Below, piece after piece: positions 1 to 64,000 of a stretch of DNA of 64,000 nt. Numbering within the stretch: position 1 is the first letter of the stretch; each line of letters starts with the position of its first letter. Location of the stretch: contig NC_058130.1 of NCBI RefSeq assembly GCF_016433145.1, forward strand, positions 777,971,002 to 778,035,001, in the 5' to 3' direction. The notes under the pieces were generated by a model. The model had not been told where the DNA came from and ran no database searches. It saw only the letters and a program-made list of their open reading frames with translations. The position numbers were made by a program, and so were the translations under genes. Source of the DNA: Gracilinanus agilis (lineage: Eukaryota).

Positions 1-1190
1 TCTCCTTGGGAAATCAATCTAACAGTGGTATTGGTGGGTCTAAAGATATACACCGTTTTAACAAAGTTCTTTCTACATTTTAGATATGAGACTTTTATCT
101 GAGAAACTGTCTATAAGATCCCCACCCCTAGTTTTCTGCCTTCTAATCTTAAGTACATTAGTTTTATTTGTGCAAAACCTCTTCAGTTTAATGTGATGAG
201 AATTATCTATTTTACATTTCACAATGCTCTCTGTCTCTTGTTTATTGATAAATTCCTGTCCTATCCATAAATCTGATAGGTAGTATTTCCTTGTTCTCCT
301 AATTTGCTTATGTTTCCCATTATGCCTAAGTCATTTATATCCATTTTAACCAAATATTATGGTATAAGATAGTGGTATTATATCTAGCTTCTGCCAAACT
401 GCTTTCCAACTTTCCCAATATTTCACCAAATAGTGAATTCTTAAACCCAAAACATGGATCTATGCTTTTGTCAAATACAAGGTTGCTGCTATAATCTTTT
501 ATTACTGTTTGTTGTATGTCTGTTCTGTTCCACTGATCCACCTTTCTGTTTCTTAGTCAGTACCAGATAGTTTTGGCAGTTACTGCTTTATAATATAATT
601 TAAAATCTGGTACTGCTAGACTCCCTTCCTTTGCATTTGTTTCATTAATTCCTTTGATATTTGTGATCTTTTGTTCTTTCAAACTAATTGTTATTTTTCT
701 AGCTTGATAAAATTTCTTGATAATTTAATTGGGATGACATTGAATAATTAGATTAGTTTAGGTGGGACTGTCATCTTAATTATATTGGCTCTACCCAGCC
801 ACACAAAATATTTCTCCAATTATTGAAATCTAACTTTATTTTTTTAAAGTGTTTTATAATTACGTGTATGTAGTTCCTGGGTTGGTTTTAGCAGGTATAC
901 TCCCAGGTACTTTATTCTGGCTGGTTATTTTAAGTGTGGTATCTCCGACTCTTTTCACAGGATTTTGTTAGTAACATATATAATTGCTTATGATTTACAT
1001 GAGTTTATTTTATATCCTGCTACCTTGCAAAAGTTATTGGTAGTTCCACCCAATTTTTTTATTGCATCTGTAGGATTTTCCACAGCTACTATCATATCAT
1101 CTTCAAAAAGTGATAGCTTGTTACCACTTTGCCCATTCTGATTCCTTCTGTTTCTGTTTCTTTTCTTATTACTATTGTGCTAGCATTTCT

Positions 1191-1407
1191 TTTTCTTTTA
1201 AATTAAAAAAAATTTTTTTTAAACCCTTACCTTCTGTCTTGGAGTCAATACTGTGTATTGGATCCAAGGCAGAAGAGTGTTAGACAATGGGGGTCAAGTG
1301 ACTTGCCTAGGGTCACACAGCTGGGAGGTGTCTGAGGCCAGATTTGAACCTAGGACTTCCTATCTCTAAGCCTGGCTCTCAATCCACTGAGCTACCCAGC
1401 TGCCTCC
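1191..1407 (-). mobile_element. Opossum-type CORE-SINE (SINE1_Mdo-like)
   Basis: Typical body (gtcaagtgacttgcctagggtcacacagctggg...gatttgaacctagg...ccactgagctacccagctgcc), a T-rich tail and a 15-bp TSD TGTGCTAGCATTTCT at 1176-1190 and 1408-1422. Confidence 0.95.
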
Positions 1408-1574
1408 TGTGCTAGCATTTCTAATACAGTATTAAACAATATTGAGATAAAGGGCATTCCTGTTTAACGCTTAATCTTATTGGGAAAGCTTCTCTGGCTT
1501 ACCCATCTTACAAATAATACTTGCTGGTGGTTTTAGGTAGATCCTTTCTTATACCTATGCTTTCTAGTGTTTTT

Positions 1575-1764
1575 TTAAACCTTACTTTCCATCTTGGAGT
1601 CAGTACTGTGTATTGGATATAAGCATAAGAGTGGTAAGGGCTAGGCAATGGGAGTTAAGTGACTTGCCCAGGGTCACACAGCTAGAAAGTGTCTGAGACC
1701 AGATTTTAACCTGGGACCTCCCATCTCTAGACCACCAATCCACAGAGCCACCCAGCTGCCCCCC
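1575..1764 (-). mobile_element. SINE1_Mdo-like SINE
   Basis: Same SINE body; TSD TTTCTAGTGTTTTT at 1561 and 1765. Confidence 0.93.
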
Positions 1765-3004
1765 TTTCTAGTGTTTTTCATAGGAATGAGTGTTGAATTT
1801 TGTCAGAAACTTTTTCTACATCTATTAATTTAATCATATTGTTTTTGTTACTCTTGTTATCCATATAATTGATTATATTGATAATTTTCCTTTTATTGAA
1901 CCAGCCCTGCATTCCTGGTATAAATCCTGTTTGGTCACAATATATATAATTTTTGTGACATATTGTAGTCTGCTAGGTAGTATTTTATTTAGGATTTGTG
2001 CATCCATATTCATTAATGAAATTGGTATATAAATTTCTCTGCTTTTACTCTTCTAGGTTTAGGTATCAGTATCATATTTGTTTCATAAAAGGAGTTTGGT
2101 AGGAATTTTCTTCTTTATTATTTAAGATAATTTATTTAGTAAATTGGAATTAGTTGATCTTTATTGAATTCAATTATAAATCCAATTGTAAAGCCCTGAC
2201 ATTTTTTTTAGAAGTTCATTTAATGGATTGTTCAACATTTCTTCCTGAAATAGATTTATCTGGATATTCTATTTGCTTCTCTGATAGTCTAGGCACTTTA
2301 TACTTTTTTGGTTTTCTTCCATTTCACTTACATTGTTAAAATATTTTGCCATATAATTGGGCAATGTAACTCCCAATAATTGCTTTGATTTATCTTCATT
2401 GGTGGCATATTTACCTTTCCATTTCTAATGCTAGTGCTTTTGTTTTCTTCTCTTTTCTAATCACATTAACCATTACTTTAATTTTTTTCATCAAACCAAC
2501 TATTAGTTTTGTTTATTCAATGGTTTTATTACATTTTATTTTTATTCATCTTGCCTTTAACTTTTAGATTTTCCTAATTTGATATTTAATTGTGGATTTT
2601 AAATTTCTTTTTTTCTATTTTTTTTAATTGCACATATGATCTTAAGAGGTATTTTAGGCCCACGAATAAAAATGCATACCTAGCAAAACAAGGAACCCTT
2701 CTAGGAGGATATAGCTATAATTTCATGTTATACAGCTCAATGTTTCATATCTTGTAAAATAAATAAATACCTTATCTTATTTCTTGTTGTCAAAGGATAG
2801 AATTGTTGAACGTTAGAGAGTAGAAAATGACCTTTGAATATATAGCACAGAATGTTTGTGCTGGGTGGGACTTTTACAATATAAAACATAGAATCTTGGA
2901 GCTGGAATAGACTTTGTAGAATAGAACATTGAAATCATCTAGTTCAAGCTTTTCCCTAAAAGGGAAAATGGTTTGTCCAAGGTTTCGTGTGAGTTAGTGG
3001 GAGA

Positions 3005-3112
3005 ATCAATTAAATCAAGAGACATTTATTGAATGCCTCTTATGTGCCAACTACTCTACTAAGCAGTGAAGATTCAAAGAAAGGCAGAAGAGAGCCTCTG
3101 CTATCAGAGAAC
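3005..3112 (-). mobile_element. L2 3' terminal tail
   Basis: The segment acatttattgaatgcctcttatgtgccaactact...gcctctgctatcagagaact is the reverse complement of the L2 3' end. Confidence 0.8.
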
Positions 3113-3360
3113 TTTTTTTTCCAGTCCTAGCTGACTTTGCTGAGGCCAGCCTTGCTTCTGCCCAAGCTCTGGGCCCTGTTGCCCAGGCTCTGGGCTCTTC
3201 AGCCTTGGGTCCCAGGTCTCACTGCCAAGGCCTTGCACTGCCCTCAGGGTTAAGTCTGTGGTGCCCTCAGCCAGCCTCTGAGAATTTAGAGACTGCCGGA
3301 CCCTCGCTCCAACTCTAGCGTGGTAGGTGGTGTAGAGGAGGGGTGATCAGCTTGTGGTAG
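3113..3360 (-). pseudogene. YBX3-like: Decayed YBX3 exon-1-like fragment joined to an L2 tail
   Basis: One minus-strand frame reads ...WDPRLKSPEPG...LGLEKKVL, compared with YBX3 QDPAPKSPVG...EDAEKKVL. ggaaaaaaaagttctc resembles YBX3 ggagaaaaaagttctc. accacaagctgatcac resembles unit 3 of the 17.3-18.7 kb array (accacaaccttgatcac). Confidence 0.6.
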
Positions 3361-3584
3361 TTTTACTCCCTTATAACATGGAAATCCCCAAACACTGCCT
3401 ACCTTTAAAGTTGTGCCCCACAGGAGAGCCCCTTTACTCATCTGATTTTGATTTTTGTCATTTTGAGATGTTTTGTAGTGATTGGTTGTGAGAAGTGTCC
3501 AAAAGTTCCTGCTACTCCATGGCCATCTTACCTCCACCCCATTGAAGTCCTTTTTAAGGAAAAGTAAAGTAGTGAGATATAGCC

Positions 3585-3765
3585 AAAAGAGCATTTGATG
3601 GAGAGGAGAAAAGAGGAAGACCTGGGGGCTCCTGCTCTCTTTGCTGCTCACTCCCAGAGTGCCTTTGGGCAAACATCTTCCCCTCCCTAAGTCTTACCTT
3701 CCTCATCTGTCAAATGAGGCAGTTGGAGGTCTCATAGCTCCAACGGTCTATGAATCTGTGATCTC
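3585..3765 (+). mobile_element. MIR/MIR3 SINE relic
   Basis: CORE motif ttcctcatctgtcaaatgagg followed by the ctatgaatctgtgatc tail. Confidence 0.7.
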
Positions 3766-3829
3766 TAAGGATCCTCCAACTTCTGCTGATATTCTCTTCC
3801 CTAATTAGTGTTATTCAGTTAATTCCAAA

Positions 3830-3975
3830 TTTAGAGCTGAAAGGGATATTAAGAGATGATTGAATCTAATCCCAACCATTTTCCAGATGAAGAAGCTGAA
3901 AGATTAAAGAATTTTTGCCAAGGTCATAAATAGTATGTAGCAGAGTAGGATTGGAACTCCTCTGACTCACATTCT
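3830..3975 (-). mobile_element. MIR relic
   Basis: cattttccagatgaagaagctga...gccaaggtcat matches the reverse CORE. Confidence 0.7.
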
Positions 3976-4429
3976 ACCACAGTGCTAACTTGCCACCCAA
4001 ATTAGAGAATATTTCAGACATACACCGATGCTCATTGCCAGTCTTAAATGTTCATGGTTTTGAGGCTTCATTTCAATTGGATAATCCTTTTGACATCCCA
4101 GGTTGAAGGAATGTCATTGCTTAAGCAGAACATTCTCAAGGCAGCTAGTAGTAGCTTTTTCTTTTCCGATGTGAGTCAGGCAAGTCTTTCTTTTTTCTAA
4201 CTAATTTGAAGATACAGAGTATTGAATTTTTGGTAACTGGAACCATGGGATTTTAAGGCTTGCATTCTGCCCCTGAGAATAAGGGCAGCTCTGTAGTAGA
4301 CGGTGTGTGTTTTTCCTAATTCCTGGGGAGCCCCCGGTTCCTACTTCAAGGAGGCAGTGTTCAAATTGGCAAAAGTACTTTTTTAATGACTGTTTTTTTA
4401 AAGCCATTTAGGGATGGGAGTGAGGAATA

Positions 4430-4825
4430 CAACTTGGAGGAAGGGGGGACTAGGAGGGAGGGAAACTTTTGGCAAGAGAGAAGAGACATGAATAATTGGA
4501 GAGTGGTATCTTTGCCCTATTGGTTGTGACAGGGAAGGGCGGGGGAGTGTGGGAGCCTTTGAGCTGGCTGGGAGTGCAAGCTGCTTGAGTTATTGGGGGG
4601 GGGGTGCATCTCCAGCCTAGGAGCTGGCAGCTGTCCATGGTGCTGATCTGGGTTCTGCTGCCCAGCCCAGCCCAGCAGCAGCTTGTCCTTGGCCAAGGAG
4701 GGGTACTTGGAGCTGCAGCCAATGATCCAGGCCAGAGATTACTCGCCTTTCCTCCCCCTGCCTTAGCGCGGCAGCAGAATGGACTGAGGGCGGGGTTTAA
4801 GGGAGGCAGCAGTGGTTTGGCAGCA
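4430..4825 (+). promoter_or_regulatory. Pol II promoter of a + strand gene
   Basis: GC-rich and repeat-free. Inverted CCAAT at 4519-4523, GC box at 4537-4545, CCAAT at 4719-4723, GC box GGGCGG at 4788-4793, TATA-like TTTAAG at 4796-4801. An AP-1 site TGAGTCA lies upstream at 4172-4178. Confidence 0.7.
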
Positions 4826-4893
4826 GCGGCTGAGAGAGCCTCCTGTGGCCCCCCGAATCTGAACCAGCCCCTAACCCAGGAGCCCCTCCCCTG
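4826..4893 (+). other. Putative non-coding first exon (TSS approximate)
   Basis: Starts about 25-30 nt after the TATA-like element and ends at a consensus donor CTG|GTGAGT (4894-4899). It contains no ATG. Confidence 0.65.
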
Positions 4894-5051
4894 GTGAGTC
4901 CCAGCAAAGATGGGCAGACATATGGAGTCGGGGTTGGGGGGGGACAGTTTTTGGTGAATGGAAGGAGGCAAGAGAATATTCATTGCTTCTCCCATCCATC
5001 TCATTTCTAGTTCTAAAAGGTTTGGGGTTGTGGGGATCATTGAGGTGGGGA

Positions 5052-5084
5052 GGCGGGGCAAGAAGGTGCCAAGTCTCTTATAAA
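5052..5084 (+). promoter_or_regulatory. Second GC box plus TATAAA, possible alternative core promoter
   Basis: GGCGGGG at 5052-5058 and TATAAA at 5079-5084. Confidence 0.35.
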
Positions 5085-5544
5085 CCCCAGGGACTAGAGT
5101 GCTATATTGGGCTTCCAGGGTCAGATGGGAGGAAAGGGGAGGATGTCCTCCGGACATCTCCAGACAGGTTTGGTCCCTGGGCTAGGATTGTAAAAGGTGT
5201 GGGGGGGGGCCACCTTTCTCAATCTCAATACAAAGGACTGGTCCCAGAATAGCTCCTCTCTGCCTGGTTATCTCTGGATAGAGGCCATCTTTTAGGAGCT
5301 GAAGGGTTCACAAATATTAGAGAGGCTTCAAGGCAAATACTTTCCCCACCCATTTCTCTAGTCCTGGCTGAGGCATTTGAATTGAGGGCTGTGTGATGGG
5401 GTGGAGGGGGGGAGCACTTGGATTCTCATAGTTAGACCTGGGAATTTGGAAGTAGACACGGGCTTTTTGCAGGAGTTGGCTGTTCCCTGCAAGTGTGTGT
5501 GAGTGATTGTGTGTGTTTGTGTTTGTGTGTCTGTGTTTTCCCAG

Positions 5545-5623
5545 CACGAAAAGGTGATTTTAAAACTCTGAGTGGTATCTGCCATAGGAAATGAGAGTCT
5601 CGTGCCGGGCTTCCAGCCTCTGA
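5545..5623 (+). other. Candidate 5' UTR exon (79 nt)
   Basis: A UG-rich tract, then TTTTCCCAG| at 5544; donor TGA|GTAAGC at 5624. Confidence 0.4.
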
Positions 5624-6473
5624 GTAAGCAGTTCTGGGTCACACTGGGAAGCTGCACAACCAGAGAAGCCCTGATCCCCCCAAGTCCCCCCAAAGCTGCC
5701 CCCTCCTATCTTGGAGCATCCGGCCAGGGGGGGAGATGTGTTTAAACTTCATGGGTCACCTCTGCCTCCGAACCCACCAGAGTGCGGTCCCCATCTCCAT
5801 CACCTGGCAAGGTCAGACTCACAGATAGGATCTCAGAATGCTATTGTTTGTACTCTACTGGTCAGACAGTGGGTTGAGTGGGTTGGGGCAAATGGAGAAA
5901 AGAAGAAGGGTCCTCTTAACTAGTAGGGGAAATGAAGATGTTGAACTGAAGCATATTCCGGGGCAAAAGGGACATTGGTTCCAACTAGCTAAATGTGAAT
6001 GAAACTTTATTCTAAAAGGTCCTAAGAGCTGTATTTTCTGTGTCATCTTATTTATAAAATGCAATTTGAGTTCACTGGAGATTCTGGCAGAGACCATCCT
6101 TTTGGAGGATTCCAAGATGCTGGAAATTCCAAGATAATGGAAATGAATTTGAAAAGATTTGTAAGATTATACACTGGTTCTAGAGTTAGTGAATTACATG
6201 GTGCTGCAGTGCTGGCAAAAATAAATGCCAAGATTCTATTAAATTACTCTTGTAAAGCAAATGTCTTAGGAGGTCTGTCCTGTTTAGTATGTTCCAGTTT
6301 GTGGAAGAAAGTACCAGGGGAAAAAGAAAAGGGGAGAACATGATCCCTTCTTAACTTTTCAAAGTAAAGGAAGATGGGAACCAACTCATTTGCCAGATTG
6401 CTCTTTTTGGCCGGTTTTTTACCCTTTTGGCCACTTATTTTTTCGATCAAAAATATTAACATCTCACCAGTTC

Positions 6474-6572
6474 TGTGTCACTGATAAATGGAGGTCAGGA
6501 TTGAGAACTGTCTGTTTGCTTTGGTTTGACATGTCTGAAACTCACATGCCAACTTGGTTGAGTTCTTTTTCA
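6474..6572 (+). other. Candidate alternative 5' exon (donor supported, 5' end uncertain)
   Basis: Donor TCA|GTAAGT at 6573 in unique sequence. Confidence 0.3.
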
Positions 6573-6799
6573 GTAAGTTAAAAGATTAAATTCTGTTCTA
6601 AGAGTTATGGAGCATTGCAGTGAAGATGTGTATCTGTGGTGTGAGAGGGGGCTCTCATATTTCCTACTTTGGTTCTAGAATCATTGATAATTAAAATATT
6701 TTTACATAACTGAATCATGTTTTTTGGATTATTGTCTTGGTTTTTAAAGTGTGTACCAAGCCTGGGTTACCTTTAGAAACACTTGAGATTTTACTTTAA

Positions 6800-6990
6800 A
6801 GATCTTAGAACATAAACATAGATCCTTTCCTGTTCTGTTGTTCTTAGAACAGAGAATATCAGGGCTGTAAAACAAGACTTGTAGAATGTCAGGCCTGAAG
6901 GAGGCCCTTATAATCTTGATAAAATATCGGTATTAGAAAAGGCCTTAGAATGATAGAATATAAAATATTATGTTTGGAAGGGGACTTGGG
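6800..6990. repeat. Degenerate short tandem array of MIR/CR1-tail-like TAGAA..AG.CTGGAAGG..CCTT units
   Basis: Recurrent tagaac/tagaat...ggaagg...cctt motifs about 30-45 bp apart; a similar patch lies at 2805-2940. Confidence 0.5.
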
Positions 6991-7285
6991 AATTTTTAAT
7001 ATGATGGAAGCTGCCACTATTTTTGTCCATAGTTTGAGTTATTTAAAACCTCCTTTATAATTAAGTTGGGTTCCAATTTACTTCTGTAACTAAAGAAAAA
7101 GATACCATTTGAATCTTACTATGTAATACAGTGGTAGGTTTTTCTATCTGTTTTGTATCTTCTATTAATATTGGTTTATTTTTTTACCATTTATTGATCT
7201 GAAAATAATTTTCAAATCTAACCCTCTCCCATTTCCACTCATCAAACCATCCTTTGAAATAGAGAAAGAGGAAAATAAGCAGTTC

Positions 7286-7400
7286 ATTGTGTGACCCTGG
7301 ACAAGTCATTTAATCTCAATTGCCTAGCCCCTAAGCTATTCTGCCTTGGAACTGATACTTAGTATTAATTCTAAGACAAAAGGTAAGAGTTTTTTTTAAA
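7286..7400 (+). mobile_element. 5'-truncated SINE1_Mdo-like SINE
   Basis: gtgtgaccctggacaagtcatttaatctcaattgcctagccc...ctaagacaaaaggtaagag. Confidence 0.85.
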
Positions 7401-8050
7401 AATCAGTTCAGCAAAACTAACTGAAACATCAGCCAAATCTGGCAAATTCACCAACGTCAGACTCATAGCCAAACTCATCTATAAAACAGGGATCAACATC
7501 TTGGCATCTCTGCATGAAAAGGATAGAGGAACATTTTCCTATTCCTTCTCTGAGGCCAAACTTGGTTATTTTAATTACATAGCATTTAGTTTTATGATTT
7601 TGTCATTGTTATTATCATTTCCATTTTTGCAGTGTTTGTGCGGTTGGGGGCAGGGTTGGCTCTACATCATTCATTTTGCATAAATCTTCTCACGTTTCAT
7701 TTAACTCTTCATCTTCTTTGTTTTTATATGGCACAGTAGTATTACATTCTTATATAACAGCTTATTTATCTATTTCCCAATCAATAGGTATATCTACTTT
7801 GTCTCAGTTCTTTGCTAGCACAGAAATATTGCTATGACTATTTTGGTGTATCTGGGACTCCCTTTTTAGTTTTTAACTTCTTTGGGGTTCATACCTAAAA
7901 GTGGGTCTCTGGATCAAAGTATTGCTTGGATATTTTAAGCAATTTTTAGCATAATTCTGAATTGTTTTCCAAAATGGTTGGACCACTAATACATAGATAG
8001 TTACTGTACCTCTTTTTAATGCTGGTTTCCCTTAAACACATGCATTTTAT

Positions 8051-8074
8051 GTGTGTGTGTGTGTGTGTGTGTGT
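8051..8074. repeat. (GT)12 microsatellite
   Basis: Read directly from the sequence. Confidence 0.95.
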
Positions 8075-8683
8075 ACACAAGTTAGATCTTTGATTCACGG
8101 AAAACCTCCATGTTACTAACCTTAGAATTGTGGGCAGGTATATTTTTGTGTCCTTACTGTATGATCTTGGTCAAGTCAGTTCCTCACTCAGGATCTTCAC
8201 TTCCTCTGTAAAATAATAGAATTGACTTGATAATCTTATAAGGTCCTTTGTTGCAATAACATTCAATTGATCTTTGTTTCTTTTACAACCAACATTGAAC
8301 AACAATAGTACTCTGCTTGTGGTAAATGTTTAAGAAATGCTTGTAGAAACCGAGACCATGGGACAGGTTTCATGTCAGTGAAGGTGCTAGACAACCCCAA
8401 CCAATGATTTAGGTAGCTGGTGGGAAATTTCAATTGAAAATAGATTTTTTTAAACAGGTGTGATATCCATATTGGTGTATAAATTAAATAAGAAGTGTAC
8501 TGTTGTGGGGAAAAATTATGGATCCAGGATACTGTCAGTTTTGCTAATCTAAAAGGCTCAAAGTTTTAATTTGATTTTAACTTAAGTTGGGTTTTAATTA
8601 TTTTTAGTGATTGGAACATTTTTGTATAACTTTTGATAACTTGGATTTTTTTCCTCTGAAAACTTGCCTGTTCATATCCTTTT

Positions 8684-8862
8684 TTTTTAAACCCTTAACT
8701 TCTGTGTATTGACTTATAGGTGGAAGAGTGGTAAGGGTGGGCAATGGGGGTCAAGTGACTTGCCCAGGGTCACACAGCTGGGAAGTGTCTGAGGCCGGAT
8801 TTGAACCTAGGACCTCCTGTCTCTAGGCCTGGCTCTCAATCCACTGAGCTACCCAGCTGCCC
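8684..8862 (-). mobile_element. Young SINE1_Mdo-like SINE
   Basis: Near-consensus body; 17-bp TSD CCTGTTCATATCCTTTT at 8667-8683 and 8863-8879. Confidence 0.96.
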
Positions 8863-9469
8863 CCTGTTCATATCCTTTTACTATTTATTTATCAATTGGG
8901 TAATGTCTCTCATAAATTCTTATAACCTTGTATGTTTATATCTTGTAAAAAATGAAACATTTTTCAGAGAAACTTAACAATAAAGATTTTCTCCCAGTAA
9001 TCACTACTTCCCTATTGATTTTAACTGCATTGGGTTTTGTTTGTCCACAGAATTTTAAATTTTATATAATCTCTTCTTGCTCTTCCTCCACCAAGTCCAG
9101 GTAAAGGTCCCTCTTTGGATCCACCATTTGTGGTTAGAATTTGTTTTGCTTATCACCAAAACCTTGCTGATCCTATCTTCCTCCTGTTCTCCTTCTCTCC
9201 CTCCTCTTTATCTCCTTTTCCTCTGTTGAGAGAATTCATTTTTCCTACCAGCTGGGTAGTATCTGTATTCTTGATTCCTTTGACAGTTTCAGATGAAAGT
9301 TAGGTTCAGGTACCTTCCACTCCTCCCACCCCTTCCCTTCCTTGTTTGTATAGTCTTCTGCTTTCATACCTGATGATGTGATGAGATCATTTCTCCTATC
9401 CTTTTTTACCCTCTTTCTGTCTTCCTTTAAGATCACCAAAACATAACAAAATAGATACCAAGGTGGCAT

Positions 9470-9680
9470 AGTAGGTAAGATTGTTGATCTGGGAGCCAGA
9501 AAGCTCAAATCTTATCTCACAAGACACTTGTTAAATATCCCTGGGCAGGTCATTTTATTTGCCTTAGTCTCCTCATCTTTAAGATGGAGACCTCACATGT
9601 TTGTTTTGGATATCAAATGAAATAATGTGTAAAGTATTTTGCATATAGAAATATTATTATAGAAGTATTAGCTATTGTCA
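9470..9680 (+). mobile_element. MIR relic
   Basis: CORE ccctgggcaggtcattt...ctcctcatctttaagatgg and a gatatcaaatgaaataatgt tail. Confidence 0.7.
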
Positions 9681-9759
9681 TATTTAATAATAGGAATATA
9701 GCCACTTCAAGGCCTTCCATCTTATTCTTTCTAGAAACCTTGATGTTAAGGGTTTGTTT

Positions 9760-9938
9760 TTTTAACTCTTACTTTGTCTTAGTAACAACTCTAAGACAGA
9801 AGGGCAAGAGATAGGCAATCGGGGTTAAATGACTTGCCCAGAGTCACACAGCTAGGAAGCATCTGAGGCCAGATTTGAACCTAGAACCTCTTAACTCCAA
9901 GACTAGTACTCTATCTACTATGCCACTTAGCTACCCCA
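9760..9938 (-). mobile_element. Older marsupial CORE-SINE
   Basis: gacttgcccagagtcacacagctaggaagcatctgaggccagatttgaacc. Confidence 0.85.
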
Positions 9939-9971
9939 AATATTAAGGTTTTAAGGGAAATGTGTATCATC

Positions 9972-10232
9972 TAGGAAGCCAGGTAATTCAGTGGATAAGA
10001 GTGATGGGCCTGGAGTCAGGAAGATTCATCTTCCTGAATTTAAATCTGGCCTCAGGAAGCCCAGGCTGTCACTCTGAGCAAGTCACTTAACCATATTTGC
10101 CTCAGTTTCCTAATTTGTCAAATGAACTGGATAAGTAAATGGCAACATGCTCCAGGTTCTTTGCCAAAAGAAACCCAAATGGGGTCATGAGCATCAGGCA
10201 TGAGAAACAACTGAACAACAACAAACAATACA
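9972..10232 (+). mobile_element. MAR1-type SINE (CORE plus RTE-like tail)
   Basis: A tRNA-like head and CORE, then aaatggcaacatgctccagg...gaaacccaaatggggtcatg...aactgaacaacaacaa. Confidence 0.8.
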
Positions 10233-10399
10233 TATCATCTTCCTCTCTTAGAATTTAAAGCTTTCATCTTTGTTTAGTCCTTTGTGAATTGTTGTTTTTA
10301 CCTTTTTGTGTTTATTCTCAACTCTTAGGTTTGTATTTCAAAAAGCCTGTGTCTCCCAGTCTTTAAAAATCCTCACATTCCCACTAGTTGTCACCCTGT

Positions 10400-11110
10400 T
10401 TATAACTCTCCTCTCTTTCTGACTAAATTCCTTGAGAAAATCCTCTAGTAGAGGTGCCTTCACTTCCTCTCCTTTCCTTCTTTTCTAAACCCCTCTTTAA
10501 TCTGTCTTCTGATTTTATCAGAACCATTCTCTCAAAAGCTACCAATGGTCTCTTAATTGCCAAATCAATAGGACTTAATTTAGTCTTTTTTTTAATCTTT
10601 TTTTTTTTAACCCTTGTACTTCGGTGTATTGTCTCATAGGTGGAAGATTGGTAAGGGTGGTCCATGGGGGTCAAGTGACTTGCCCAGGGTCACACAGCTG
10701 GGAAGTGGCTGAGGCCGGGTTTGAACCTAGGACCTCCCGTCTCTAGGCCTGACTCTCACTCCACTGAGCTACCCAGCTGCCCCCCTTAATTTAGTCTTGC
10801 TACTTCTTGATCAGGCTCTTGTTGTGGATATCCTTCCTCTCTAGGTTTTCATTATACTAGCTTTTCCTTATTATTCTACTTATTCAGTTACTCCTTCTCA
10901 GACTCCCTTGCTGATTTCCCCCAGGTTCACAACCCTCTAACCAGAGGTTGTTCCTCAGGGTCTGGCCTGTGGCCTTTTCTCTCCCTCTGCTTCACCTACT
11001 GATTTCATCAGTGCCCATAGATTCATCTCAAATCTAGTTATCCAGCTTGAACCACTTTCCTGACCAACTGCCTACTGAACACCTCAGACTAGCCAAGTCT
11101 ATAGACAGCA
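10400..11110 (+). mobile_element. L2 ORF2 relic
   Basis: Pyrimidine-rich L2 motifs (ttaattgccaaatcaat, cctcagggtctggcct, gattcatctcaaatcta). Confidence 0.75.
10588..10784 (-). mobile_element. Very young SINE1_Mdo-like SINE
   Basis: CpGs are retained (ttcggt, gccggg, cccgtc); TSD CTTAATTTAGTCTT at 10574-10587 and 10785-10798. Confidence 0.96.
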
Positions 11111-11369
11111 TCTCTCCTTTATCCCCCATCAGAGAGCTATCCCATGTAACAAATACTTTTTTGTTAAGGAAAAAAAGAGGGGAAAATCCACAGAACTGAC
11201 CAAAAACATTGAAAAAGTCTGAAGATATCAATGTTCTACACCTGGAGACTTCCTCCCTCCAGAAAGAAATGGGTTGGAGGCTGGTAACTGAAAGAATGAA
11301 TAATGAGTATTAAAGTGTTGACTGTATGCTAAGCACTGTAGTAAGTACTAATCATATAAATAATTATAA

Positions 11370-11560
11370 TTGTTAGCAATCATACAGCTCCTTAAGGTTT
11401 GCCAAAGCCTTAATAGATATTACCTCATTTTGTCCTTTCAACAACCTTGAAGCAGGTACTATTAACCCTGTTTTGTAGATGAAGAAATTGAGGCAGACAG
11501 AAGAGGCTGATCAAGTCAGAGCTAATAGATGCATGAGGCTAGATTTGAACTCAGGATCTT
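11370..11560 (-). mobile_element. MIR relic
   Basis: attaaccctgttttgtagatgaagaaattgaggc. Confidence 0.75.
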
Positions 11561-12748
11561 CTTGATCAAGAGTCCCCCAAAGCTTTCTCTTACTACTTTG
11601 GAGTTCCTACTATAATCAGAGGAAGTAATGCCTAAAAGAAAAGGAAACTGCAGGCCAGCTGGAAAAACACAGGAGCCCAAATAGTGCAGTGGCCTATCAG
11701 GTTCCAGGATTCTAATAGGAGGTCAGATGGCAGTTCCCAAGGATCATTAGAACACAATGGCAGGGCTGACTCTCAGACTTAGAGGATTTACTAAGTTAGT
11801 GTTAAGGGCTGTGGTAATTTCTGGTAATCCTCCATCTCAAGGGAAGCCATAACATTGGTTACCCCTACCTCTCCAGAGCTGTGTCAGTGGCCTGCAGGGG
11901 TTCTGGGTGGTCCTGGCTTGGGGGAAGAAGAGGGATGGTCTGTCCAGCAGTGGTGGGAATACAAAGGTGGGGTTTGGGGGAGTACAAGCCCAGTAAACAC
12001 TGCGTCTTCTTTCTGTCTGTTTCTAGATAGTTTGCTGGTAGGGCAGGTTACAAGAGGGTAAGGCAAGGGGGAAGTCAAGTCCATAATGCCTTTATAAATA
12101 CTCTGTGCCAGGCATTGTGGTAAATACTGGGGACAGACAAAAAAAAGCTCAAAAGAAACAAAAGCAGTCCTTGCTCTCAAGCAGGGAGAGCTCCTATGAC
12201 ACAGCAGGTTTCCAGGCATCAGGAAAAGGGTCTGGGATAGCCCCATGCCCGAAAAAGGGAGTGAGGGGACAGTGAGAGGAAATAGCAGCAGATCTTTGCC
12301 CCATGGCTTTGCTAGAATATCAAGAAACTACTTTTGTGCAGTCCAGGGCCTCTGTGAAAAGAGGAAATGTAGCTTGATGTGCATGGCCTCTCTAAGACTG
12401 GGTTGCCCTTTCAAACATTATTTCCTTTCCTATGTATTCACTAACACTTTTTGAAATGACTTAGGATCGTATCAGGATTTGATGTCAGTCTTGCTGGCCA
12501 TTTTCAAATTCTGGTCTAACATTTATAAAAGTCAGAACTCTTGTCCTTCACTAATCAGTTCACCAGTTCTCCTGTCCTCCATGTCTTTTTGGAGATCACT
12601 GACAATAGTCCCCAAAACTATATCTGCTGGTCCTTCAATTTGATTGCACAAAAAATTAAGTGTCTATTATGTGCTAGGCATTGAAGTTCATCTGGTCCTG
12701 GTAACACATTCAGGGGCAGCTCAGTGATCCCATCATATTTTCTTTTCT

Positions 12749-14699
12749 TTTCTTCTTAAATCTAAATTTTTTTATTTGTAGAAAAATTTTCCATGGTTAC
12801 ATGATTCGTGTTTTTACTTTCCCCCTCGCCCCCTCAAACTCCATCCCCCCCATAGCTAACTCGCATTTCCACTGGTTTTAACAAGTCATCAATTAAGACT
12901 TATTTACATATTATTGATAGTTGCATTGGAGTGGTAGTTTCAAGTCTATATTCCCAATCATGTCTTCATCAACCCAAGTGTTCAAGCAGTTGTTTTTCTC
13001 CTGTGCTTCCACTCCTGTACTTTTTCCTCTGAATGTGGGTATCATTCTTTTCCATAAATCCCTCAGAATTGTCCTGGGTCATTGCATTGCTGCTAGTACA
13101 GACAACCATTATATTCGATTTTACCATAGTGTATCAGTCAGTCTCTATGTACAATGTTCTTCTGGCTCTGCTCCTTTCACTCTGCATCAATTCCTGGAGG
13201 TCTTTCCAGTTCACCTGGAACTTCTCCAGTTTGTTATTCCTTTGAGCACAATAGTATTCCATCACTAGCATATACTACAATTTGTTCAGCCATTCCCCAA
13301 TTGAAGGACATGCCCTCCTTTTCCAGTTTTTTGCCACCACAAAAAGTGCAGCTATAAATATTTTCGTACAAGTCTGTTTATCTATGATCTCTTTGGGGTA
13401 CAAACCCAACAATGGTATAGCTGTAACAAAGGGCAGGCAGTCTTTTATAGCCCTTTGAGCATAGTTCCAAATTGCCAGCCAGAATGGTTGGATCAGTTCA
13501 CAACTCCACCAGCAATGCATTAATGTCCCAATTTTGCCACATCCCCTCCAGCATTCATTACTCTCCCCTGCTATCATTTTAGCCAATCTGCTAGGTGTGA
13601 GGTGATACCTCAGAGTTATTTTGATTTGCATTTCTCTAATTATTAGAGATTTAGAACACTTTCTCATGTGCTTATTGATGCTTTTGATTTCTTTATCTGA
13701 AAATTACCTATTTGTGTCCCTTGCCCATTTATCAATTGGGGAATGGCTTTATTTTTTATACAATTGATTTAGTTTCTTGTATATTTGAGTTTTTTGTTAT
13801 AAAGATTTTTTCCCGGTTTGTTGTTTCCCTTCTGGTTTGGGTTGCATTGTTTTTGTTTGTACAAAACCTTTTTAATTTAATATAATCAAAATTATTTATT
13901 TTACATTTTGTAATTTTTTTCTAACTCTTGCTTGGTTTTAAAATATTTCCTTTCCCAGAGATCTGACAAGTATACTATTCTGTGTTCACTTAATTTACTT
14001 ACAGTTTCCTTCTTTATATTCAAGTCTTTCACCCATTCTGAATTTATCTTGGTGTAGGGTGTGAGATATTGATCTAAACCTAGTCTCTTCCATATTGTTT
14101 TCCAATTTTCCCAGCAGTTTTTGTCAAATAGTGGATTTTTGTCCCAAAAGTTGGGTTCTTTGGGTTTATTATACACTGTTTTGCTGACGTCACTTAGCCC
14201 AAGTCTATTCCACTGATCCTCCCTTCTGTCTCTTAGCCAGTACCATATTGTTTTGATGACCGCTGCTTTATAATATAGCTTAACATCTGGTACTGCTAGG
14301 CCACCTTCCTTCACTTATTTTTTTTTCATTATTTCCCTTGATATTCTTGATCTTTTGTTCTTCCAAATAAACTTTGTTATAGTTTTTTCTAATTCAGTAA
14401 AAAGGTTTTTTTTGGTCAGCATTTCTATATATATTGCCAACATATCACAACAGCAAGAGGTAGAAAGAGAAACACCATTTAAAATCACCCTAGACAATAT
14501 AAAATACTTAGGAATCTATCTAACAAAAACAAACACAGGAATTATACAAACATAACTACAAAACACTTTCCAAACAATTAAAACTAGGTCTAAACAATTG
14601 GAAAAACATTGACTGCTCATGGGTAGGACGAACTAACATAATAAAAATGACCATTCTACCCAAATTAATTTACTTATTTAGTACCATACCTATCAAATT
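12749..14699 (-). mobile_element. 5'-truncated L1 with a 5' inversion (minus 12749-14416, plus 14417-14699)
   Basis: ORFs 13275-13667 and 13901-14314 are the L1 ORF2 C-terminus (HCWW, YYKA, DQWNR). The plus-strand part encodes the preceding ORF2 segment (IKYLGIYL...[14 protein letters not shown]). A 17-bp TSD ATCATATTTTCTTTTCT lies at 12732-12748 and 14700-14716. Confidence 0.95.
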
Positions 14700-15549
14700 A
14701 TCATATTTTCTTTTCTAAGTTGATGTTATTTATCTAGCTTAAGTAATAGTTAAACATGGTCCATGATAACTTAGGGTGGGGACAATTCTTCTTGCCTGTC
14801 ATTTCTTCAGTAATCTTGCCACTCTAGCAGGAGATGTCTGAAGCTATTTTCTCCCAGCAGTGTGTAAAACATGAAGGACCCCCACAGCCCCACAGAATAT
14901 CTCTTGGAGAAGAGTTGTGCCAGAAAGTCGAGTTTTGCAGGAGGCTGCAGCTTATAGAAAAGAATTTGTTCTGTAATTCATCTCCCTTTCCCCACCAACT
15001 CTCCTCCTCCACCCCTCCCTATATACTTGAATTCTTTCCTTCAAATCACTTCAGCTCTAGAGGAATGGGATACAAAATCAGAAAAGAGGGAGGAATTTCA
15101 CCCAGTGCAGGTGCAGAAGGGCCCCTACCCCAAGTCATACCTGAGGAATGTTTGCAAGCTTTTGCTTGAGTAACTCTAATGGCCGGAAACTTCTAACCCC
15201 ATAACCTGTTCCACAGCTCTCATTCTTTCATTTTTTGAGCAGAAATCTGCCCAACTCACATTCCTAGTGTCTGATAGTTTTACAATCACCCATTTCCCAA
15301 AAGTGGGTTGTATTTAGAATGAGACTTAGTTTTCACCTTGGATTCCTCAATGCCCAGCACAAAGCAGCTACCTGTGTTTTTCAAATTGAGTTGAATTTTA
15401 AAATATTGATTGAATTTTGAAATATAGTACCTGTTTTATTATTACCATTTCATAAGTCAGAAAGCTGAGGCTTAGAGGTGAAGTGAACTGACTTTTCAAG
15501 GCCACATACCACTTTAAGTGTCAGGATTTAAAGCTAGCTGTAGGTATAT

Positions 15550-16046
15550 GTTGGCATAACCCAAATGATTACTCTTTGACTCACTAATACCACCATTATG
15601 TCTATATCCCAAAGAGATTTTTTTAAAAAAAGGTGAGGAGAACAGAGTTATTTGTATAAAAATATCTAACAGCTTTTTTTGTGGTGGCAAAGAATCAGAA
15701 ATCAAGGGGATATACATCAATTGGGGAGTGGCTGAACAAGTTATGGTATATGATTGTGATGGAATACTATTTTGCTTTAAGAAATGACAAGAAGGATGGG
15801 TTCAGAAAAACCTGGGAAGGCTTATACAAACTGATGCCAAGCAAAGTGTGCAGAACCATGAGAACATTGTATACAATAACAGCAATATTGTAATAATGCT
15901 CAACTGTGAATGACAGCTATTATCAGCAGTACAGTGGTCTAAGACAATTCCAAAAGACTCATGATTCACCTCCAAAGAGAGAAATGATGGAGTCTAAATA
16001 TAGATTGAAGCATACTATTTTTTATTTTATTTCTCTTGTTTATGTC

Positions 16047-16086
<40 letters not shown>

Positions 16087-16270
16087 GCAACTTGGCTAAT
16101 ATAGAAATGTTTTGTGTGACTTTCACATGTATAATTGGTATCATATTTATTGCTTGCCTTCTCAAGGGATAGGAAAGGAGTGAGAGAAAATTTGGAACTC
16201 AAAATTTTTTTTAATTAATGTTAAAATTTTTATATGTAATTGGGGAAATAGTAAACAAAATTTTAAAATA
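15550..16270 (+). mobile_element. Old L1 3' end
   Basis: ORF 15681-15893 VAKN...[11 protein letters not shown] is the ORF2 terminus, followed by 3' UTR. Confidence 0.85.
16050..16085. repeat. (GT)18 microsatellite
   Basis: Read directly from the sequence. Confidence 0.95.
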
Positions 16271-16289
16271 TATATAAATGTATTTAAAA

Positions 16290-16700
16290 GAGTTCACAGA
16301 CCCCAGATGAAGAAGCCCTTGACTAGAGGGAAAAATATGATCACATATAGGGATATACAATATCTATATCAAATAAGAATCCACTGATTGGAGAGAACTC
16401 TAACACCTGGCAGTGTTAAGAAAGGCCCTCTGAAGAAGCCAACACTTGAAATGAGCACTGAAGAGGAGGTAGAAGTTCAAAGAGGAAGAGTATTCTAGAA
16501 GAGGTGCCTGTCCAAAGGCACCAAGGTGGGAGAGGTTTTATAAAGAGAAAAGTTTTGAGTCTCTCAGGAGAGAGCACTGGGTTACTTTCATGCATGGATG
16601 AGGAATGGTTCAACAAATAGGAGGAAGAGAATGTCAAAGCAGTGTGTCAAGAAGACTCGGGGAGAACAGAGTAAAAAGGAGGGAAGGTTGGTTAGTAGAA
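16290..16700 (-). mobile_element. L2 relic
   Basis: Purine-rich reverse L2 (gaaggccctctgaagaag, gagtattctagaagagg). Confidence 0.6.
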
Positions 16701-17187
16701 AATTGGAAAAAGCTGAGCAGAAAGAACTCTTATCAATTCAAGCATATCTTCCCACATTTATCTAATTTCCTTGTCTATTAGACTTTTTTCTATAATATAG
16801 TAGTATTCTGTTTGTTCCATTTTATTGACATTTGTTCAGTCATTTATTTCCTAGTAGATTTCGTGGGTTTTTTGCTTCACAAAAGTGCTGCTGTGGATAC
16901 TTAGGAAAATATGAGACCTTTCCCCCTGTTAAGGTTACTGAGATTTGCACATAGCAAGAGAATCTCCCAAGATAATATCCAAAAGTTTCAATTGTTCAGT
17001 ATCCTAGGAAAAGATAGGGCTTTTACAGACCATAACCTTGAATCATTTAGGAAGACATATATCTGTTTTAGATGCTTTGAAAACATCTAGACTATATGAT
17101 TTAATTAATTTGTGTACTTACACCTATCGGCACATTTTATTTGAAATATTTTCATTCTACCAGGTTCTTTGCTGAAGTTCCTGCCAT

Positions 17188-17338
17188 GAATGAATGAATA
17201 AAGAAATGAATGAATAAAAAAGCATCGATTAATCAATGATTATTCCCAAGGCACTTTGCTCAGTGCTAGGGATTCTAATAAAATAGCCCATGCTCACAAG
17301 GAGCTCGTGTTCTAATTGGGGAGAAGACAATACCTATG
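17188..17338 (-). mobile_element. L2 3' terminal tail
   Basis: tgaatgaatgaataaa...gctcagtgctagggattc...gctcacaaggagctcgtgttctaattggggagaagac. Confidence 0.85.
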
Positions 17339-18680
17339 GAAAGCTTCAGCTCCAAGTCAGAGGGAAAGGTCCCACAGGCCTTTTGGAGCAGCAGCAAAAG
17401 AGATGACATGCCTCTTCTAAAACATCATTTTCACTGATAAAATCATAGTGTCTGTGTTGAACTATTTGACAGGGCCAAGTCTTAGTAAAAAACCTTCCAT
17501 CCTAGATCTTCAGTAGCGATGGCCACAGCCCTGCAGGGCCACGTCCAGGCTGCATCTCCCCAGAAGTGATTTCCCAGGATGGTGGTTGAAGACACTGGGC
17601 AAGAAATATGACTATTTCAAAGTCTCTTGAGTTCTGTGTTCTGAGCTATCTCCATCAGAACCTAAGGGGGCATGGTGGTGGTTAAAATGATGGTAATTTG
17701 ACCTGCTTAGCTCTTGCTGCTTCCTGCATCTTCCTGACTGCTTCAGCTAGGCTGCCTTGCTTCTCTGTGTGTGGCAGTTGGTTGGTAGTCTGTGGGGATG
17801 ACTTGTCCCTTCTCCCAGGGATTGATTGCTTCCTTTGACAATGGCTGTAGAGGCAGAACTGGAAGGTACTGTCACTGCCAAGTTTCCATCATCTACCTTC
17901 TTGCTGATGGCAATGGCAAGGAAGGTGAACCCTTCAGGACCAGGGTGGAAAGCAGATCTAGTGGTTTTGGGGGACACTGCCACTCTCAAGGCTCTGAGGT
18001 TCAGGGTCCTGATTTATTACTTTTCAGAGTCTAAGGAGAGATGGTGGTCAGAGTGGTGGTGGTCTAACCTGCCTGGAACCTTCTCTCTCCCTCAAAGGGG
18101 TGCTTCAGTTGCTTGTCTGCTCTGTAAGTGGCAGTTGGTTGGCAGTTGGTAGGGATGACCAGGCCCTTCTCCACAGGAGTTGCTTTCATGGATGATGGCT
18201 CTGAAGACTAGGACGAAAGCAAGTTTTTTTAATTCGAGAGGTATGGATGTTCCCAAAGATCTTGGGTTCAAGGTCCTGAGCTCTCTTTACTGGAGTCTGC
18301 GGGGGCATAGTGATCAAGGTTGTGGTGGTGGGGTTGATTTGCTTGGCACATGCTATCTCCTTCATCTTCCTTCAGTGGCCTCCTTCAGCTGGGCTTGTTT
18401 ACCTTCTGATGGGGGTGGCAGTTGACAGTTGGTGGGAATAGCTGGCCTCATCTCTACAAGGATCATTTCCTTAGATGATGGCTGTGGGGGCTAGGCTGGA
18501 TATGAAGTTGGTGATCTGGGAATTGCTCCCATTTCCAGGACTTAATTATCTGTATGGTGATGGTTAAGGGAATGGGTTCCTTCTATAACTTTTCTTAATG
18601 ATGGCTGCAAGGCTTGGACTAGGAGCAGAAAGCTCTAGTGCTCTCATCCTAAAACCTCTGGTTTGATTCCACTCAGTGTT
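17339..18680 (-). pseudogene. YBX3-like: YBX3-derived relic: 3-4 tandem decayed copies of the exon-1 N-terminal coding region followed by a broken cold-shock domain
   Basis: Minus strand 17496-17403 reads KVF/TK/LGPVK*FNTD/YDFISENDVLEE versus YBX3 [31 protein letters not shown]. cttggccctgtcaaatagttcaac compares with the recalled YBX3 cttggcactgtcaaatggttcaac. Upstream reads GDAA...ATED..KV, and the repeat units read TTT..P.....QDPEPQSLESGSVPQ. Confidence 0.85.
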
Positions 18681-19134
18681 TCTTGAGTATCCATTTTGGG
18701 CAAATTCTATGCTAAGTAGGCCAAGAGGGAGATGCAAAGATAATTAAAGACAGGCTCAGCAGGCAGGGAACATGCACAGACGCATACTTATATTCTAGTT
18801 GGAGAGATAATGTAGATGTGGCTCAGCCATAGACAGATTGAAGGACTGAGAGTCAGGGGCCCTGGATTCTGTCATGAATTGGCTCTGGGTCCTTGGGCAA
18901 GTCCCTCTCCCTTGGCCTCATTTACCTCCTCTGTCAAATGAGATAGGCCAGATGCATCTATTGATGCAGCAAAGGAAGCTTAAAAGAACCACTGTCTCTC
19001 TCCACTTTGGGCATCAAAGATTGAGGGCAACGCCAGTCTGAGACTAAGGGTGTTCAACCGAATTGGGCTCAGAGCCAGACTCAGTGATGAAATAAAATCG
19101 CCTCACCTGTTTATAGTGTTCCACTCATCAAACA

Positions 19135-19290
19135 TTTTTCCTATTTTTTCAAATCCTTGCCTTCCATCTTAGAGTCAATACTAAGTATTGGTTCCAAGGC
19201 AGAAGAATGGTAAGAGCTAGGCAGCTGGGGTTATTATTTGCCCAGGTGGACTTCCCTGACTCTAGGCCTGGTTAACCACATAGCTGTCCC
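19135..19290 (-). mobile_element. Internally deleted CORE-SINE
   Basis: ccttccatcttagagtcaatactaagtattggttccaaggcagaag...ctctaggcctgg. Confidence 0.8.
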
Positions 19291-19299
19291 CATTTTTCT

Positions 19300-20960
19300 T
19301 AAAAAAATTTTATTTGATGCTTTTTGGTGGGCTTTTTTCCACTTTTTTAGCTCATAGTTCCTACTGCCATCCAGAAAAACCTCTTTTTAGAAGTCTTAAA
19401 AAATAACAAATGAAATTTGCCATAATTAACCAACTTAGCAGTATAAGCAGTATTCCACATTCATAATCCACCTTTCAGTGAAGAGTGCATTTTCTAAGGT
19501 TTTTCTAGGGTCAACTTTTGTCACTATAATTCCTAGGACCTTTATTAAAGCCCTTTCTTTTTGCAGTGTTGTGAAGTCATTACCCAGAATGTTTTTCTGG
19601 ATCTGTTTATTCTGTACCAGTTCATATTCATCTTCCCAAGTTTCTCTCAATTCTTCTTATTTGTAATTTCTTGTAGCATAATATTCCATCATATTCATGT
19701 TGTTTCCACTTCTTTAGTTATCTTCCAGAGTGAGTCCGTTGAAACTTTTAAAATGTCAACTTTGTACCAGGCACTATGTTAAGCATAGGCATAGATCCCT
19801 GCCCTCAAGGAGTTTCCAGTTTAATGGGAGAGAAGTTGAAAAATGGGGATAGAAGGAAAAAAGGAAGGGACCCAGAGGCCCAGATGAAGTCCTATAGCCA
19901 GGGAAGAGTGATGAAGTGGTTACTTTGGGAGCCCTCCTAAAACAGAGAATGTAAGAAATGCTAAAACAAGTGTTAGAGGCCTTTGGGTTCATCCTGCTCA
20001 AAAAAGGAGGGAACTGAAATCCTGAGGGAAAGGGATTTGCCTAGTGTCACATACTAAGCAACAGGAACACCATTTGAACCCAGATTCCATGAATCTTTCT
20101 GTTGTACTGCTCTGCCTCATCAGGCATCTACTTGGTTTCCAGTTCTTCACTACCACAAAAGCACTGTTACAAATGTTTTGTACAGATGAGATCTTTACTT
20201 TTGTCTGACCTTCTCAGCTACTAGGATCTTAGGGTCAAAATTTATAAGGGCCTTTTAGTCACTTTTAAAACAATTCCATATTGTTTCCCTAAATGGTTAA
20301 TGCCAGTTTATGACTCTACCAACCAATTATATTCATGTGGCTGTTTTTCCACAGCCCTTTAAGAATTAATTATTTCTATCTTTGGTCATCTTTACCACTT
20401 TGCTAAATATTAGGTGAAACCTTACAGATGTTTAATTTTAAATTCCTCTTTATTAATGATTTTGAGTAGTCTATCATATAATTGTTGATAGTTTGTAATT
20501 CTTTTGAGAATTGTTTGTTCACGTCTCTAATCACTTATTAATCTTGGAATGACTATTTTTGTTAGTTTCTTATATTTCTTGGGTATGAAACCCCACTCAG
20601 AAATCATTTGATAGGTTTTTCCCCCATTGACTGATTTCACTTTTCATGAGCTGCATTGAATTTGTTTATGCCCAAGCTTTGCCTTTATTATATCTCCTGT
20701 GATCATCTTTATAACTTATCTGGTTAAGAATTCTGCCCCTAGGAAAAATCAAGGAAAATGCTTTCTTCTATTTACTCCTTTTTATGGTGTGACCTTTTAT
20801 ATTAAAGTAGAGCATCCATTTGGAATTTATAGTGATACAGGATGTAAAATACTGCTGTAAATATATTTTTGCCAAATTATTTTCCAGTTCTCTCAGTAGT
20901 TTTTGTCACATAGGACATTCTTCCCCAAGTAGTATTTTGAGGTTTATTTAACCCTTGTTA
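19300..20960 (-). mobile_element. Old L1-derived mosaic, interrupted by an L2 tail and a MIR at about 19760-20110
   Basis: Reverse L1 3' motifs (ccagttcttcactaccacaaaa, gctaaatattaggtgaaacc, ttgtcacataggacattcttcccc). Confidence 0.65.
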
Positions 20961-21228
20961 CTGAGTTGAGCAGTTTCTGATTCTTGCTTAGAAAATAAGA
21001 CTCAAAGAAAACACTTGGCCAAAATCACACAGGTAGCAAGGATAGGATATGAACCTAAATCCACCTCCTCAGATCAGGTCTCTGCTTTATGTCAGTGAAT
21101 GCTTCATGTAGAAGGTGCCACCCGATTCTTAAAAGCTGTGTTATAACATTTACTTATGTATGTTGAATGCTTTATTGTTTTAAAAGCTTTCCTCACAACT
21201 AGCCTTGGAGGGAGATAGTGCACATATT

Positions 21229-21941
21229 TTGGGGGGGATTTGGAAATTTTTATTTAATTGATTAATTTAGAAGATTTTTCTATGGTTACAAGATTCATGT
21301 TCTTTTTCTCCCCTCCCCTAAGCCCCGTCCCATAGCCGACACTACAATTCCACTGGGTTTTACATGTGTCATTCATTGATCAAGACCTATTTCCATATTA
21401 TTGATATTTGCACCAGGGTGATCATTTAGAGTCTATATCCCCAATCATATCCTCATTTACCCATGTGATCAAGCAATTGTTTTTCTTCTATGTTTCCACT
21501 CCCACAGTTCTTTCTCTGGAAGTGGATAGCATTCTTTCTCCCTCAGAATTGTCCTGGATCATTGTGTTGCTGCTAGTAGAGAAGTCCCATTACATTCAAT
21601 TGTACCACAATGTATCAGTCTCAGGGTATAATGTTTTCCTGGTTCTGCTCCTTTCACTCTGCATCAATTCCTGGAAGTCGTTCCAGTTCACATGGAATTC
21701 CTCCAGTTCATTATTCCTTTGAGCACAATAGTATTCCATCACCAACAGATACCACAATTTGTTCAGCCATTCCCCAATCAAAGAACATCCCCTCATTTTC
21801 CAATTTTTTGCCACCATAAAGAGTGCAGCTATAAATATTTTTGTACAAGTCTTTTTCCTTATGGTTTCTTTGGGATCAAAGGGCAGGCAATCTTTTAGCA
21901 CTCTTTGGACATAGTTGCAAATTGTCATCCAGAATGGTTAA
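21229..21941 (-). mobile_element. 5'-truncated L1 3' end inserted into a MIR
   Basis: ORF 21596-21928 [15 protein letters not shown]...GEWLNKLWY; TSD TGCACATATT at 21219-21228 and 21942-21951; the MIR continues on both sides. Confidence 0.9.
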
Positions 21942-22866
21942 TGCACATATTATCCTTATGTTAAAGATGAGGAAACTGAGGTTCTGAAATAATATGGATC
22001 CAAGACATGAAGAAAACCCTTTAAGCAAGAGGACAGGCTGCTCCTAGATCCCACCTCCACACCCAGCATTTTCTCCCCACCTCACTGTTTCTGTACAAGC
22101 AGTCCCTCATTTCTGGAAGACCTTATTCCTCTCCACTTAATGACTTCCTCCAATAGGTTTCTCAGTTGTTCTGTCCTTTGCAAGGCCTTCCCTTATCTTC
22201 ATGATTCGTATTCTCTTCTTTTTGATGTTTTTTTGCATTTACTTTCTCATGGACATAGTGTATCTTCTAGGACTAGTTCATTGCTTGGCCTATAGTAGGT
22301 ATTTGAGAAATATTTGTTGCATTAAGGTAAATTCTGCATGCTTCCCAAAATTTGTAGAAGTTTTACAAAAAATCCATTTGGGTAAGCATGTGAATGTAGT
22401 CTTTCCAATAAATAAATCCGTTTTTGCCAGCTTGTCTTGTTCAGAGACCTTTCAGTCTGTGCCTCACAAGGTCAGCATTGATGTAAAAAACTTTAGTGTG
22501 GCACTCTAATCTGGGTTCTAGGGAGAGGTCTACCACTTGAGTGCTGGGTGACATGGGGAATGACTCTGGTCCCTTTAGGACCCCCTTTTCAAAATTACCA
22601 AACTAGACTATGTAACCTCCATAGTCCCTTTCATCTCAGAAATTCTTTGCCCCATATTCCTACCCTTGGATCTTGGAGAATGACTGTATGAGGTCCCTTT
22701 CCCTGCTGAACATGAACAGCCTTACCAACAGCTGGAGCTCTAGACTTTGTCTTGTTACCTTGTGGCCCATCAGCAACTTCAGGGATGCCATACAGGTGGT
22801 TGCAGGTGGCTACCCACAGGTGCAGCAGCTGTGATATTAGCATCATTCTTTTCATTCCTTCTAAAG

Positions 22867-23057
22867 CAGGAGTCGGCAACGTATGGCTCTCGAGCCATAT
22901 CTGGCTCCACCTCCCGACCAGCCAGTCCGGGCAGAGCCCCAGGATGTGCCCCAGGGGGCCCTTCAGACCCCACCCCATATTCCAGCGCCTTCTGCCTCCA
23001 TCCTCCTCCTTCTGCAGGCGTTTATGGCTCTCACAGCCAAAAAGGTTGCCAACCGTT
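22867..23057. mobile_element. Non-autonomous hAT (Charlie-type, OposCharlie-like) MITE
   Basis: Imperfect TIRs CAGGAGTCGGCAAC and GTTGCCAACCGTT; perfect 8-bp TSD TTCTAAAG at 22859-22866 and 23058-23065; subterminal TATGGCTCTC at 22882 and 23023. Confidence 0.9.
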
Positions 23058-23470
23058 TTCTAAAGGAAAATTGTAATGCTCAGCCTCATTCAACTCTGGG
23101 AATTGGACTTTTTTATTCAGTGAAAGACAAAAGTGGTCTGGGGTGGGGACTACACATCACCTGGGCTTTCCCCTTAAAATTCACCGTTTCTATGAACAAG
23201 AGCTTCTGGTTCCTCTCTCTTTCCCTCACTTCCCTCTTTCTATCCCTCCCTCCCACATGCTATAGAAATGTTCCCAGCATGGTTTTCATTTCTATATTGA
23301 AACATGAGTCTTTAAAGGATACTCTGTAGTCAGTGTCTATTGCCCAGGCTTTAACCTGCTTTGTCATCATCTCCTGTCAAATATTTGTATGTATGTGTGT
23401 GTGTATATGAGTATGAGTATACATAGACATATATAATATATGTATATATGTGTACTTTTCCCTCCCTTAG

Positions 23471-23546
23471 AGAAATACTAGTCCTTTGGAGAACTTCTGA
23501 GAAAATCCTACCTAGAACAGCCCTGGATATTTCCTTCTGCTCCATG
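23471..23546 (+). other. Candidate 76-nt cassette exon ending in ATG
   Basis: Acceptor acttttccctcccttag| (AG at 23469-23470) and donor ATG|GTGAGA (GT at 23547). Confidence 0.6.
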
Positions 23547-24260
23547 GTGAGAAAATCCCTCTGTACGGCACTGATGGAGTTAAGGCTTGACTTAGGCATT
23601 GAAGTGTGCACGAGTGCATGCTGGTAATCAGACCGCCGGATGGATGCTGCGAGTTGCGTAGAGCACTGTGCCTGTCTCTGCATGTGGCAAGGATTAGAAA
23701 TGTGCAATGTGGAAATGTCAGTGTGCCGATGCAGCAGCCTCCCAGAGCCGACTGTTGACTAGGACCTAAGACCAAAGAGTAATGTAGAGCTAAATCCCAG
23801 CAGCAAGCCATCCGGCTGTGGGGATGAAGGGGAGGGGCTGCTGGGAGACAGGATCCGTTCGCTCCTTCTGCAACTCCAGCTGCCTGAATACATTTAAGAA
23901 GGGTTAGTGGCCTTGCCTAGTTTTCTTAGAGGCCTGTGCTCATCTCTGAGCTCATGTTATCTTGCTGCCTTTTTGTCCTTGCATGATCACTTGGGCCTCT
24001 AGCAGCCGACAGCAACGTGAGGATAGGCTGGGTTTCCAGATTGCTGATGTACTGTGACCATCCCAGCATGTGCTTTAAAAAGCCATCTTGAAATATAATG
24101 ACAGTGTATTTTCGAGAGTGGGCTGCAGCTAGAAGGGTGTTTGCATTTCATCTCACTCAAAGAAAGAAATCAAAATGGGTAGGAAAAGATGAGGGGGAAA
24201 ATTTCCTACTAACCCATTCTTAATCTCTGCATGCTAGCACAGCATATTCCCAGAACTGCA
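23547..24260 (+). promoter_or_regulatory. Intronic splicing-regulatory block (Rbfox motif cluster, QKI/branch motif)
   Basis: TGCATG at 23615, 23679, 23980 and 24228; TGCACG at 23607; GCATG at 24066; TACTAAC at 24207. The block is repeat-free and retains CpGs. Confidence 0.65.
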
Positions 24261-24414
24261 AACTGATGGTTTCTTACTGACAAGGGACAGCATCTTCTGT
24301 GATTCTTGCTGGCTTTTGTAGAGCGTCAAGTCAGGTCAGGAGCATCACCGGAAATAACCCCTGGGTTTTTGTGTCAGTGTCAAATCTTGGGTTGGAATGC
24401 AGGAGATTTTAATC

Positions 24415-24464
24415 GTGTGTGTGTGTCTGTGTCTGTGTCTGTGTGTCTGTGTGTCTGTGTGTGT
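24415..24464. repeat. Compound (GT)/(GTCT) microsatellite
   Basis: Read directly from the sequence. Confidence 0.9.
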
Positions 24465-24569
24465 AATATGCTTTTAATGTTGAGAGAAAATAGCTACTTT
24501 TTGTGAAAGTCTTGTACATTCTCTGTTTTGTACCATGTTTTTGTTAATGATGATGTAAAAGAAAAAAAT

Positions 24570-25330
24570 ACACACCTAGGAATTGAGAGACTAGGATTTG
24601 AGCCCAGGCAGGCCACCAACTCTCCATGGAATTGTGGTGAAGTGACTCCAAATCTGTTTCCTTACAGAGAAAACAGGGCCCTGGGATGGGGGAGTAGGGA
24701 ATAAGGGGATCAGAGCATCCAATAAAGTTAGAGCTGGAAGGAACCTTCAAGATTGTTGAAGCATTTCCCTCATCCCATATATGAAGAACCAGAGACCCAG
24801 GGAAGAATCCACATCCAGCAATGGAGAATTCATTATGGTTCTGGAGGCAGAGGCCCTAGCTTCAATGCCCAATTCACTCTACCCTAACTCGCTGTGGGAC
24901 CTTAGGCAAGTTCTTTTGGTTTACTACTCTGTAAAGTGAGAGATCAAATGTGATAGACTTTTAAGCCCCCTTTCAGCTCTTCACTTTGTGATCCCCTAAG
25001 GTTAAATGACTAACTCAAGATCACATAGGAAGAAAGCATTGAACCCAGAGCTCCTTCTCTTCCCATTAAAGACTTCTAAGAGAGGCTATGGATAGAGAGC
25101 TATACTTGGAATTAGGAAGACTCAAGTTCAAACTCCACCTCAGACACTTTCCTTAGCTCTGTGACCCTTAATCAAAATAATTCAATATTGGTAGCCCTCA
25201 GTTTTCTCATCTGCAAAATGGGGATCATAATAGCACCCACCTCCCAGGAATTTTGTGAGGATCAAATGAACTAACATATGGAGAGTGTTTTGTGAACCTT
25301 AAAGCATCATACAAATGCCAGGTGTCGTCA
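24570..25330. mobile_element. Cluster of MIR/MIR3 relics in both orientations
   Basis: Several CORE motifs, for example cagttttctcatctgcaaaatggggatcataatagcacc near 25200. Confidence 0.75.
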
Positions 25331-25489
25331 TCGTCATTATGACAATGCTGCTAGGAGCTCTGGCATTCTTCAGTCCAAGTCTTTTCCCAGTTTTAATATT
25401 CCAGATCTCTTTCTGCTCTGTGATTTAGCTCTTATAAGCACTGATTTTTCTCAAATCAAAATTGTTCCTGTCTTTGGTGATGAGTTGTT

Positions 25490-25664
25490 ATTTTTAACCC
25501 TTACCTTCCATCTTAGAATTTGTACTAAGTATCAAGTCTAGGCAGTTGGGGTTAAGTGATTTGCCCTGGGTCACACAACTAAGAAGTATCTGAGACCAGA
25601 TTTGGAATAAAGACCTCCCAACTCTAGGCCTAGCTCCTTATCCAATGAGCCACCTAGCCGCTGC
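25490..25664 (-). mobile_element. CORE-SINE (SINE1_Mdo-like, older)
   Basis: aacccttaccttccatcttag...gtcacacaactaagaagtatctgagaccagatttg. Confidence 0.85.
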
Positions 25665-27743
25665 AGTGACACATTTTAACAAAATTTGGGGGAGTTCATA
25701 ATATGAAGATTTCATCTCATAATCCTATGCTATGCTGAGCCATTCAATCTCACTTAACATGCCCCAGTAGAATTGAAAGGCCTGTTCTTTACAAATGAGG
25801 CTCCTCCTAGCTAGGCCTCTTCTTTGATTTTGTCCTAGATTCTCATGGGCAGTCTCCTTCCTCTGTGCCTCAGGAGTCCAGCATTGAATCTGTGATCTCA
25901 TTAATGTGATTTCTCCCTCCTGATGTGAAGATTGCAACTCATCCATGGCCTTCTTCTGTGTGATTCTTGTCTCTGTTTCATTTGAAGTCCTTCCTAAAGG
26001 AAATTTGTGTTTCTTGCATTTCCTGGGTCGCATCACTACACTTGAGGTGCCCAGGTATTAATTACAGCTCTGTTTGCACATGTTTGACCCATCCTTTTGA
26101 TCACACACTTCCTTCAGTGATTCCCCTTATCTCACTTTTTGCTTTTAGACTATCCCCAACAATAAAATGCAGCCTCCTTGGGCTTATTATGTTTCTCCTT
26201 TGATTTTTATATCACCCTTAAACTTGGTTCTTCAGAGACTGTGACCTGTCAAGATTTGTAGTGATATGGTATCACTAAGCAAAAATTGGTTGTAAAAAAG
26301 AGCAGATTCACATGCTGTTGATCACATGATGAAAAGCACTGAACAGCTTCCCAAATCCAATTCAGTTCTCAGTCTTCCTCCAACTTAATTCTTGGTCCAT
26401 CTTACTGTCTCTATGTAGTGCCTACACCACACTCGTATACTTACTCCACAGACTAGCCACCTAGTTGCATGTCATGGACATGTATGGATAGTCACTATCT
26501 TTCATCCATGACATTTTTCTTATAGAGAGTGCTAGGTTTGAAAGAATCGTGCATCTCATTGAAGAAGTCTGGTAATGTTCTGTGCCTGGATGCAATTGAC
26601 TGCCCACATGCCTAGCACTTAATGGTTTGTTGACAGTCTGACTGGCACAGTATCTCCTGCAAATGGACACATTTGGAGAATCTATTGGTAATTCCCTTCT
26701 ATGTTGTATCCCCCAGCAGAAAGTTAGCTTCTTGAGGGCAGGAAGCATCTTACTTTTGTATTTGGTAGATAGCACTGTATAATGATTGGAGGGCTGGTCT
26801 CAGAAAAACCAGGGATCAAATTCTATCTCAGATACTAATTAGCTCAGGTAGATACTTTGTGGGCTTCAGATTCCGATTCCATTTTGTAAAGTGGAGATAA
26901 TTAGAACACCTACTTCCTAGGATTATTGTAAAACTCAAACCAGAGAATGGATGTAAAAGAACTCTGAGAATTTGAAGACCACAAAACATCAGTATTGATT
27001 ACTTTTCATCCTTCTCACCTTCGTAGTTGCTAGAGTTCAAGTAGAAATGGCCCTAGGACAAGTTGGTGTCTTGCCCTATTGCTCTTCTATTCAAACTCTT
27101 GCACAGGTGTATACTATAATGGATTTTCTTGTCATTGAATCTCAGTTTCAAGTTACCTACCATCTCATTCTTTGTTGGCTCACCGAGAGTATTGAGAAAT
27201 TGTAGCTCTCAGAAAGAGCTGACATGGAAACAGGGATGGACCTCAAGCTCTCCTTACTACCTGTGGTTTTGGCTTCTTCTGCCAGGACTCTCTATATTTT
27301 CAGAGAATTTCATGCCATGCAATATGGAGGTGAAGAGTATTCATTCTGGTGATATGGATTTACAGTGTTGTTCTGAATTTTTGTAGCTCAGTTATTATGT
27401 CCAAGTAATTGTTTGCTGCTATCATTATCTCCTTCTCATCTTTTTCAATGGGTTCTTACTTGTCCTGGGACAAATGGTCATCTTGCTATAATTTTCTTAT
27501 ATTCAATGCCCTCCAGGATTGATACCCCAATTTTGTAGTTGAATAAAAGCATTAGGATGTTTGCCCTTTCTCCTCAAACTTACTGACAGCCTACTCATTA
27601 AAAGACCAGTATAAAGGGTAGCAGGAATGATGCTACTACAGCATTTGATCTCCTCTGCTAGGTCTCTACATTTGGAAAACCACCATTCTGTGCAGTTTGG
27701 GGATGAGGTTTGGGTCTAGCAATATCTATTAAGTGCTTTATCT

Positions 27744-27935
27744 GGGGGCATCAAGGTGGCTCAGTGCCAGGCCTGCCTGAAGATAGGATTCAAGTCTGGC
27801 TTGGGACATTTCCTAGCTGTTTGACCCTGGGCAAGCACTTAAACCCCAATTGCCTAGCTCTTACTGTTCTTCTCCCTTGAAACTGATACTTCGTATTTTT
27901 TCATAGCTAGAAGGTAGGAAAGGGTTTGGGTTATT
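27744..27935 (+). mobile_element. SINE1_Mdo-like SINE
   Basis: gggggcatcaaggtggctcagtg...gaccctgggcaagcacttaaaccccaattgcctagc. Confidence 0.85.
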
Positions 27936-28429
27936 TTTAAGTTTTGCCTGGGCAGTTATGTGACTCCAATTCTAGCACAATCTTGGTTAAGATCTCCAGC
28001 ATTATTTTTGAGATTTGTATTTGTGGCATGAATATTTGTGGTCTGTCAGTCGAGCTTGTGCTAGATAATTTTAGTCACTAGGTAACATTGCTAGATATTC
28101 AGCAAGTACTAAATTTTTACAATCTAAAGTTATGTGTGGTCTGATTCCTGCCATTCCCATTCATAATCTGCCCTGGTTACTCAATCCAGGTTCCTTAAGG
28201 ACAACTCTTCTGCCACTCTTGATGGTAATGACCTGGCCCTGAGTTGCCTATGACTCAGTCACTTTTTCACTGCTTATTTGTTGCTATTATTGACTGGTTT
28301 CCATTTTGTGCTACCAAAGATAGTGCCTTTTGATTTTCATTCTTGGATCTTGGCCATTTCTGGAGGTGAACCATTTTTTGTATAAAAACCTAGTGACATA
28401 TGTCTGTGCATCTACAGCTGGTCTTCTCC

Positions 28430-31340
28430 AGTCAGGGCCGTGCCTTCTCTCAAATATAGCCCACCCCACCCCCATGGTGCACCAATGGGCCTAGAAAAGG
28501 ACTGGACACATCTTGCCTCCCTTGGTCACTTCCAGACTCTCCCATTGCCTCTTTCACATAATAACTTTTCCTCTTTTGAAAACTATACAATTAGAATTTT
28601 CCACCCAGTCAGAATATTGATAACTATAGTATACTGAACCCTAGATTATTCTCCCTTTTTTCCCAAAGAGTTCATTATGTATCTCACCCACTTCTCACCA
28701 ACTCTAGCCTTTATATGAAGGGATTTGAATGTGTTCCCTCAAACTCAGTCTTTTCTCATATCCTCAGCCTCTTTAAATTTTATGACCTCCTCCTTCTGTG
28801 ATCCTCCTCAGCCACACATAGGGACAATCACACACTAGATCTTGCCTTCACCCACATACATTCTACTTGCCTAATTAGAAGCTCAGATGTTTCTTCTTAC
28901 CATAGCTTTCTATCCCACCATCCCTCCTACACCTGTTCTTATACATTTTCAAAACCTTCACTCCTTCACTTTCCTCCCTGTCCAACATTAACCCACTAGT
29001 CTGCTGTTTCAGCTCCATACTGCCCTTTGCTTTTGAGTGCCTTTCCCCCTTATCCTGGCACCACTCTCTTTACCCCAAATCTCAGTCCTAGATTGCCCCC
29101 ACATTTACCTCCACTATCTACTGACCAGGGACTGAACAGTGTTTTAGGAATACAACTGTGTTCACTGGCCACATTACAAATCCACCCAATCTCTTCTGGA
29201 TCATTGTTTTCTTCTTTAACCCTTTAATAATTCCTTTATTATTCCTTCTCTCAGCCTTTATGTAGGCTGTTTCCTCTGGAAGCCCCCACACTTCCTACCC
29301 ATCCCCTGTGTGAACTCTTCTCCTAGGCTCTCCATGTCCAAACCCCTTGATGTCATCTCCCACTGTTCCTCCTTTCCCTGAGTCTCCTCATGTGGCCTTC
29401 TCCTTGCCCAGTGCCTGCTCTTCTGCCTGTGTATTTGATGCCATTCCCTCCAGTCTTCCCTGGCAGACCACATGCACTCTTGGTTATCACCTCCCCCAAT
29501 CTTAAGCTTCTTCCTTTTGCCTTAACACACCCAAGGCTCCTTTGTCCTTGCCCTTCACCAGACTGGGCCATCTCCTCAAACTAATAGTGCACATCCTTGC
29601 CCCCTGAAAAAAATGGTCTGTATTCATTCATTCATTCCTCAACCCCTCACCTCTCTAGGGAAGCTGCTGGAAGTGTTAGTGCCTATCTTCCTAGGCCTCT
29701 CTTCTGCATTTGATCCTGTTGACCCAATTTTTCTCCAGAACATACTTCCCTTTCGGTTTCATCCTTTCTTTGCTGCTTCCCATTTTCAGAAGCAGTTCCT
29801 TGGCTTAGGGGATAGATCATAAGCCTGGGGGTAGGAAGACCTGAGTTCAAATCTAGCCTCAGAAATCACCTATTTGTGTAACCCTGGGCAAATCACTTTA
29901 CCTTTGCCTCAATTTCCTTGATTGTAAAATGAAGAAAATGACAGCATCTACCTCCCAGGGGTAGCGAGAAAATCATATGAGCTAACATTTAAGTGCTTAT
30001 AAGACACACAGCATGTGCTTAATAAATGCTGGTTTCCTTCTTTCTCCTTTTTTGGCTCATCATCCTCCCCTGCCCCCAACTTGAGATATTTCTCCAAGGC
30101 TCTGTCCTGCCTGGGCCTTCTTCTCTTTTCTACATTCTCTCAGTAACCTCATCAGCTCCCATGAGTTTAACTGTCATTTCTGTGCAGATGACTCAGCAGA
30201 TCTAGGTAGTCAGCCCCAGTGTCTTCCCTGAGTTAGTCCTGTATCACCAGTTTCCTATCAGATATTGTAATATTTAGATGCTCCAAAGACATCTCAAACT
30301 CAACACATCTAAAATTAAGCTCATTATCTTCCCTACCCTCTTCTAAACTTCCCGACTTCTGTGAAAGGCATTAACTTCCATCCTTCCTTTGTCTCACCAC
30401 TAGCCTAGATTTCTCAACACCCCCTCAAACCATTGCCAAATCTTGCCATTTCTACCCCTAACCTCTGTCCTCACTTTGCTACCGCTTTAATTCAGGCCTT
30501 AATTACCTCTTGAATGGATTATTTCAACAGCCTTATCATTGGTCTGCCTGGTTCCAGTCTCTCACTACTGAACTCCATTCTACATGCTCCTGCCAAACTG
30601 TTTTCCTCAGGTGAAGATATGCCTATGCCACTTCCCTACTCAAATCAATTCCAGTGACTTCTAGTTCTAGGAAGAAATTTCTATGTTTAGCTTTTAAATC
30701 CTGTACCACCTGACTACAATCTCCCATTCCAACCACAATTGGCCTTCCTTTCCCTCTCCCTCTTTGCAGTATAGTTTTTCTCTCTGTTTCTGACTTATAA
30801 AACTCCATTTTCCATCTCTGTACTTTTGTACCGTATCTCACATTCCTGGAATGCATCCTCTACTAACTACTTGCACAAAATCTCTTCCTTTAAGGCTGAG
30901 CTCACATACTTTGTTCAGCAAGAAGTCTTTCTTAATCCCCCCAAATGCTAGAGCCCTTCCTCCTATAGTACTTTGTACTTAGCTACTTTGTCTATCAAAA
31001 TATATTTTATATTTATATACCATACCATTATACATAAAATACATCTATAAATTGTCATTTGTATTTTTAATTCCTTCATAAAATATAAACATATTTAAGT
31101 AAATATGCATTTAGGTTATTAAAGCTAAAAATGCGCTAAGATGTCTTGAGATACCCTATATGATGTGTATTAAATATGTATTGGCTTTATACTGTATATG
31201 TATATTTTATATGTACTTGTTGTTCCCCTTTCCCTTCGTTAGGATGTAAATTTGTTACAAGTAGGGATTATTTCATTCCGTCCCCAGAACCTAGCATTGT
31301 GCCTGGTACATATAGTAGGCATTTAATTAGATTGATTGCT
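28430..31340 (+). mobile_element. Long L2 relic (endonuclease region to 3' tail), with a MIR inserted at about 29790-30040
   Basis: cacactagatcttgcc (HTLDL endonuclease motif), catctcaaactcaaca, and a 3' tail ccccagaacctagcattgtgcctggtaca. Confidence 0.85.
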
Positions 31341-31482
31341 CAGTAATGTCTGTTTATCCCAAAAGTAATTCTGTAAGGGTTTTTAAAATCTGTTTATCAT
31401 GTCTAACATAAGAATGTTTATTATACATGTTTTTTGAGACTACCTTCCAAATCTGTTGTTACAATAAGATTGTTATGTTAAA

Positions 31483-31635
31483 CAGCTGGGTGGCTAGAGA
31501 GTTAGGCCCAAAGACAAGAGGTCTTCGTTTCAAATATGACCTTAAGTGCTTCTTAGCTGTGTGACTCTAGGCAAGTCACTTAACCTTTATTTTCATAGTC
31601 TTACCACTCTTCTGCCTTGGCAATGATACTTGGTA
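31483..31635 (+). mobile_element. CORE-SINE
   Basis: cagctgggtggc...gtgactctaggcaagtcacttaacc...cttaccactcttctgccttgg. Confidence 0.8.
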
Positions 31636-32259
31636 AGTATACCGAGATATCTTTGGAGGGACTACTCCATCTTTCTTTGTGGAGACTCTCATCTTTTTGG
31701 TAGTATATGTATAATACTCTCTGAGCAAAATCAGGCTTTTATCTGATTAGAAAATTGTAAAATGCTTGCTTTTCTAATTTATGTGTCCCGATGAGGTATT
31801 TACACCAGTAATTACGGATCTTATCTTACTCTCTTGCTTTCCATTTTTATGATGAAGCTAGAGTTTATGATTCCTTTGGAACTGTTATATTTTTGTTGTT
31901 GTTCTATTAAAAGTACCTATGTTTTATGTTTCACATTTGATCAAATGTGAATTTCCATTTTGTTATACTTATTGTGATAAAATAGTATGATCTCCAAAAT
32001 GGGAGCCTTAACTCCCTGGGGAACAACCAGTCAGTCAGAAGGTGGGAAGATGGAGTGCCTCCCCACCTTCCTGTGATAGATACTTCTGAGGCTTGCCCTA
32101 ACTTACCTGTCATTCATTATTGCTCAAGATCTCTCCATTCTGCCCTTCCTGGCTACTGTTCAAGTTCCCCACCTCCCTTCACCTGTGATATAGGTCCTTG
32201 AGGGAAATGATAACTCATCTTGAAGTAGGCACCCACAGCAGTTTGGGAAATTTTAGTTT

Positions 32260-33660
32260 ATCAGTCAATAAACATTTATTAAGCACCTAATATATGTGGC
32301 AAGTGCTGAGACTACAAAGAAAGGCAAAAGACACTTCCTTCTATCAAGGAGCTCACAATCTAATGGGAGAGACAGCAAGCAAACAAATATGTACAAATCA
32401 GCTCTATAGAGTCTAAATAGAAAATAAGCTGTACATGGAAGCCACTAGAATTAAGAGGAGTGGGGAAAGGCAAAACATGGAATTTGAGCCAAGGCTTGAA
32501 GGAAGTCAGAGAAGCCAAGAGGCAAAGATGAGGAAGGAAGTCATTTTGGGCAGGGGGATTGTTAGAGCGAATGTCAAGAGGTAAGGCAGTACAAAAGTGA
32601 ACTGGTTTACAAGTGGTCAAGATAGAAAAGAGAAAGTGGTGGGGATGATTTGGGAAAGAACTGAGAGCTGAAGGGATTAGAGCTCACAGTTGAAAGGACA
32701 AAAAACAGAGGTGGAACAAAAGCAGATTGTGGTCAAGTAAGGGCATCTCAGAGTTGTTGAACTTGGCAGTAGAGCATTTCTGGGAAATAATCATTCCTTT
32801 AGTTGATTGAGGCAGGATGGTGGGAGGAGTAAGTCATGAGAAGTGAGTAAATAGAGCAACTAGGAGTGTAAGGTTTTGGGGGGAGTATCAATATATATGT
32901 TGAAGATCACTGGTATGAGGATAGCAAATACCAACCAGCATAAAAGTCCCCACCCTAAGATAGCATGTACAGAATTCTAAGGCAAAGTAACAAGAAAGTA
33001 AATGGTGGGGAGAGGAAAGGCAGGTAGAGATCTGTGAAACAGGAATGTATTCCAGGTCCAGATATGGAAAGTGAAATGCCAGGTGTGAAGAATAAGAAGA
33101 CATTTTAGCTAGACTGGACAATCCAGGAAGAGGAGATATGTATAGTAATGTTGGAAAGGGAGGCTATGAAAGGCTTTAAAAGCTCAATAAAGAGGCTTCT
33201 GTTTGATCCTTAAGGCACTGAGCAGCCATTGGAGTTTGAGTAGAGGAATAATATGGTCAGCCCTGAGCTTTAGGGGAATCATTTGTACAGTTTGGTGGAG
33301 GCAGCATCAAAGAGAGGAAAGCCTAGAGGAGGTGAGAAGGCCAAGGGAGAGATGATCTGTGTTTGAACTCAGATGGTGGTCTTGTTCAAGGAGAGCGAGG
33401 AGATAGATGTGAAAGAAGGAATGGAAGTAAAATCAACAAGAGAGGACTAACAAATGTGGGTAACTCCCTAAGGGGTGGGGGTGGGGTTGATTCAATGATG
33501 AACATGTTAAGATGCTTGTAGGCCTTCCAGTTTGAAATATCTAGTAGATAGTTGAAAATGCAGCTTGGAGCTCAGGAGAAAGATTAGACCTGAATCTCTT
33601 CACTAGGGAGTCATCTGGGGTGATAGTTAAACCCATGGAAATTGATGTGATTAAGTGAAA
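32260..33660 (-). mobile_element. L2 relic
   Basis: Starts with the reverse 3' tail aaacatttattaagcacc...ctatcaaggagctcacaatctaatggg and continues as purine-rich reverse ORF2. Confidence 0.85.
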
Positions 33661-34864
33661 AGAGAAGAGAACCTAAGACGGAACACCACCTGCTCTACCA
33701 CCCTGTCCCACTGTTGGTTTCTTCTGAATCATCACCCAGACTGGGATGTTAACCCAGTTGGTGAGGTTTGTCAGACCTCGATTCATCTCAAAATAGTGAA
33801 AGGGGGTTAACTTTTTAGATGACTAAATTCCTCTCTGGGGTCACAAGATCAACATATTTTCCCTTTAAAAACTCTTTCCTTTGTCTAACTTAAATATTCT
33901 GCTCAAATACAGTGGTATAGCATGATTAAAAGAGCCCTGGACTGGGGACTCGGGAGCCTGGGTTCTATCATTAACTCAGCCTTTAATGAGCTTTTTTGTC
34001 AAGTCAGAGATTCTTCTGGTCCTCAGTTCTCTTACCTGTAAGAAAGTTCATTATTTTCATTGGATGCCCAGAGCTTTTATTCTGATTTTCTAATTTGAGA
34101 TAAATAGAAAAATCTAAGATTAGGATTTTGGAATCCATCTTAGTCCCAGGTACAGTAGAAGAAATAGATGCCCACTGGATGCCATCAAGGTATCATAGAA
34201 TATGAGAAAGCCAGCAGGATTTACTTTGGAGCCACCTGGTCTTCAATGAAGCAACCTATGGTTCTTATAACAGCCATTTTCCTCCACCTACCTGGAGTAA
34301 ACATTTTTAGTACATCACCTTCAATTGCATTTTCTTCTCATAGTGATCATACAATAATAGCATCTTTCAAGCATACAATGGTACCTTTCTGCATGCACAG
34401 TGGCATGCCACTGGCCTCTAGACCTGTAGCAGGGCATTTCACTGTGTGTCTAATCTTAGATGCCCTACAAAGGCCTGTCTCTGATATTTTCTGACTTGTT
34501 TTTTTTAATTACCACTGCAAGTGCCTAAGTAATCGTCACCCTCAGCCCAGGTGCAAATCTCAGACTGTAAGGGCAGAGACAGTGTATTGTTATCCTCATC
34601 CCTGTATTTCTTCAAACAGAAGCTGAATGACCTCATCCAAGAAGAGATTGAACTCTCTTCTCTGATTGTCCTAAAGGTCTCATCCAGCTTTAAGTCTGTG
34701 ACTTTTCTTCCCTAGTGTCTTCCCTAGAACCTGCCATAAGAAATGCTTTGTGAATGAATTGAATGGATATCTAGTGGATGGAATTACATTTCCCAATGCC
34801 CAAATTATCTTTGATATTTGCAACTGCTAGAATTTGTGGTTCCTTTCTGCTTTGTACAAATTTC

Positions 34865-35750
34865 CTGTTAACAATCTAGCCTTTGGTGTCTTTTAGGGGG
34901 ACTAATTTTGATTTTATATTCAGTTTCAAATTCTCTCTCCTCCCTTCCTGATTCCCACTCGTTGAAGGGGCAAGAAAAACTAAAGCCCATTACAAATAAG
35001 TATAGCCATGCAAAGCAAATTCTCACATTAAGGAAGGAAGCAGGCAGGAAAAAAGGAAAATAGGCTTCAGTCTGAGCCCATCTGGACCTCTGTCTGGAGG
35101 AGGGCAGCATTTTCAACATGAGACCTTTGGAACCATATGAGGTTGGTCATTGTAGCTAAGTTTTTCTCAGTTGTTTATTTTAACAACATTGCTGTTATTG
35201 TATAAATTGTTCTACTGGTTCAGCTCCCTTCACTTTGTATCAGTTCATACAAGTCTTCCCAGGTTTTTCTGAAACCGTCATTTCTAGTAGCACAATAGTA
35301 TTCCATCACAATCATATACCACAACTTGTTTAGCTATTCCCCAATTGATGACATCCCATCAGCTTCCAGTTCTTTGTTCCCATTAAAAAAAATGCTGCTA
35401 TCAACATTGTTGTACCTCTGGGTCCTTTTCCTCTTTCTTTGATCTCTCTGGGATATATGCCTAGTAGTGGCATTGTTGGGTCAAAAGTTATGCACAGTTT
35501 TGTTGGAATCATTTCAAATTTCTTTCCAAAATGTTTGGATCAGTTCACAGTTCCATTAACAGTACATGTCTGACTGCAGCTCCTCCAGCACTGGCCATTT
35601 CCCCTTTGTCAAGTTAGTAAATCCTATGAGTAGGAGGTGTTGTCTCAAAGTTGCTATAATTTTTATTTCTCTAATGTGATTTAGAGATTTTTCCCTTAGT
35701 CTTAGTGCCTTGAAACCAGATTCTTCTTTCTCTATAGTCTGACAATTAAT
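34865..35750 (-). mobile_element. Old L1 3' end
   Basis: ORF 35330-35512 TFDPTMPLLGIYPREI...KNWKL. Confidence 0.85.
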
Positions 35751-35829
35751 ATACATCCACCTGCCTGTAGTCCTGTATCCCTATATAAAATGACCATATA
35801 GATAGAGAGTATGGGAATAAATATCGAGC

Positions 35830-36240
35830 GGGATTTGGAGTAAGGTCTCTCCAACCTCCAGCACATATAGGCTGAATACCCCAAAGGATCAAGCCCAGGT
35901 GGAGTCTAAATATTCCTCCAGAGTGTTGGTGATGAGATGCTTGCACTACTTACCCCATAGGTTCCTTGTAAGGAAATGGTTATTTTAGTGAGTGAATGAT
36001 CTCATCCCTATGAGTTCTTCTCCCATGATGAAGATTGTGACCCATTCATATTGTCATCTGGTCACACTATTATACATTTCTGGGTATAACTTCTTATAGA
36101 GACTCCACACAGCATTCTTGGGGCCATCCTTCCTCCAGCTCTTTTGCATGGTTACTACTGGTGTGAGCATATGGGTGATTAATTTTTTGTCTCTGGCTCT
36201 TAAGTCATACCTGACTGCCCTCATTTTCCAGTCACATGTC
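35830..36240 (-). mobile_element. RTE LINE 3' relic
   Basis: The minus strand gives a decayed W.GH..RARD..W.AHML-type RTE C-terminus (ORF 36054-36245). Confidence 0.7.
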
Positions 36241-37193
36241 CCCATGATAATCTCTTTTACATCATTTTCCTATATAATTCTTTCTCTGTAACATTCTACA
36301 TCCTGTTCTCTCCCATTCTGAGCCTCCCCCCACCCCAATTCTCCATTAACCTGGTATTACCTCTAGCTTTGTTGTATAGAGAGTGCAGTCAAAATATGTT
36401 CTTCTCTCACTAGACCTTTAATCAGAGAACCTAAAGGAGTGCAAGATGACCAAACTAAGACAGTGCTATTTATTGTATTATCAGCCTCAGGCACTGTACA
36501 TTCATCATCTTGCCCCCAGGAAACTGTAGTATGACTAGTTTGAATGTGCAGCAGAATTAAAAATCTAAAGGACGTTGGGGATCTCAGAGTTGAACTAGCA
36601 GGGACACTTTGTCCAACCTTTACCTGAGAGAGGCAGCAGAAATTAATGGAAAGCCTAGTCTTGAATGCATAGCTTTGCAACTTAAAGAAAATCTTTTAAC
36701 TTCTCTAGGCCATGGTTGTTTCATCTTTAAAATACGGATAATAATGTTTACACTACATTAGCTGGATAGGGGATACCCTCAGAGCCCTCTATAATAATGT
36801 GAGCTGCAAGATTATTGCTTTTACACAAGGGAATTGCTCAAAGGGGTAGAATCTTAGCATGTCTTTCTTGACACAATAAGATCTTCCTGCTCCCAGATCT
36901 TATCATGCCATTCCCCTACTCGGTAAACTTCACTGGCTCCCTATCACCCCAGGATCTTCATTTCCTGGCCCCCTCCTGTAAATCTTGTTACATCTTATTG
37001 GGCAGCCACCACCACCACCACCACTATTCATATTCTCCCTTTCCAAACTCTGTAATCTAGGGACACTGGACTTCTTGTCAGGCAGTCAGTATTTATGAAG
37101 TGCCTTCTTTGTGCTGGACACCATGCTGAGTGCTAGGGATACCAGAAAAGCTTTCAAAAAACCCTAGTCAAATGGGGGAAAATAAATGCAAGC

Positions 37194-37235
37194 AACCTAG
37201 TACAAACCTAGTACAACCTAGTACAACCTAGTACA
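37194..37235. repeat. AACCTAGTAC x4 minisatellite
   Basis: Four consecutive 10-11 bp units are visible. Confidence 0.9.
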
Positions 37236-39777
37236 AAGCTTGAGAGGATGAAAAAGCAGTCATAGTCATATTGCATGAACATGCGATGGGGCATCATGTG
37301 TTCATCTTTTTGTGAATCACAGTGTGATTGATACTTTTTCATTAAACACTGTCCTTCTGGAAGGGATAGGACAAATACTTGGGGCTACACTGGACTTCCA
37401 GCCATGTTGGCTCAGTGCCAACTGGGCATGGGTAAGTCTTTGTTATTCATGCCATCACCAGGGCCCCTCTGACTCCAAGTGATCAGATTCCACTTGTTCA
37501 AATAGACAATCTGATTGGCCCAACCGACCCTTCTTGCCTTTGAGTGATTGGAATTACATTCACTTTTAGTCCAGTTTCCTATAGGGAGATTCTATCTCCC
37601 TGCTCATTCTTTTTCAGGGTTATTGGTGTGTATCAAAGAAACTTAAGTAATTCAACAAACTTTTATTGAGTACCTTAAAATAAGAATAAGATCTCCTTTC
37701 CAATCCAGACTCCAATCAATCAATTAATAAACATTTATTAAATACTGGTGGTATGCCAGACACTATGCTGATTATGGCCATATAAAGACAGTCAAAAATG
37801 ATGCATGTCCACAAGGAGCTTCTGTTCTAACAGAAGAGACCACATGTAAATAAAGGGGGACATACAATTTACATATGGAATGGCTGGAAGGTAACCTTCC
37901 TGGGAAAGGTTCTAATATCTGTAAGGATCAAGCAAAGCCTCCTGCCTACTGGTGTGAGCAAGTTGCTATAAGCAAACCAGTAAAACAATATCATGAGCTG
38001 GAATATGGAGAGTGAGGAAGAATAAGAGTCCTTGAAAGGTGAAAAGCTTTAAATGCCAAACAAGAGATTAAATGTCATTGTGGAAATAATGGAGAGTCTT
38101 TCACATTTGTTGATGAGGGGAGATTCCTAGTTCAGACTTCTGGACAGCTGCCAAAGTGATAGTCCTAGAGGATAAGTGGGACCACAAGATGCCCCCCGCC
38201 CAACCCCATCAGACAAACTCCACTGACTCTTTATTACCTCCAGGACCAAATGCAGATGACTCTGTTAGACACTTTACATAGCCTGGTTCTATCTTCTTTT
38301 CCCGAGTTTATTAAACATTGCTCCTCTTCATGAACTCTCTACTTAAGTAAAGTGTATATCCCCAGGGTAAGCTAGTGTAATACCAGGCACATAATAAGAG
38401 CTTAATAAATATTTGATTGATTGAATCCCCATAGGAAACAGTCCCCATTGCATCTCTGACCTTTATATAAAATGTCCTCCATAGACACTCTCTTCCTCAC
38501 TTCTGCCTCTTTGAATTCTGAACAGCCTTCAAGGCACAGCTCAAGTCTATCTTTCCCTCAAGCCCTGTCCTGATGTCCAGTTCTAGCTGCTAATGCCTCC
38601 TCCCAAAAGATGCCTTAGATATGTTCTCTATGTATTTTGTAAATACATACATGTATGCATACTGCCGCCTCTAATGTAGTAGTATAAGCCCTATGAAGGT
38701 AAAGATTGTTTTATTTTTGTCTATGCCCCCAGAGTCTGACAGTGGTAGTCATTTAATAAATGATTGGTAGTTGATTAATTTCCATGAATGAAATTGTGCT
38801 GAGTACTGAGTTGACAAGGGCAAACAAAATAAAATTCTACCATAATGTGTGTGCCCTTAAGTGTTTATAGCCTTGAGGCAGAGAGTGTGAGCAGCCCAGA
38901 GAAATGATGTAATGTGTGCCAAGATTGTAGAGCTAGTTGTCAAGACTGCCCCTGGTTATGCCTTGGACCAGGGTGCAGACAGGGGTCCATACCCACCATG
39001 ACACCATTCTCCCCCTGAAGATACAGAAGTAAAAATCTCATAGGAAGGTGAGGGGGAAAAAGAGGGAACCCTTGAGGTTACCAAACCCAACCTGAGACCG
39101 AGAGGGTCACACCAGTCAGTGGTAGAACTGGCATTCCAGCCCCAGGCCTCGGCCTCTCATCCAATGCACTTTTTGATGTCCTGTGTTCCACCACATGGGC
39201 TCTGCCCTGGCAGAGGTTTTGAGAATGGCAAACAAGCACACAAGCAATTGTGAAATAATAGAGAACCAAAGAACCAGTGCACAAAAACTATTCAAAGTCT
39301 AAGAATGAAAAGTCAATTCTCCCTGGGGATATTAGGCAAGTTTCATGGAAGAGGAAGCATTTGAACTGAGTCTAGAAGGATTTTAGCCTATGGAAATATT
39401 TGAGGAAAGGCAATGCAGGCATGAGATGCAATAGGAAGAAAAGCACAGAGACTCCACAGTAATGTGTAGGCTCTTACATAGGAGACAAAGTAGTACAGGT
39501 GGCTGGAGGATGATGAGAGAAAGGCAAGAAGAAGCCAGAGGGTGGAGGGCTTGTTGGATAGAGTCAGTTGGAAGAGAGTGGGGCTTAATCATTCTGGCTT
39601 CCAAGTTCTTGAAGTTGCACAGCCAAGAGGCATCCTGCAGATGAGACTCAAAGGCAGGTCCTCAGTGGAATATTCCCTGTACTATTCTTGGGGGCCTTGA
39701 GCAAGGCTCCATATGCCCCCACACCAGGAGTGGGAAAAGCTTTTTCGGAAATTCTGCCATTAGCAATAGGGCGGGGC

Positions 39778-39905
39778 TTACAGGAAGACAGTTCAGCTCA
39801 ATATAAGAAATAACTTCCTTATAACTGGAGTGTCTAAGACTGGAATAAGCTTCCATATGAAATCATGAGCTCCCTCTTACTGAAATTATTTAAGAAAAGG
39901 TTGGA
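39778..39905 (+). mobile_element. CR1/L3 3' end
   Basis: ttcagctcaatataagaaataacttccttataac...gagctccctcttactgaaattatttaagaaaaggttggat. Confidence 0.75.
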
Positions 39906-40074
39906 TCAAAAAAGTGAGAGCTCATCTAGTCTAACCCCTTACTTTAATTTTATAGTTGCAAAAAGGCAAATTGAGGTTTGACCTCAAGAAAGATTTCCAA
40001 AGAATTAAAGCTGTTCAAAAGCTGCTGCAATAGGTACTCCTACCTTTTATACATCTTAGGATCTTAGATTTATT

Positions 40075-41130
40075 TTTTATTCCGTTTTATCATGAAAAAT
40101 ATACATTCATAATGATCATTGTTGTAAGAGTACACTCATTCATAACCAAGACTCCAGAATAAAGCCATAAATACACTGATGTTAAAGACAGTATGCTTTA
40201 CCCATGGATTCCAACAGTTCTTTCTCTGGAGGTGGATAGCATTCCCCATCATAAGCCTTTCAGGATTGTCCCAGATCATTGCATTGCTGAGAGTAGCCAA
40301 GTTTTCATTGTTGATTTTTATACAATATTGCTGTTACTGTGTACAATGTTTTCCCAGTTTTGCTTATTTCACTCTGCAGATCTTTCCAGCTTTTTCTGAA
40401 TTCATCCTGCTTATCATTTCATATAGCACAACAGTATTCCATCACCAACATGTCCAATTTGTTCAGTCATTCCCCAACCTATGAATATCTCCTTAATTTC
40501 CAATTCTTTGCCACTACAAAAAGAGCTGCTATAAATATTTTTGTACTTCCCTTTTTTATTATTTCTTTGGGATACAGACCTAATAGTGGTATTACTGGAT
40601 CAAAGTGTATACACAGTTTTATAGCCCTTTTGTCATGGTTCCAAATTGCCCTCCCAAATGGTTGGATCAGTTCACAACTCCACAACAATGCATTAGTGTC
40701 CCAATTTTGCCACACACCTCCTCCAACATTTTCCACTTTCCTTTACTGCCATGATAGGTGTGAGGTGGTACCTCAGAGTTGTTTTAATTTACCTTTCTCA
40801 ATCAAGAGTGATTTAGAACATTTTTTCACACGATTTATTGATGTCTTTGATTTCTTCATCTAAAAAGTGCTTGTTTATAGCCTTTGATCATTTGTCAGTT
40901 GAGGAATGGCTTTTATTATAAATTTGACTTCATTCTCTATTAACTCGAGATATTAGACCTTTTTCAGAGAAATTTGTCATAAAATTTTCTCCCAGTTGGT
41001 TTTCCTTTTGATCTTGGTTACATTAGTTTTGTTTGTACGAAAGTTTTTAAATTTAGTATTATCAAAATTATTCACTTAATATCTTATAATATTCTCTTAT
41101 CTCTTGTTTGAGCATAAATTCTTCCCTTCT
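40075..41130 (-). mobile_element. L1 3' end
   Basis: ORF 40479-40736 CELIQPF...[30 protein letters not shown]. Confidence 0.92.
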
Positions 41131-41334
41131 CCAAAGAGGATCTTGGATTTAGAACTAGAGGGAAACCTTGGAAGCCATTTAATCCAAGTGCCTCATTTTC
41201 CCTCAGAGGTCTTCAAACAAAGCTGGGACCATCATTCTTTGGGTATGTTCTTTAGTGGAGATTCCTTTCATGTACTAGATGGCCTAAATGACTGCTGACA
41301 TTGCTTCTGATGTTCACTTTTGGTGTATTTGTTT

Positions 41335-41850
41335 TTAAGTTTTTAAGTTTTTCCTCATGGTTACATGATTTTTGTTGTCTCCCTCCTCTCTTCTCTCCCC
41401 CTCCTAGAGGTGACAAGCAGTACCACTGGGTTATACATATATTATCATTTAAAACCCATTTCTATATTATTCATTTTTGTAATAGAGTAATCTCTTAAAC
41501 CAAAACCCCAAATCAAACACCCATATAAACAAATGATAAATCATATGTTTTCCTCTGGATTTCTACTCCCCACAGTTCTTTCTCTTGATGTGGATAGCAC
41601 TCTTTCCCATAAGTCCCTTGGAATTTTCCTGGATCATTGCATTGCTATTAGTAGCAAAGTCAATCACATTTGATCATCCCACGGTGTTTCAGTTACTGTG
41701 ATTACAGTAATGTTCTCCTGGTTCTGCTTATTGTACTCTCTGGCATCAGTTCATGGAGGTCGTTCCAGTTCTTATAGTAATCCATCAATTCATCATTCCT
41801 TATAGCACAATAGTACTTCATCACCATCATATCCTGCAATTTGTTCAGAC
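41335..41850 (-). mobile_element. L1 3' UTR fragment
   Basis: catggttacatgatt...ccacagttctttctcttgatgtggatagc...cacaatagtacttcatcacc. Confidence 0.9.
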
Positions 41851-42919
41851 TTTTGGTGTATTTTTAATTGAATAAGGAAATTGAAACTAAGAGTTAAGTG
41901 ACCTGATGAAGGCCACACAGGTCTGAAGTAGTCTTTCTACTTCATGAGGCTCCTTCTGTCTCTCTTCTGCTTGGAGAAAGGAGCTTGTACTTGTGCCTCC
42001 ATGCCTTTCTTCATACTGAAAGAAAGGAAGTTGGACTAGCAGCCCTCTATGAAACTTAAAGATTCTTTGGTTCTCTGGCTCTGGTCTCTGGGGTTCTAGG
42101 AGTTTATGACCCCACAGCCTTTGATTTTTATAGTAATAGTAATCACAGCTAGCTTTACATAGCACTTCAGGCTTGCCAAGTGCTTCACAAAAAGTATCTC
42201 TTTTGGTCCTGACAACATTTTGTTATCCTCATTTAATGAGTTAGGAAACTGAGTCAGACAAGGATAACATGACTTGCCCCCATGGTCACATGGTGAGTCA
42301 GTGTCTAAAACAAGATTTTAACTCAGATCCTCCTGACCCCAAGCCATACATTCTACCCACTGTACTATCAACTATTAGCTGGCTCTTGTTATATATATCA
42401 AGATTTTAAAATGATTTCTTTACATCCAAAACCCAAAGTAGCACTTTCTCTCCCTTGTCCTGAAGGCTTCTGCACGGTTGGCTAACTTTTCCACTCCTCT
42501 TAACTTTCTCTTTTGGTTATAACTTTGAGGCAGCAGCAGCATGTGGAAAATTCTTCAAGTATAATTAGCCATTTATCAAGTGGTATCTGAGAACATGGAA
42601 GTCTTAAATATCTCCAGACAAGGAAAATGTAATGAGGAGCTTCCAGAGACCTCCTTGATGTCACTGGCAGTGTCTGATGACTGTCCATGATACCCTGCTG
42701 GTCACATTCTCCCAGGGTGTTCACTGGATGCCAGCCAATCTGACAGGCTACCATTGAACTGGTGAGAGATGAGAGTGGTCTCCTGTTGACCTTAACGTTT
42801 CTATATGAATGTTAGTCTAAATAACTACGCTGCTTAGATTCCTGTGCCCTCTGCCCTCTTAGAGGTGAGAATAGGGCTTTTTCATTTTTAAAGCTTCTCA
42901 GGGAGTGTTGCCCAGTCAT

Positions 42920-43590
42920 TTATTTATTTGTTTGTTTATTTATTTATTTTTGAGTATTTCCCAATGGTTACATGATTCATGTTCTCTCCCTCCCCTCCTG
43001 CTTCCTGGAGCTGACAAGCAATTCCACTGGATTATACGTGTGATCGCTTGATACCTATTTCCATATTATTCATTTTTGTAGCAGAGTAATCTTTTAAATC
43101 CAAAACCCTAAATCATATACCCATATATACAAGTGATAAGTCATATGCTTTTCTTCTGCATTTCTACTCCCCACAGTTCTTTCTCTCAATGTGGATAACA
43201 TTCTTTCCCATAAGTCCCTTGGGATTGTCCTGGATCATTGCATTGCTACTAGTAGCAAAGTTGATTACATTGGATCATCCCACAATGTTTCAGTTAACTG
43301 TGTACAGTGTTCTCATGGTTCTGCTCCTTTCGCTCTGCATCAATTCCTTTATGTTGTTCCAGTTCACATGGAATTCCTCCAGTTCATCATTCCTTAAAGC
43401 ACAATAGTATTCCATCATCATCATATATCACAATTTGTTCAGCCATCCCCCAATCAAGGGACACCCCCTCATTTTCCAATTTTTCCACAAAGAGTGCAGC
43501 TATAAAATATTTTTGTACAAATACTTTTTTCTATCTCTGTGGGTACAAACCTAGTAGTGATATTGCTGGATAAAAAGGCATGCATTTAAA
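42920..43590 (-). mobile_element. L1 3' end
   Basis: Same 3' UTR motifs, a (TTTA)n tail and the ORF2 terminus in reverse. Confidence 0.9.
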
Positions 43591-44639
43591 GCCTTTTGTA
43601 ACCCAGTCATTCTTGATAAGAAATGCCATTTTAAATTATTCATCTGCTTTTCATCTTTATTAAAGATGTCATTTGGTTCCCACAGAATCTTGTATTTGGG
43701 AGGGTAGAAGGTAGGGTAAAGAGTACCCCCAGAGGCCTGCTGCTTTGTGCCCTTAGCCACTGTGCTCAGTCTTCTGTTGGGCACTGACAGCCCCTCATAG
43801 TCTGGAACCTGCCTACCTTTCTGGGTACTTCTTGACCTTTTTGCTATTTTGCTTTCTGAGCTGCACAATGAACAGACTAATAGCACTGAGCTCAGGTGAT
43901 TGTTGTGTATCTTATTGTGTAAATGCGTAGACTGTATTTACTGTTTACAAGAGGCTATAGAGAGGTCCTTGCTTTGCCACAGTGACTCTGCCATCAGACT
44001 TTGGGGTTCCTAGAGAAGGCTCAGTGCAACATGCTCCCAGCCATTGGTCTGGAACCACTTGTTGTCAATCCACAAGAAAGTGGATCACCAGAGATATAAA
44101 CCAGCATCAGATGGTAGGAAAGAGCCTGGCATATAAAATGAGAGGGACTAGGTTTGGGCTTCTCCAGCGAATCTGACTTGGTGCCCTCACAACTGCCTCA
44201 GGCCCTTCTCTCCTTGCACCTCAGTTTTTTCATTGCCAAAATCAGGCATTTGGGCCAGATGATCTTTTAAGGGCTCTTCTAGTGCTAAATCCTGTGATTT
44301 TCTGAATAGATAAATTTAAAAAAAGACCTGACTGCCTTTCCTTTTCCAAATTTCTTTGTATCCTTCTCCTTCTAACCTAATGCTCTCTTCCCTAACGGTT
44401 CTGGCTCCCGAGACAATAGAAAATGCCATTATCTTCCCATTCCATTGTGTTGTTTGGATGGAGAAGCAATCTTATATTTCTGCTGGAGCAAGAGGTTAGA
44501 TGAGACAGCTCCCTAAGGCTTTTTCCATTCAAATATCCTCACAACCTGTAGAGATCCAGACTACTAGAGGTTACCTAGCACAAACCCCTTCCATGGGGAG
44601 GAGGTTTCACCTGGGTGTTCCATCATTGCCCCTTCTCAT

Positions 44640-44835
44640 CCTATGCCAGTTTTACCTTTGTATTCCCATTTATCCTCCATAAAGAATCCATCCTGCACAC
44701 TGACTGGCAACCTTCCTATGTCTCTTGGGTATCAATGTAGTGCTCAGATGGTCTGTGGTCATCTTTTACTCCATGACTGACCATCTTCTTTTTCTACTCA
44801 TACAGTGCCTTGATGACATCCTTTATGCCATTTTT
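44640..44835 (-). mobile_element. RTE LINE 3' relic
   Basis: The minus strand reads KDVI.ALYE.KK...DSLWRI, an RTE C-terminus pattern. Confidence 0.65.
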
Positions 44836-44864
44836 TTGTGTGCAAGTTACTATTTGGTAACATG

Positions 44865-45060
44865 ATGAGGCAGCCTGGTGGTGCATGTTGCTGGACTTGG
44901 AGCCCAGAAGACCTCAGTTCAAATCTGTCCTCAGTTACTTACTAGCTGTATAACTCTGGGCAAGTCACTTAAACTCTGTTTGACTTCAGTTTTCTCACCT
45001 ATAAAATGAGAATAATAGCTCCAGCCTCCCAAGTCTCTTATAGTTCTATAGAAATGTTAG
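44865..45060 (+). mobile_element. MIR relic
   Basis: gcccagaagacctcagttcaaatctg...ctctgggcaagtcacttaa...ttttctcacctataaaatgag. Confidence 0.85.
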
Positions 45061-45117
45061 TGTTCCTGTTGTTGACAATGACAGTCACAGTAATTTAATA
45101 AATGCTTGTTGAATTTG

Positions 45118-45303
45118 TTTAAAACTCTTACCTTCTGTCTTAGATTCTAAGTATCAGTTCCAAAGCTGAAGAACAGTAAGGGCTGGGCAGTTGAGGGTAA
45201 GTGACTTGCCCAAGGTTATACAGCTAAGAAATGTCTGAAGCCAAATTTGAACCCAAGACCTCCCATCTCCAAGCCTGACTGAGCCAATTAGCTACTACCC
45301 CCA
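45118..45303 (-). mobile_element. CORE-SINE inserted in an L2 tail
   Basis: SINE body with a diverged TSD, AAATGCTTGTTGAATT versus AAATACTTGTTAAATT. Confidence 0.85.
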
Positions 45304-48300
45304 AATACTTGTTAAATTAAATAGAAACAATGCCTTCTTTTTTAACTCTGCCTAGAAAGACCGCCACTAAGAAAGCACCTTTACATGAACAAAAGACAGA
45401 AGTTAGCCAGGAGAATCAACCTTGATGAAAATTCAGGCTAGAAAGACTGACCGCTGATCTGTACCATGTCTTATGGATCTTGTAGTCTCTAATGTATTTT
45501 TTCCCAAGGGCATTTATGTGGAGTTGCTGAGGTTGCCATGTTAACCCCACTCAACAAACCTTATTAAGCTCATACTCTGAGCTAAGTTCTGTTGTGGGTT
45601 CTAATAAAAAGATATATATGTCTTATTCTTCAGGGACCTATCTACCCTCAGAAAGGAGAGAATACAAGGACTCTGAGAAGTGGGGAACAACAGCTTTTTG
45701 TGCCTAGGATCCTGGCTTGAATGCTAGAAGGAACCTCAGAGGCCATTTGGTCCAAACCCTTCACTTTATAGCCAAGGAAACAGACTCAGAGAGACACGTG
45801 GGACCCACCAGCACACACCCCAAGAGTTAACCAGTAAGGGCTTAAGAAGGGCTTGGCACTGGGTTGTCTGGCATCTACACTAACACTTTCCTGTCCTACC
45901 ACACTATCTGTTTAACACAAAAACATCATTGAGATCCCATGGTAAAGCACTTAGCACAGTGCTTGGCTATAGTAGGCCCTCTGAAAATGCTCATTGGTTT
46001 CCTTTCCTAATTTTCCAAGAGTCGTAGGAACCAGCTATAAGATGAAATTGAACTTCCCTGATCCATTCACAGCCCAGTAAAACTTGTTCCTCCAGGGAGT
46101 TTCTCCTCTTCAATATCAATTATTCATAGTAGGTGCGTATCTAGATCAGAATAATTGCTTTTTAGTAACTTGCTTTAAGATAGACAACTTCATCATAAGT
46201 ATCATTTCCTTTGCTTTAAGTTATATTTAACTTAGCAATTTAGTAGCAATTATAAAATGGTCTGTATAAATCTCAGGAGACAGCACTGATTGTGCATTCT
46301 TTGCGTTTGGACTTAGTTCCTCCTCAGGGTCACATAGCATCCCTACGGTCTCTCTCCCAGCCAACTTCTGTTTGTTTCTTCTGCTGGAATGAGACATGCT
46401 GTGTCTAAGGATATTAAAAAGGACACCAAGATTTGAATCAAGAGACCCAACATTCAATCTCAGCTTTGCTCATTGTGGAACAGTAGGCTAGTCACTTCCT
46501 CTTTGAGTGGGCCTCCATTTAGGAGGATTGAAGAATTGTAGGTATATCAAATGCTTTGTCATTGGCTAGTATGACATCATTGGAGGGGGTTTTTACAACC
46601 TGATCTTATATTTCTCTTCATAGTTTGACAGAGATATTGGACTCTTGAAGGCTCTATCACAGAGGGGTTGAAAACAATATCAATAATAAGAATAGTAGAG
46701 GCAGCTAGGTTGCTCAGTGGTTTGAGAGCCAGGCTTGGAAATAGGAGATTCTGGTTCAAATATGGCCTGTAATAATCCTGCCAGGAAATGCTCAACCATA
46801 AAAATTGAACATTTACTGAATGCCTAGCAAGATATGACCTGGGGTCTAGAATTACACATAAGCAGCTCACCCTCTTTCATGCATTGACCAGCGATAAATC
46901 CCCACATTACAAACACAGACCCCAAATATTCAGGAAATTTTAAATAACAGATTGTACCCCTTTCTAGCCAGACATAAACTGATTCATTCTAACTGAAGAA
47001 CAGCATTTTAAATAAATGTCATCTTCCCAGAATCTCAAAATCTCCAGGCTACATGGAACTAAAGAAGGATGGATGCTTAGCTGAGGAGATCAAAGGCCTG
47101 TGGGTACAGGACTAGGCCCTGTTGTGCTGCTTGCTGCTAGGCTTACAATGTTCTCAGGGAACCAGCCCTACATAGGACAAACTGACTTCTTCATACTTTT
47201 TTTCAACTACAAAAAGTGGTTCTTGAATCCAGTTATGTAATACTTAGCAGACCTTTGAATATAAAAGAATGATTTACAAGATATAGACTCGTCCCAGGAT
47301 CACTTCTCTCCAAACTGCCTCCAAAAGGGGTTAGAGCAGGACAATAATATTAGAATGATTGAAATGAACATTTCTAGTGTTTAAGGTCTGCAAAGTACTT
47401 TCTACATATTATCTTATGGGCTCCTTACAACAGCCTTGTGGAGGATTGCCCCAAGCTACAATTTTCCTCAACTGGAAAATGAGCAAACTAAATGAATAAA
47501 ACTGTGGATCTTCCAAAGTTATTAATATCCATCATGACCATATCAACAAACTAGAAAGTTGATTTTATAATAAAGAGGGCCCATTGCCCATCTGTAGAGA
47601 CATGTGCTAGGAAGGAAGGAACTAACCTTCCAGAGACACTGGCTGTCTGTTTTATATATTTGTTGTTTGGCAATGCCTGTGTTGTATCCTGGCCAATGTA
47701 GCAAGAATTCATAACTTGAGCATCCCCTTTTTTAGAGTTGAAAGGAAAATGAGTAGAACCACTGCTGTGGTAGAATTCTACTACTGCTCTCTCTTCTACT
47801 AGACAACTGTTGACCAAAGACTCATATAAGAAACAAAGGCATCTAATCCTATCTCTCTGGTTTTAGGGGTTCAGGGAGAGGGCCTGAAACCAGCTTATGA
47901 ATAATTCTACTCAACACTCCATGGATACTGGTTAGCCCACCCTCCAATGCTCTGCTGCCCCTGTAGGAAGAGAAGGGAGGGAAAGGAATTCCTGCAAGAA
48001 CCTACCCTCAGTTTGGCTTATAAGAACACTGGTACTCCCTCCACCAAGCAATCAGGGTTGCTGGAGGCAGCTTAAAAAAAAAAAAAACTCCTTGCCAAAT
48101 GCCATAATTGGAATGTGGCCTATTTTTAGACATTCATTTCAGAACATGAGCTTATTTCCCTAGAGGTGATCTCAATGGCTAAGAAGCATTCATCACTGAG
48201 GGGGATGTGTAGTAATTTCCTAATAATCAACAGCTCTAGTGCTGTATCATTGCAGTTATTCAAAGACTCTTCTTGTATGTAGGACATTCAAATGCTGATC

Positions 48301-50043
48301 ATGTACATAGCACACACAGCGCCAGCTGGGCTGCTTTCAGTGTCTTTTGGCTCCTTTTACTTAGGATTAGTTTTATCCCTGGTGAGGGCTGCTGTCAATT
48401 TGTGTTTTCCTGCTACAGGCAATTCCTACCTTCTCTCTTCCCCCTCCCAGTTCTTTTCCAGGCCCACATTGTGTACTTCAAACTTGGATTAAAAAGTAGT
48501 TTCTATATCCTTGTATTCATTCAATAAATACTAAGCACCTACTGTGGCCTTAAGTACCCTGCACTGAAGCAGGGCTCAGCAACTGTCTGTGTGTCCATCA
48601 TACAAAGACCAGGCAGGTTTTGTGGAGAGAGCTCAGCTTATCAGCCAAGGGGGAACAGCGTCTGTGACCATGGAAACTCATGAAACTATACTAAGATGTG
48701 AAGAGGCTCTTATCTATATGGATGGAGGGAGTATCCACAGCAGTCAAATTATGGATCCTTGACATGGAAAAATGAGCATGTGGGATAAACACTGTGCTTA
48801 GGGGACCTGAAAGAGTACATAACTGAGAAAGGTACAGGTCCTGCCCCCTCAGATCTTAGGACCTGGTGACCAAGAAGAAGATGGGACATAAGTATACAAC
48901 AAATACAAGGTAAATGTAGACTGTGGTATGAACTCTTTAGGAGAAGGAAGAATTTGACCTAGAGCCTTGAAGGACAGAAATAATTTAACCCTCAAAAAGA
49001 GGATGAAGATGTCCTCTGTAGCAGAGGGTTTGAGGAGGGAAAGATAATGACTTAAGTTTGGGACACGTTGAGTTCAAGATGTTGACTAGGCCTGAAATGT
49101 TCACTTACCTTGTCTGAGCTTCAATGTCCTTCTCCGTAAAATGAAGGTGATGGTTGTTTTGAAAAATAGACTCTTGCATCTCACTTAATGCTATTAAAAA
49201 ATAATAAAAGCAAATGGCTTTTCTAAGGCATTAACCATTTCTCAAGGAGAAACAAGGAATCTTACTTTCTCCAAAGACCAGTGTTTAGTGGGAAAAAATT
49301 ATTGGGGAGAAGAAAGAAGCATTTTAAAATTTCTGACCACACTTTTTAAGGATATATTTTAATATCTGTTATTCTCATGTCACCCATATTTCCAAATGTA
49401 TTCCTTCCTTGAAGAGATTTTCAAAAAGAGACAAAAAAGTCCAACAAACTAATCCACATAGGAAAAAAAGTTTGATGTCATATACAATTTTCTAGCCAAG
49501 CTTGCTGGGAGGAAGCCTCATGGTATAATAGAATTCTAACTCATCATCTGACCTTTGGCCACTCGCTTTGCTTATCTGATCCTTAATCTTTTCTTCCAAA
49601 GAATGAGGCTGTTCAACTTAAATGGTCTTTAAGGTTCCTTTCACCTTTGTCATGGTACGTGAATAGGACCCAGGACAGATACTCAAAGGATATCTATAGA
49701 TCATGAACACCAGCAAAAGAAACAGAGTCAGGAGACAAAGAGTAGTGACATCCTCGGGAAATAGTGTTTCAAAAGTGTTAAATGCTAGAAAGAAGTCAAA
49801 ACAATGATAAGAATAATAAAGATGGAGCAAAGCCTATGTGATTTAGCAATGAAGAAATTATAGGATGCCCATTATCTCCATATTATTTAACTTTGTACTA
49901 TAAATGCTAAATATTGCAATAAGACAAGAAAAAGAAATTGAAATAATTAGAATAGACAAGAATGAAAAGGTTTGGGAAAGTCCCTGTGGTGAGTGGGAGA
50001 GTTGAACCAATTAGGGAGCTATTTGGAGGGATACTGTCTTACT

Positions 50044-50620
50044 CTGTTATAATTCAATAAGATGAATGTGAGTCAGCACCAAGAGTCCCTGGGGCAAATT
50101 ATGCCAATTGCTTCTGTATTCATTTTCTTTATTGGGGTTGTTCTTCGGGATCAGACCTGGTCTGTATATTGGACCCTTCCCTTGGAGACTTGAACAGAGA
50201 GTTCCTGGCAATATAGTTGGAATTTAGAAGAGTCAAGCAACATGTTACTATTAGGTTTTGGGTAGACAAATGGTCTAGTTGAGCTGAGTCTTGACACTAA
50301 GTGAAACCCAGAATTTGACAACAGGGTCCAAGAATAGACTTTGAAACAAGCAGGATTCTGGTTTCAGGCAGAAAGAGTTAAGTGTCAGGCCCTCAATGAG
50401 GGCTTGGGGGGCAAGAACCAGGGTTCAGTTTGTCACACTCAAAGCCTAAGTCCATTTTTATCAGCTGCTCTCATAATTATGAGGTAATCCTTATTTGGCC
50501 AGAGAGTTCTTGCTTTCTAGCTTCCATGGAGTCACTGAGTCAACAGACTCCCATACCTGCTAGCTAGAGAATTCTTTATACCAACCCAACTTTCATGAGC
50601 TTCCATGAAATTTATAGACT
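50044..50620 (-). mobile_element. LTR-like relic (far boundary uncertain)
   Basis: Begins TGTTATAA, the same terminus as the 53340 LTR; reverse poly(A) signal TTTATT near 50128. Confidence 0.5.
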
Positions 50621-50739
50621 AATAAATAGACAGGATATTTTTTGATTTTATGATATTTTGATTCTTATTTTGAATATTTCTCCCAAAATTTAATTTTCTT
50701 ATGCTTTTGGTTTGGTTTTTTTTTTTGATAGACTCATAC

Positions 50740-51186
50740 ACCCCACCCTCTTCAGGGGGGATTGTATTTTTATAAAAATCCAAGCCTTAAAATTTTGTTC
50801 AAGAAAATTTTTTCAGAAAAAGAAGTCTGCTAACACTTTGAAACCAGAAAATGGACTATTTGTCTGCAGAAAGCTACAAGATGATCCAGAAAAGATGCCT
50901 GCAGAAATCTACACTGAATCAAGACGATCCAAAATGAATTTGGGGGTGCAACTATAATTGAACTTAAGGGGACTAAACACAATTATTTTGAATTGTAAAC
51001 TCTTATGCCAAGGGGGATTGCCTCCTAATTGGCTTTTCGTTAACGCGTCTAGCAAAACATTGGTTTTGCTTTCTATCTCTTCTACTTACCTCTTATCTCT
51101 ATTGTAGTTAGAATTTTAGGGGTACAAGATGATTATGTCAAAGGATCAATTAGGGAGACCAGTCTCCCAAATGATCATGGGGGGAT
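50740..51186 (+). mobile_element. ERV 3' internal or LTR-like segment ending in a polypurine tract
   Basis: ATGGGGGGAT lies immediately before the LTR start; a similar AGGGGGGAT-TGT junction occurs near 50755-50764. Confidence 0.5.
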
Positions 51187-51883
51187 TGTGATAATTAAAT
51201 TAAATCTACACTGCCCATCTTTAGATTTAATCACCAAAGGTGAGAGTATCTATAATTCTGGGAGGTCCGTAACTCACATGTGCTAGAGTGGGTGACAAAT
51301 CAGAATCAAATGACTGCCCCCTAGGCAGTTCTTTGAGAAGCTTCTATTGTGATTAGACATGCAAACTGGGGGGAAGGCATAGGAAGTGACGCATAAGTGA
51401 CCCCTTTAAAAGGAGAATGTCATCAGTCAGCTGAGAGGTCTTCTGGTGAAGAGGGCTGCTGCTGAAGGAACTCTTCTGGTCTGTGGAGGAGTGCTGGCTA
51501 GAACGCTGAGACCTTGGTGAGACTACTTTCAATATCTTCTTTAGAAGTCCACGTGGTGAGTTTAAAGACTGAATCTTCCTGAACTTCTTTTAAGGAATTC
51601 CCCTTAATAGAGACTATGAATGAAGCTTTTCTTCATTCACCTCTGGGCCTCTGGCACTCTCTCAGCTGAGAGTTAATTAGATCTACCTGTATTAATTGGA
51701 GGATCATAGTAATTTACCTACCATGTTAGATTCTTATTCCCTTATTTCCTCTCTTTCTTCTCAATTGTAAATAAACTTCCATAAAAGTCAATTTTGACTT
51801 GAGGTTATTCCTAAATGGGGAAATTTCCCCTGGTGACCACCTTTTAATATATTGAACCCAAAAAGCCCTTTTTTCCCCTTACA
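51187..51883 (+). mobile_element. ERV LTR (about 700 bp)
   Basis: TGT...ACA termini, a preceding PPT, TATA-like TTTAAAA at 51405-51411, AATAAA at 51770-51775 and donor GTG|GTGAGT at 51556. Confidence 0.8.
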
Positions 51884-51959
51884 CCTGGATAAATCTGAAT
51901 TGTTTCAAATACCACATACAAACAGGTCCCTTAAGGAGATCAGGGCCCAGTAAAGGGGA

Positions 51960-52790
51960 AAGTGAATAATTAAGAGTGTTATGAATCAATTGTCAGATAT
52001 GAATAATAATGAAATATTATTGTGTTAGAAGAGACAATTTGAGAGAAACCTAGGGATTGACTTATACAAATTGGTTGATGCATAGTAAAATGACCATAGA
52101 CAGCAGGCCTGTTTATACAATAACAATTACATTGTAAAAAGGAAAAAATTTTAAAGACTTTCACATTCTGATCAAAAGAATTGCAGTGAACCAATGAGAA
52201 AGCCTGCTGCTCTCCTTCTGGAATAGGGATGATGTGCACAAAATGCAGAATGGATTGTACATAGCCTATAGAGGGATTTGTTTTGCTTGACTATTGCATA
52301 TTTCTGTTATAAGAATGTTCTTTTTCTCTGGAAAAACTTATATGAACTGACGTAAAGGGAAGTGAACAAAACCAGAAGAACATTGAACACAGTGACAACA
52401 ATATTTCTTGATGAATAACTATGAGCAACCTAGTTATTTTCATCAATGCAGTGATCCAAGACATTCTCATAGATTTGTGATGAAAAATGCCATCAGACCT
52501 CTGAGAAAGAACTAATGAAGTCTGGATGCAGAGTGAAAAATACTATATTTCATTTTCTTTCTTCTTTTCTTCCTCCTCCTCCACACAGTGACTAGGGAAA
52601 AATGTTTTACATGATTGCACATGTAAAATCTATATCAGATTGTTTACCATCTCAGAGTGGGGAGGACTAGAAGAAAGGAGAATACTTGGAATGCAAAACT
52701 TAAAAAATGAATGTTAAAAATTGTTATAACATATAATAGGGTAAAACAAAATATCGTTTTTAAAAAAATGTCCTTGGCTTGGGGGGGGAG
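51960..52790 (+). mobile_element. Old L1 3' mosaic
   Basis: tataaaggaagtgaac/accagaagaacattg-type L1 3' motifs and gaaaaatgttttacatgattgcacatgt. Confidence 0.7.
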
Positions 52791-52921
52791 GGGAGGGATA
52801 TTTCTTCAGATGGCAGGGGTGGAGTAGGAATGAGAGTAAGACTAAAGAAAAGAGACTTTCCTCACAATCAAAGTCAAGAAAGACAGCTCTGAAAGTTACA
52901 TGTCGAATTTCTAGTATACTT

Positions 52922-53131
52922 TTTTTTTTTTTAAAAAGCCTTTACCTTCTGTCTTAGAATCAATACTAAGTATCCGTTCTAAGGCAAAAGAGTGGTAAGG
53001 GTTATGCAATGGGAGTTAAGTGACTTGCCCAGGGTCACACAGCTAGAAAGTGTCTGAGGCTAGATTTGAATCCAGGACCTCCCATCTCTAGGCCTGGCTC
53101 TAAATCCACTGAGCCACCTAGCTGCCTCCTG
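52922..53131 (-). mobile_element. SINE1_Mdo-like SINE
   Basis: Full body; TSD TAGTATACTT(T) at 52912 and 53132. Confidence 0.95.
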
Positions 53132-53339
53132 TAGTATACTTTAAAAGAAGGCAAACTATATATAATAAAATTTCAAGGTTTCGTGTACAGGCCTATCCGG
53201 TTCCACATTGAGTATGGAAAGGTTCATTTTATTTATTGTTTTTAAATTCAGAATCAAAAGAAAATTAACAAAGAAAAGGGAAGGGATCTGTTGTTCCACT
53301 TTGAGATTATTTGCAAATTCTTTCGGGATCCCTTACTGT

Positions 53340-54124
53340 TGTTATATTCAAATCCTGAGAAATGTTGGAGTCACCTTGAATGACAAGGGAGGCAGTTGGA
53401 GAGATTAGAATGTTCCCAGATGCTGTGAGCCAGGGGCAAAGTCAGTTGGCCTGGGAGTATAAATACCCCTAACAGCCACCTGGAGGGAGTCTTTGGTTTT
53501 GGTCTTTTGGTCCTTTGGACTTTGGTTCCTTAGATCTTTAGGTCTCTGAATCTTCCTAGCTCTTTGAGTCTCTTGGTCCCTGGGTGGTGAAGGGAGGCTG
53601 GGAGGTCTGAAGAAGCAGAGGGTGGGTAGGATCTGAATACTTCCTGAAGGCTGTGAGAGCTAGTACATCACCAAACACTGATAGTGAGAAGCTGAGAGAT
53701 CATTAACACAGCTGTATCAAGAGCAGTCACTTTCTCTGGTTTGGCAGTGGCCAAGCTGGACCAGAGGGGTTTTGAAGAATAAAGCTCCAGCTTCTACTAA
53801 ATCAATATCCTCCAGTCATAAGTGATTATAGAATATAGATATTAGATTGACAGGGTCTCCAATCCCAATCCTTATCCTGATTATCCTTTCCTGATTTAGA
53901 TTATAGCTAAAGAGTGTTTAATAAGTACCTTCCTGAGTGGTCTTTATATCACGACCCTTGGGGAAGGAGCAAACACAGTCAGATAACAAATGTGATCCAA
54001 GGCTAATCAGAGCCCAGTATTAATCATTGATCCAACCCCAGGTTGGACCTGAAAGAGTACCCATCCACCTAACCTTTTGGGGTCTTTCCCTGGGCAACTG
54101 TTATTGAAAGGGGAAATTATAACA
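53340..54124 (+). mobile_element. Solo LTR (785 bp)
   Basis: Perfect 7-bp inverted termini TGTTATA/TATAACA, TATAAA at 53458-53463, AATAAA at 53778-53783, partial TSD ACTGT/ACTAG. Confidence 0.85.
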
Positions 54125-55371
54125 ACTAGCAAGGGTGATTGGGGTTAGTGTTCCCCCATCACCTGCACCTAGGGAGAATACAAAGATACATCCACCTCAC
54201 TGCATATCTATATCTCCCTAGGACCTTCTCTTTCTTTATAACACTGTGTAAGTAAAATGGGTTCTCTCCCAGCTGTTTTGTCAACATCTCCAATTCATCT
54301 CATCTCTCTCCAGCTTATACATAATATTTCTATTTTAGCTCCTTTTAGACTGTGACTTCTGAAAGAAGGGACTGTCTTTTTCCTTTCTTTTGAACCCCAG
54401 TGACTGACTCACACATGACACATAATAGGTGCTTAATTAAGATGCCTATTGACTTGAGTAATAGTAAAGAGGAAGTATTAGCCAATCTTGAGGGTGGGAT
54501 GTATTATGTACTCATGTACCAAAGTTCCACCAGAGTGAAGATAAACAAGTAGACATTCATAGGCACTCATTAGCTCTTTACTCCTGGACCATTGATCCAA
54601 GACCCAGAAGCTTCTCTCTCCAAAATTCTATTCCAAGCTCTTTCTCCTTCTCTTCAGTAGCTTTCCTTTCTTTCTCAGCATTGTTATCAAAGAATTCCCA
54701 GTAGATGAGCTAGTAAAAGTGCTCAGATTATATCATGGATATAGCCTGAGAAAAGTAAGTTTTGAGCCCATTATACCACTATTGTAATCCCTAATAATGT
54801 ACTGCCTAGAGGACCTTCCTTGTGTTTTTGTTGAATGTTTCTAGAGTTGTTCACAACTTCTCTCCTTTCTTCAATTATAAGGTCCTTGAAGGATAACCAT
54901 GTATTTACTCATCACTATATTCCCTGGAGTAGTAGGCCCTTAGTAAATGTTGATAAGTTGATAGCTTGGTTTAATTATATGTAGATGGGTGTTATGTTTC
55001 TGCCCAAGGGCAGCTAGGTAGCACAGTGCCAGGTGTCAGAAGATCTTCATTCAAATCCAGTTGCTGACACTTAATAGCAGTGTAACCTTTGGCAAGTCAC
55101 TTAAGCTCTGTTTGCCTCGCTTTTCTCTGCTGTAAAATGTGGATAATAATAGCATCTACCTCCTAGGAATGTTGTAAGGATCAAATGAGATAATATTTAT
55201 AAAATCCTTAGTACATTGTACAAAGTAGTACAAAGTAGGTGCTATATAAAAATGATAGCTATTAGTATTATTGACCAAATAAGGAAAAGAATCTATTATA
55301 AATAGAGAAGGGAAAGGAATAAGCATTTATTAGGCACCTACCACATGCCAGGTACTATGTTGAGATCTTTG

Positions 55372-56577
55372 GGTTTATCAAATACTGGATTACTGTGGTC
55401 ATTTGCTTTTGATGTTGTGTACCTAATCTGTTCAGTTCATCAACCAGAAGAATTCTATTGTTTTTTTCCAACTCTATAAAATAATTTTTTGGTATTTTTA
55501 TTGATATGATTATTTGGTTTTTTTAATCTTTGTGGCTCTTTTAAAAAAGCTCTTTAACTTTTCTTGGAATTCTTACTGGATTTGTGCCCAATGTACATTT
55601 TTCATTGAGACTTTGCCTATAGATGTTTTGAGGTCATTGTCTTCTATGTTTCTTCATCCTAGATTTTTATGATTGGGCACTTTTTTTGCTGCTGTTCATT
55701 CATTCTTCCTTTTTTTGGCTTTGATTCCCTGATGGTATTGTACTCTTTTCCCTTCTGAGGATGGGGGGGGGGGGCAGGCGGGATAGTGGCAATATATGTC
55801 TTTCTGCTGCTTTCACAGCTCGGTCTGTGGTCTGGAAGAACTTGTAAAGACCTGCAATTTTCGTGCTTCTGATACTGTAATTTAGGGCAAGTTGCAGTCT
55901 GTTCACTGCCTCCTGATCTAAGCTTTGCAAGTTCTTGACCCAGGCTTGGGTCTGTTGGTGCAACAGACATGGTTGAGTTTCAAAGAGACTGTTGCTGGAA
56001 TTAGTCACTGTTAGCTTCCTGGGAGGTTCTGCAGATTCAGAGCAACCGAACTGCTTCCTCCCCTTGGGTTTTGGTCTCCTGCCCTGATTGATTTTATTTC
56101 AGGCTTCTGTACAGGACCAAAGGTTAGAACTGAGTCTCCCGTCTGCACCTGGGATCAGAGCACACCCCACTGGTTCCTTCCTCGGCACATATTAGGGTTG
56201 GTTTACTTGCAACCCCTCCCTTCCACCCTGGCTCAGTGACTGAGAATTGAATAATGAGTAACAGCTTGCCAGTTGGCCCCCATTCCTGCTCCTTAGACCA
56301 ATTTAGGAGTCCTCTGGGACCTCTTCTGCCCTAATATCAGGTCTCGGCTCCCTTTCTGTCCTTGGGTACTGCTGAGTTCCCTGCCTATGGTGGGAACTCA
56401 TCCCACCCTAGTATCCATAGATCTCACTATCTTAAGCTGCCCTGGGCTGAATAAATGACTCATGGTCACTTTTTCTTTGCTTTCCCAATCACATGTTTTC
56501 TAGGTTATTGTGGAGAAGATGTGCTAGGTCAACTTGGTAAGAATGATGGCTCTTACTCGACCATCTTGGCTCTGACC
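55372..56577 (-). mobile_element. L1 5' end (5' UTR plus ORF1 start) joined directly to distal ORF2 pieces
   Basis: The 5' terminus reads gagccaagatgg on the minus strand (56561-56577). An ORF1 N-terminus-like segment is followed by IKIPKNYFIELEK and a W/LNRLG..FDKPKD-like ORF2 segment. Confidence 0.8.
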
Positions 56578-56689
56578 TTGGTTAGGTAGCTTTTTAAAGT
56601 TCACACAGGTAGTAGTTGTCACAGGTGAGATTTAGACCTAGATCCTTTGACACCAGGGCTCTTTCTGCTCTACTGAGTGAGGCCTGGTG

Positions 56690-56960
56690 GTTTCACCCAC
56701 TATTCTTCTGGTTCCAGCAACCAAACTTTGCCTTGGGATCCCCTCCCACAGAAACCAGTCCTTAGTCTGCCTCTGGCCTGCTAAAAGGCCAATTACGGGA
56801 ACATGGCAGTTCCTCAGACTGAAGTTCATCCCTCTGCCAATTAAAGCCCCCTCCTGCCTTAAGATTTCCCAAAAGACTTTGCAGCATCCATCCTTTGACT
56901 CTGGCTTGGTGAGCTGATTAGCATGAAACACACTGTCAGTGGAGCTCAGTCTTCTAAACA
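56690..56960. promoter_or_regulatory. Candidate enhancer with paired homeodomain sites
   Basis: Repeat-free block with GCCAATTA at 56788 and 56836, TGATTA at 56915 and CTTTGA near 56893. Confidence 0.35.
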
Positions 56961-59639
56961 TTTTGATAGTAGTATAAAAATTTGCTGTTTTTAATCACTA
57001 AACTAAAGGGGAGGCAACAAATAGAAGGTATCAGATGAGCTCAGAAGCCTGCTCCATTTTCTTTCCTTTTGTTCCAGAGATCATTCTGACAGAGCCCCAG
57101 AGGAGCTTCTTCCGAGAAATTTGATTCATATAGTCCAGGAGATGACAAACCTAATTCTAAAAATATCTCTTCTAGCATATGATGGAGGTAGCTGTTTCCA
57201 TGACAACTTGTTCTTTTGAAGGATCCTACAAATGAAAGAGCTATGGGCTAGAATCTTTATTTAGGAATTCTAAGAGGAGGAAATGCCTTATAACACCATT
57301 CTATTTGATTCTAAGTATTAAGTTTCTACTCTATGCAGTGTACTGTGTTTGCCATTTGGGGGAGATAAGAGGAAAATAAGACCCAATCCCTGCCCTCTTT
57401 GGAACTCACCATCTACTGGAGAGTTGGGGCAGATACAACATATACACTTATGCCAAACCAAACAGGAAAGGTGCATGGGAGAAGTATGAGCAAAAGGCCA
57501 TGAGGGCTAAGGACAGAGAAATTACTTCCTTTTGGTTTGTCTGTATCATTAGCTTACAACTACCTTACAACTCTACCCTTAATGACAGTCAGAAAATGCC
57601 TTGTTTTGCTCCTGTAGTCAGTTGCCTTTCCACCAAAGATACATGCTTCATCATAAATCTCAAAATATGATTGACTTATTAAATTGGTCAGAGTGTTTAA
57701 GTCTTTTCAAGTTGTTTTCCTTTATAATGTTATAATAATTGCCTAAATAGGTTGCTTAGTTTGACTTACTTCACTCTCCATTGGTACAGACAGGTCTTCC
57801 CAGGAGAAAAACGCATTTCTAACTGAGCAGATCATTGAAGGCTTCCTGGAGCAGTTGATATTTGATGAGAACTTCAAAAAAGTATGAGATCTCAGGAAGA
57901 GAATGGGTTGGCAAGGGTATTCCAGGCTTAGAAAATAAGGAGATGGTGTAGATAGGCAAACATGGAATACTCACAGGAGATAGTGCATCGTTAAGCTTGC
58001 CTCAAATGAGTAGATGAGGAAGAACACTGGAATAGAAATCTGGAAAGAGAAATTGGAAACTTAACTAAGGAAAGGAAAAAGCATTAACATATGTAGCACA
58101 GTAGTATTACAGGCAATGTGCTAAGCAGCAAGGGAACAAATACAAGCAAAAGGATAAGCCAGTGCCCTCTAGCACCTTACATTCTACTGGGGAAGCTATA
58201 GAACCAGGGTGGCTGTGATGGGGAAGATAGTACCTAATGCAGAGAGAGTGTGTGTCAGAGAGTTAAGAAAGCCAGGAGGGGAAAGAAGTTTGGTCAGCCC
58301 GATCCCCCTCACAAAGTGGAATCTTCAGGAGGAATTCACTAGTTGGAGGAGCCAGGCTTAAGAACTGATGAACAAGAGAGGATCATCCTAGGATTTGAAA
58401 TTTAGAGGTAGAAGAGATGATCATCTTGTCCAACTCCCTCATTTTGCAGTAGAGGATCCTGAGGGCCAGGGAACCTAGGTAATTTGTTCCCAGTCACAGT
58501 GACAAAGCAAGAATTCCAAACCAGGACCTTGACTCCAGCTCTCTCACTCTGATCCAAGGTCTGTATTTGGCAAGATTAATCTGTTAGCAAAATGAACAAC
58601 AAATTAGAGGGAAACAAACTACTGAGGAGGCTATTCCAGTGTGCTAGGGGATGGTTTTGTATATCTTGCATGGTTATAGTAGGAATGGAGAAGAAAGAAA
58701 AAGCAAATGATAGATTTTATTTAGTCTAAGGAAAAGAACCCTGGGTTCTAAATCAGAAGATTGGGTTTCCATCCCAGCTCTACCACTTAATATTCCTTAC
58801 CCTTAGCATCTCTCAGCCTCAGTTTTTTTCATTTGTAAAACAGGGAGGGTGAATGAGAAGACCTCTAAAGATTTCTTTCCAGCTCTTCATCTGTGATCCT
58901 ATGTATTCAATTCAATGAGTATGAATGCCCATTGTATAAGTGACCCTGTATTTGATGCCATGGAACATATCTAGGGAATTGAGAATGTAAGGGCAAACCA
59001 ATGGACAGGCTTTGGAACCAGTGGGATTAGTGAGATTCACAAGGACTGTACATTCTGTAATTCTCCAACACTTTTCTGGAAGTTGAGGCAGAGAATTTCC
59101 AGACTCCAGGCAATGCAGAGTAGAATCAGGGAGTATCCCACTTACCCATCTTCAGCATTGGTGTTGGGATCTACTGCCATTCTGCCCAACCTCATCTACT
59201 ATGACTAGCAAATTCCTGCCACCCCTTTACTCTCCCAATCCTTGTGATACAATTTTTTTAAAAAAACTACTACCCCAGCTTTCTACATCCCATTCTCTCT
59301 TCTTCATCCTCTTCAACCCTATCTCCCACCTCTTGTTCCATTCTAGTCCCATTTGCCTTTTCCGTTGTGCCCTCTGGAATTCCTGTTTCATAATTGGTTT
59401 CCTTCATTTTAGACTTATTTGTGCCTCTTACATGTTCTGGTACTCATAGAAAAGTCTCTCTCCTAATGGCATTGCATTCTTACCCATTCTTTCTGGTATT
59501 GGTTGTATATACAAGGGAGGGTTGGAATACTCCATTTTCCCCATTGCCACTTCCAAACTCTTCCCTCTTCCACTGACTCAATAACTTTTCATCTTTTGAA
59601 GTTATTTCATTCCAGATCTGTCACCCAATTCACATTATG

Positions 59640-61170
59640 GTAGCTGGGTAGCTATTATCTATTGATTCTACGGACTTTCTCCTTCCTTTCTCAGTGAGTT
59701 AAGTGCCTGGTTCACAATTTCTCCTACCTCACCTCATTCAATGGAACTTCAACATATATATTGGTGTTCCCTGAAATATCCTAACTTCCAAATTCCTCAA
59801 AATCTTCAACTCTTGTGACTATTCCTCCATTCTACCTCAGGTAAATATAGATATGGTCATAGCTGTCCCTGACCTTGTCATCACCTTTTCCATGATCAAG
59901 AACTTTTTACTTCCTTTATCTGATTATAATCTTTTATTTTTGCATTTCTTCTTTTGCCTTGTCCCTCCTAAACCTACTCCTCATTTTCACCAAGATATCT
60001 CATCCTTTAATTCCTCAGCACTTGTCCAAGGCTATCACTCCTGCTCTGGCTGTATACTCCTTCCCTCGTAATTTTAACCCTTCTATGAACTAGTTAAACC
60101 CTACACTATTCTCTTCTCTTGAATCTTTGTTCTCATGTCCTCTTACCACTCATACTTTACCAAGCCCCAATCCTGAATTATTTCTACTATCCTCCTCTTT
60201 CACTTTTGCTCATGAGCTGCTGAATAAAACTGGAAGAAATCCTCAAACTATGATGACTGGATCCATTACAAACCTGTTCAGGCTAATTTAAACTAGGTTC
60301 TCACTTCAATAAGGCAGTCTCACTACTCCTTCCTAACTGATTTCATATTTCAGGCATCGCAACAGCTGTTCTAAACCTTTTCTTCACTCTGTAATCCTCC
60401 CATACCACTTTCTCCTCCCACCCACCCTCATCTACTGATGACTTGGCCTCATACTTCACTGAAAAAACTGATTGTCTTCATTGCTACCTCCTATACCCTC
60501 TCTTCATCTCATATCGTTTTAACATCATCCCCCCACTATCTCACATCTTTCTGAACTTCTTCAAAGGCACTATCATCCCTTGTTTAAGAACCCCACCCAA
60601 GTCCACAGCTTTTAGTGTCATCTTTGAGATCTCTCTCTCTCTCTCCACACCCACACATTCTCCTCCCTCTCCACTTCCCTCCACCTCTCCTTCTCTCCCT
60701 CTTCCCCCTCTCCCCACCTCATCTGGACTGTTACAATAGCTTTCTAATTGGTCTCAATGCCTCAAGTCTCTCCCTACTCCAAATTTGTACTAAGATACCA
60801 AGGTGATTTCCTAAAGCATAGATCTGACAGTATTATCACCCTACTCAAAGAATTCCAGAGGGCCCCCTACTGCCTCCAGAATCAAATATAAAATTCATTG
60901 TTTGTTATTTGAAGTTTTTCATAAGCCAACTCCTTCCTGCCTTTTCAGCCTTCCTACATTGAGTTCCCCTCCATGTAGTCTATGATCTAGTCATAATGGC
61001 CTACTTGTTCTTTGAAAGTTTTTCTCCATGTCTCATCTGGGTACCTTTGCACTGGTTATTTCCTATGTCTGAAATGCTTTGTCTTCCAGTTCTTGGTTGT
61101 TAGAATCTTTGACTTCCTTTAAACAGTTGATTTAGCCCAAGGGTCACTTCCCAGCTACTAGTACCAATTT
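59640..61170 (+). mobile_element. L2 relic (endonuclease/RT region to 3' part)
   Basis: ggaacttcaacatatat, gctgctgaataaaactgga, ctactcaaagaattccagagggccccctactgcctccagaatcaaa. Confidence 0.8.
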
Positions 61171-61224
61171 CTTATACATATATATTCTCTCCTTTTTTAA
61201 GGAAAAAATTTTAAATTTTAATTT

Positions 61225-61915
61225 GTTTTTACTTTTTTACTTAATTAATTTAGAATATTTTTCTATGGTTACATGATTTGTGATTTTCCCTCCCCCCCTT
61301 CCAGAGCTGACAAACAATTCAACTGGGTTTTACATGTATCATTGTTCAAAACCTATTTCCATGTTATTAATATTTGCAGTAGAGTGATCTTTTAAGGCCC
61401 AAACCCCAGTCATATCCCCATCAACCACATGATTAATCATATGTTTTTCTAGTGTGTTTTTTAACCCTTATCTTCCCTCTTAGAATTAATACTGTGTATT
61501 GGTTCCAAGGCAGAAGAGTGGTAAGGGCTAGGCAATGGGGTTTAAGTGACTTGCCTAGGATCACACAGCTAGGAAGTGTCTGAGGCCAGATCAATCCACT
61601 GAGCTACTTAGATAGCTTCTTTCTCATAAGTCCCTCAAAATTGTCCTGGATCATTGCATTACTGCTAATAGAGAAGTCTATTACTTTCGATTGTTCCACA
61701 GTGTATCAGTCTCTGTGTACAGTGTCCTCCTGGTTCTACTCTTTTCGCTCTGAATCACTTCCTGAAGGTCGTTCTAGTTTACATGGTATTCCTCCAGTTC
61801 ATCATTCCTTTCAGCATAATAGTATTCCATTACCATCTGATACCACAATTTGTTCAGCCATTCCCCTAATTGAACACCCCCCTCATTTTCTATCACAAAG
61901 AGTACAGCTATAAAT
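61225..61915 (-). mobile_element. L1 3' end with an internally deleted SINE inserted at about 61455-61615
   Basis: L1 3' UTR motifs on both sides; the SINE body lacks its central ~40 bp. Confidence 0.88.
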
Positions 61916-61939
61916 ATTTTTGTACAGATATTTTAAGGA

Positions 61940-62900
61940 AATTGTTTTTAAAAACAAAGATTTTTGGTGGGGGGGGGTTCAGTTTGAAATTCTCTCCCTA
62001 CCCCTACTCCTTTCTCACTCATTGAGAAGGAAAGAGAAAAAAAACCATTACAAATATGTACAGTCATGCAAAACAAATTTCCACATTAGATGTTTCCCAT
62101 TCCATGCATGGAAACCAAGCTCTTTATAATTCTTATATTGGAACAAATGGAGAAAACCCAGGAGATGTCCATCAATTGGGAAATAGCTAAATATGTTATG
62201 TATATGCTACATTTTGCAGAGAGCATATTTCAGCAGAATCTTTTGGGATTGTGCTAGATCATTTTGTTGATCAGTTACCAAGTCTTTCAAAAATCTATTA
62301 TCTTTACAGTCTTACTGTTACTGTGTTCTATTCTTGGTTCTACTCAGTTCACTTTGCATTTCGTACAAGTTTTCCAAGATTTTTCTGAAATCGTGCCCAT
62401 CATAATTTCTTACAGCACAGTATCATGCTAACACATTCATATACAATGACTCATTCAATTCCCAATTGATGAGCATCCCCTCACTGTCCAGTTCTTTGTT
62501 ACCACAAAAAGAGGTGCTGAAAATATTGTTATACATATGGGACCTTTTTCTCTTTCTTTGATCTCTTTAGAGTATTGAAATAGTAGTTATTGTTGGGTCA
62601 AAGGGTTTTTTTAATAAACCTTTTTTTCCAGAGTGTAATAGCTTTACTAGAACAGTTGGGTTAGTTCACAGCTTTACCAACAGTGCATTAATGTACCTGT
62701 TTTCCCACATCTCCCCCAGCATTTGTCATTTTCACCAATCTGATAGATGCAAGGTGATACCTCAGAATTGTTTTAATTTGCATTTCTCTAAGTATTGGTG
62801 CTTCATAGCATTTTTTCATGTGGTTATTGATAGCTTTGATTTCTTCCTCTGAAAATTGCCTACTAGTGGCTTTTGTCCATTTATCAATTGGGCAATGACT
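61940..62900 (-). mobile_element. Old L1 3' end
   Basis: cccaattgatgagcatccc...accacaaaaagag...caaggtgatacctcagaattgttttaatttgcattt. Confidence 0.85.
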
Positions 62901-63488
62901 CCTTGTCCTGTTGACTCCTACTCTGATTGTACTCCCTTCTGTTCAAATATCAATTTCCCTATGGAGCATTCACTCTAGCTACTAAGGCCTCCAAAAATTA
63001 GGTCTATCTGTCTCTGTCTCTGTCTTTCTCTGTCTCTCTTGTAGAACCTTTGTATATACTTACATGCATCCAATGATGTCTCTTTGAATAGAATGCAAAT
63101 TCCTTGAAGGTGTAGACTATTTCATTCCTGTCCTTTTTTCCTTCAATAAGCCACACAAAGCCTGGTACTTAGTAGGCATTTAATTAAATATTTTTGATCA
63201 ATTGAGTCCATGTTCAGCTAAATATTAGGCATATGAATAGAGGATGATCTTCTCTGAGTCTCAGTTTCCTTATCTTTAAAATAGAAATAACATAATAACA
63301 TTTGCTTCTCTGTCAGAATTGTTGTGAAGAAAGGAGAAACTGAGACTCAGAGAGGCAACAATTTAGCAGAAGCGAAGAACTCAGCCAGGACTCCAGCCCA
63401 GACCTTCTGCTTCACACACAAAGTCTAGAACAATAAGAAGGGACAATGCCTAATTAGCCCAGTCCTAACCTATGTTAAGACTCTATTA

Positions 63489-63698
63489 AGGGGCAACAAG
63501 ACCCCTAATAGTACAGTGGATAGAGAGCCAGACTTGGAAACAGGAGGTTCTTGGTTCAAATCTGGCCTCACACACTTCCTAGCTTTGTGACCCTGGGCAA
63601 GTCACTTAATCCCCATTGCCTAGCCCTTCCTGCACATCTGTCTTGGTACCAATACATAATATTGATTCTAAGACAGAAGGTAAAGAGTTGAAAAAAAT
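63489..63698 (+). mobile_element. SINE1_Mdo-like SINE
   Basis: Full body with an A-tail; TSD ACTCTATTA at 63480-63488 and 63699-63707. Confidence 0.93.
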
Positions 63699-64000
63699 AC
63701 TCTATTAGAATCAGTGAATTTAGAGATGAGGTCATCAAATCTACTCTTTTTATTGATGAGGGAACTGAGACTCAGAAAGTAAGGGTGACCTGCCCAAGGT
63801 TACCCAAGGAACACACAACATGGCTTTGGATATGATCCTTGGGGCTCTTTTTTTCTAGACACAGATGAGTTGTGCCTTTGGAATTTTCCTTTCTCTGACC
63901 AAAGAGCAGTATTCTGAAAGGCTTTTCTCTGGGGTTGGATTCTAGGAGTCAAGCACAGGAAGGAATAGCTTGAAGAGATGGCATGAGGGTGGGACTTTTA

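What the first reader, a model, noticed from the sequence alone, without database searches (positions are those of the whole stretch)
17188..18680. YBX3 cold-shock-domain head fused to an L2 3' tail: candidate chimeric retroposon family
Seen in sequence: on the minus strand, a segment reading GDAA...ATED..KVF/TK/LGPVK*FNTD/YDFISENDVLEE (about 17560-17403) is followed, after about 60 nt, by the last ~150 nt of L2 in the same orientation. Established knowledge, recalled: YBX3 reads GGDAA...[38 protein letters not shown], and the DNA cttggccctgtcaaatagttcaac differs at two positions from the YBX3 sequence as I recall it. L2-clade LINEs mobilise RNAs that carry their 3' tail, as with MIR. Inference: a host mRNA 5' fragment acquired an L2 tail and was amplified as a SINE-like element with a protein-coding head. 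An ordinary processed pseudogene would keep the 3' end and poly(A) rather than only the 5' end. A second relic with the same layout lies 14 kb away, which favours a dispersed family over a single event.
Basis: partly seen in the sequence, partly recalled or inferred. Interest (0 to 1): 0.9.

Follow-up and report, generated by a model that had tools for sequence, protein, structure and literature searches.

The report
Y-box-headed, L2-tailed retroposon relic
This is a dead copy of an old, dispersed marsupial repeat whose front comes from the 5' coding part of a Y-box (cold-shock-domain) host gene and whose back is the 3' end of an L2 LINE; a protein-coding head on a LINE-dependent repeat is unusual, but here it is a decayed relic.

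Summary
The core observation holds. On the minus strand, 17412-17496 is a decayed start of a Y-box cold-shock domain (one stop, several frameshifts). It is followed in the same orientation by an L2 3' end that finishes in a (TCAT)n microsatellite at 17186-17215.

It belongs to a repeat family. Contigs of three organisms laid at 80% likeness or more pile up on 17244-18501, about 40-48 contigs on the core 17411-17449. Where their alignments break, their consensus reads TVKWFNIRNG, better preserved than the window. In frame with the window's YDFISENDVLEE, this matches only Y-box proteins in PDB (E 1.7e-6). Downstream, their consensus follows the window into the L2 part, so the junction is shared.

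Corrections:
- The '60-nt spacer' is itself L2 3'UTR, so the join lies at about 17398-17411.
- The 'second relic' at 3005-3360 shows no similarity to this element and no cold-shock trace.
- The YBX3 (rather than YBX1) origin rests on recalled sequence only.
- Novelty could not be checked, because Dfam and Repbase were not available.

First readers of this scan noted the same layout at four other loci of this genome (unchecked notes).

Best reading: an L2-mobilised, non-autonomous chimeric retroposon family, with an extra tandem multiplication of the head in this copy.

The parts
17186..17215 (-). Terminal 4-nt microsatellite, (TCAT)n on the minus strand. This is the 3' end of the element.
   Evidence: Tandem Repeats Finder: period 4, 7.5 copies. 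It follows the L2-type tail directly.
17216..17397 (-).
   Evidence: nhmmer matches to other L2/MIR-type tails in the window and their alignment. The family's spacer consensus aligns collinearly with an independent L2 copy at 37690-38000(-), score 15.5 against shuffles 9.0 +/- 1.4.
17398..17411 (-). Junction between the Y-box-derived head and the L2-derived tail.
   Evidence: A contig of another copy bridges 17394-17447, and about 10 contigs cover 17398-17410. At 17408, 21 contigs break with a loose-end consensus homologous to the window's own continuation.
17412..17496 (-). Relic of the start of a Y-box cold-shock domain (KV..TK.LG.VK*FN..Y.FI..ND..E). TGG has become TAG at 17462-17464, about 4 nt are missing near 17449-17452, and there are further frameshifts near 17478-17490.
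   Evidence: The family consensus is from the loose ends.
17497..17600 (-). Part of the head just upstream of the cold-shock start (reads GN..GDAA...ATED). It resembles the Ala/Pro-rich N-terminal domain of YBX3 as I recall it.
   Evidence: Translation. The loose-end consensus below 17545 in 8 contigs translates to PATAPAGALAI. The YBX3 likeness is recalled, not tested.
17602..17863 (-). Head repeat unit U3.
   Evidence: Self-BLAST: 64% identity to U1 and U2. Alignment A2. Repeated in the genome.
17864..17983 (-). Extra ~120-nt segment between U2 and U3. It partly repeats the start of a unit.
   Evidence: In contigs of other copies this segment lies directly upstream of a unit start (joints 18497 to 17966 and 17987).
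17984..18212 (-). Head repeat unit U2. Its first part (18111-18206) is the piece best matched by other genomic copies.
   Evidence: Summed depth 1421 against 28 for single copy at 18132-18205. Self-BLAST.
18237..18500 (-). Head repeat unit U1, the 5'-most part that is demonstrably repeated in the genome.
   Evidence: Self-BLAST. Depth returns to single copy above 18502.

Best explanation
The stretch 17186-18500 (minus strand) is one decayed copy of an old, dispersed, non-autonomous retroposon family of marsupials.

Structure:
- The 5' head derives from the 5' coding part of a Y-box-protein mRNA. It runs from the N-terminal domain into about the first 28 codons of the cold-shock domain. The parent is most likely YBX3.
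- The 3' part is the last ~200-250 nt of an L2 LINE, ending in a (TCAT)n microsatellite.

Likely history (inferred):
1. A single chimeric RNA or cDNA arose. The most likely route is that L2 reverse transcriptase started on an L2 3' end and switched template onto a Y-box mRNA within the cold-shock-coding region, then copied it toward its 5' end.
2. Because the chimera carried the L2 3' end that L2-clade enzymes recognise, one or a few transcribed master copies were then copied in trans by L2. This gave tens to hundreds of copies sharing the same junction.

In this copy the head is multiplied in tandem: three ~260-350-nt units about 64% alike, plus the last unit that runs into the cold-shock start. 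The copy is non-coding and inert. It was already present before organisms A and B split.
For: Shown:
- The head is Y-box cold-shock sequence.
- It is multi-copy. About 40-48 contigs at 80% or more lie on 17411-17449 and about 50 on 18132-18205 in the source-like run, with similar pile-ups in two other organisms. 86-98% of laid contigs run on into unlike sequence.
- Other copies keep TVKWFNIRNG in frame with YDFISENDVLEE (13-18 contigs per run).
- The junction is shared. At 17408, 21 contigs have a loose-end consensus homologous to the window's continuation, one contig bridges 17394-17447, and contigs on 17320-17382 carry the same junction-proximal letters upstream.
- The continuation is L2 3'UTR and ends in a microsatellite.
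- There is no tRNA-like head, no Rfam family, and no rest of the cold-shock domain in the window.
- The orthologous contig of organism B (2863 nt, about 92-94% alike) carries the whole element.

Leads only:
- First readers noted the same layout at four other loci of this genome.

Established knowledge:
- L2-clade LINEs mobilise RNAs that carry their 3' end (MIR). MIR, MdoRep1 and THER1_MD are named as LINE2-mobilised in marsupials (PMC2910653).
- SINE 3' parts come from partner LINEs and their 5' parts mostly from small RNA genes (PMC7245038).
Against: - No full second copy could be read. Only 30-letter loose-end consensuses and short aligned pieces were available, so it is not shown that other copies end at the same L2 terminus or have unrelated flanks on both sides.
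- No target-site duplication was established. A 7-nt AACTTCA occurs near both ends, but that is within chance.
- A Pol II mRNA head has no obvious internal promoter, so repeated amplification needs a master copy in a favourable place.
- The family consensus of the second half (YDFISENDVLEE against [11 protein letters not shown] in YB-1) is already well diverged from Y-box proteins. The source may therefore have been a decayed or paralogous copy.
- The YBX3 assignment and the reading of the tandem units as N-terminal coding sequence rest on recalled sequence.
Confidence: 0.7

Rival explanations
1. The head is the 5' end of an autonomous L2 lineage that once captured a Y-box 5' exon as its 5'UTR or ORF1 start. 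The copies seen are internal-deletion derivatives (5' end plus 3' end) of that L2, not a separately formed chimera.
For: Tandemly repeated head units recall the promoter monomers of some LINE 5'UTRs (established knowledge for mouse L1). Head and L2 tail are collinear and share one junction.
Against: About half of the contigs covering the core break with the same L2 3'UTR-like continuation (21 contigs), so the short form is the amplified one. No RT or other LINE open reading frame adjoins the head here. No cold-shock-domain ORF1 is on record in the LINE literature searched.
Confidence: 0.12
2. The chimera is a passenger inside a larger, unrecognised repeat (an LTR element or DNA transposon), or was spread by DNA-level duplication, rather than being mobilised through its L2 tail.
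For: Only short pieces of other copies could be seen, and the element's outer boundaries in them are unknown. The ~64%-alike tandem units show DNA-level or RT-level rearrangement.
Against: Depth falls to single copy just outside 17216-18501, so nothing larger is repeated around this copy. The 3' boundary coincides with an L2-type terminal microsatellite. Other notes place copies in introns of different genes on other pieces of the genome (unchecked).
Confidence: 0.1
3. A lone fragment of a Y-box processed pseudogene lies next to an unrelated L2 fragment by chance.
For: L2 and MIR tails are common in this window. This copy's own cold-shock score is only marginal.
Against: Tens of other contigs share the core and the same downstream continuation. 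No further Y-box sequence lies beyond the L2 tail or anywhere else in the window.
Confidence: 0.03
4. The resemblance to Y-box proteins is accidental, and the family is an ordinary anonymous L2-related repeat.
For: One reversed-sequence control reached 51 against the observed 57 in the frameshift-tolerant search. Pfam found nothing for the stitched peptide.
Against: The in-frame family consensus of 22 residues hits the eight Y-box entries of PDB at E about 2e-6, and all others at 0.015 or worse. Pfam CSD is its best family (E 0.003).
Confidence: 0.03

Closest known systems
L2-mobilised SINEs of mammals and marsupials (MIR/THER1, THER1_MD, MdoRep1)
   Same: Non-autonomous and dispersed. The 3' end is taken from L2 and ends in a short tandem repeat instead of poly(A). 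They are presumed to be copied in trans by L2 (PMC2910653).
   Different: Their heads are tRNA-derived plus a CORE region, transcribed by Pol III. Here the head is protein-coding mRNA sequence, no tRNA-like part is present, and copy number looks like tens to hundreds rather than 10^5. Whether the family is filed in Repbase/Dfam under some such name could not be checked.
Bipartite chimeric retrocopies made by LINE reverse-transcriptase template switching (U6-L1, mRNA-L1 chimeras)
   Same: A 5' part copied from a cellular RNA is joined to a 3' part copied from a LINE, in the same orientation, with the join inside the cellular RNA (reviewed in PMC4476161 and PMC5470649).
   Different: Those are L1 products with poly(A), and each is a single event. 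Here the partner is L2, and the chimera itself became a multi-copy family with one shared junction.
Processed pseudogenes of Y-box genes (YBX1/YBX3)
   Same: Derived from host Y-box mRNA. Non-functional, with stops and frameshifts.
   Different: Processed pseudogenes keep the mRNA 3' end and poly(A) and are typically 5'-truncated. This element keeps only the 5' part and ends in L2 sequence, and no further cold-shock sequence is present.
SINEs with unusual heads (5S, 28S, snRNA or 7SL-derived) and composite retroposons such as SVA
   Same: Modular build: a foreign head joined to the tail that the partner LINE recognises (PMC7245038).
   Different: Those heads come from small or ribosomal RNAs. 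A head from a protein-coding region is not among the usual sources.

Membership tests
Vertebrate Y-box protein cold-shock domain (sequence origin of the head) | N-terminal cold-shock signature ..[15 protein letters not shown].. with Y-box-specific flanks | tested here: met
   Family consensus TVKWFNIRNGYDFISENDVLEE: E 1.7e-6 to YB-1/YBX2, 0.015 or worse to bacterial cold-shock proteins and Lin28. Pfam CSD E 0.003, below the gathering score because only 19 of 66 positions are present.
YBX3 specifically (rather than YBX1 or YBX2) | Match to the YBX3-specific N-terminal domain upstream of the cold-shock domain | not testable with these tools
   No tool-given YBX3 sequence could be obtained. The likeness of 17497-17600 and of the tandem units to YBX3 codons 1-95 is from recalled sequence only. 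A text search for two recalled YBX3 peptides found nothing.
L2-dependent non-autonomous retroposon | 3' end homologous to the L2 3'UTR, in the same orientation, ending in a short tandem repeat | tested here: met
L2-dependent non-autonomous retroposon | Many dispersed copies sharing the head-tail junction | tested here: met
   about 40-48 contigs on the core, 21 with the same downstream continuation, one bridging contig. Whole copies were not seen.
L2-dependent non-autonomous retroposon | No reverse transcriptase of its own | tested here: met
   Only short ORFs of 108 aa or less in 17150-18700, none LINE-like.
L2-dependent non-autonomous retroposon | Insertion signature (flanking target-site duplication, empty orthologous site) | tested here: inconclusive
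   Only a 7-nt AACTTCA near both ends, within chance. The organism B ortholog already holds the element.
SINE in the strict sense (MIR/CORE-SINE) | Pol III head derived from tRNA, 5S or 7SL | tested here: not met
   ARAGORN finds no tRNA-like sequence in 16500-19500. Rfam gives no relevant hit.
L1-type processed pseudogene | mRNA 3' end plus poly(A) tail | tested here: not met
   The sequence ends in an L2 tail and (TCAT)n. No downstream cold-shock or C-terminal Y-box sequence is present.

The most novel reading that the evidence does not exclude
A stringent (tail-recognising) LINE, L2, gave rise to a retroposon family whose head is host protein-coding mRNA. The CpG-island-derived 5' coding segment of YBX3, a germline-expressed Y-box gene, multiplied in tandem, would serve as its internal Pol II promoter, in the way monomers serve mouse L1. 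That would be a route for retrocopying host coding sequence in L2-dominated genomes, and a case of a host gene's 5' end recruited as a retroposon promoter.
Probability: 0.2. Interest if true: 0.7.

Novelty: new variant of a known kind. Interest (0 to 1): 0.5.

Why it matters
Non-autonomous partners of LINEs almost always carry heads from small RNA genes. A family headed by part of a protein-coding mRNA and tailed by L2 would show that template-switch chimeras, known as one-off events for L1, can themselves become amplifying elements when the LINE recognises its own 3' end.

It would also explain scattered Y-box cold-shock 'pseudo-exons' in marsupial genomes, which could otherwise be mis-annotated as YBX pseudogenes or exons. 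The copy in this window is inert.

The weight of the finding depends on whether Dfam/Repbase already lists the family, which I could not check.

Tried and rejected
- Word-indexed protein search with the stop-free piece 17349-17501(-): no candidate. Other copies could therefore not be fetched through proteins.
- Exact 22-mer of the family core in metagenome contigs: three hits, all chance matches with unrelated flanks.
- Pfam on the stitched 30-mer: nothing.
- The scan's own index by sequence: blank.
- Literature searches for a Y-box or YBX3-headed repeat, for cold-shock domains in LINE ORF1, and for L2 chimeras in marsupials: nothing relevant.
- The opossum transposable-element paper of 2007 is not held in the library.
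- Text search for recalled YBX3 peptides: none.
- Second relic at 3005-3360: rejected. From recalled knowledge, 3100-3560(-) looks like an L1 5'UTR start followed by an L2/MIR tail.
- MdoRep1 as the identity of this family: considered unlikely. At about 120,000 copies (PMC3403934), two or three fragments per window would be expected, and nhmmer finds no second head in 64 kb.
- An interrupted processed pseudogene: rejected, because no remainder of the domain is in the window (that query was recalled, not tool-given).
- Both read-laying runs are used, so no further walking along other copies was possible.

Full report
**What is in the sequence**

Read on the minus strand, the region has three parts:
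- an internally repetitive stretch at 18500-17600;
- a short stretch at 17600-17412 whose three frames give GDAAWTWPCRAVAIATEDLGWKVF / TK / LGPVK*FNTD / YDFISENDVLEE;
- a sequence of L2/MIR-tail type that ends in a 4-nt microsatellite at 17186-17215.

**Is the cold-shock likeness more than chance?**

For this copy alone it is only marginal.
- The stitched peptide hits Y-box proteins and nothing else in PDB, but at E 0.002 and after hand-picking frames.
- Pfam sees nothing.
- A frameshift-tolerant alignment of the YB-1 30-mer printed scores 57 at 17415(-).
  - The next best place in the window scores 40.
  - Twenty block shuffles gave 38-50, and a reversed control gave 51.

The decisive evidence came from laying public contigs on the stretch (four runs, 80% likeness; the source-like run alone).
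- Single-copy depth is 28.
- The summed depth reaches 1150-1380 on 17411-17449 and 1421 on 18132-18205.
- Depth is raised over all of 17244-18501 and falls back to single copy outside.
- Where the alignments of 13-18 contigs per run break at 17447, their consensus on the minus strand translates to T(V/I)KWFNIRN(G), in frame with the window's YDFISENDVLEE.
- That 22-mer needs no stitching. It scores E 1.7e-6 against the eight YB-1/YBX2 entries, and 0.015 or worse against bacterial cold-shock proteins and Lin28. Pfam CSD is its best family.

So the head is a real Y-box cold-shock-domain start. The window copy is a damaged member: TGG has become TAG at 17462-17464, about 4 nt are lost near 17450, and there are further frameshifts upstream.

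**The tail and the junction**

- 17187-17345 matches other L2/MIR-type tails in the same window: 37714-37843 at E 4e-5, plus 37113-37181 and 32331-32376. The shared consensus is the one known for the L2 3' end (established knowledge).
- The '60-nt spacer' is L2 as well.
  - The family consensus of that stretch was assembled from the loose ends.
  - It aligns collinearly, upstream of the tail match, with the independent L2 copy at 37690-38000(-).
  - The score is 15.5, against 9.0 +/- 1.4 (maximum 14) for shuffles.
- The join therefore lies at about 17398-17411, right after the ..NDVLEE codons.
- The junction is shared by other copies:
  - 21 contigs break at 17408 with a consensus homologous to the window's own continuation;
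  - one contig bridges 17394-17447;
  - about 10 contigs cover 17398-17410;
  - contigs lying on 17320-17382 carry the same junction-proximal letters upstream.

**What it is not**

- There is no tRNA-like head and no Rfam family, so it is not a MIR or CORE-SINE.
- There is no poly(A), and no remainder of the cold-shock domain anywhere in the window. One search tested this; its query was recalled, so it serves only as a negative check. The element is therefore not an interrupted processed pseudogene.
- It has no LINE-like open reading frame of its own.

**The 'second relic'**

- 3005-3360(-) has no significant similarity to the focal element (best E 0.42).
- It gives no signal in either cold-shock search.
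- nhmmer with the head finds only itself in the window.
- From recalled knowledge, 3100-3560(-) looks like the start of an L1 5'UTR followed by an L2/MIR tail.

The conclusion it was meant to support, a dispersed family, is upheld by the contig data instead.

First readers of this scan noted the same head-plus-L2-tail layout at four other loci on other pieces of this genome (s1-153783, s1-173141, s1-153849, s1-153895). Those notes are unchecked and serve as leads only.

**The tandem head**

- Self-comparison shows three units, 18500-18237, 18212-17984 and 17863-17602. They are about 64% alike, with offsets of 283, 354 and 637.
- An extra ~120-nt piece lies between the second and third units.
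- In the alignment, the stretch 17600-17405 behaves as a fourth unit that runs on into the cold-shock start.
- Against human YBX3 as I recall it, each unit looks like codons 1 to about 95: the start codon, the threonine run, the LPQAP.. and ..PQDPAPKSPVG parts, and the ..AGNPGGDAAP.. part. Most differences are of the CpG-decay type. This agrees with note s1-176214 but is not tested with tool-given sequence.
- Other copies match the first part of unit 2 best (about 50 contigs), and the equivalent parts of the other units much less (7-9 contigs).
- The simplest reading is that typical copies carry fewer units. The multiplication would then have happened at or soon after this copy's origin, given the 36% divergence between units.

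**Age and spread**

- A 2863-nt contig of organism B is collinear with the whole locus at about 92-94% identity, with some local replacements. The insertion therefore predates the split of organisms A and B.
- The family is also seen in organism C.
- Copies match only in 50-80-nt pieces at 80% or more, so the family is old.
- From the contig counts, and from six noted loci in about 40 Mb of scanned windows, the copy number is probably tens to a few hundred. This is a rough estimate.

**Mechanism**

Shown:
- the bipartite structure;
- the shared junction;
- multiple copies in three organisms;
- an L2-type terminus.

Inferred:
- A chimeric cDNA formed when L2 reverse transcriptase, primed on an L2 3' end, switched onto a Y-box mRNA. 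This is the template-switch model known for L1 chimeras (PMC4476161, PMC5470649).
- The chimera was then amplified in trans by L2 because it carries the recognised 3' end, as MIR and other LINE2-mobilised marsupial SINEs do (PMC2910653).

From recalled exon structure of YBX genes, the head crosses an exon junction and the join lies inside a small exon. That would favour a spliced-mRNA origin and template switching. It is unverified.

**Comparison with what is known, and novelty**

- The element works like an L2-dependent SINE, but its head is protein-coding mRNA rather than a small RNA (PMC7245038 gives the usual rule).
- It is built like an L1 template-switch chimera, but the partner is L2 and the chimera became a family.
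- I found no paper describing it.
- Dfam and Repbase could not be searched, so the family may already be catalogued under an anonymous name.
- MdoRep1 seems unlikely on abundance grounds (PMC3403934).

**Verdict**

I rate it a new variant of a known kind, of moderate interest, pending a Dfam check.

Noticed in passing
window 3100-3560 (minus strand): Sequence starting ggggtggaggtaagatggcc..., which from recalled knowledge looks like the 5' start of an L1 5'UTR. It is followed at 2995-3100 by an L2/MIR-type tail.
   Followed up: partly
window 37690-38000, 37113-37181, 32331-32376 (minus strand): Independent L2/MIR-type 3' ends. The one at 37690-38000 extends far enough upstream to show that the focal 'spacer' is L2 3'UTR.
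   Followed up: partly
window 16874-16947 and 18872-18945: Two short stretches flanking the element that are also repeated in the genome (summed contig depth 127 and 333 against 28 for single copy). Their identity is not determined.
   Followed up: no
window 17499-17573, 18287-18379, 18614-18665: In the orthologous contig of organism B these stretches are replaced (75 nt by 43 other letters; 93 nt by 92 other letters) or absent (52 nt). These are local rearrangements since the species split.
   Followed up: no
window 18506-18640 (minus strand): A possible further, very decayed partial head unit (..cttgcagccatcattaagaaaag.. resembles unit starts). It is single copy by contig laying, so the true 5' end of the element is uncertain.
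   Followed up: no
window 18443-18591 (plus strand): Weak Rfam U3 snoRNA match (18 bits, E 0.52, gathering score 34). It is almost certainly noise.
   Followed up: no

What the first reader, a model, noticed from the sequence alone, without database searches (positions are those of the whole stretch)
17540..18680. YBX3 exon-1 coding region tandemly repeated 3-4 times
Seen in sequence: diverged units about 260-370 bp apart. A (G/N)PGGD-like segment recurs at about 17553, 17809, 18166 and 18449. A Thr-run plus QDP-like segment recurs at about 17626-17700 (AGQITIILTTTMPP*VLMEIAQNTELK), 17991-18063 (AG*TTTTLTTISP*.../QDPEPQSLESGSVPQ) and 18261-18329 (TTTTLITMPPQTPVKRAQDLEPKIF). These match YBX3 AGEATTTTTTTLPQAPTE...PQDPAPKSPVGSGAPQ as recalled. 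Only the unit nearest the tail continues into the cold-shock domain. Inference: either the source was a marsupial YBX3 paralogue with an expanded N-terminus, or the GC-rich head was multimerised like L1 promoter monomers, giving the element an internal promoter array.
Basis: partly seen in the sequence, partly recalled or inferred. Interest (0 to 1): 0.75.

Follow-up and report, generated by a model that had tools for sequence, protein, structure and literature searches.

The report
Dead Y-box retroposon with repeated head
This is a very old, dead copy of a marsupial jumping-gene family made from the front of a Y-box (YBX3-like) messenger RNA joined to an L2 tail, and here that front part stands four to five times in a row; the repeats are real and ancient but show no sign of present function.

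Summary
On the minus strand, 17482-18650 is a diverged head-to-tail array. It has three full units (263-352 bp), one internally deleted unit, a 5'-truncated remnant and a last partial unit. Only the last unit runs into a Y-box cold-shock-domain (CSD) remnant, which is fused to an L2-type 3' tail.

- **Age:** units are 58-62% identical (K2P 0.55-0.67) and roughly equidistant.
- **Not an assembly artefact:** the same array lies at the orthologous locus of a second species.
- **Dead:** 17-24 stops per frame, CpG o/e 0.07, and no slower change than the flanks between the two species.
- **Part of a dispersed family:** unit pieces and the CSD occur in tens of other contigs in three organisms. Their consensus next to the window's YDFISEND reads TVKWFNIRNG, and the composite hits YBX1/YBX2 CSDs at E 1.6e-6.
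- **YBX3 assignment:** No real YBX3 sequence could be fetched.

The array most likely predates this insertion, so the head was multimerised in the source element. Promoter function and a coding paralogue are untested. The scan had already found this Y-box/L2 family on other DNA of this genome; the repeated head is the new detail.

The parts
17186..17215 (-). Terminal tetranucleotide repeat of the L2-type tail: (ATGA)7.5 on the + strand, (TCAT)n as read on the element's strand
   Evidence: TRF row; sequence
17186..17341 (-). L2-type 3' tail. It is clear from about 17330 (TCTCCCCAATTAGAAC at 17324-17309) to the terminal repeat
   Evidence: Aligns with three other L2-type 3' ends in the window, A2. 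nhmmer hit to 37714-37843. An independent organism-B contig spans the CSD/tail junction at 17320-17398 (record 10). Identification as L2 rests on my knowledge of the L2/MIR 3' end
17342..17481 (-). Decayed Y-box cold-shock-domain remnant: LGPVK*FN 17479-17456, YDFISEND 17447-17424, GAEA 17353-17342. It is frameshifted and about 48 nt shorter than I expect from recalled YBX sequence
   Evidence: The consensus of other copies next to 17447 reads TVKWFNIRNG. The composite peptide hits YBX1/YBX2 CSDs at E 1.6e-6. The single-frame window piece alone gives nothing in Pfam or PDB
17482..17589 (-). U0, the last partial unit. It starts at the recurring CA(G/A)CCA(T/C)CAT motif, holds the GNHFWGDAA / ATEDLGWKV readings, and runs into the CSD
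   Evidence: Local alignment to U2 has z 6.5 and to U3 z 3.5 against shuffles. Beyond 17535 the similarity to the units is no longer significant
17575..17850 (-). U1, full unit (263 bp motif to motif)
17838..18202 (-). U2, full unit (352 bp). It contains a private extra segment of about 90 nt at 17864-17955, and the 75-nt segment 18109-18185 that is the most widely dispersed piece
   Evidence: Summed contig depth is 1465 against 28.4 for single copy at 18109-18185, and 28.4 at 17878-17954
18190..18487 (-). U3, full unit (285 bp). It holds the longest uninterrupted YBX3-like reading, TTTTLITMPPQTPVKRAQDLEPK
18475..18610 (-). U4, a unit with an internal deletion of about 140 nt. The start motif, a decayed Thr-run (ACCATCACCAT at 18564) and the pre-motif part are kept
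   Evidence: A1 alignment
18598..18650 (-). U5, the 5'-truncated remnant of a further unit (only the part before the start motif)
   Evidence: A1 alignment and reading. Weak, by eye
18650..18815 (-). Separate L2-type 3' end that abuts the 5' end of the array. Not shown to belong to the element
   Evidence: A2 alignment

Best explanation
The stretch 17186-18650 (minus strand) is a neutral, decayed, 5'-truncated copy of an old dispersed marsupial retroposon. The retroposon's front is the 5' part of a spliced Y-box (YBX3-like) mRNA and its back is an L2 3' tail, so it was presumably copied by L2 reverse transcriptase, which recognises that tail. In this copy the pre-CSD head is present as a head-to-tail array: U5 remnant, U4, U3, U2, U1, then U0 running into the CSD. 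The head runs from about the Thr-run to just before or at the start of the cold-shock domain; by recalled human YBX3 numbering that is about 89 codons or 267 nt, close to the 263-285 bp units. The array is about as old as the family itself. It most likely existed already in the source element that was copied, as a monomer-like multimerised head, and did not arise at this locus. Shown here: the array, its age, its presence in a second species, its decay, the dispersed family, and the Y-box type of the CSD. Inferred: the YBX3 origin of the units, the pre-insertion origin of the array, and mobilisation by L2.
For: Array and units. Age: pairwise identity 58-62% and K2P 0.55-0.67, nearly equidistant, against 6-11.5% between the two species. 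Orthologue: one organism-B contig is colinear over 16811-19030 with no unit gained or lost (record 9). Decay: 17, 17 and 24 stops in the three frames, longest open stretch 88 aa, CpG o/e 0.07; species differences of 8.1% and 11.5% in the array against 6.1% and 8.8% in the flanks. Family: 169-306 contigs per run were laid at 80% or more in organisms A, B and C. Depth was about 51x single copy at 18109-18185, 26x at 17416-17492 and 4-10x over the other unit parts, while the flanks were single copy. CSD: the loose-end consensus in all four runs translates to TVKWFNIRNG; together with the window's YDFISENDVLEEA it hits Y-box proteins at E 1.6e-6, against 0.015 or worse for bacterial Csp and 0.14 for Lin28. 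YBX3-likeness of the units. Pre-insertion origin: (a) within the 75-nt segment, U1 and U2 are as far apart (80%) as U2 is from unrelated copies (80-86%). (b) Other copies come in two forms. One is a unit-type carrying the 11-nt duplication seen in U1-U3, in about 50 contigs. The other is a U0-type without it, in 8 contigs, with the consensus given before 17545. Both forms stand in tandem here. (c) An independent organism-B contig joins a U0-type start to a unit-type segment (joint 17589 to 18109).
Against: No real YBX3 sequence, and no second full copy of the family, could be brought in by reference. P2 alone is no better than chance hits elsewhere in the window. The Thr-run is low-complexity. 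Contig depth is a poor copy-number measure. The two-type argument rests on short, noisy consensus strings with 0.6-0.7 agreement. The joint at 17589 to 18109 has an unknown number of letters between its sides. The 3' breakpoint of the unit cannot be placed within 17535-17470. The single-frame CSD piece of this copy fails Pfam and PDB searches on its own.
Confidence: 0.6

Rival explanations
1. The array arose at this locus after a single-headed copy had inserted, by unequal exchange or replication slippage, perhaps between the similar ACCACCAT-type motifs at the unit start and in the Thr-run. It is then a private feature of this copy.
For: No other copy with several units could be read directly. 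U4's internal deletion and U2's private 90-nt segment show that local rearrangement did occur here. The start motif and the Thr-run are similar short repeats.
Against: Units are as diverged from each other as separate family copies are, and are nearly equidistant. Four or more rounds of duplication would therefore have had to follow insertion almost at once. Unit-type and U0-type forms both occur in other copies.
Confidence: 0.2
2. The array was made during reverse transcription. The L2 enzyme reached the 5' part of the Y-box RNA and jumped back onto the same or another Y-box RNA several times, as in the double template jumps described for LINE chimeras.
For: Multi-part chimeras made by LINE template jumps are documented (PMC2104539, found). 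The element itself is a chimera of two RNAs. An L2 3' end abuts the 5' end of the array.
Against: Jumps are expected to land at the 3' ends of RNAs and to leave each unit starting at the RNA's 5' end. Here the units start near codon 8 and no 5' UTR is recognisable. The two-type pattern in other copies points to inheritance. Junction detail is lost at this age.
Confidence: 0.08
3. The source was a coding marsupial YBX3 paralogue whose N-terminal region was repeated in frame, and this copy is its retro-copy.
For: A unit of about 267 nt would keep the reading frame (inference from recalled numbering). One frame reads (I/L)PTNC(Q/H) in all three units.
Against: Stops occur at about the frequency I estimate for random sequence of this base composition in all frames (17-24 in about 435 codons). 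There is no constraint between species. Word searches with two pieces found no protein at all, though their length limits make this weak.
Confidence: 0.05
4. The units are not YBX3-derived. The resemblance comes from low-complexity runs (ACC repeats, Pro/Ala-rich readings), and the head is some other sequence joined to a Y-box CSD, for example a retroelement-own N-terminus.
For: P2 alone ties with unrelated places in the window, and a Thr-run elsewhere scores as high as the units for P1. Another first-reader note in this scan read such a head as 'non-YBX' (s1-181969). The reference strings are unverified.
Against: The colinear joint score is the best in the window and beats the shuffles. The order Thr-run, QDP, AHVAGN-like motif, GGD-like, SLATAA-like, EDxxKKV-like and the spacings fit recalled YBX3. 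The units are continuous with a Y-box-type CSD.
Confidence: 0.05

Closest known systems
Mouse L1 5' monomer arrays (A, Tf, Gf types; from my knowledge)
   Same: Tandem units of about 200-300 bp at the 5' end of a LINE-type retroelement. The outermost unit is truncated and the last unit differs from the upstream ones.
   Different: Those monomers have tested promoter activity and belong to an autonomous L1. Here the units derive from a host mRNA coding region, sit on a non-autonomous L2-tailed element, and are dead. Promoter activity is untested.
LINE-made chimeric retrocopies by template switching (U6/L1 chimeras, PMC4476161; tripartite chimera with double jumps, PMC2104539; L1 recombination with diverse RNAs, bioRxiv 10.1101/2025.02.02.635956)
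   Same: The 5' part comes from a cellular RNA and is fused to the 3' part of a LINE. More than one jump is possible.
   Different: Those are mostly single insertions made by L1 or fungal LINEs. This one carries an L2 tail, became a dispersed family, and has a repeated head. None of these papers mentions Y-box genes or marsupials (for the preprint).
L2-mobilised marsupial non-autonomous repeats (MIR/THER1, MdoRep1; PMC2910653, PMC3403934)
   Same: [quoted passage not shown] They are old and present across marsupials. MdoRep1 is a named L2-mobilised repeat of about 120,000 fragments whose make-up the two papers read here do not describe; it could be this family's library name.
   Different: MIR-type SINEs have tRNA-related heads, and none is found here. 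Identity with MdoRep1 could not be tested because no repeat library is on hand.
SVA elements (from my knowledge)
   Same: A composite non-autonomous retroposon with an internal tandem-repeat region of variable length.
   Different: [quoted passage not shown]
Ordinary YBX3 processed pseudogene
   Same: Derived from spliced Y-box mRNA and decayed.
   Different: There is no poly(A) end. It is cut inside the CSD and joined to an L2 tail, the same junction occurs in independent copies, and the head is repeated.

Membership tests
Tandem repeat array | Head-to-tail copies with significant mutual similarity and constant order of landmarks | tested here: met
   three full units, E 1.7e-10 and 1.6e-4, landmarks in the same order in each
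Y-box protein (vertebrate YBX) cold-shock domain | CSD with the Y-box form of the RNP1 region ([18 protein letters not shown]) | tested here: met
   The consensus of other copies plus the window reading hits YBX1/YBX2 CSDs at E 1.6e-6, four orders of magnitude better than bacterial Csp or Lin28. The window copy alone in one frame fails
YBX3 specifically (N-terminal region) | Thr-run followed by QDPAPK..., then the AHVAGNPGGD-type segment before the CSD | tested here: inconclusive
The strings could not be verified in any database or paper here, and no marsupial YBX3 was available
YBX3 exon 1 as the unit | Unit ends coincide with exon 1 boundaries | not testable with these tools
   No gene structure on hand (one search found no paper). 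The 3' breakpoint lies somewhere in 17535-17470
L2-dependent retroposon | L2 3' end with terminal short repeat, same junction in independent copies, dispersed copies | tested here: met
   The tail aligns with other L2-type ends in the window. Terminal tetranucleotide repeat. An independent contig spans the junction and tens of dispersed copies exist. That the tail is L2 rests on my knowledge of the consensus, not on a library search
Processed pseudogene (L1-made) | Poly(A) tail and whole 3' end of the mRNA | tested here: not met
   The copy ends in an L2 tail inside the CSD and has no poly(A)
Promoter monomer array (L1-like) | Units present in variable number across family copies | tested here: inconclusive
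   Only indirect hints: two unit forms in other copies and one joint. No second full copy could be fetched
Promoter monomer array (L1-like) | Units drive transcription | not testable with these tools
   No RNA run holds the stretch. CpG is fully decayed
Functional protein-coding gene | Open frame and purifying selection | tested here: not met
   17-24 stops per frame. The array diverges between species at least as fast as the flanks

The most novel reading that the evidence does not exclude
The family's source element carried a multimerised, host-mRNA-derived head that served as an internal RNA polymerase II promoter array. This would have let an L2-dependent, non-autonomous, Y-box-derived retroposon carry its own promoter to new sites, a monomer system like that of mouse L1 but built from a captured coding exon and riding on L2.
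Probability: 0.15. Interest if true: 0.6.

Novelty: new variant of a known kind. Interest (0 to 1): 0.33.

Why it matters
An mRNA-derived retroposon normally leaves its promoter behind, so how a Y-box/L2 chimera could spread to many copies is a small open puzzle. A tandemly repeated head in the source element would give a simple answer: upstream units acting as promoters for downstream ones. It would also be an L2-side parallel to the L1 monomer arrays of rodents. For this locus itself the result is ordinary: a neutral fossil with no coding capacity or constraint. For annotation, it shows that YBX3-like 'exons' in marsupial introns and intergenic DNA are repeat debris, not gene fragments.

Tried and rejected
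- **Pfam and PDB on the 51-aa single-frame CSD-like piece:** nothing relevant.
- **Word-based protein search** with that piece and with the 64-aa U2 piece: no candidates. Neither real YBX3 nor open frames of other copies could be fetched.
- **The large representative search** was not used. The pieces are too decayed to reach significance in a library of 1.84 billion proteins, and the operators asked to spare it.
- **Metagenome scan** with a 20-mer of the family's CSD consensus: 16 loci, none similar to the element by blastn; they read as chance matches.
- **Paper searches** for a Y-box-derived repeat, and for the recalled YBX3 N-terminal peptide: nothing. The opossum transposable-element paper (PMC1899126) is not held.
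- **Extension of U0-to-unit similarity beyond 17535:** not significant.
- **Rfam and tRNA scans:** nothing.
- **TG/CA excess as a trace of a former CpG island:** only slight and uninformative.

Full report
**What is there**

The feature lies on the minus strand. Read 5' to 3' on that strand (high to low coordinates), it has these parts:

- A separate L2-type 3' end at 18815-18650.
- A head-to-tail array of related units from about 18650 to 17482.
- A decayed cold-shock-domain (CSD) remnant at 17481-17342.
- An L2-type 3' tail at 17341-17186, ending in a tetranucleotide repeat.

**The repeat is real**

- The repeat finder reports three-copy families for the Thr-run block and the QDP-like block, spaced 369/266 and 368/267 bases. 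It also reports two-copy families spaced 357 and 636-637.
- blastn against the whole window gives E 1.7e-10 (U2/U1, 74 bp, 80%) and 1.6e-4 (U3/U1, 176 bp, 66%).
- A recurring start motif, CA(G/A)CCA(T/C)CAT, stands at about 17588, 17847, 18200, 18484 and 18607. That gives unit lengths of 263, 352, 285 and 123.
- U1, U2 and U3 align end to end. U4 has lost about 140 nt internally. A short remnant (U5) precedes it. The last unit (U0) shares only its first 70 nt or so significantly with the others (z 6.5 and 3.5) and then runs into the CSD.
- TRF misses the array because the copies are only 58-62% identical.

**Age, and why it is not an assembly artefact**

K2P distances among U1-U3 are 0.55, 0.64 and 0.67, so the units are nearly equidistant.

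Logan contigs of a run of organism A hold the whole stretch without a difference; this run may be the source of the window. One 2863-nt contig of a second species (organism B, two runs) is colinear with 16811-19030. It shows 6-11.5% differences and the same number of units. The array is therefore several times older than that species split.

**It is dead**

- The three frames carry 17, 17 and 24 stops in about 435 codons, about the number I estimate for random sequence of this base composition. The longest open stretch is 88 aa.
- CpG o/e is 0.07, as in the flanks. GC is 0.485, against 0.35-0.41 in the flanks.
- Between organisms A and B the array differs by 8.1% and 11.5%, and the flanks by 6.1% and 8.8%.
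- No RNA run holds the stretch.
- Rfam and tRNA scans find nothing.

**It belongs to a dispersed family**

At 80% likeness, 169-306 contigs per run from three organisms lie on parts of the stretch, while the flanks stay at single-copy depth. Relative to single copy, depth is about 51x at 18109-18185, 26x at 17416-17492, 14x at 17339-17415 and 4-10x on most other unit parts.

The 90-nt extra segment of U2 (17864-17955), and U4/U5, are single copy. An independent contig spans the CSD/L2 junction at 17320-17398.

In all four runs the consensus of other copies next to 17447 reads, on the minus strand, TVKWFNIRNG. It is followed in the window by YDFISENDVLEEA. This 23-residue composite hits YBX1, YBX2 and zebrafish YB-1 CSDs at E 1.6e-6. 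Bacterial cold-shock proteins score 0.015 or worse, and Lin28 0.14. The family's CSD is therefore of the vertebrate Y-box type.

This window's copy alone, in one frame, is too decayed for Pfam or PDB.

Earlier notes of this scan describe the same Y-box/L2 family elsewhere in this genome. I used them as leads only.

**Are the units YBX3 exon 1?**

I could not obtain any real YBX3 sequence by reference.

- Over all six frames of the 64-kb window, the Thr-run string scores best on U1, U3 and U2, plus one unrelated Thr-run elsewhere.
- The QDP string alone is no better on U2 than at two unrelated places.
- The colinear joint score (Thr-run, then QDP 30-150 nt downstream) is highest in the window on U2: 70, against a mean of 31 and sd of 5.7. 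U3 and U1 are within the top nine of 4252 positions.
- Of 300 dinucleotide shuffles, 1, 0 and 1 reach the observed score for U1, U2 and U3.
- By my own recollection of human YBX3, the further order of readings and their spacings also fit: an AHVAGN-like motif, GGD-like, SLATAA-like, then EDxxKKV-like in U0. Thr-run to the start of the CSD is about 89 codons or 267 nt, close to the 263-285 bp units.

The assignment to YBX3 remains memory-based, and 'exon 1' as the exact unit boundary is untested. The unit's 3' breakpoint lies somewhere in 17535-17470.

**How the array arose**

Three observations favour an array already present in the element that was copied.

1. Within the well-kept 75-nt segment, U1 and U2 are as far apart (80%) as U2 is from unrelated copies (80-86%), and the units are equidistant. 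The units therefore split at about the time the family spread.
2. Other copies come in two forms. A unit-type, in about 50 contigs, carries the 11-nt duplication seen in U2 with traces in U1 and U3. A U0-type, in 8 contigs, lacks it and reads closer to recalled YBX3 (consensus before 17545). Both forms stand in tandem here.
3. One independent organism-B contig joins a U0-type start to a unit-type segment (joint 17589 to 18109).

These are hints, not proof. I could not fetch a second full copy.

The rivals are early local duplication (0.2), template jumping by the reverse transcriptase (0.08), a coding paralogue with a repeated N-terminus (0.05), and a non-YBX3 head (0.05).

**Comparison with what is known**

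The structure resembles L1 monomer arrays and SVA-type composite retroposons. The chimera itself resembles LINE template-switch products (PMC2104539, PMC4476161, bioRxiv 10.1101/2025.02.02.635956). The use of an L2 tail matches MIR-type marsupial SINEs (PMC3403934, PMC2910653).

I found no paper describing a Y-box-derived repeat. MdoRep1, an L2-mobilised marsupial repeat of about 120,000 fragments, is named in those two papers but its make-up is not described in them. It may be the library name of this family. That could not be checked.

**Verdict**

This is a fossil copy of a family the scan already met, with one new structural detail: a monomer-like repeated head, probably inherited from the source element. 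Interest is modest unless the array proves to be a family-wide promoter device.

Noticed in passing
window 28330-28400 (minus): The reading KKWFTSRNG matches 19 of 27 bases of the family's CSD consensus. It is the second-best six-frame hit in the window to the 23-aa CSD composite (42, against mean 13.8 and sd 3.3). There is no significant DNA match to the main copy and no L2 tail is seen. It may be another very decayed scrap of the family.
   Followed up: partly
window 18650-18815 (minus): A separate L2-type 3' end lies directly against the 5' end of the array, in the same orientation. It is unclear whether this is a neighbour, the insertion target, or part of one multi-jump event.
   Followed up: partly
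window 17864-17955: A segment of about 90 nt inside U2 is absent from U1 and U3 and is single copy in all runs. It is a private insertion or a local partial duplication (it contains a second CCATTGCCATCAG-like motif).
   Followed up: partly
window 18129-18150: An 11-nt tandem duplication (TGGCAGTTGGT x2) sits inside the most widely dispersed 75-nt segment. Traces of it appear in U1 and U3. It is absent from the U0-type consensus of other copies.
   Followed up: partly
   Followed up: partly
window 37700-37860 (minus): Another L2/MIR-type 3' end, the only other place in the window that nhmmer links to the element's tail (E 7e-4).
   Followed up: no
window 18443-18591 (+): A sub-threshold Rfam match to U3 snoRNA (18.2 bits, gathering score 34, E 0.39). 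I take it as chance.
   Followed up: no
window 16050-16085: A perfect (GT)18 microsatellite.
   Followed up: no

What the first reader, a model, noticed from the sequence alone, without database searches (positions are those of the whole stretch)
23471..24233. Exon ending in ATG followed by a dense Rbfox motif cluster: possible splicing-controlled start codon
Seen in sequence: a strong acceptor (acttttccctcccttag), a 76-nt exon whose last three bases are ATG, and donor GTGAGA. Four TGCATG (23615, 23679, 23980, 24228), one TGCACG (23607) and one more GCATG (24066) follow within about 690 nt of unique, CpG-retaining sequence. About 0.15 TGCATG would be expected in 620 nt at equal base frequencies. 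Established knowledge: UGCAUG downstream of a cassette exon promotes its inclusion through RBFOX1/2/3. Inference: inclusion in neurons, muscle or mesenchyme would supply a start codon, so splicing would switch the N-terminus or the translation of the host gene.
Basis: partly seen in the sequence, partly recalled or inferred. Interest (0 to 1): 0.75.

Follow-up and report, generated by a model that had tools for sequence, protein, structure and literature searches.

The report
Exon-like site beside Rbfox motif cluster

Summary
Observation confirmed. The acceptor tract ends in AG at 23469-23470, the exon-like piece is 23471-23546 and ends in ATG, and the donor GTGAGA is at 23547. TGCATG sits on the + strand at 23615, 23679, 23980 and 24228, TGCACG at 23607 and GCATG at 24066.

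The statistics are weaker than stated. Local composition predicts 0.67 TGCATG, not 0.15 (P for 4 or more = 0.005). A window-wide scan gives 7/400 shuffles on the + strand and 15/400 on either strand. The splice sites rank in about the top 1%, but about five equally good acceptor/donor pairs per strand lie in this window.

The start-codon idea is poorly supported:
- T at -3 of the ATG.
- ATG precedes 6 of 101 strong donor-like sites.
- No open phase-0 exon in the 40 kb downstream, and no coding exon anywhere in the window.

Three things remain notable. This is the only strong donor-like site with two TGCATG within 250 nt. All four motifs are on one strand. A sharp CpG-retaining patch (o/e 0.49) starts exactly at the donor.

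The scan noted one other RBFOX exon candidate in this genome (GGNBP2), not followed up.

My odds:
- regulatory DNA patch with incidental signals, 0.40
- real Rbfox-enhanced exon, 0.25 (start-codon switch about 0.06)
- pure chance, 0.25
- long exon or UTR, 0.10

The parts
23454..23470 (+). Acceptor-like pyrimidine tract ending in AG
   Evidence: Read. PWM score 6.3, 56th of 4350 AG sites on the + strand. The nearest upstream AG is about 43 nt away, which leaves room for a branch point (read).
23471..23546 (+). 76-nt exon-like piece. Two frames carry stops, the third is open, and the length is not a multiple of 3.
   Evidence: It has no CpG. No RNA evidence could be obtained.
23544..23546 (+). 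ATG as the last triplet, with T at -3 (weak Kozak context)
   Evidence: ATG precedes 6 of 101 donor-like sites scoring 8 or more in the window.
23547..23552 (+). Donor-like GTGAGA
   Evidence: PWM score 8.6, 27th of 3320 GT sites on the + strand.
23604..23620 (+). Proximal module: GUGUG, UGCACG (23607) and UGCAUG (23615), 58-74 nt after the donor
   Evidence: GCACG counts as a primary Rbfox motif (10.1101/840272). GU-rich elements next to bound GCAUG are described in PMC11874969.
23670..23684 (+). CU-rich run followed by UGCAUG (23679), 133 nt after the donor
23980..23985 (+). Distal TGCATG, +434 from the donor
24066..24070 (+). Distal GCATG, +520 from the donor
24228..24233 (+). Distal TGCATG, +682 from the donor
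23547..23870 (.). CpG-retaining patch: 11 CpG, GC 0.54, o/e 0.49. It has the densest CpG in the window and a sharp upstream edge at the donor.
   Evidence: o/e is 0.07 at 23071-23470 and 0.19 at the promoter-like 4500-4900.
23387..23448 (.). TG/TA microsatellite just upstream of the acceptor
   Evidence: It gives a sub-threshold mir-297 match (37 bits against a gathering score of 90), which I read as low complexity.
4767..4893 (+). CCAAT and GC boxes lie upstream.
   Evidence: An ORF from the ATG at 4637 would meet TGA exactly at a 4893|23471 junction.

Best explanation
Most likely the 76-nt piece is not a working start-codon exon. It is an acceptor/donor pair of ordinary pseudo-exon strength. 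It sits at the upstream edge of a discrete, non-repetitive, CpG-retaining patch (23547 to about 23870, fading by about 24350) inside a long non-coding stretch of the agile gracile opossum genome. I read the patch as a DNA-level regulatory element that escapes germline methylation, either an intragenic enhancer or a weak orphan promoter. Its TG/CA/GC-rich composition raises the chance expectation of TGCATG about four-fold, and the motif cluster and the terminal ATG are then coincidences. Shown: the anatomy, the composition and the chance levels. Inferred: the regulatory role of the patch.
For: The CpG o/e of 0.49 at 23547-23870 is the highest of any unique sequence in the window, and it has a sharp edge (0.07 just upstream). 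Constraint on an intronic RNA element does not by itself predict CpG enrichment; hypomethylation does (established knowledge). In the related 'organism A', very small runs (178-390 million letters) from several studies hold up to the same share of words (0.22) as 3,000-million-letter runs. That implies local enrichment such as expression, ChIP or ATAC, and it covers more than a 76-nt exon could hold (at most about 0.08); this is inference. Splice signals are at background level: 5 other + strand pairs are as good, and an equally good - strand pair at 23815-23512 overlaps the site. The local TGCATG expectation is 0.67, and TCCCAG occurs four times too. From I estimate about 4-9 such coincidences per genome of this size. 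There is no coding signal and no RNA structure (z = +0.47).
Against: All four TGCATG are on the + strand and none on the - strand. A DNA-level or compositional cause predicts symmetry, so this split has about a 1 in 16 chance. Of 101 strong donor-like sites on both strands, this is the only one with two TGCATG within 250 nt. The two proximal motifs have the GU-rich and CU-rich flanks reported for bound GCAUG (PMC11874969). The patch fails the classical CpG-island criterion (o/e 0.49, below 0.6). No chromatin or methylation data were available. The run-size argument rests on runs whose library type is unknown.
Confidence: 0.4

Rival explanations
1. It is a real alternative exon whose inclusion is enhanced by Rbfox (with LASR) binding the downstream UGCAUG/UGCACG module. 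Because it is 76 nt long, has stops in two frames and carries a weak terminal AUG, it would act as a 5'UTR or poison exon (an upstream AUG, a premature stop or a frameshift) that lowers output. It would not supply the start codon.
For: Two UGCAUG and one UGCACG lie 61-138 nt after the donor, and three more motifs follow within 690 nt. This is the zone where motifs activate inclusion (10.1101/840272; PMC3967051). The local P is 0.005. It is the only strong donor-like site of 101 with two TGCATG within 250 nt. The strand split is 4:0. The flanks are GU-rich and CU-rich (PMC11874969). Rbfox2 is known to control non-productive 'silent' exons (PMC3967051). Both splice sites rank in about the top 1%.
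Against: There is no RNA evidence and conservation is untested. Pseudo-exon pairs of equal strength are common. The upstream flank is a microsatellite with no sign of constraint. CpG enrichment is not what a methylated intron predicts. Only a minority of intronic UGCAUG are bound in vivo (16-28% of conserved ones, PMC3967051).
Confidence: 0.19
2. One reading: Rbfox-dependent inclusion supplies the initiator ATG, so splicing switches translation or the N-terminus of the host protein.
For: The ATG is the only one in the piece and lies at its very end. The upstream exon-like piece has no long usable ORF, since an ORF from 4637 would stop at the junction. Introns placed directly after the ATG exist in real genes such as the calmodulin genes (from memory, not checked here).
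Against: T at -3. ATG precedes 6/101 strong donor-like sites by chance. No phase-0 open exon with usable sites lies in the 40 kb downstream. No coding exon is found in the window. An upstream ATG with a strong context (4779, ATG GAC TGA) would lie in the 5' exon if transcription starts before it.
Confidence: 0.06
3. Pure coincidence in non-functional DNA. The patch would be a younger or biased-conversion stretch that has not yet lost its CpGs, with chance splice-like sites and motifs.
For: Window-wide TGCATG is at chance. A cluster this dense arises in 15/400 shuffles of the window. The neighbouring hAT element has a similar CpG o/e of 0.47. There is no structure and no family match.
Against: The patch is unique in the window and has no terminal repeats or duplications around it. 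Parts of it are held by runs of three other organisms. Three independent oddities coincide at one point.
Confidence: 0.25
4. The stretch from 23471 onward is one long exon, either an alternative terminal exon with 3'UTR or a lncRNA exon. The Rbfox motifs would then act on mRNA stability or translation rather than on splicing.
For: Related-species runs hold more of the 941-nt stretch than a 76-nt exon allows. AATAAA lies at 24721 on the + strand.
Against: That AATAAA lies inside a SINE-like repeat. The donor at 23547 is strong. No run is on record as RNA.
Confidence: 0.1

Closest known systems
Rbfox-activated cassette exons with downstream (U)GCAUG intronic enhancers
   Same: Motif identity, number, strand and position: UGCAUG and UGCACG within 140 nt of the donor, more motifs distally, and GU-rich and CU-rich flanks as in Rbfox/LASR multipart modules (10.1101/840272, PMC3967051, PMC11874969).
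   Different: Use of the exon, motif conservation, Rbfox binding and tissue specificity are all untested here. The upstream flank is a microsatellite, not the conserved flank typical of regulated exons.
Rbfox2-controlled non-productive (AS-NMD, poison) exons
   Same: A short exon that is not a multiple of 3 and has stops in two frames, followed by UGCAUG (PMC3967051).
   Different: The host gene is unknown, so it cannot be said whether the piece lies in a coding region or a 5'UTR.
Splicing-selected start codons such as protein 4.1R exon 2' with AUG1
   Same: The idea that an alternatively spliced 5' segment decides which AUG is used (from memory; papers on this turned up but were not read).
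   Different: In 4.1R the AUG is followed by a long conserved ORF. Here no ORF continuation is visible and the Kozak context is weak.
Intronic pseudo-exons
   Same: Splice-site scores like those of five or more other pairs per strand in this window, no coding potential, and stops in two frames.
   Different: Ordinary pseudo-exons do not carry a one-stranded Rbfox motif cluster and a CpG patch starting at the donor.
Orphan (intragenic) CpG islands and hypomethylated enhancers
   Same: A discrete patch of a few hundred bases with CpG o/e several-fold above a strongly depleted background.
   Different: It is below the classical thresholds (o/e 0.49), and no chromatin, methylation or transcription-start data are available.

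Membership tests
Rbfox-activated alternative exon | The exon is spliced into RNA (junction reads at both ends) | not testable with these tools
No holder is on record as RNA.
Rbfox-activated alternative exon | (U)GCAUG or GCACG within about 200-250 nt downstream of the donor | tested here: met
   UGCACG at +61, UGCAUG at +69 and +133.
Rbfox-activated alternative exon | Motif density above chance | tested here: inconclusive
   Local P = 0.005. Window-wide 7/400 on the + strand and 15/400 on either strand. I estimate about 4-9 chance cases per genome (inference).
Rbfox-activated alternative exon | Motifs and splice sites conserved across species | not testable with these tools
   No vertebrate genome collection is available. 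ORF handles found no orthologous contigs. Metagenome scans gave nothing or chance hits.
Rbfox-activated alternative exon | Rbfox binding and Rbfox-dependent, tissue-specific inclusion | not testable with these tools
   No CLIP or perturbation data can be reached.
Start-codon-bearing exon | AUG in a favourable context (purine at -3) | tested here: not met
   T at -3. The +4 base would come from the unknown next exon.
Start-codon-bearing exon | ORF continues in phase 0 in a downstream exon | tested here: not met
   No credible phase-0 open exon with acceptor score 4 or more and donor score 6 or more lies in 23600-64000. The next exon could lie beyond the window.
Start-codon-bearing exon | The encoded protein has recognisable relatives | not testable with these tools
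   The host gene was not identified. There is no coding signal in the window.
CpG island or hypomethylated regulatory element | At least 200 nt with GC 0.5 or more and CpG o/e 0.6 or more | tested here: not met
   324 nt, GC 0.54, o/e 0.49. This is far above the window background of about 0.08 but below the threshold.
CpG island or hypomethylated regulatory element | Unmethylated in the germline, with open or marked chromatin | not testable with these tools
   The only hint is indirect: small runs of a relative hold the stretch.

The most novel reading that the evidence does not exclude
A 5' exon whose only coding contribution is the initiator AUG is included only where Rbfox proteins are present. 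Splicing would then act as an on/off switch for translation of an unidentified marsupial gene with very long 5' introns.
Probability: 0.06. Interest if true: 0.6.

Novelty: new member of a known kind. Interest (0 to 1): 0.25.

Why it matters
If the exon is real, it would be one more Rbfox-controlled 5' exon. It would most likely tune output through an upstream AUG or a premature stop, which is a known kind of regulation, found here in a marsupial. If the start-codon version held, it would be a clean case of translation gated by tissue-specific splicing. As it stands the case shows something else. Equal-base-frequency expectations overstate motif clusters in TG/CA-rich, CpG-decaying sequence. 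Splice-site strength alone also does not separate exons from the several pseudo-exons found in every 64 kb.

Tried and rejected

2. Orthologous DNA through ORF handles. The exact look-up of the 99-aa minus-strand ORF was not on record. A word search with the 118-aa ORF found no hits.

3. Host gene identification. The exon-1 ORF had no relatives. An EF-hand check, prompted by calmodulin-type 'ATG|intron' genes, was negative.

4. Structured RNA. Rfam gathering found nothing. The permissive search found only a microsatellite-driven mir-297 hit below threshold. Folding gave z = +0.47.

5. Transposon origin. There is no second copy in the window and there are no terminal repeats.

6. Metagenome scans for conserved cores. 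The first found nothing. The second gave three hits with no flanking similarity, which I take as chance.

7. The large representative-protein search was not used. There was no credible protein to submit.

Full report
**What is there**

- A pyrimidine tract ends in AG at 23469-23470.
- The exon-like piece runs from 23471 to 23546 (76 nt) and ends in ATG (23544-23546).
- GTGAGA follows at 23547.
- TGCATG occurs on the + strand at 23615, 23679, 23980 and 24228.
- TGCACG is at 23607 and a fifth GCATG at 24066.
- Measured from the donor, these sit at +61, +69, +133, +434, +520 and +682.

Earlier notes of this scan name the genome as the agile gracile opossum. The window is strongly CpG-depleted and contains marsupial repeats.

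**Is it more than chance?**

- Dinucleotide-preserving shuffles of 23547-24300 give a mean of 0.67 TGCATG and P(4 or more) = 0.005. For GCATG, 5 were observed against a mean of 1.75, P = 0.026.
- When the window is shuffled in 2-kb blocks, a cluster of 4 or more within 620 nt appears somewhere in 7/400 shuffles on the + strand and 15/400 on either strand.
- Window-wide the motif is at chance (31 found, 32.9 expected).
- TGCATG is only the joint commonest hexamer of the stretch, tied with TCCCAG. The stretch is generally rich in TGC, GCA and CTG words.
- TGCACG becomes TGCATG by a single CpG deamination, which is the commonest vertebrate substitution (established knowledge).

Two points favour a real signal. 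All four copies are on the + strand and none on the - strand. Of 101 donor-like sites scoring 8 or more on both strands, this is the only one with two TGCATG in the next 250 nt.

**The splice signals**

I used approximate splice-site matrices of my own. The acceptor ranks 56th of 4350 AG sites and the donor 27th of 3320 GT sites on the + strand.
- Five other + strand pairs and several - strand pairs within 40-300 nt are at least as good, and none shows coding sense.
- An equally good - strand pair (acceptor at 23815, donor at 23512) overlaps the site itself.

So splice strength here is at the usual pseudo-exon level.

**The start codon**

Several observations argue against it.
- The ATG has T at -3.
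- ATG precedes 6 of 101 strong donor-like sites, so an 'exon ending in ATG' is roughly a 1-in-17 event.
- Downstream, no credible phase-0 open exon with usable splice sites exists in the remaining 40 kb.
- A codon-usage scan highlights only GC-rich non-coding stretches.
- Pfam finds nothing, and the word searches find no relatives.
- The piece has stops in two frames and is not a multiple of 3. If it were included inside a coding region it would act as a poison exon.
- An ORF from the ATG at 4637 would read TGA exactly at a 4893|23471 junction.
- A well-contexted ATG at 4779 opens a two-codon uORF.

**The unexpected feature**

The densest CpG cluster of the whole window starts exactly at the donor.
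- 23547-23870 has 11 CpG, GC 0.54 and o/e 0.49.
- The comparison values are 0.07 at 23071-23470 and 0.19 at the promoter-like 4500-4900.
- The stretch is unique in the window and has no terminal repeats, no Rfam family and no unusual fold.

Constraint on an intronic RNA element freezes sequence but does not enrich CpG. Escape from germline methylation does. That points to a DNA-level element such as an enhancer or a weak orphan promoter.

Run sizes give an indirect hint in the same direction. Several very small runs (178-390 million letters) of a related 'organism A', from different studies, hold up to the same share of sampled words (0.22) as runs ten times larger. That implies local enrichment through expression, ChIP or ATAC. 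It also covers more sequence than a 76-nt exon could account for (at most about 0.08 of the words). The library types are unknown, so this is inference only.

**What could not be done**

- No run is on record as RNA.
- No vertebrate genome collection is on hand.
- ORF handles to fetch orthologous contigs failed.
- Metagenome pattern scans gave nothing or chance hits.
- The host gene remains unidentified.

**Weighing the readings**

This window has one or two CpG-retaining patches per 64 kb. The chance of a same-strand cluster in such composition is 0.005. About five strong pseudo-exon pairs lie on each strand per 64 kb. Combining these, I estimate roughly 4-9 purely coincidental configurations of this kind in a genome of about 3.5 Gb.

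Genuine Rbfox-enhanced exons that have clusters this dense, lack coding sense and sit in CpG-rich flanks should be about as rare or rarer. That is my own estimate and was not computed.

The Rbfox anatomy is nonetheless textbook. Motifs in the first ~200 nt downstream activate inclusion (10.1101/840272; PMC3967051). GCACG is a recognised primary motif (10.1101/840272). Bound GCAUG tends to have GU-rich and CU-rich neighbours (PMC11874969). On the other hand, only a minority of intronic UGCAUG are bound in vivo (PMC3967051).

**Verdict**

My odds are:
- regulatory DNA patch with incidental splice-like signals and motifs, 0.40
- real Rbfox-enhanced exon, 0.25 in all, of which the start-codon switch is 0.06
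- pure coincidence, 0.25
- long exon or UTR, 0.10

If the exon is real, it is a new member of a known kind. A single RNA-seq look at the two junctions would settle it.

Noticed in passing
window:23512-23815 (- strand): A minus-strand exon-like pair (acceptor score 9.0 at 23815, donor 6.9 at 23512) overlaps the finding and contains a 99-aa ORF that stops at the donor. It has no Pfam match and no record in the protein collection. It shows how high the pseudo-exon background is.
   Followed up: partly
window:4500-4900: A promoter-like GC-rich stretch with CCAAT and inverted CCAAT boxes and GC boxes. Its CpG o/e is only 0.19.
   Followed up: partly
window:1-64000: T exceeds A on the + strand almost throughout, including upstream of 4.8 kb. 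The L1-like ORF fragments near 13.3-14.3 kb and 21.6-21.9 kb lie on the - strand. Both fit a + strand transcription unit that starts outside the window, but the two signals are not independent.
   Followed up: partly
window:23385-23448: The TG/TA microsatellite just before the acceptor gives a sub-threshold mir-297 match (37 bits against a gathering score of 90). I take it for low complexity. A UG-rich run about 65-85 nt upstream of the acceptor could bind UG-repeat proteins if the exon were real.
   Followed up: partly
window:23498-23508 and 23548-23558: An exact 11-nt direct repeat (TGAGAAAATCC), once inside the exon-like piece and once starting at the second base of the donor. A repeat of this length is expected by chance in 1.7 kb.
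   Followed up: no
window:22859-23065: The hAT element noted earlier has a CpG o/e of 0.47, similar to the patch at 23547-23870. A 400-nt CpG-poor gap separates the two.
   Followed up: partly
window:23277: One GCATG lies 194 nt upstream of the acceptor. If the exon were real, that position would be linked with repression rather than activation.
   Followed up: no
They were left out of all later searches.
   Followed up: no
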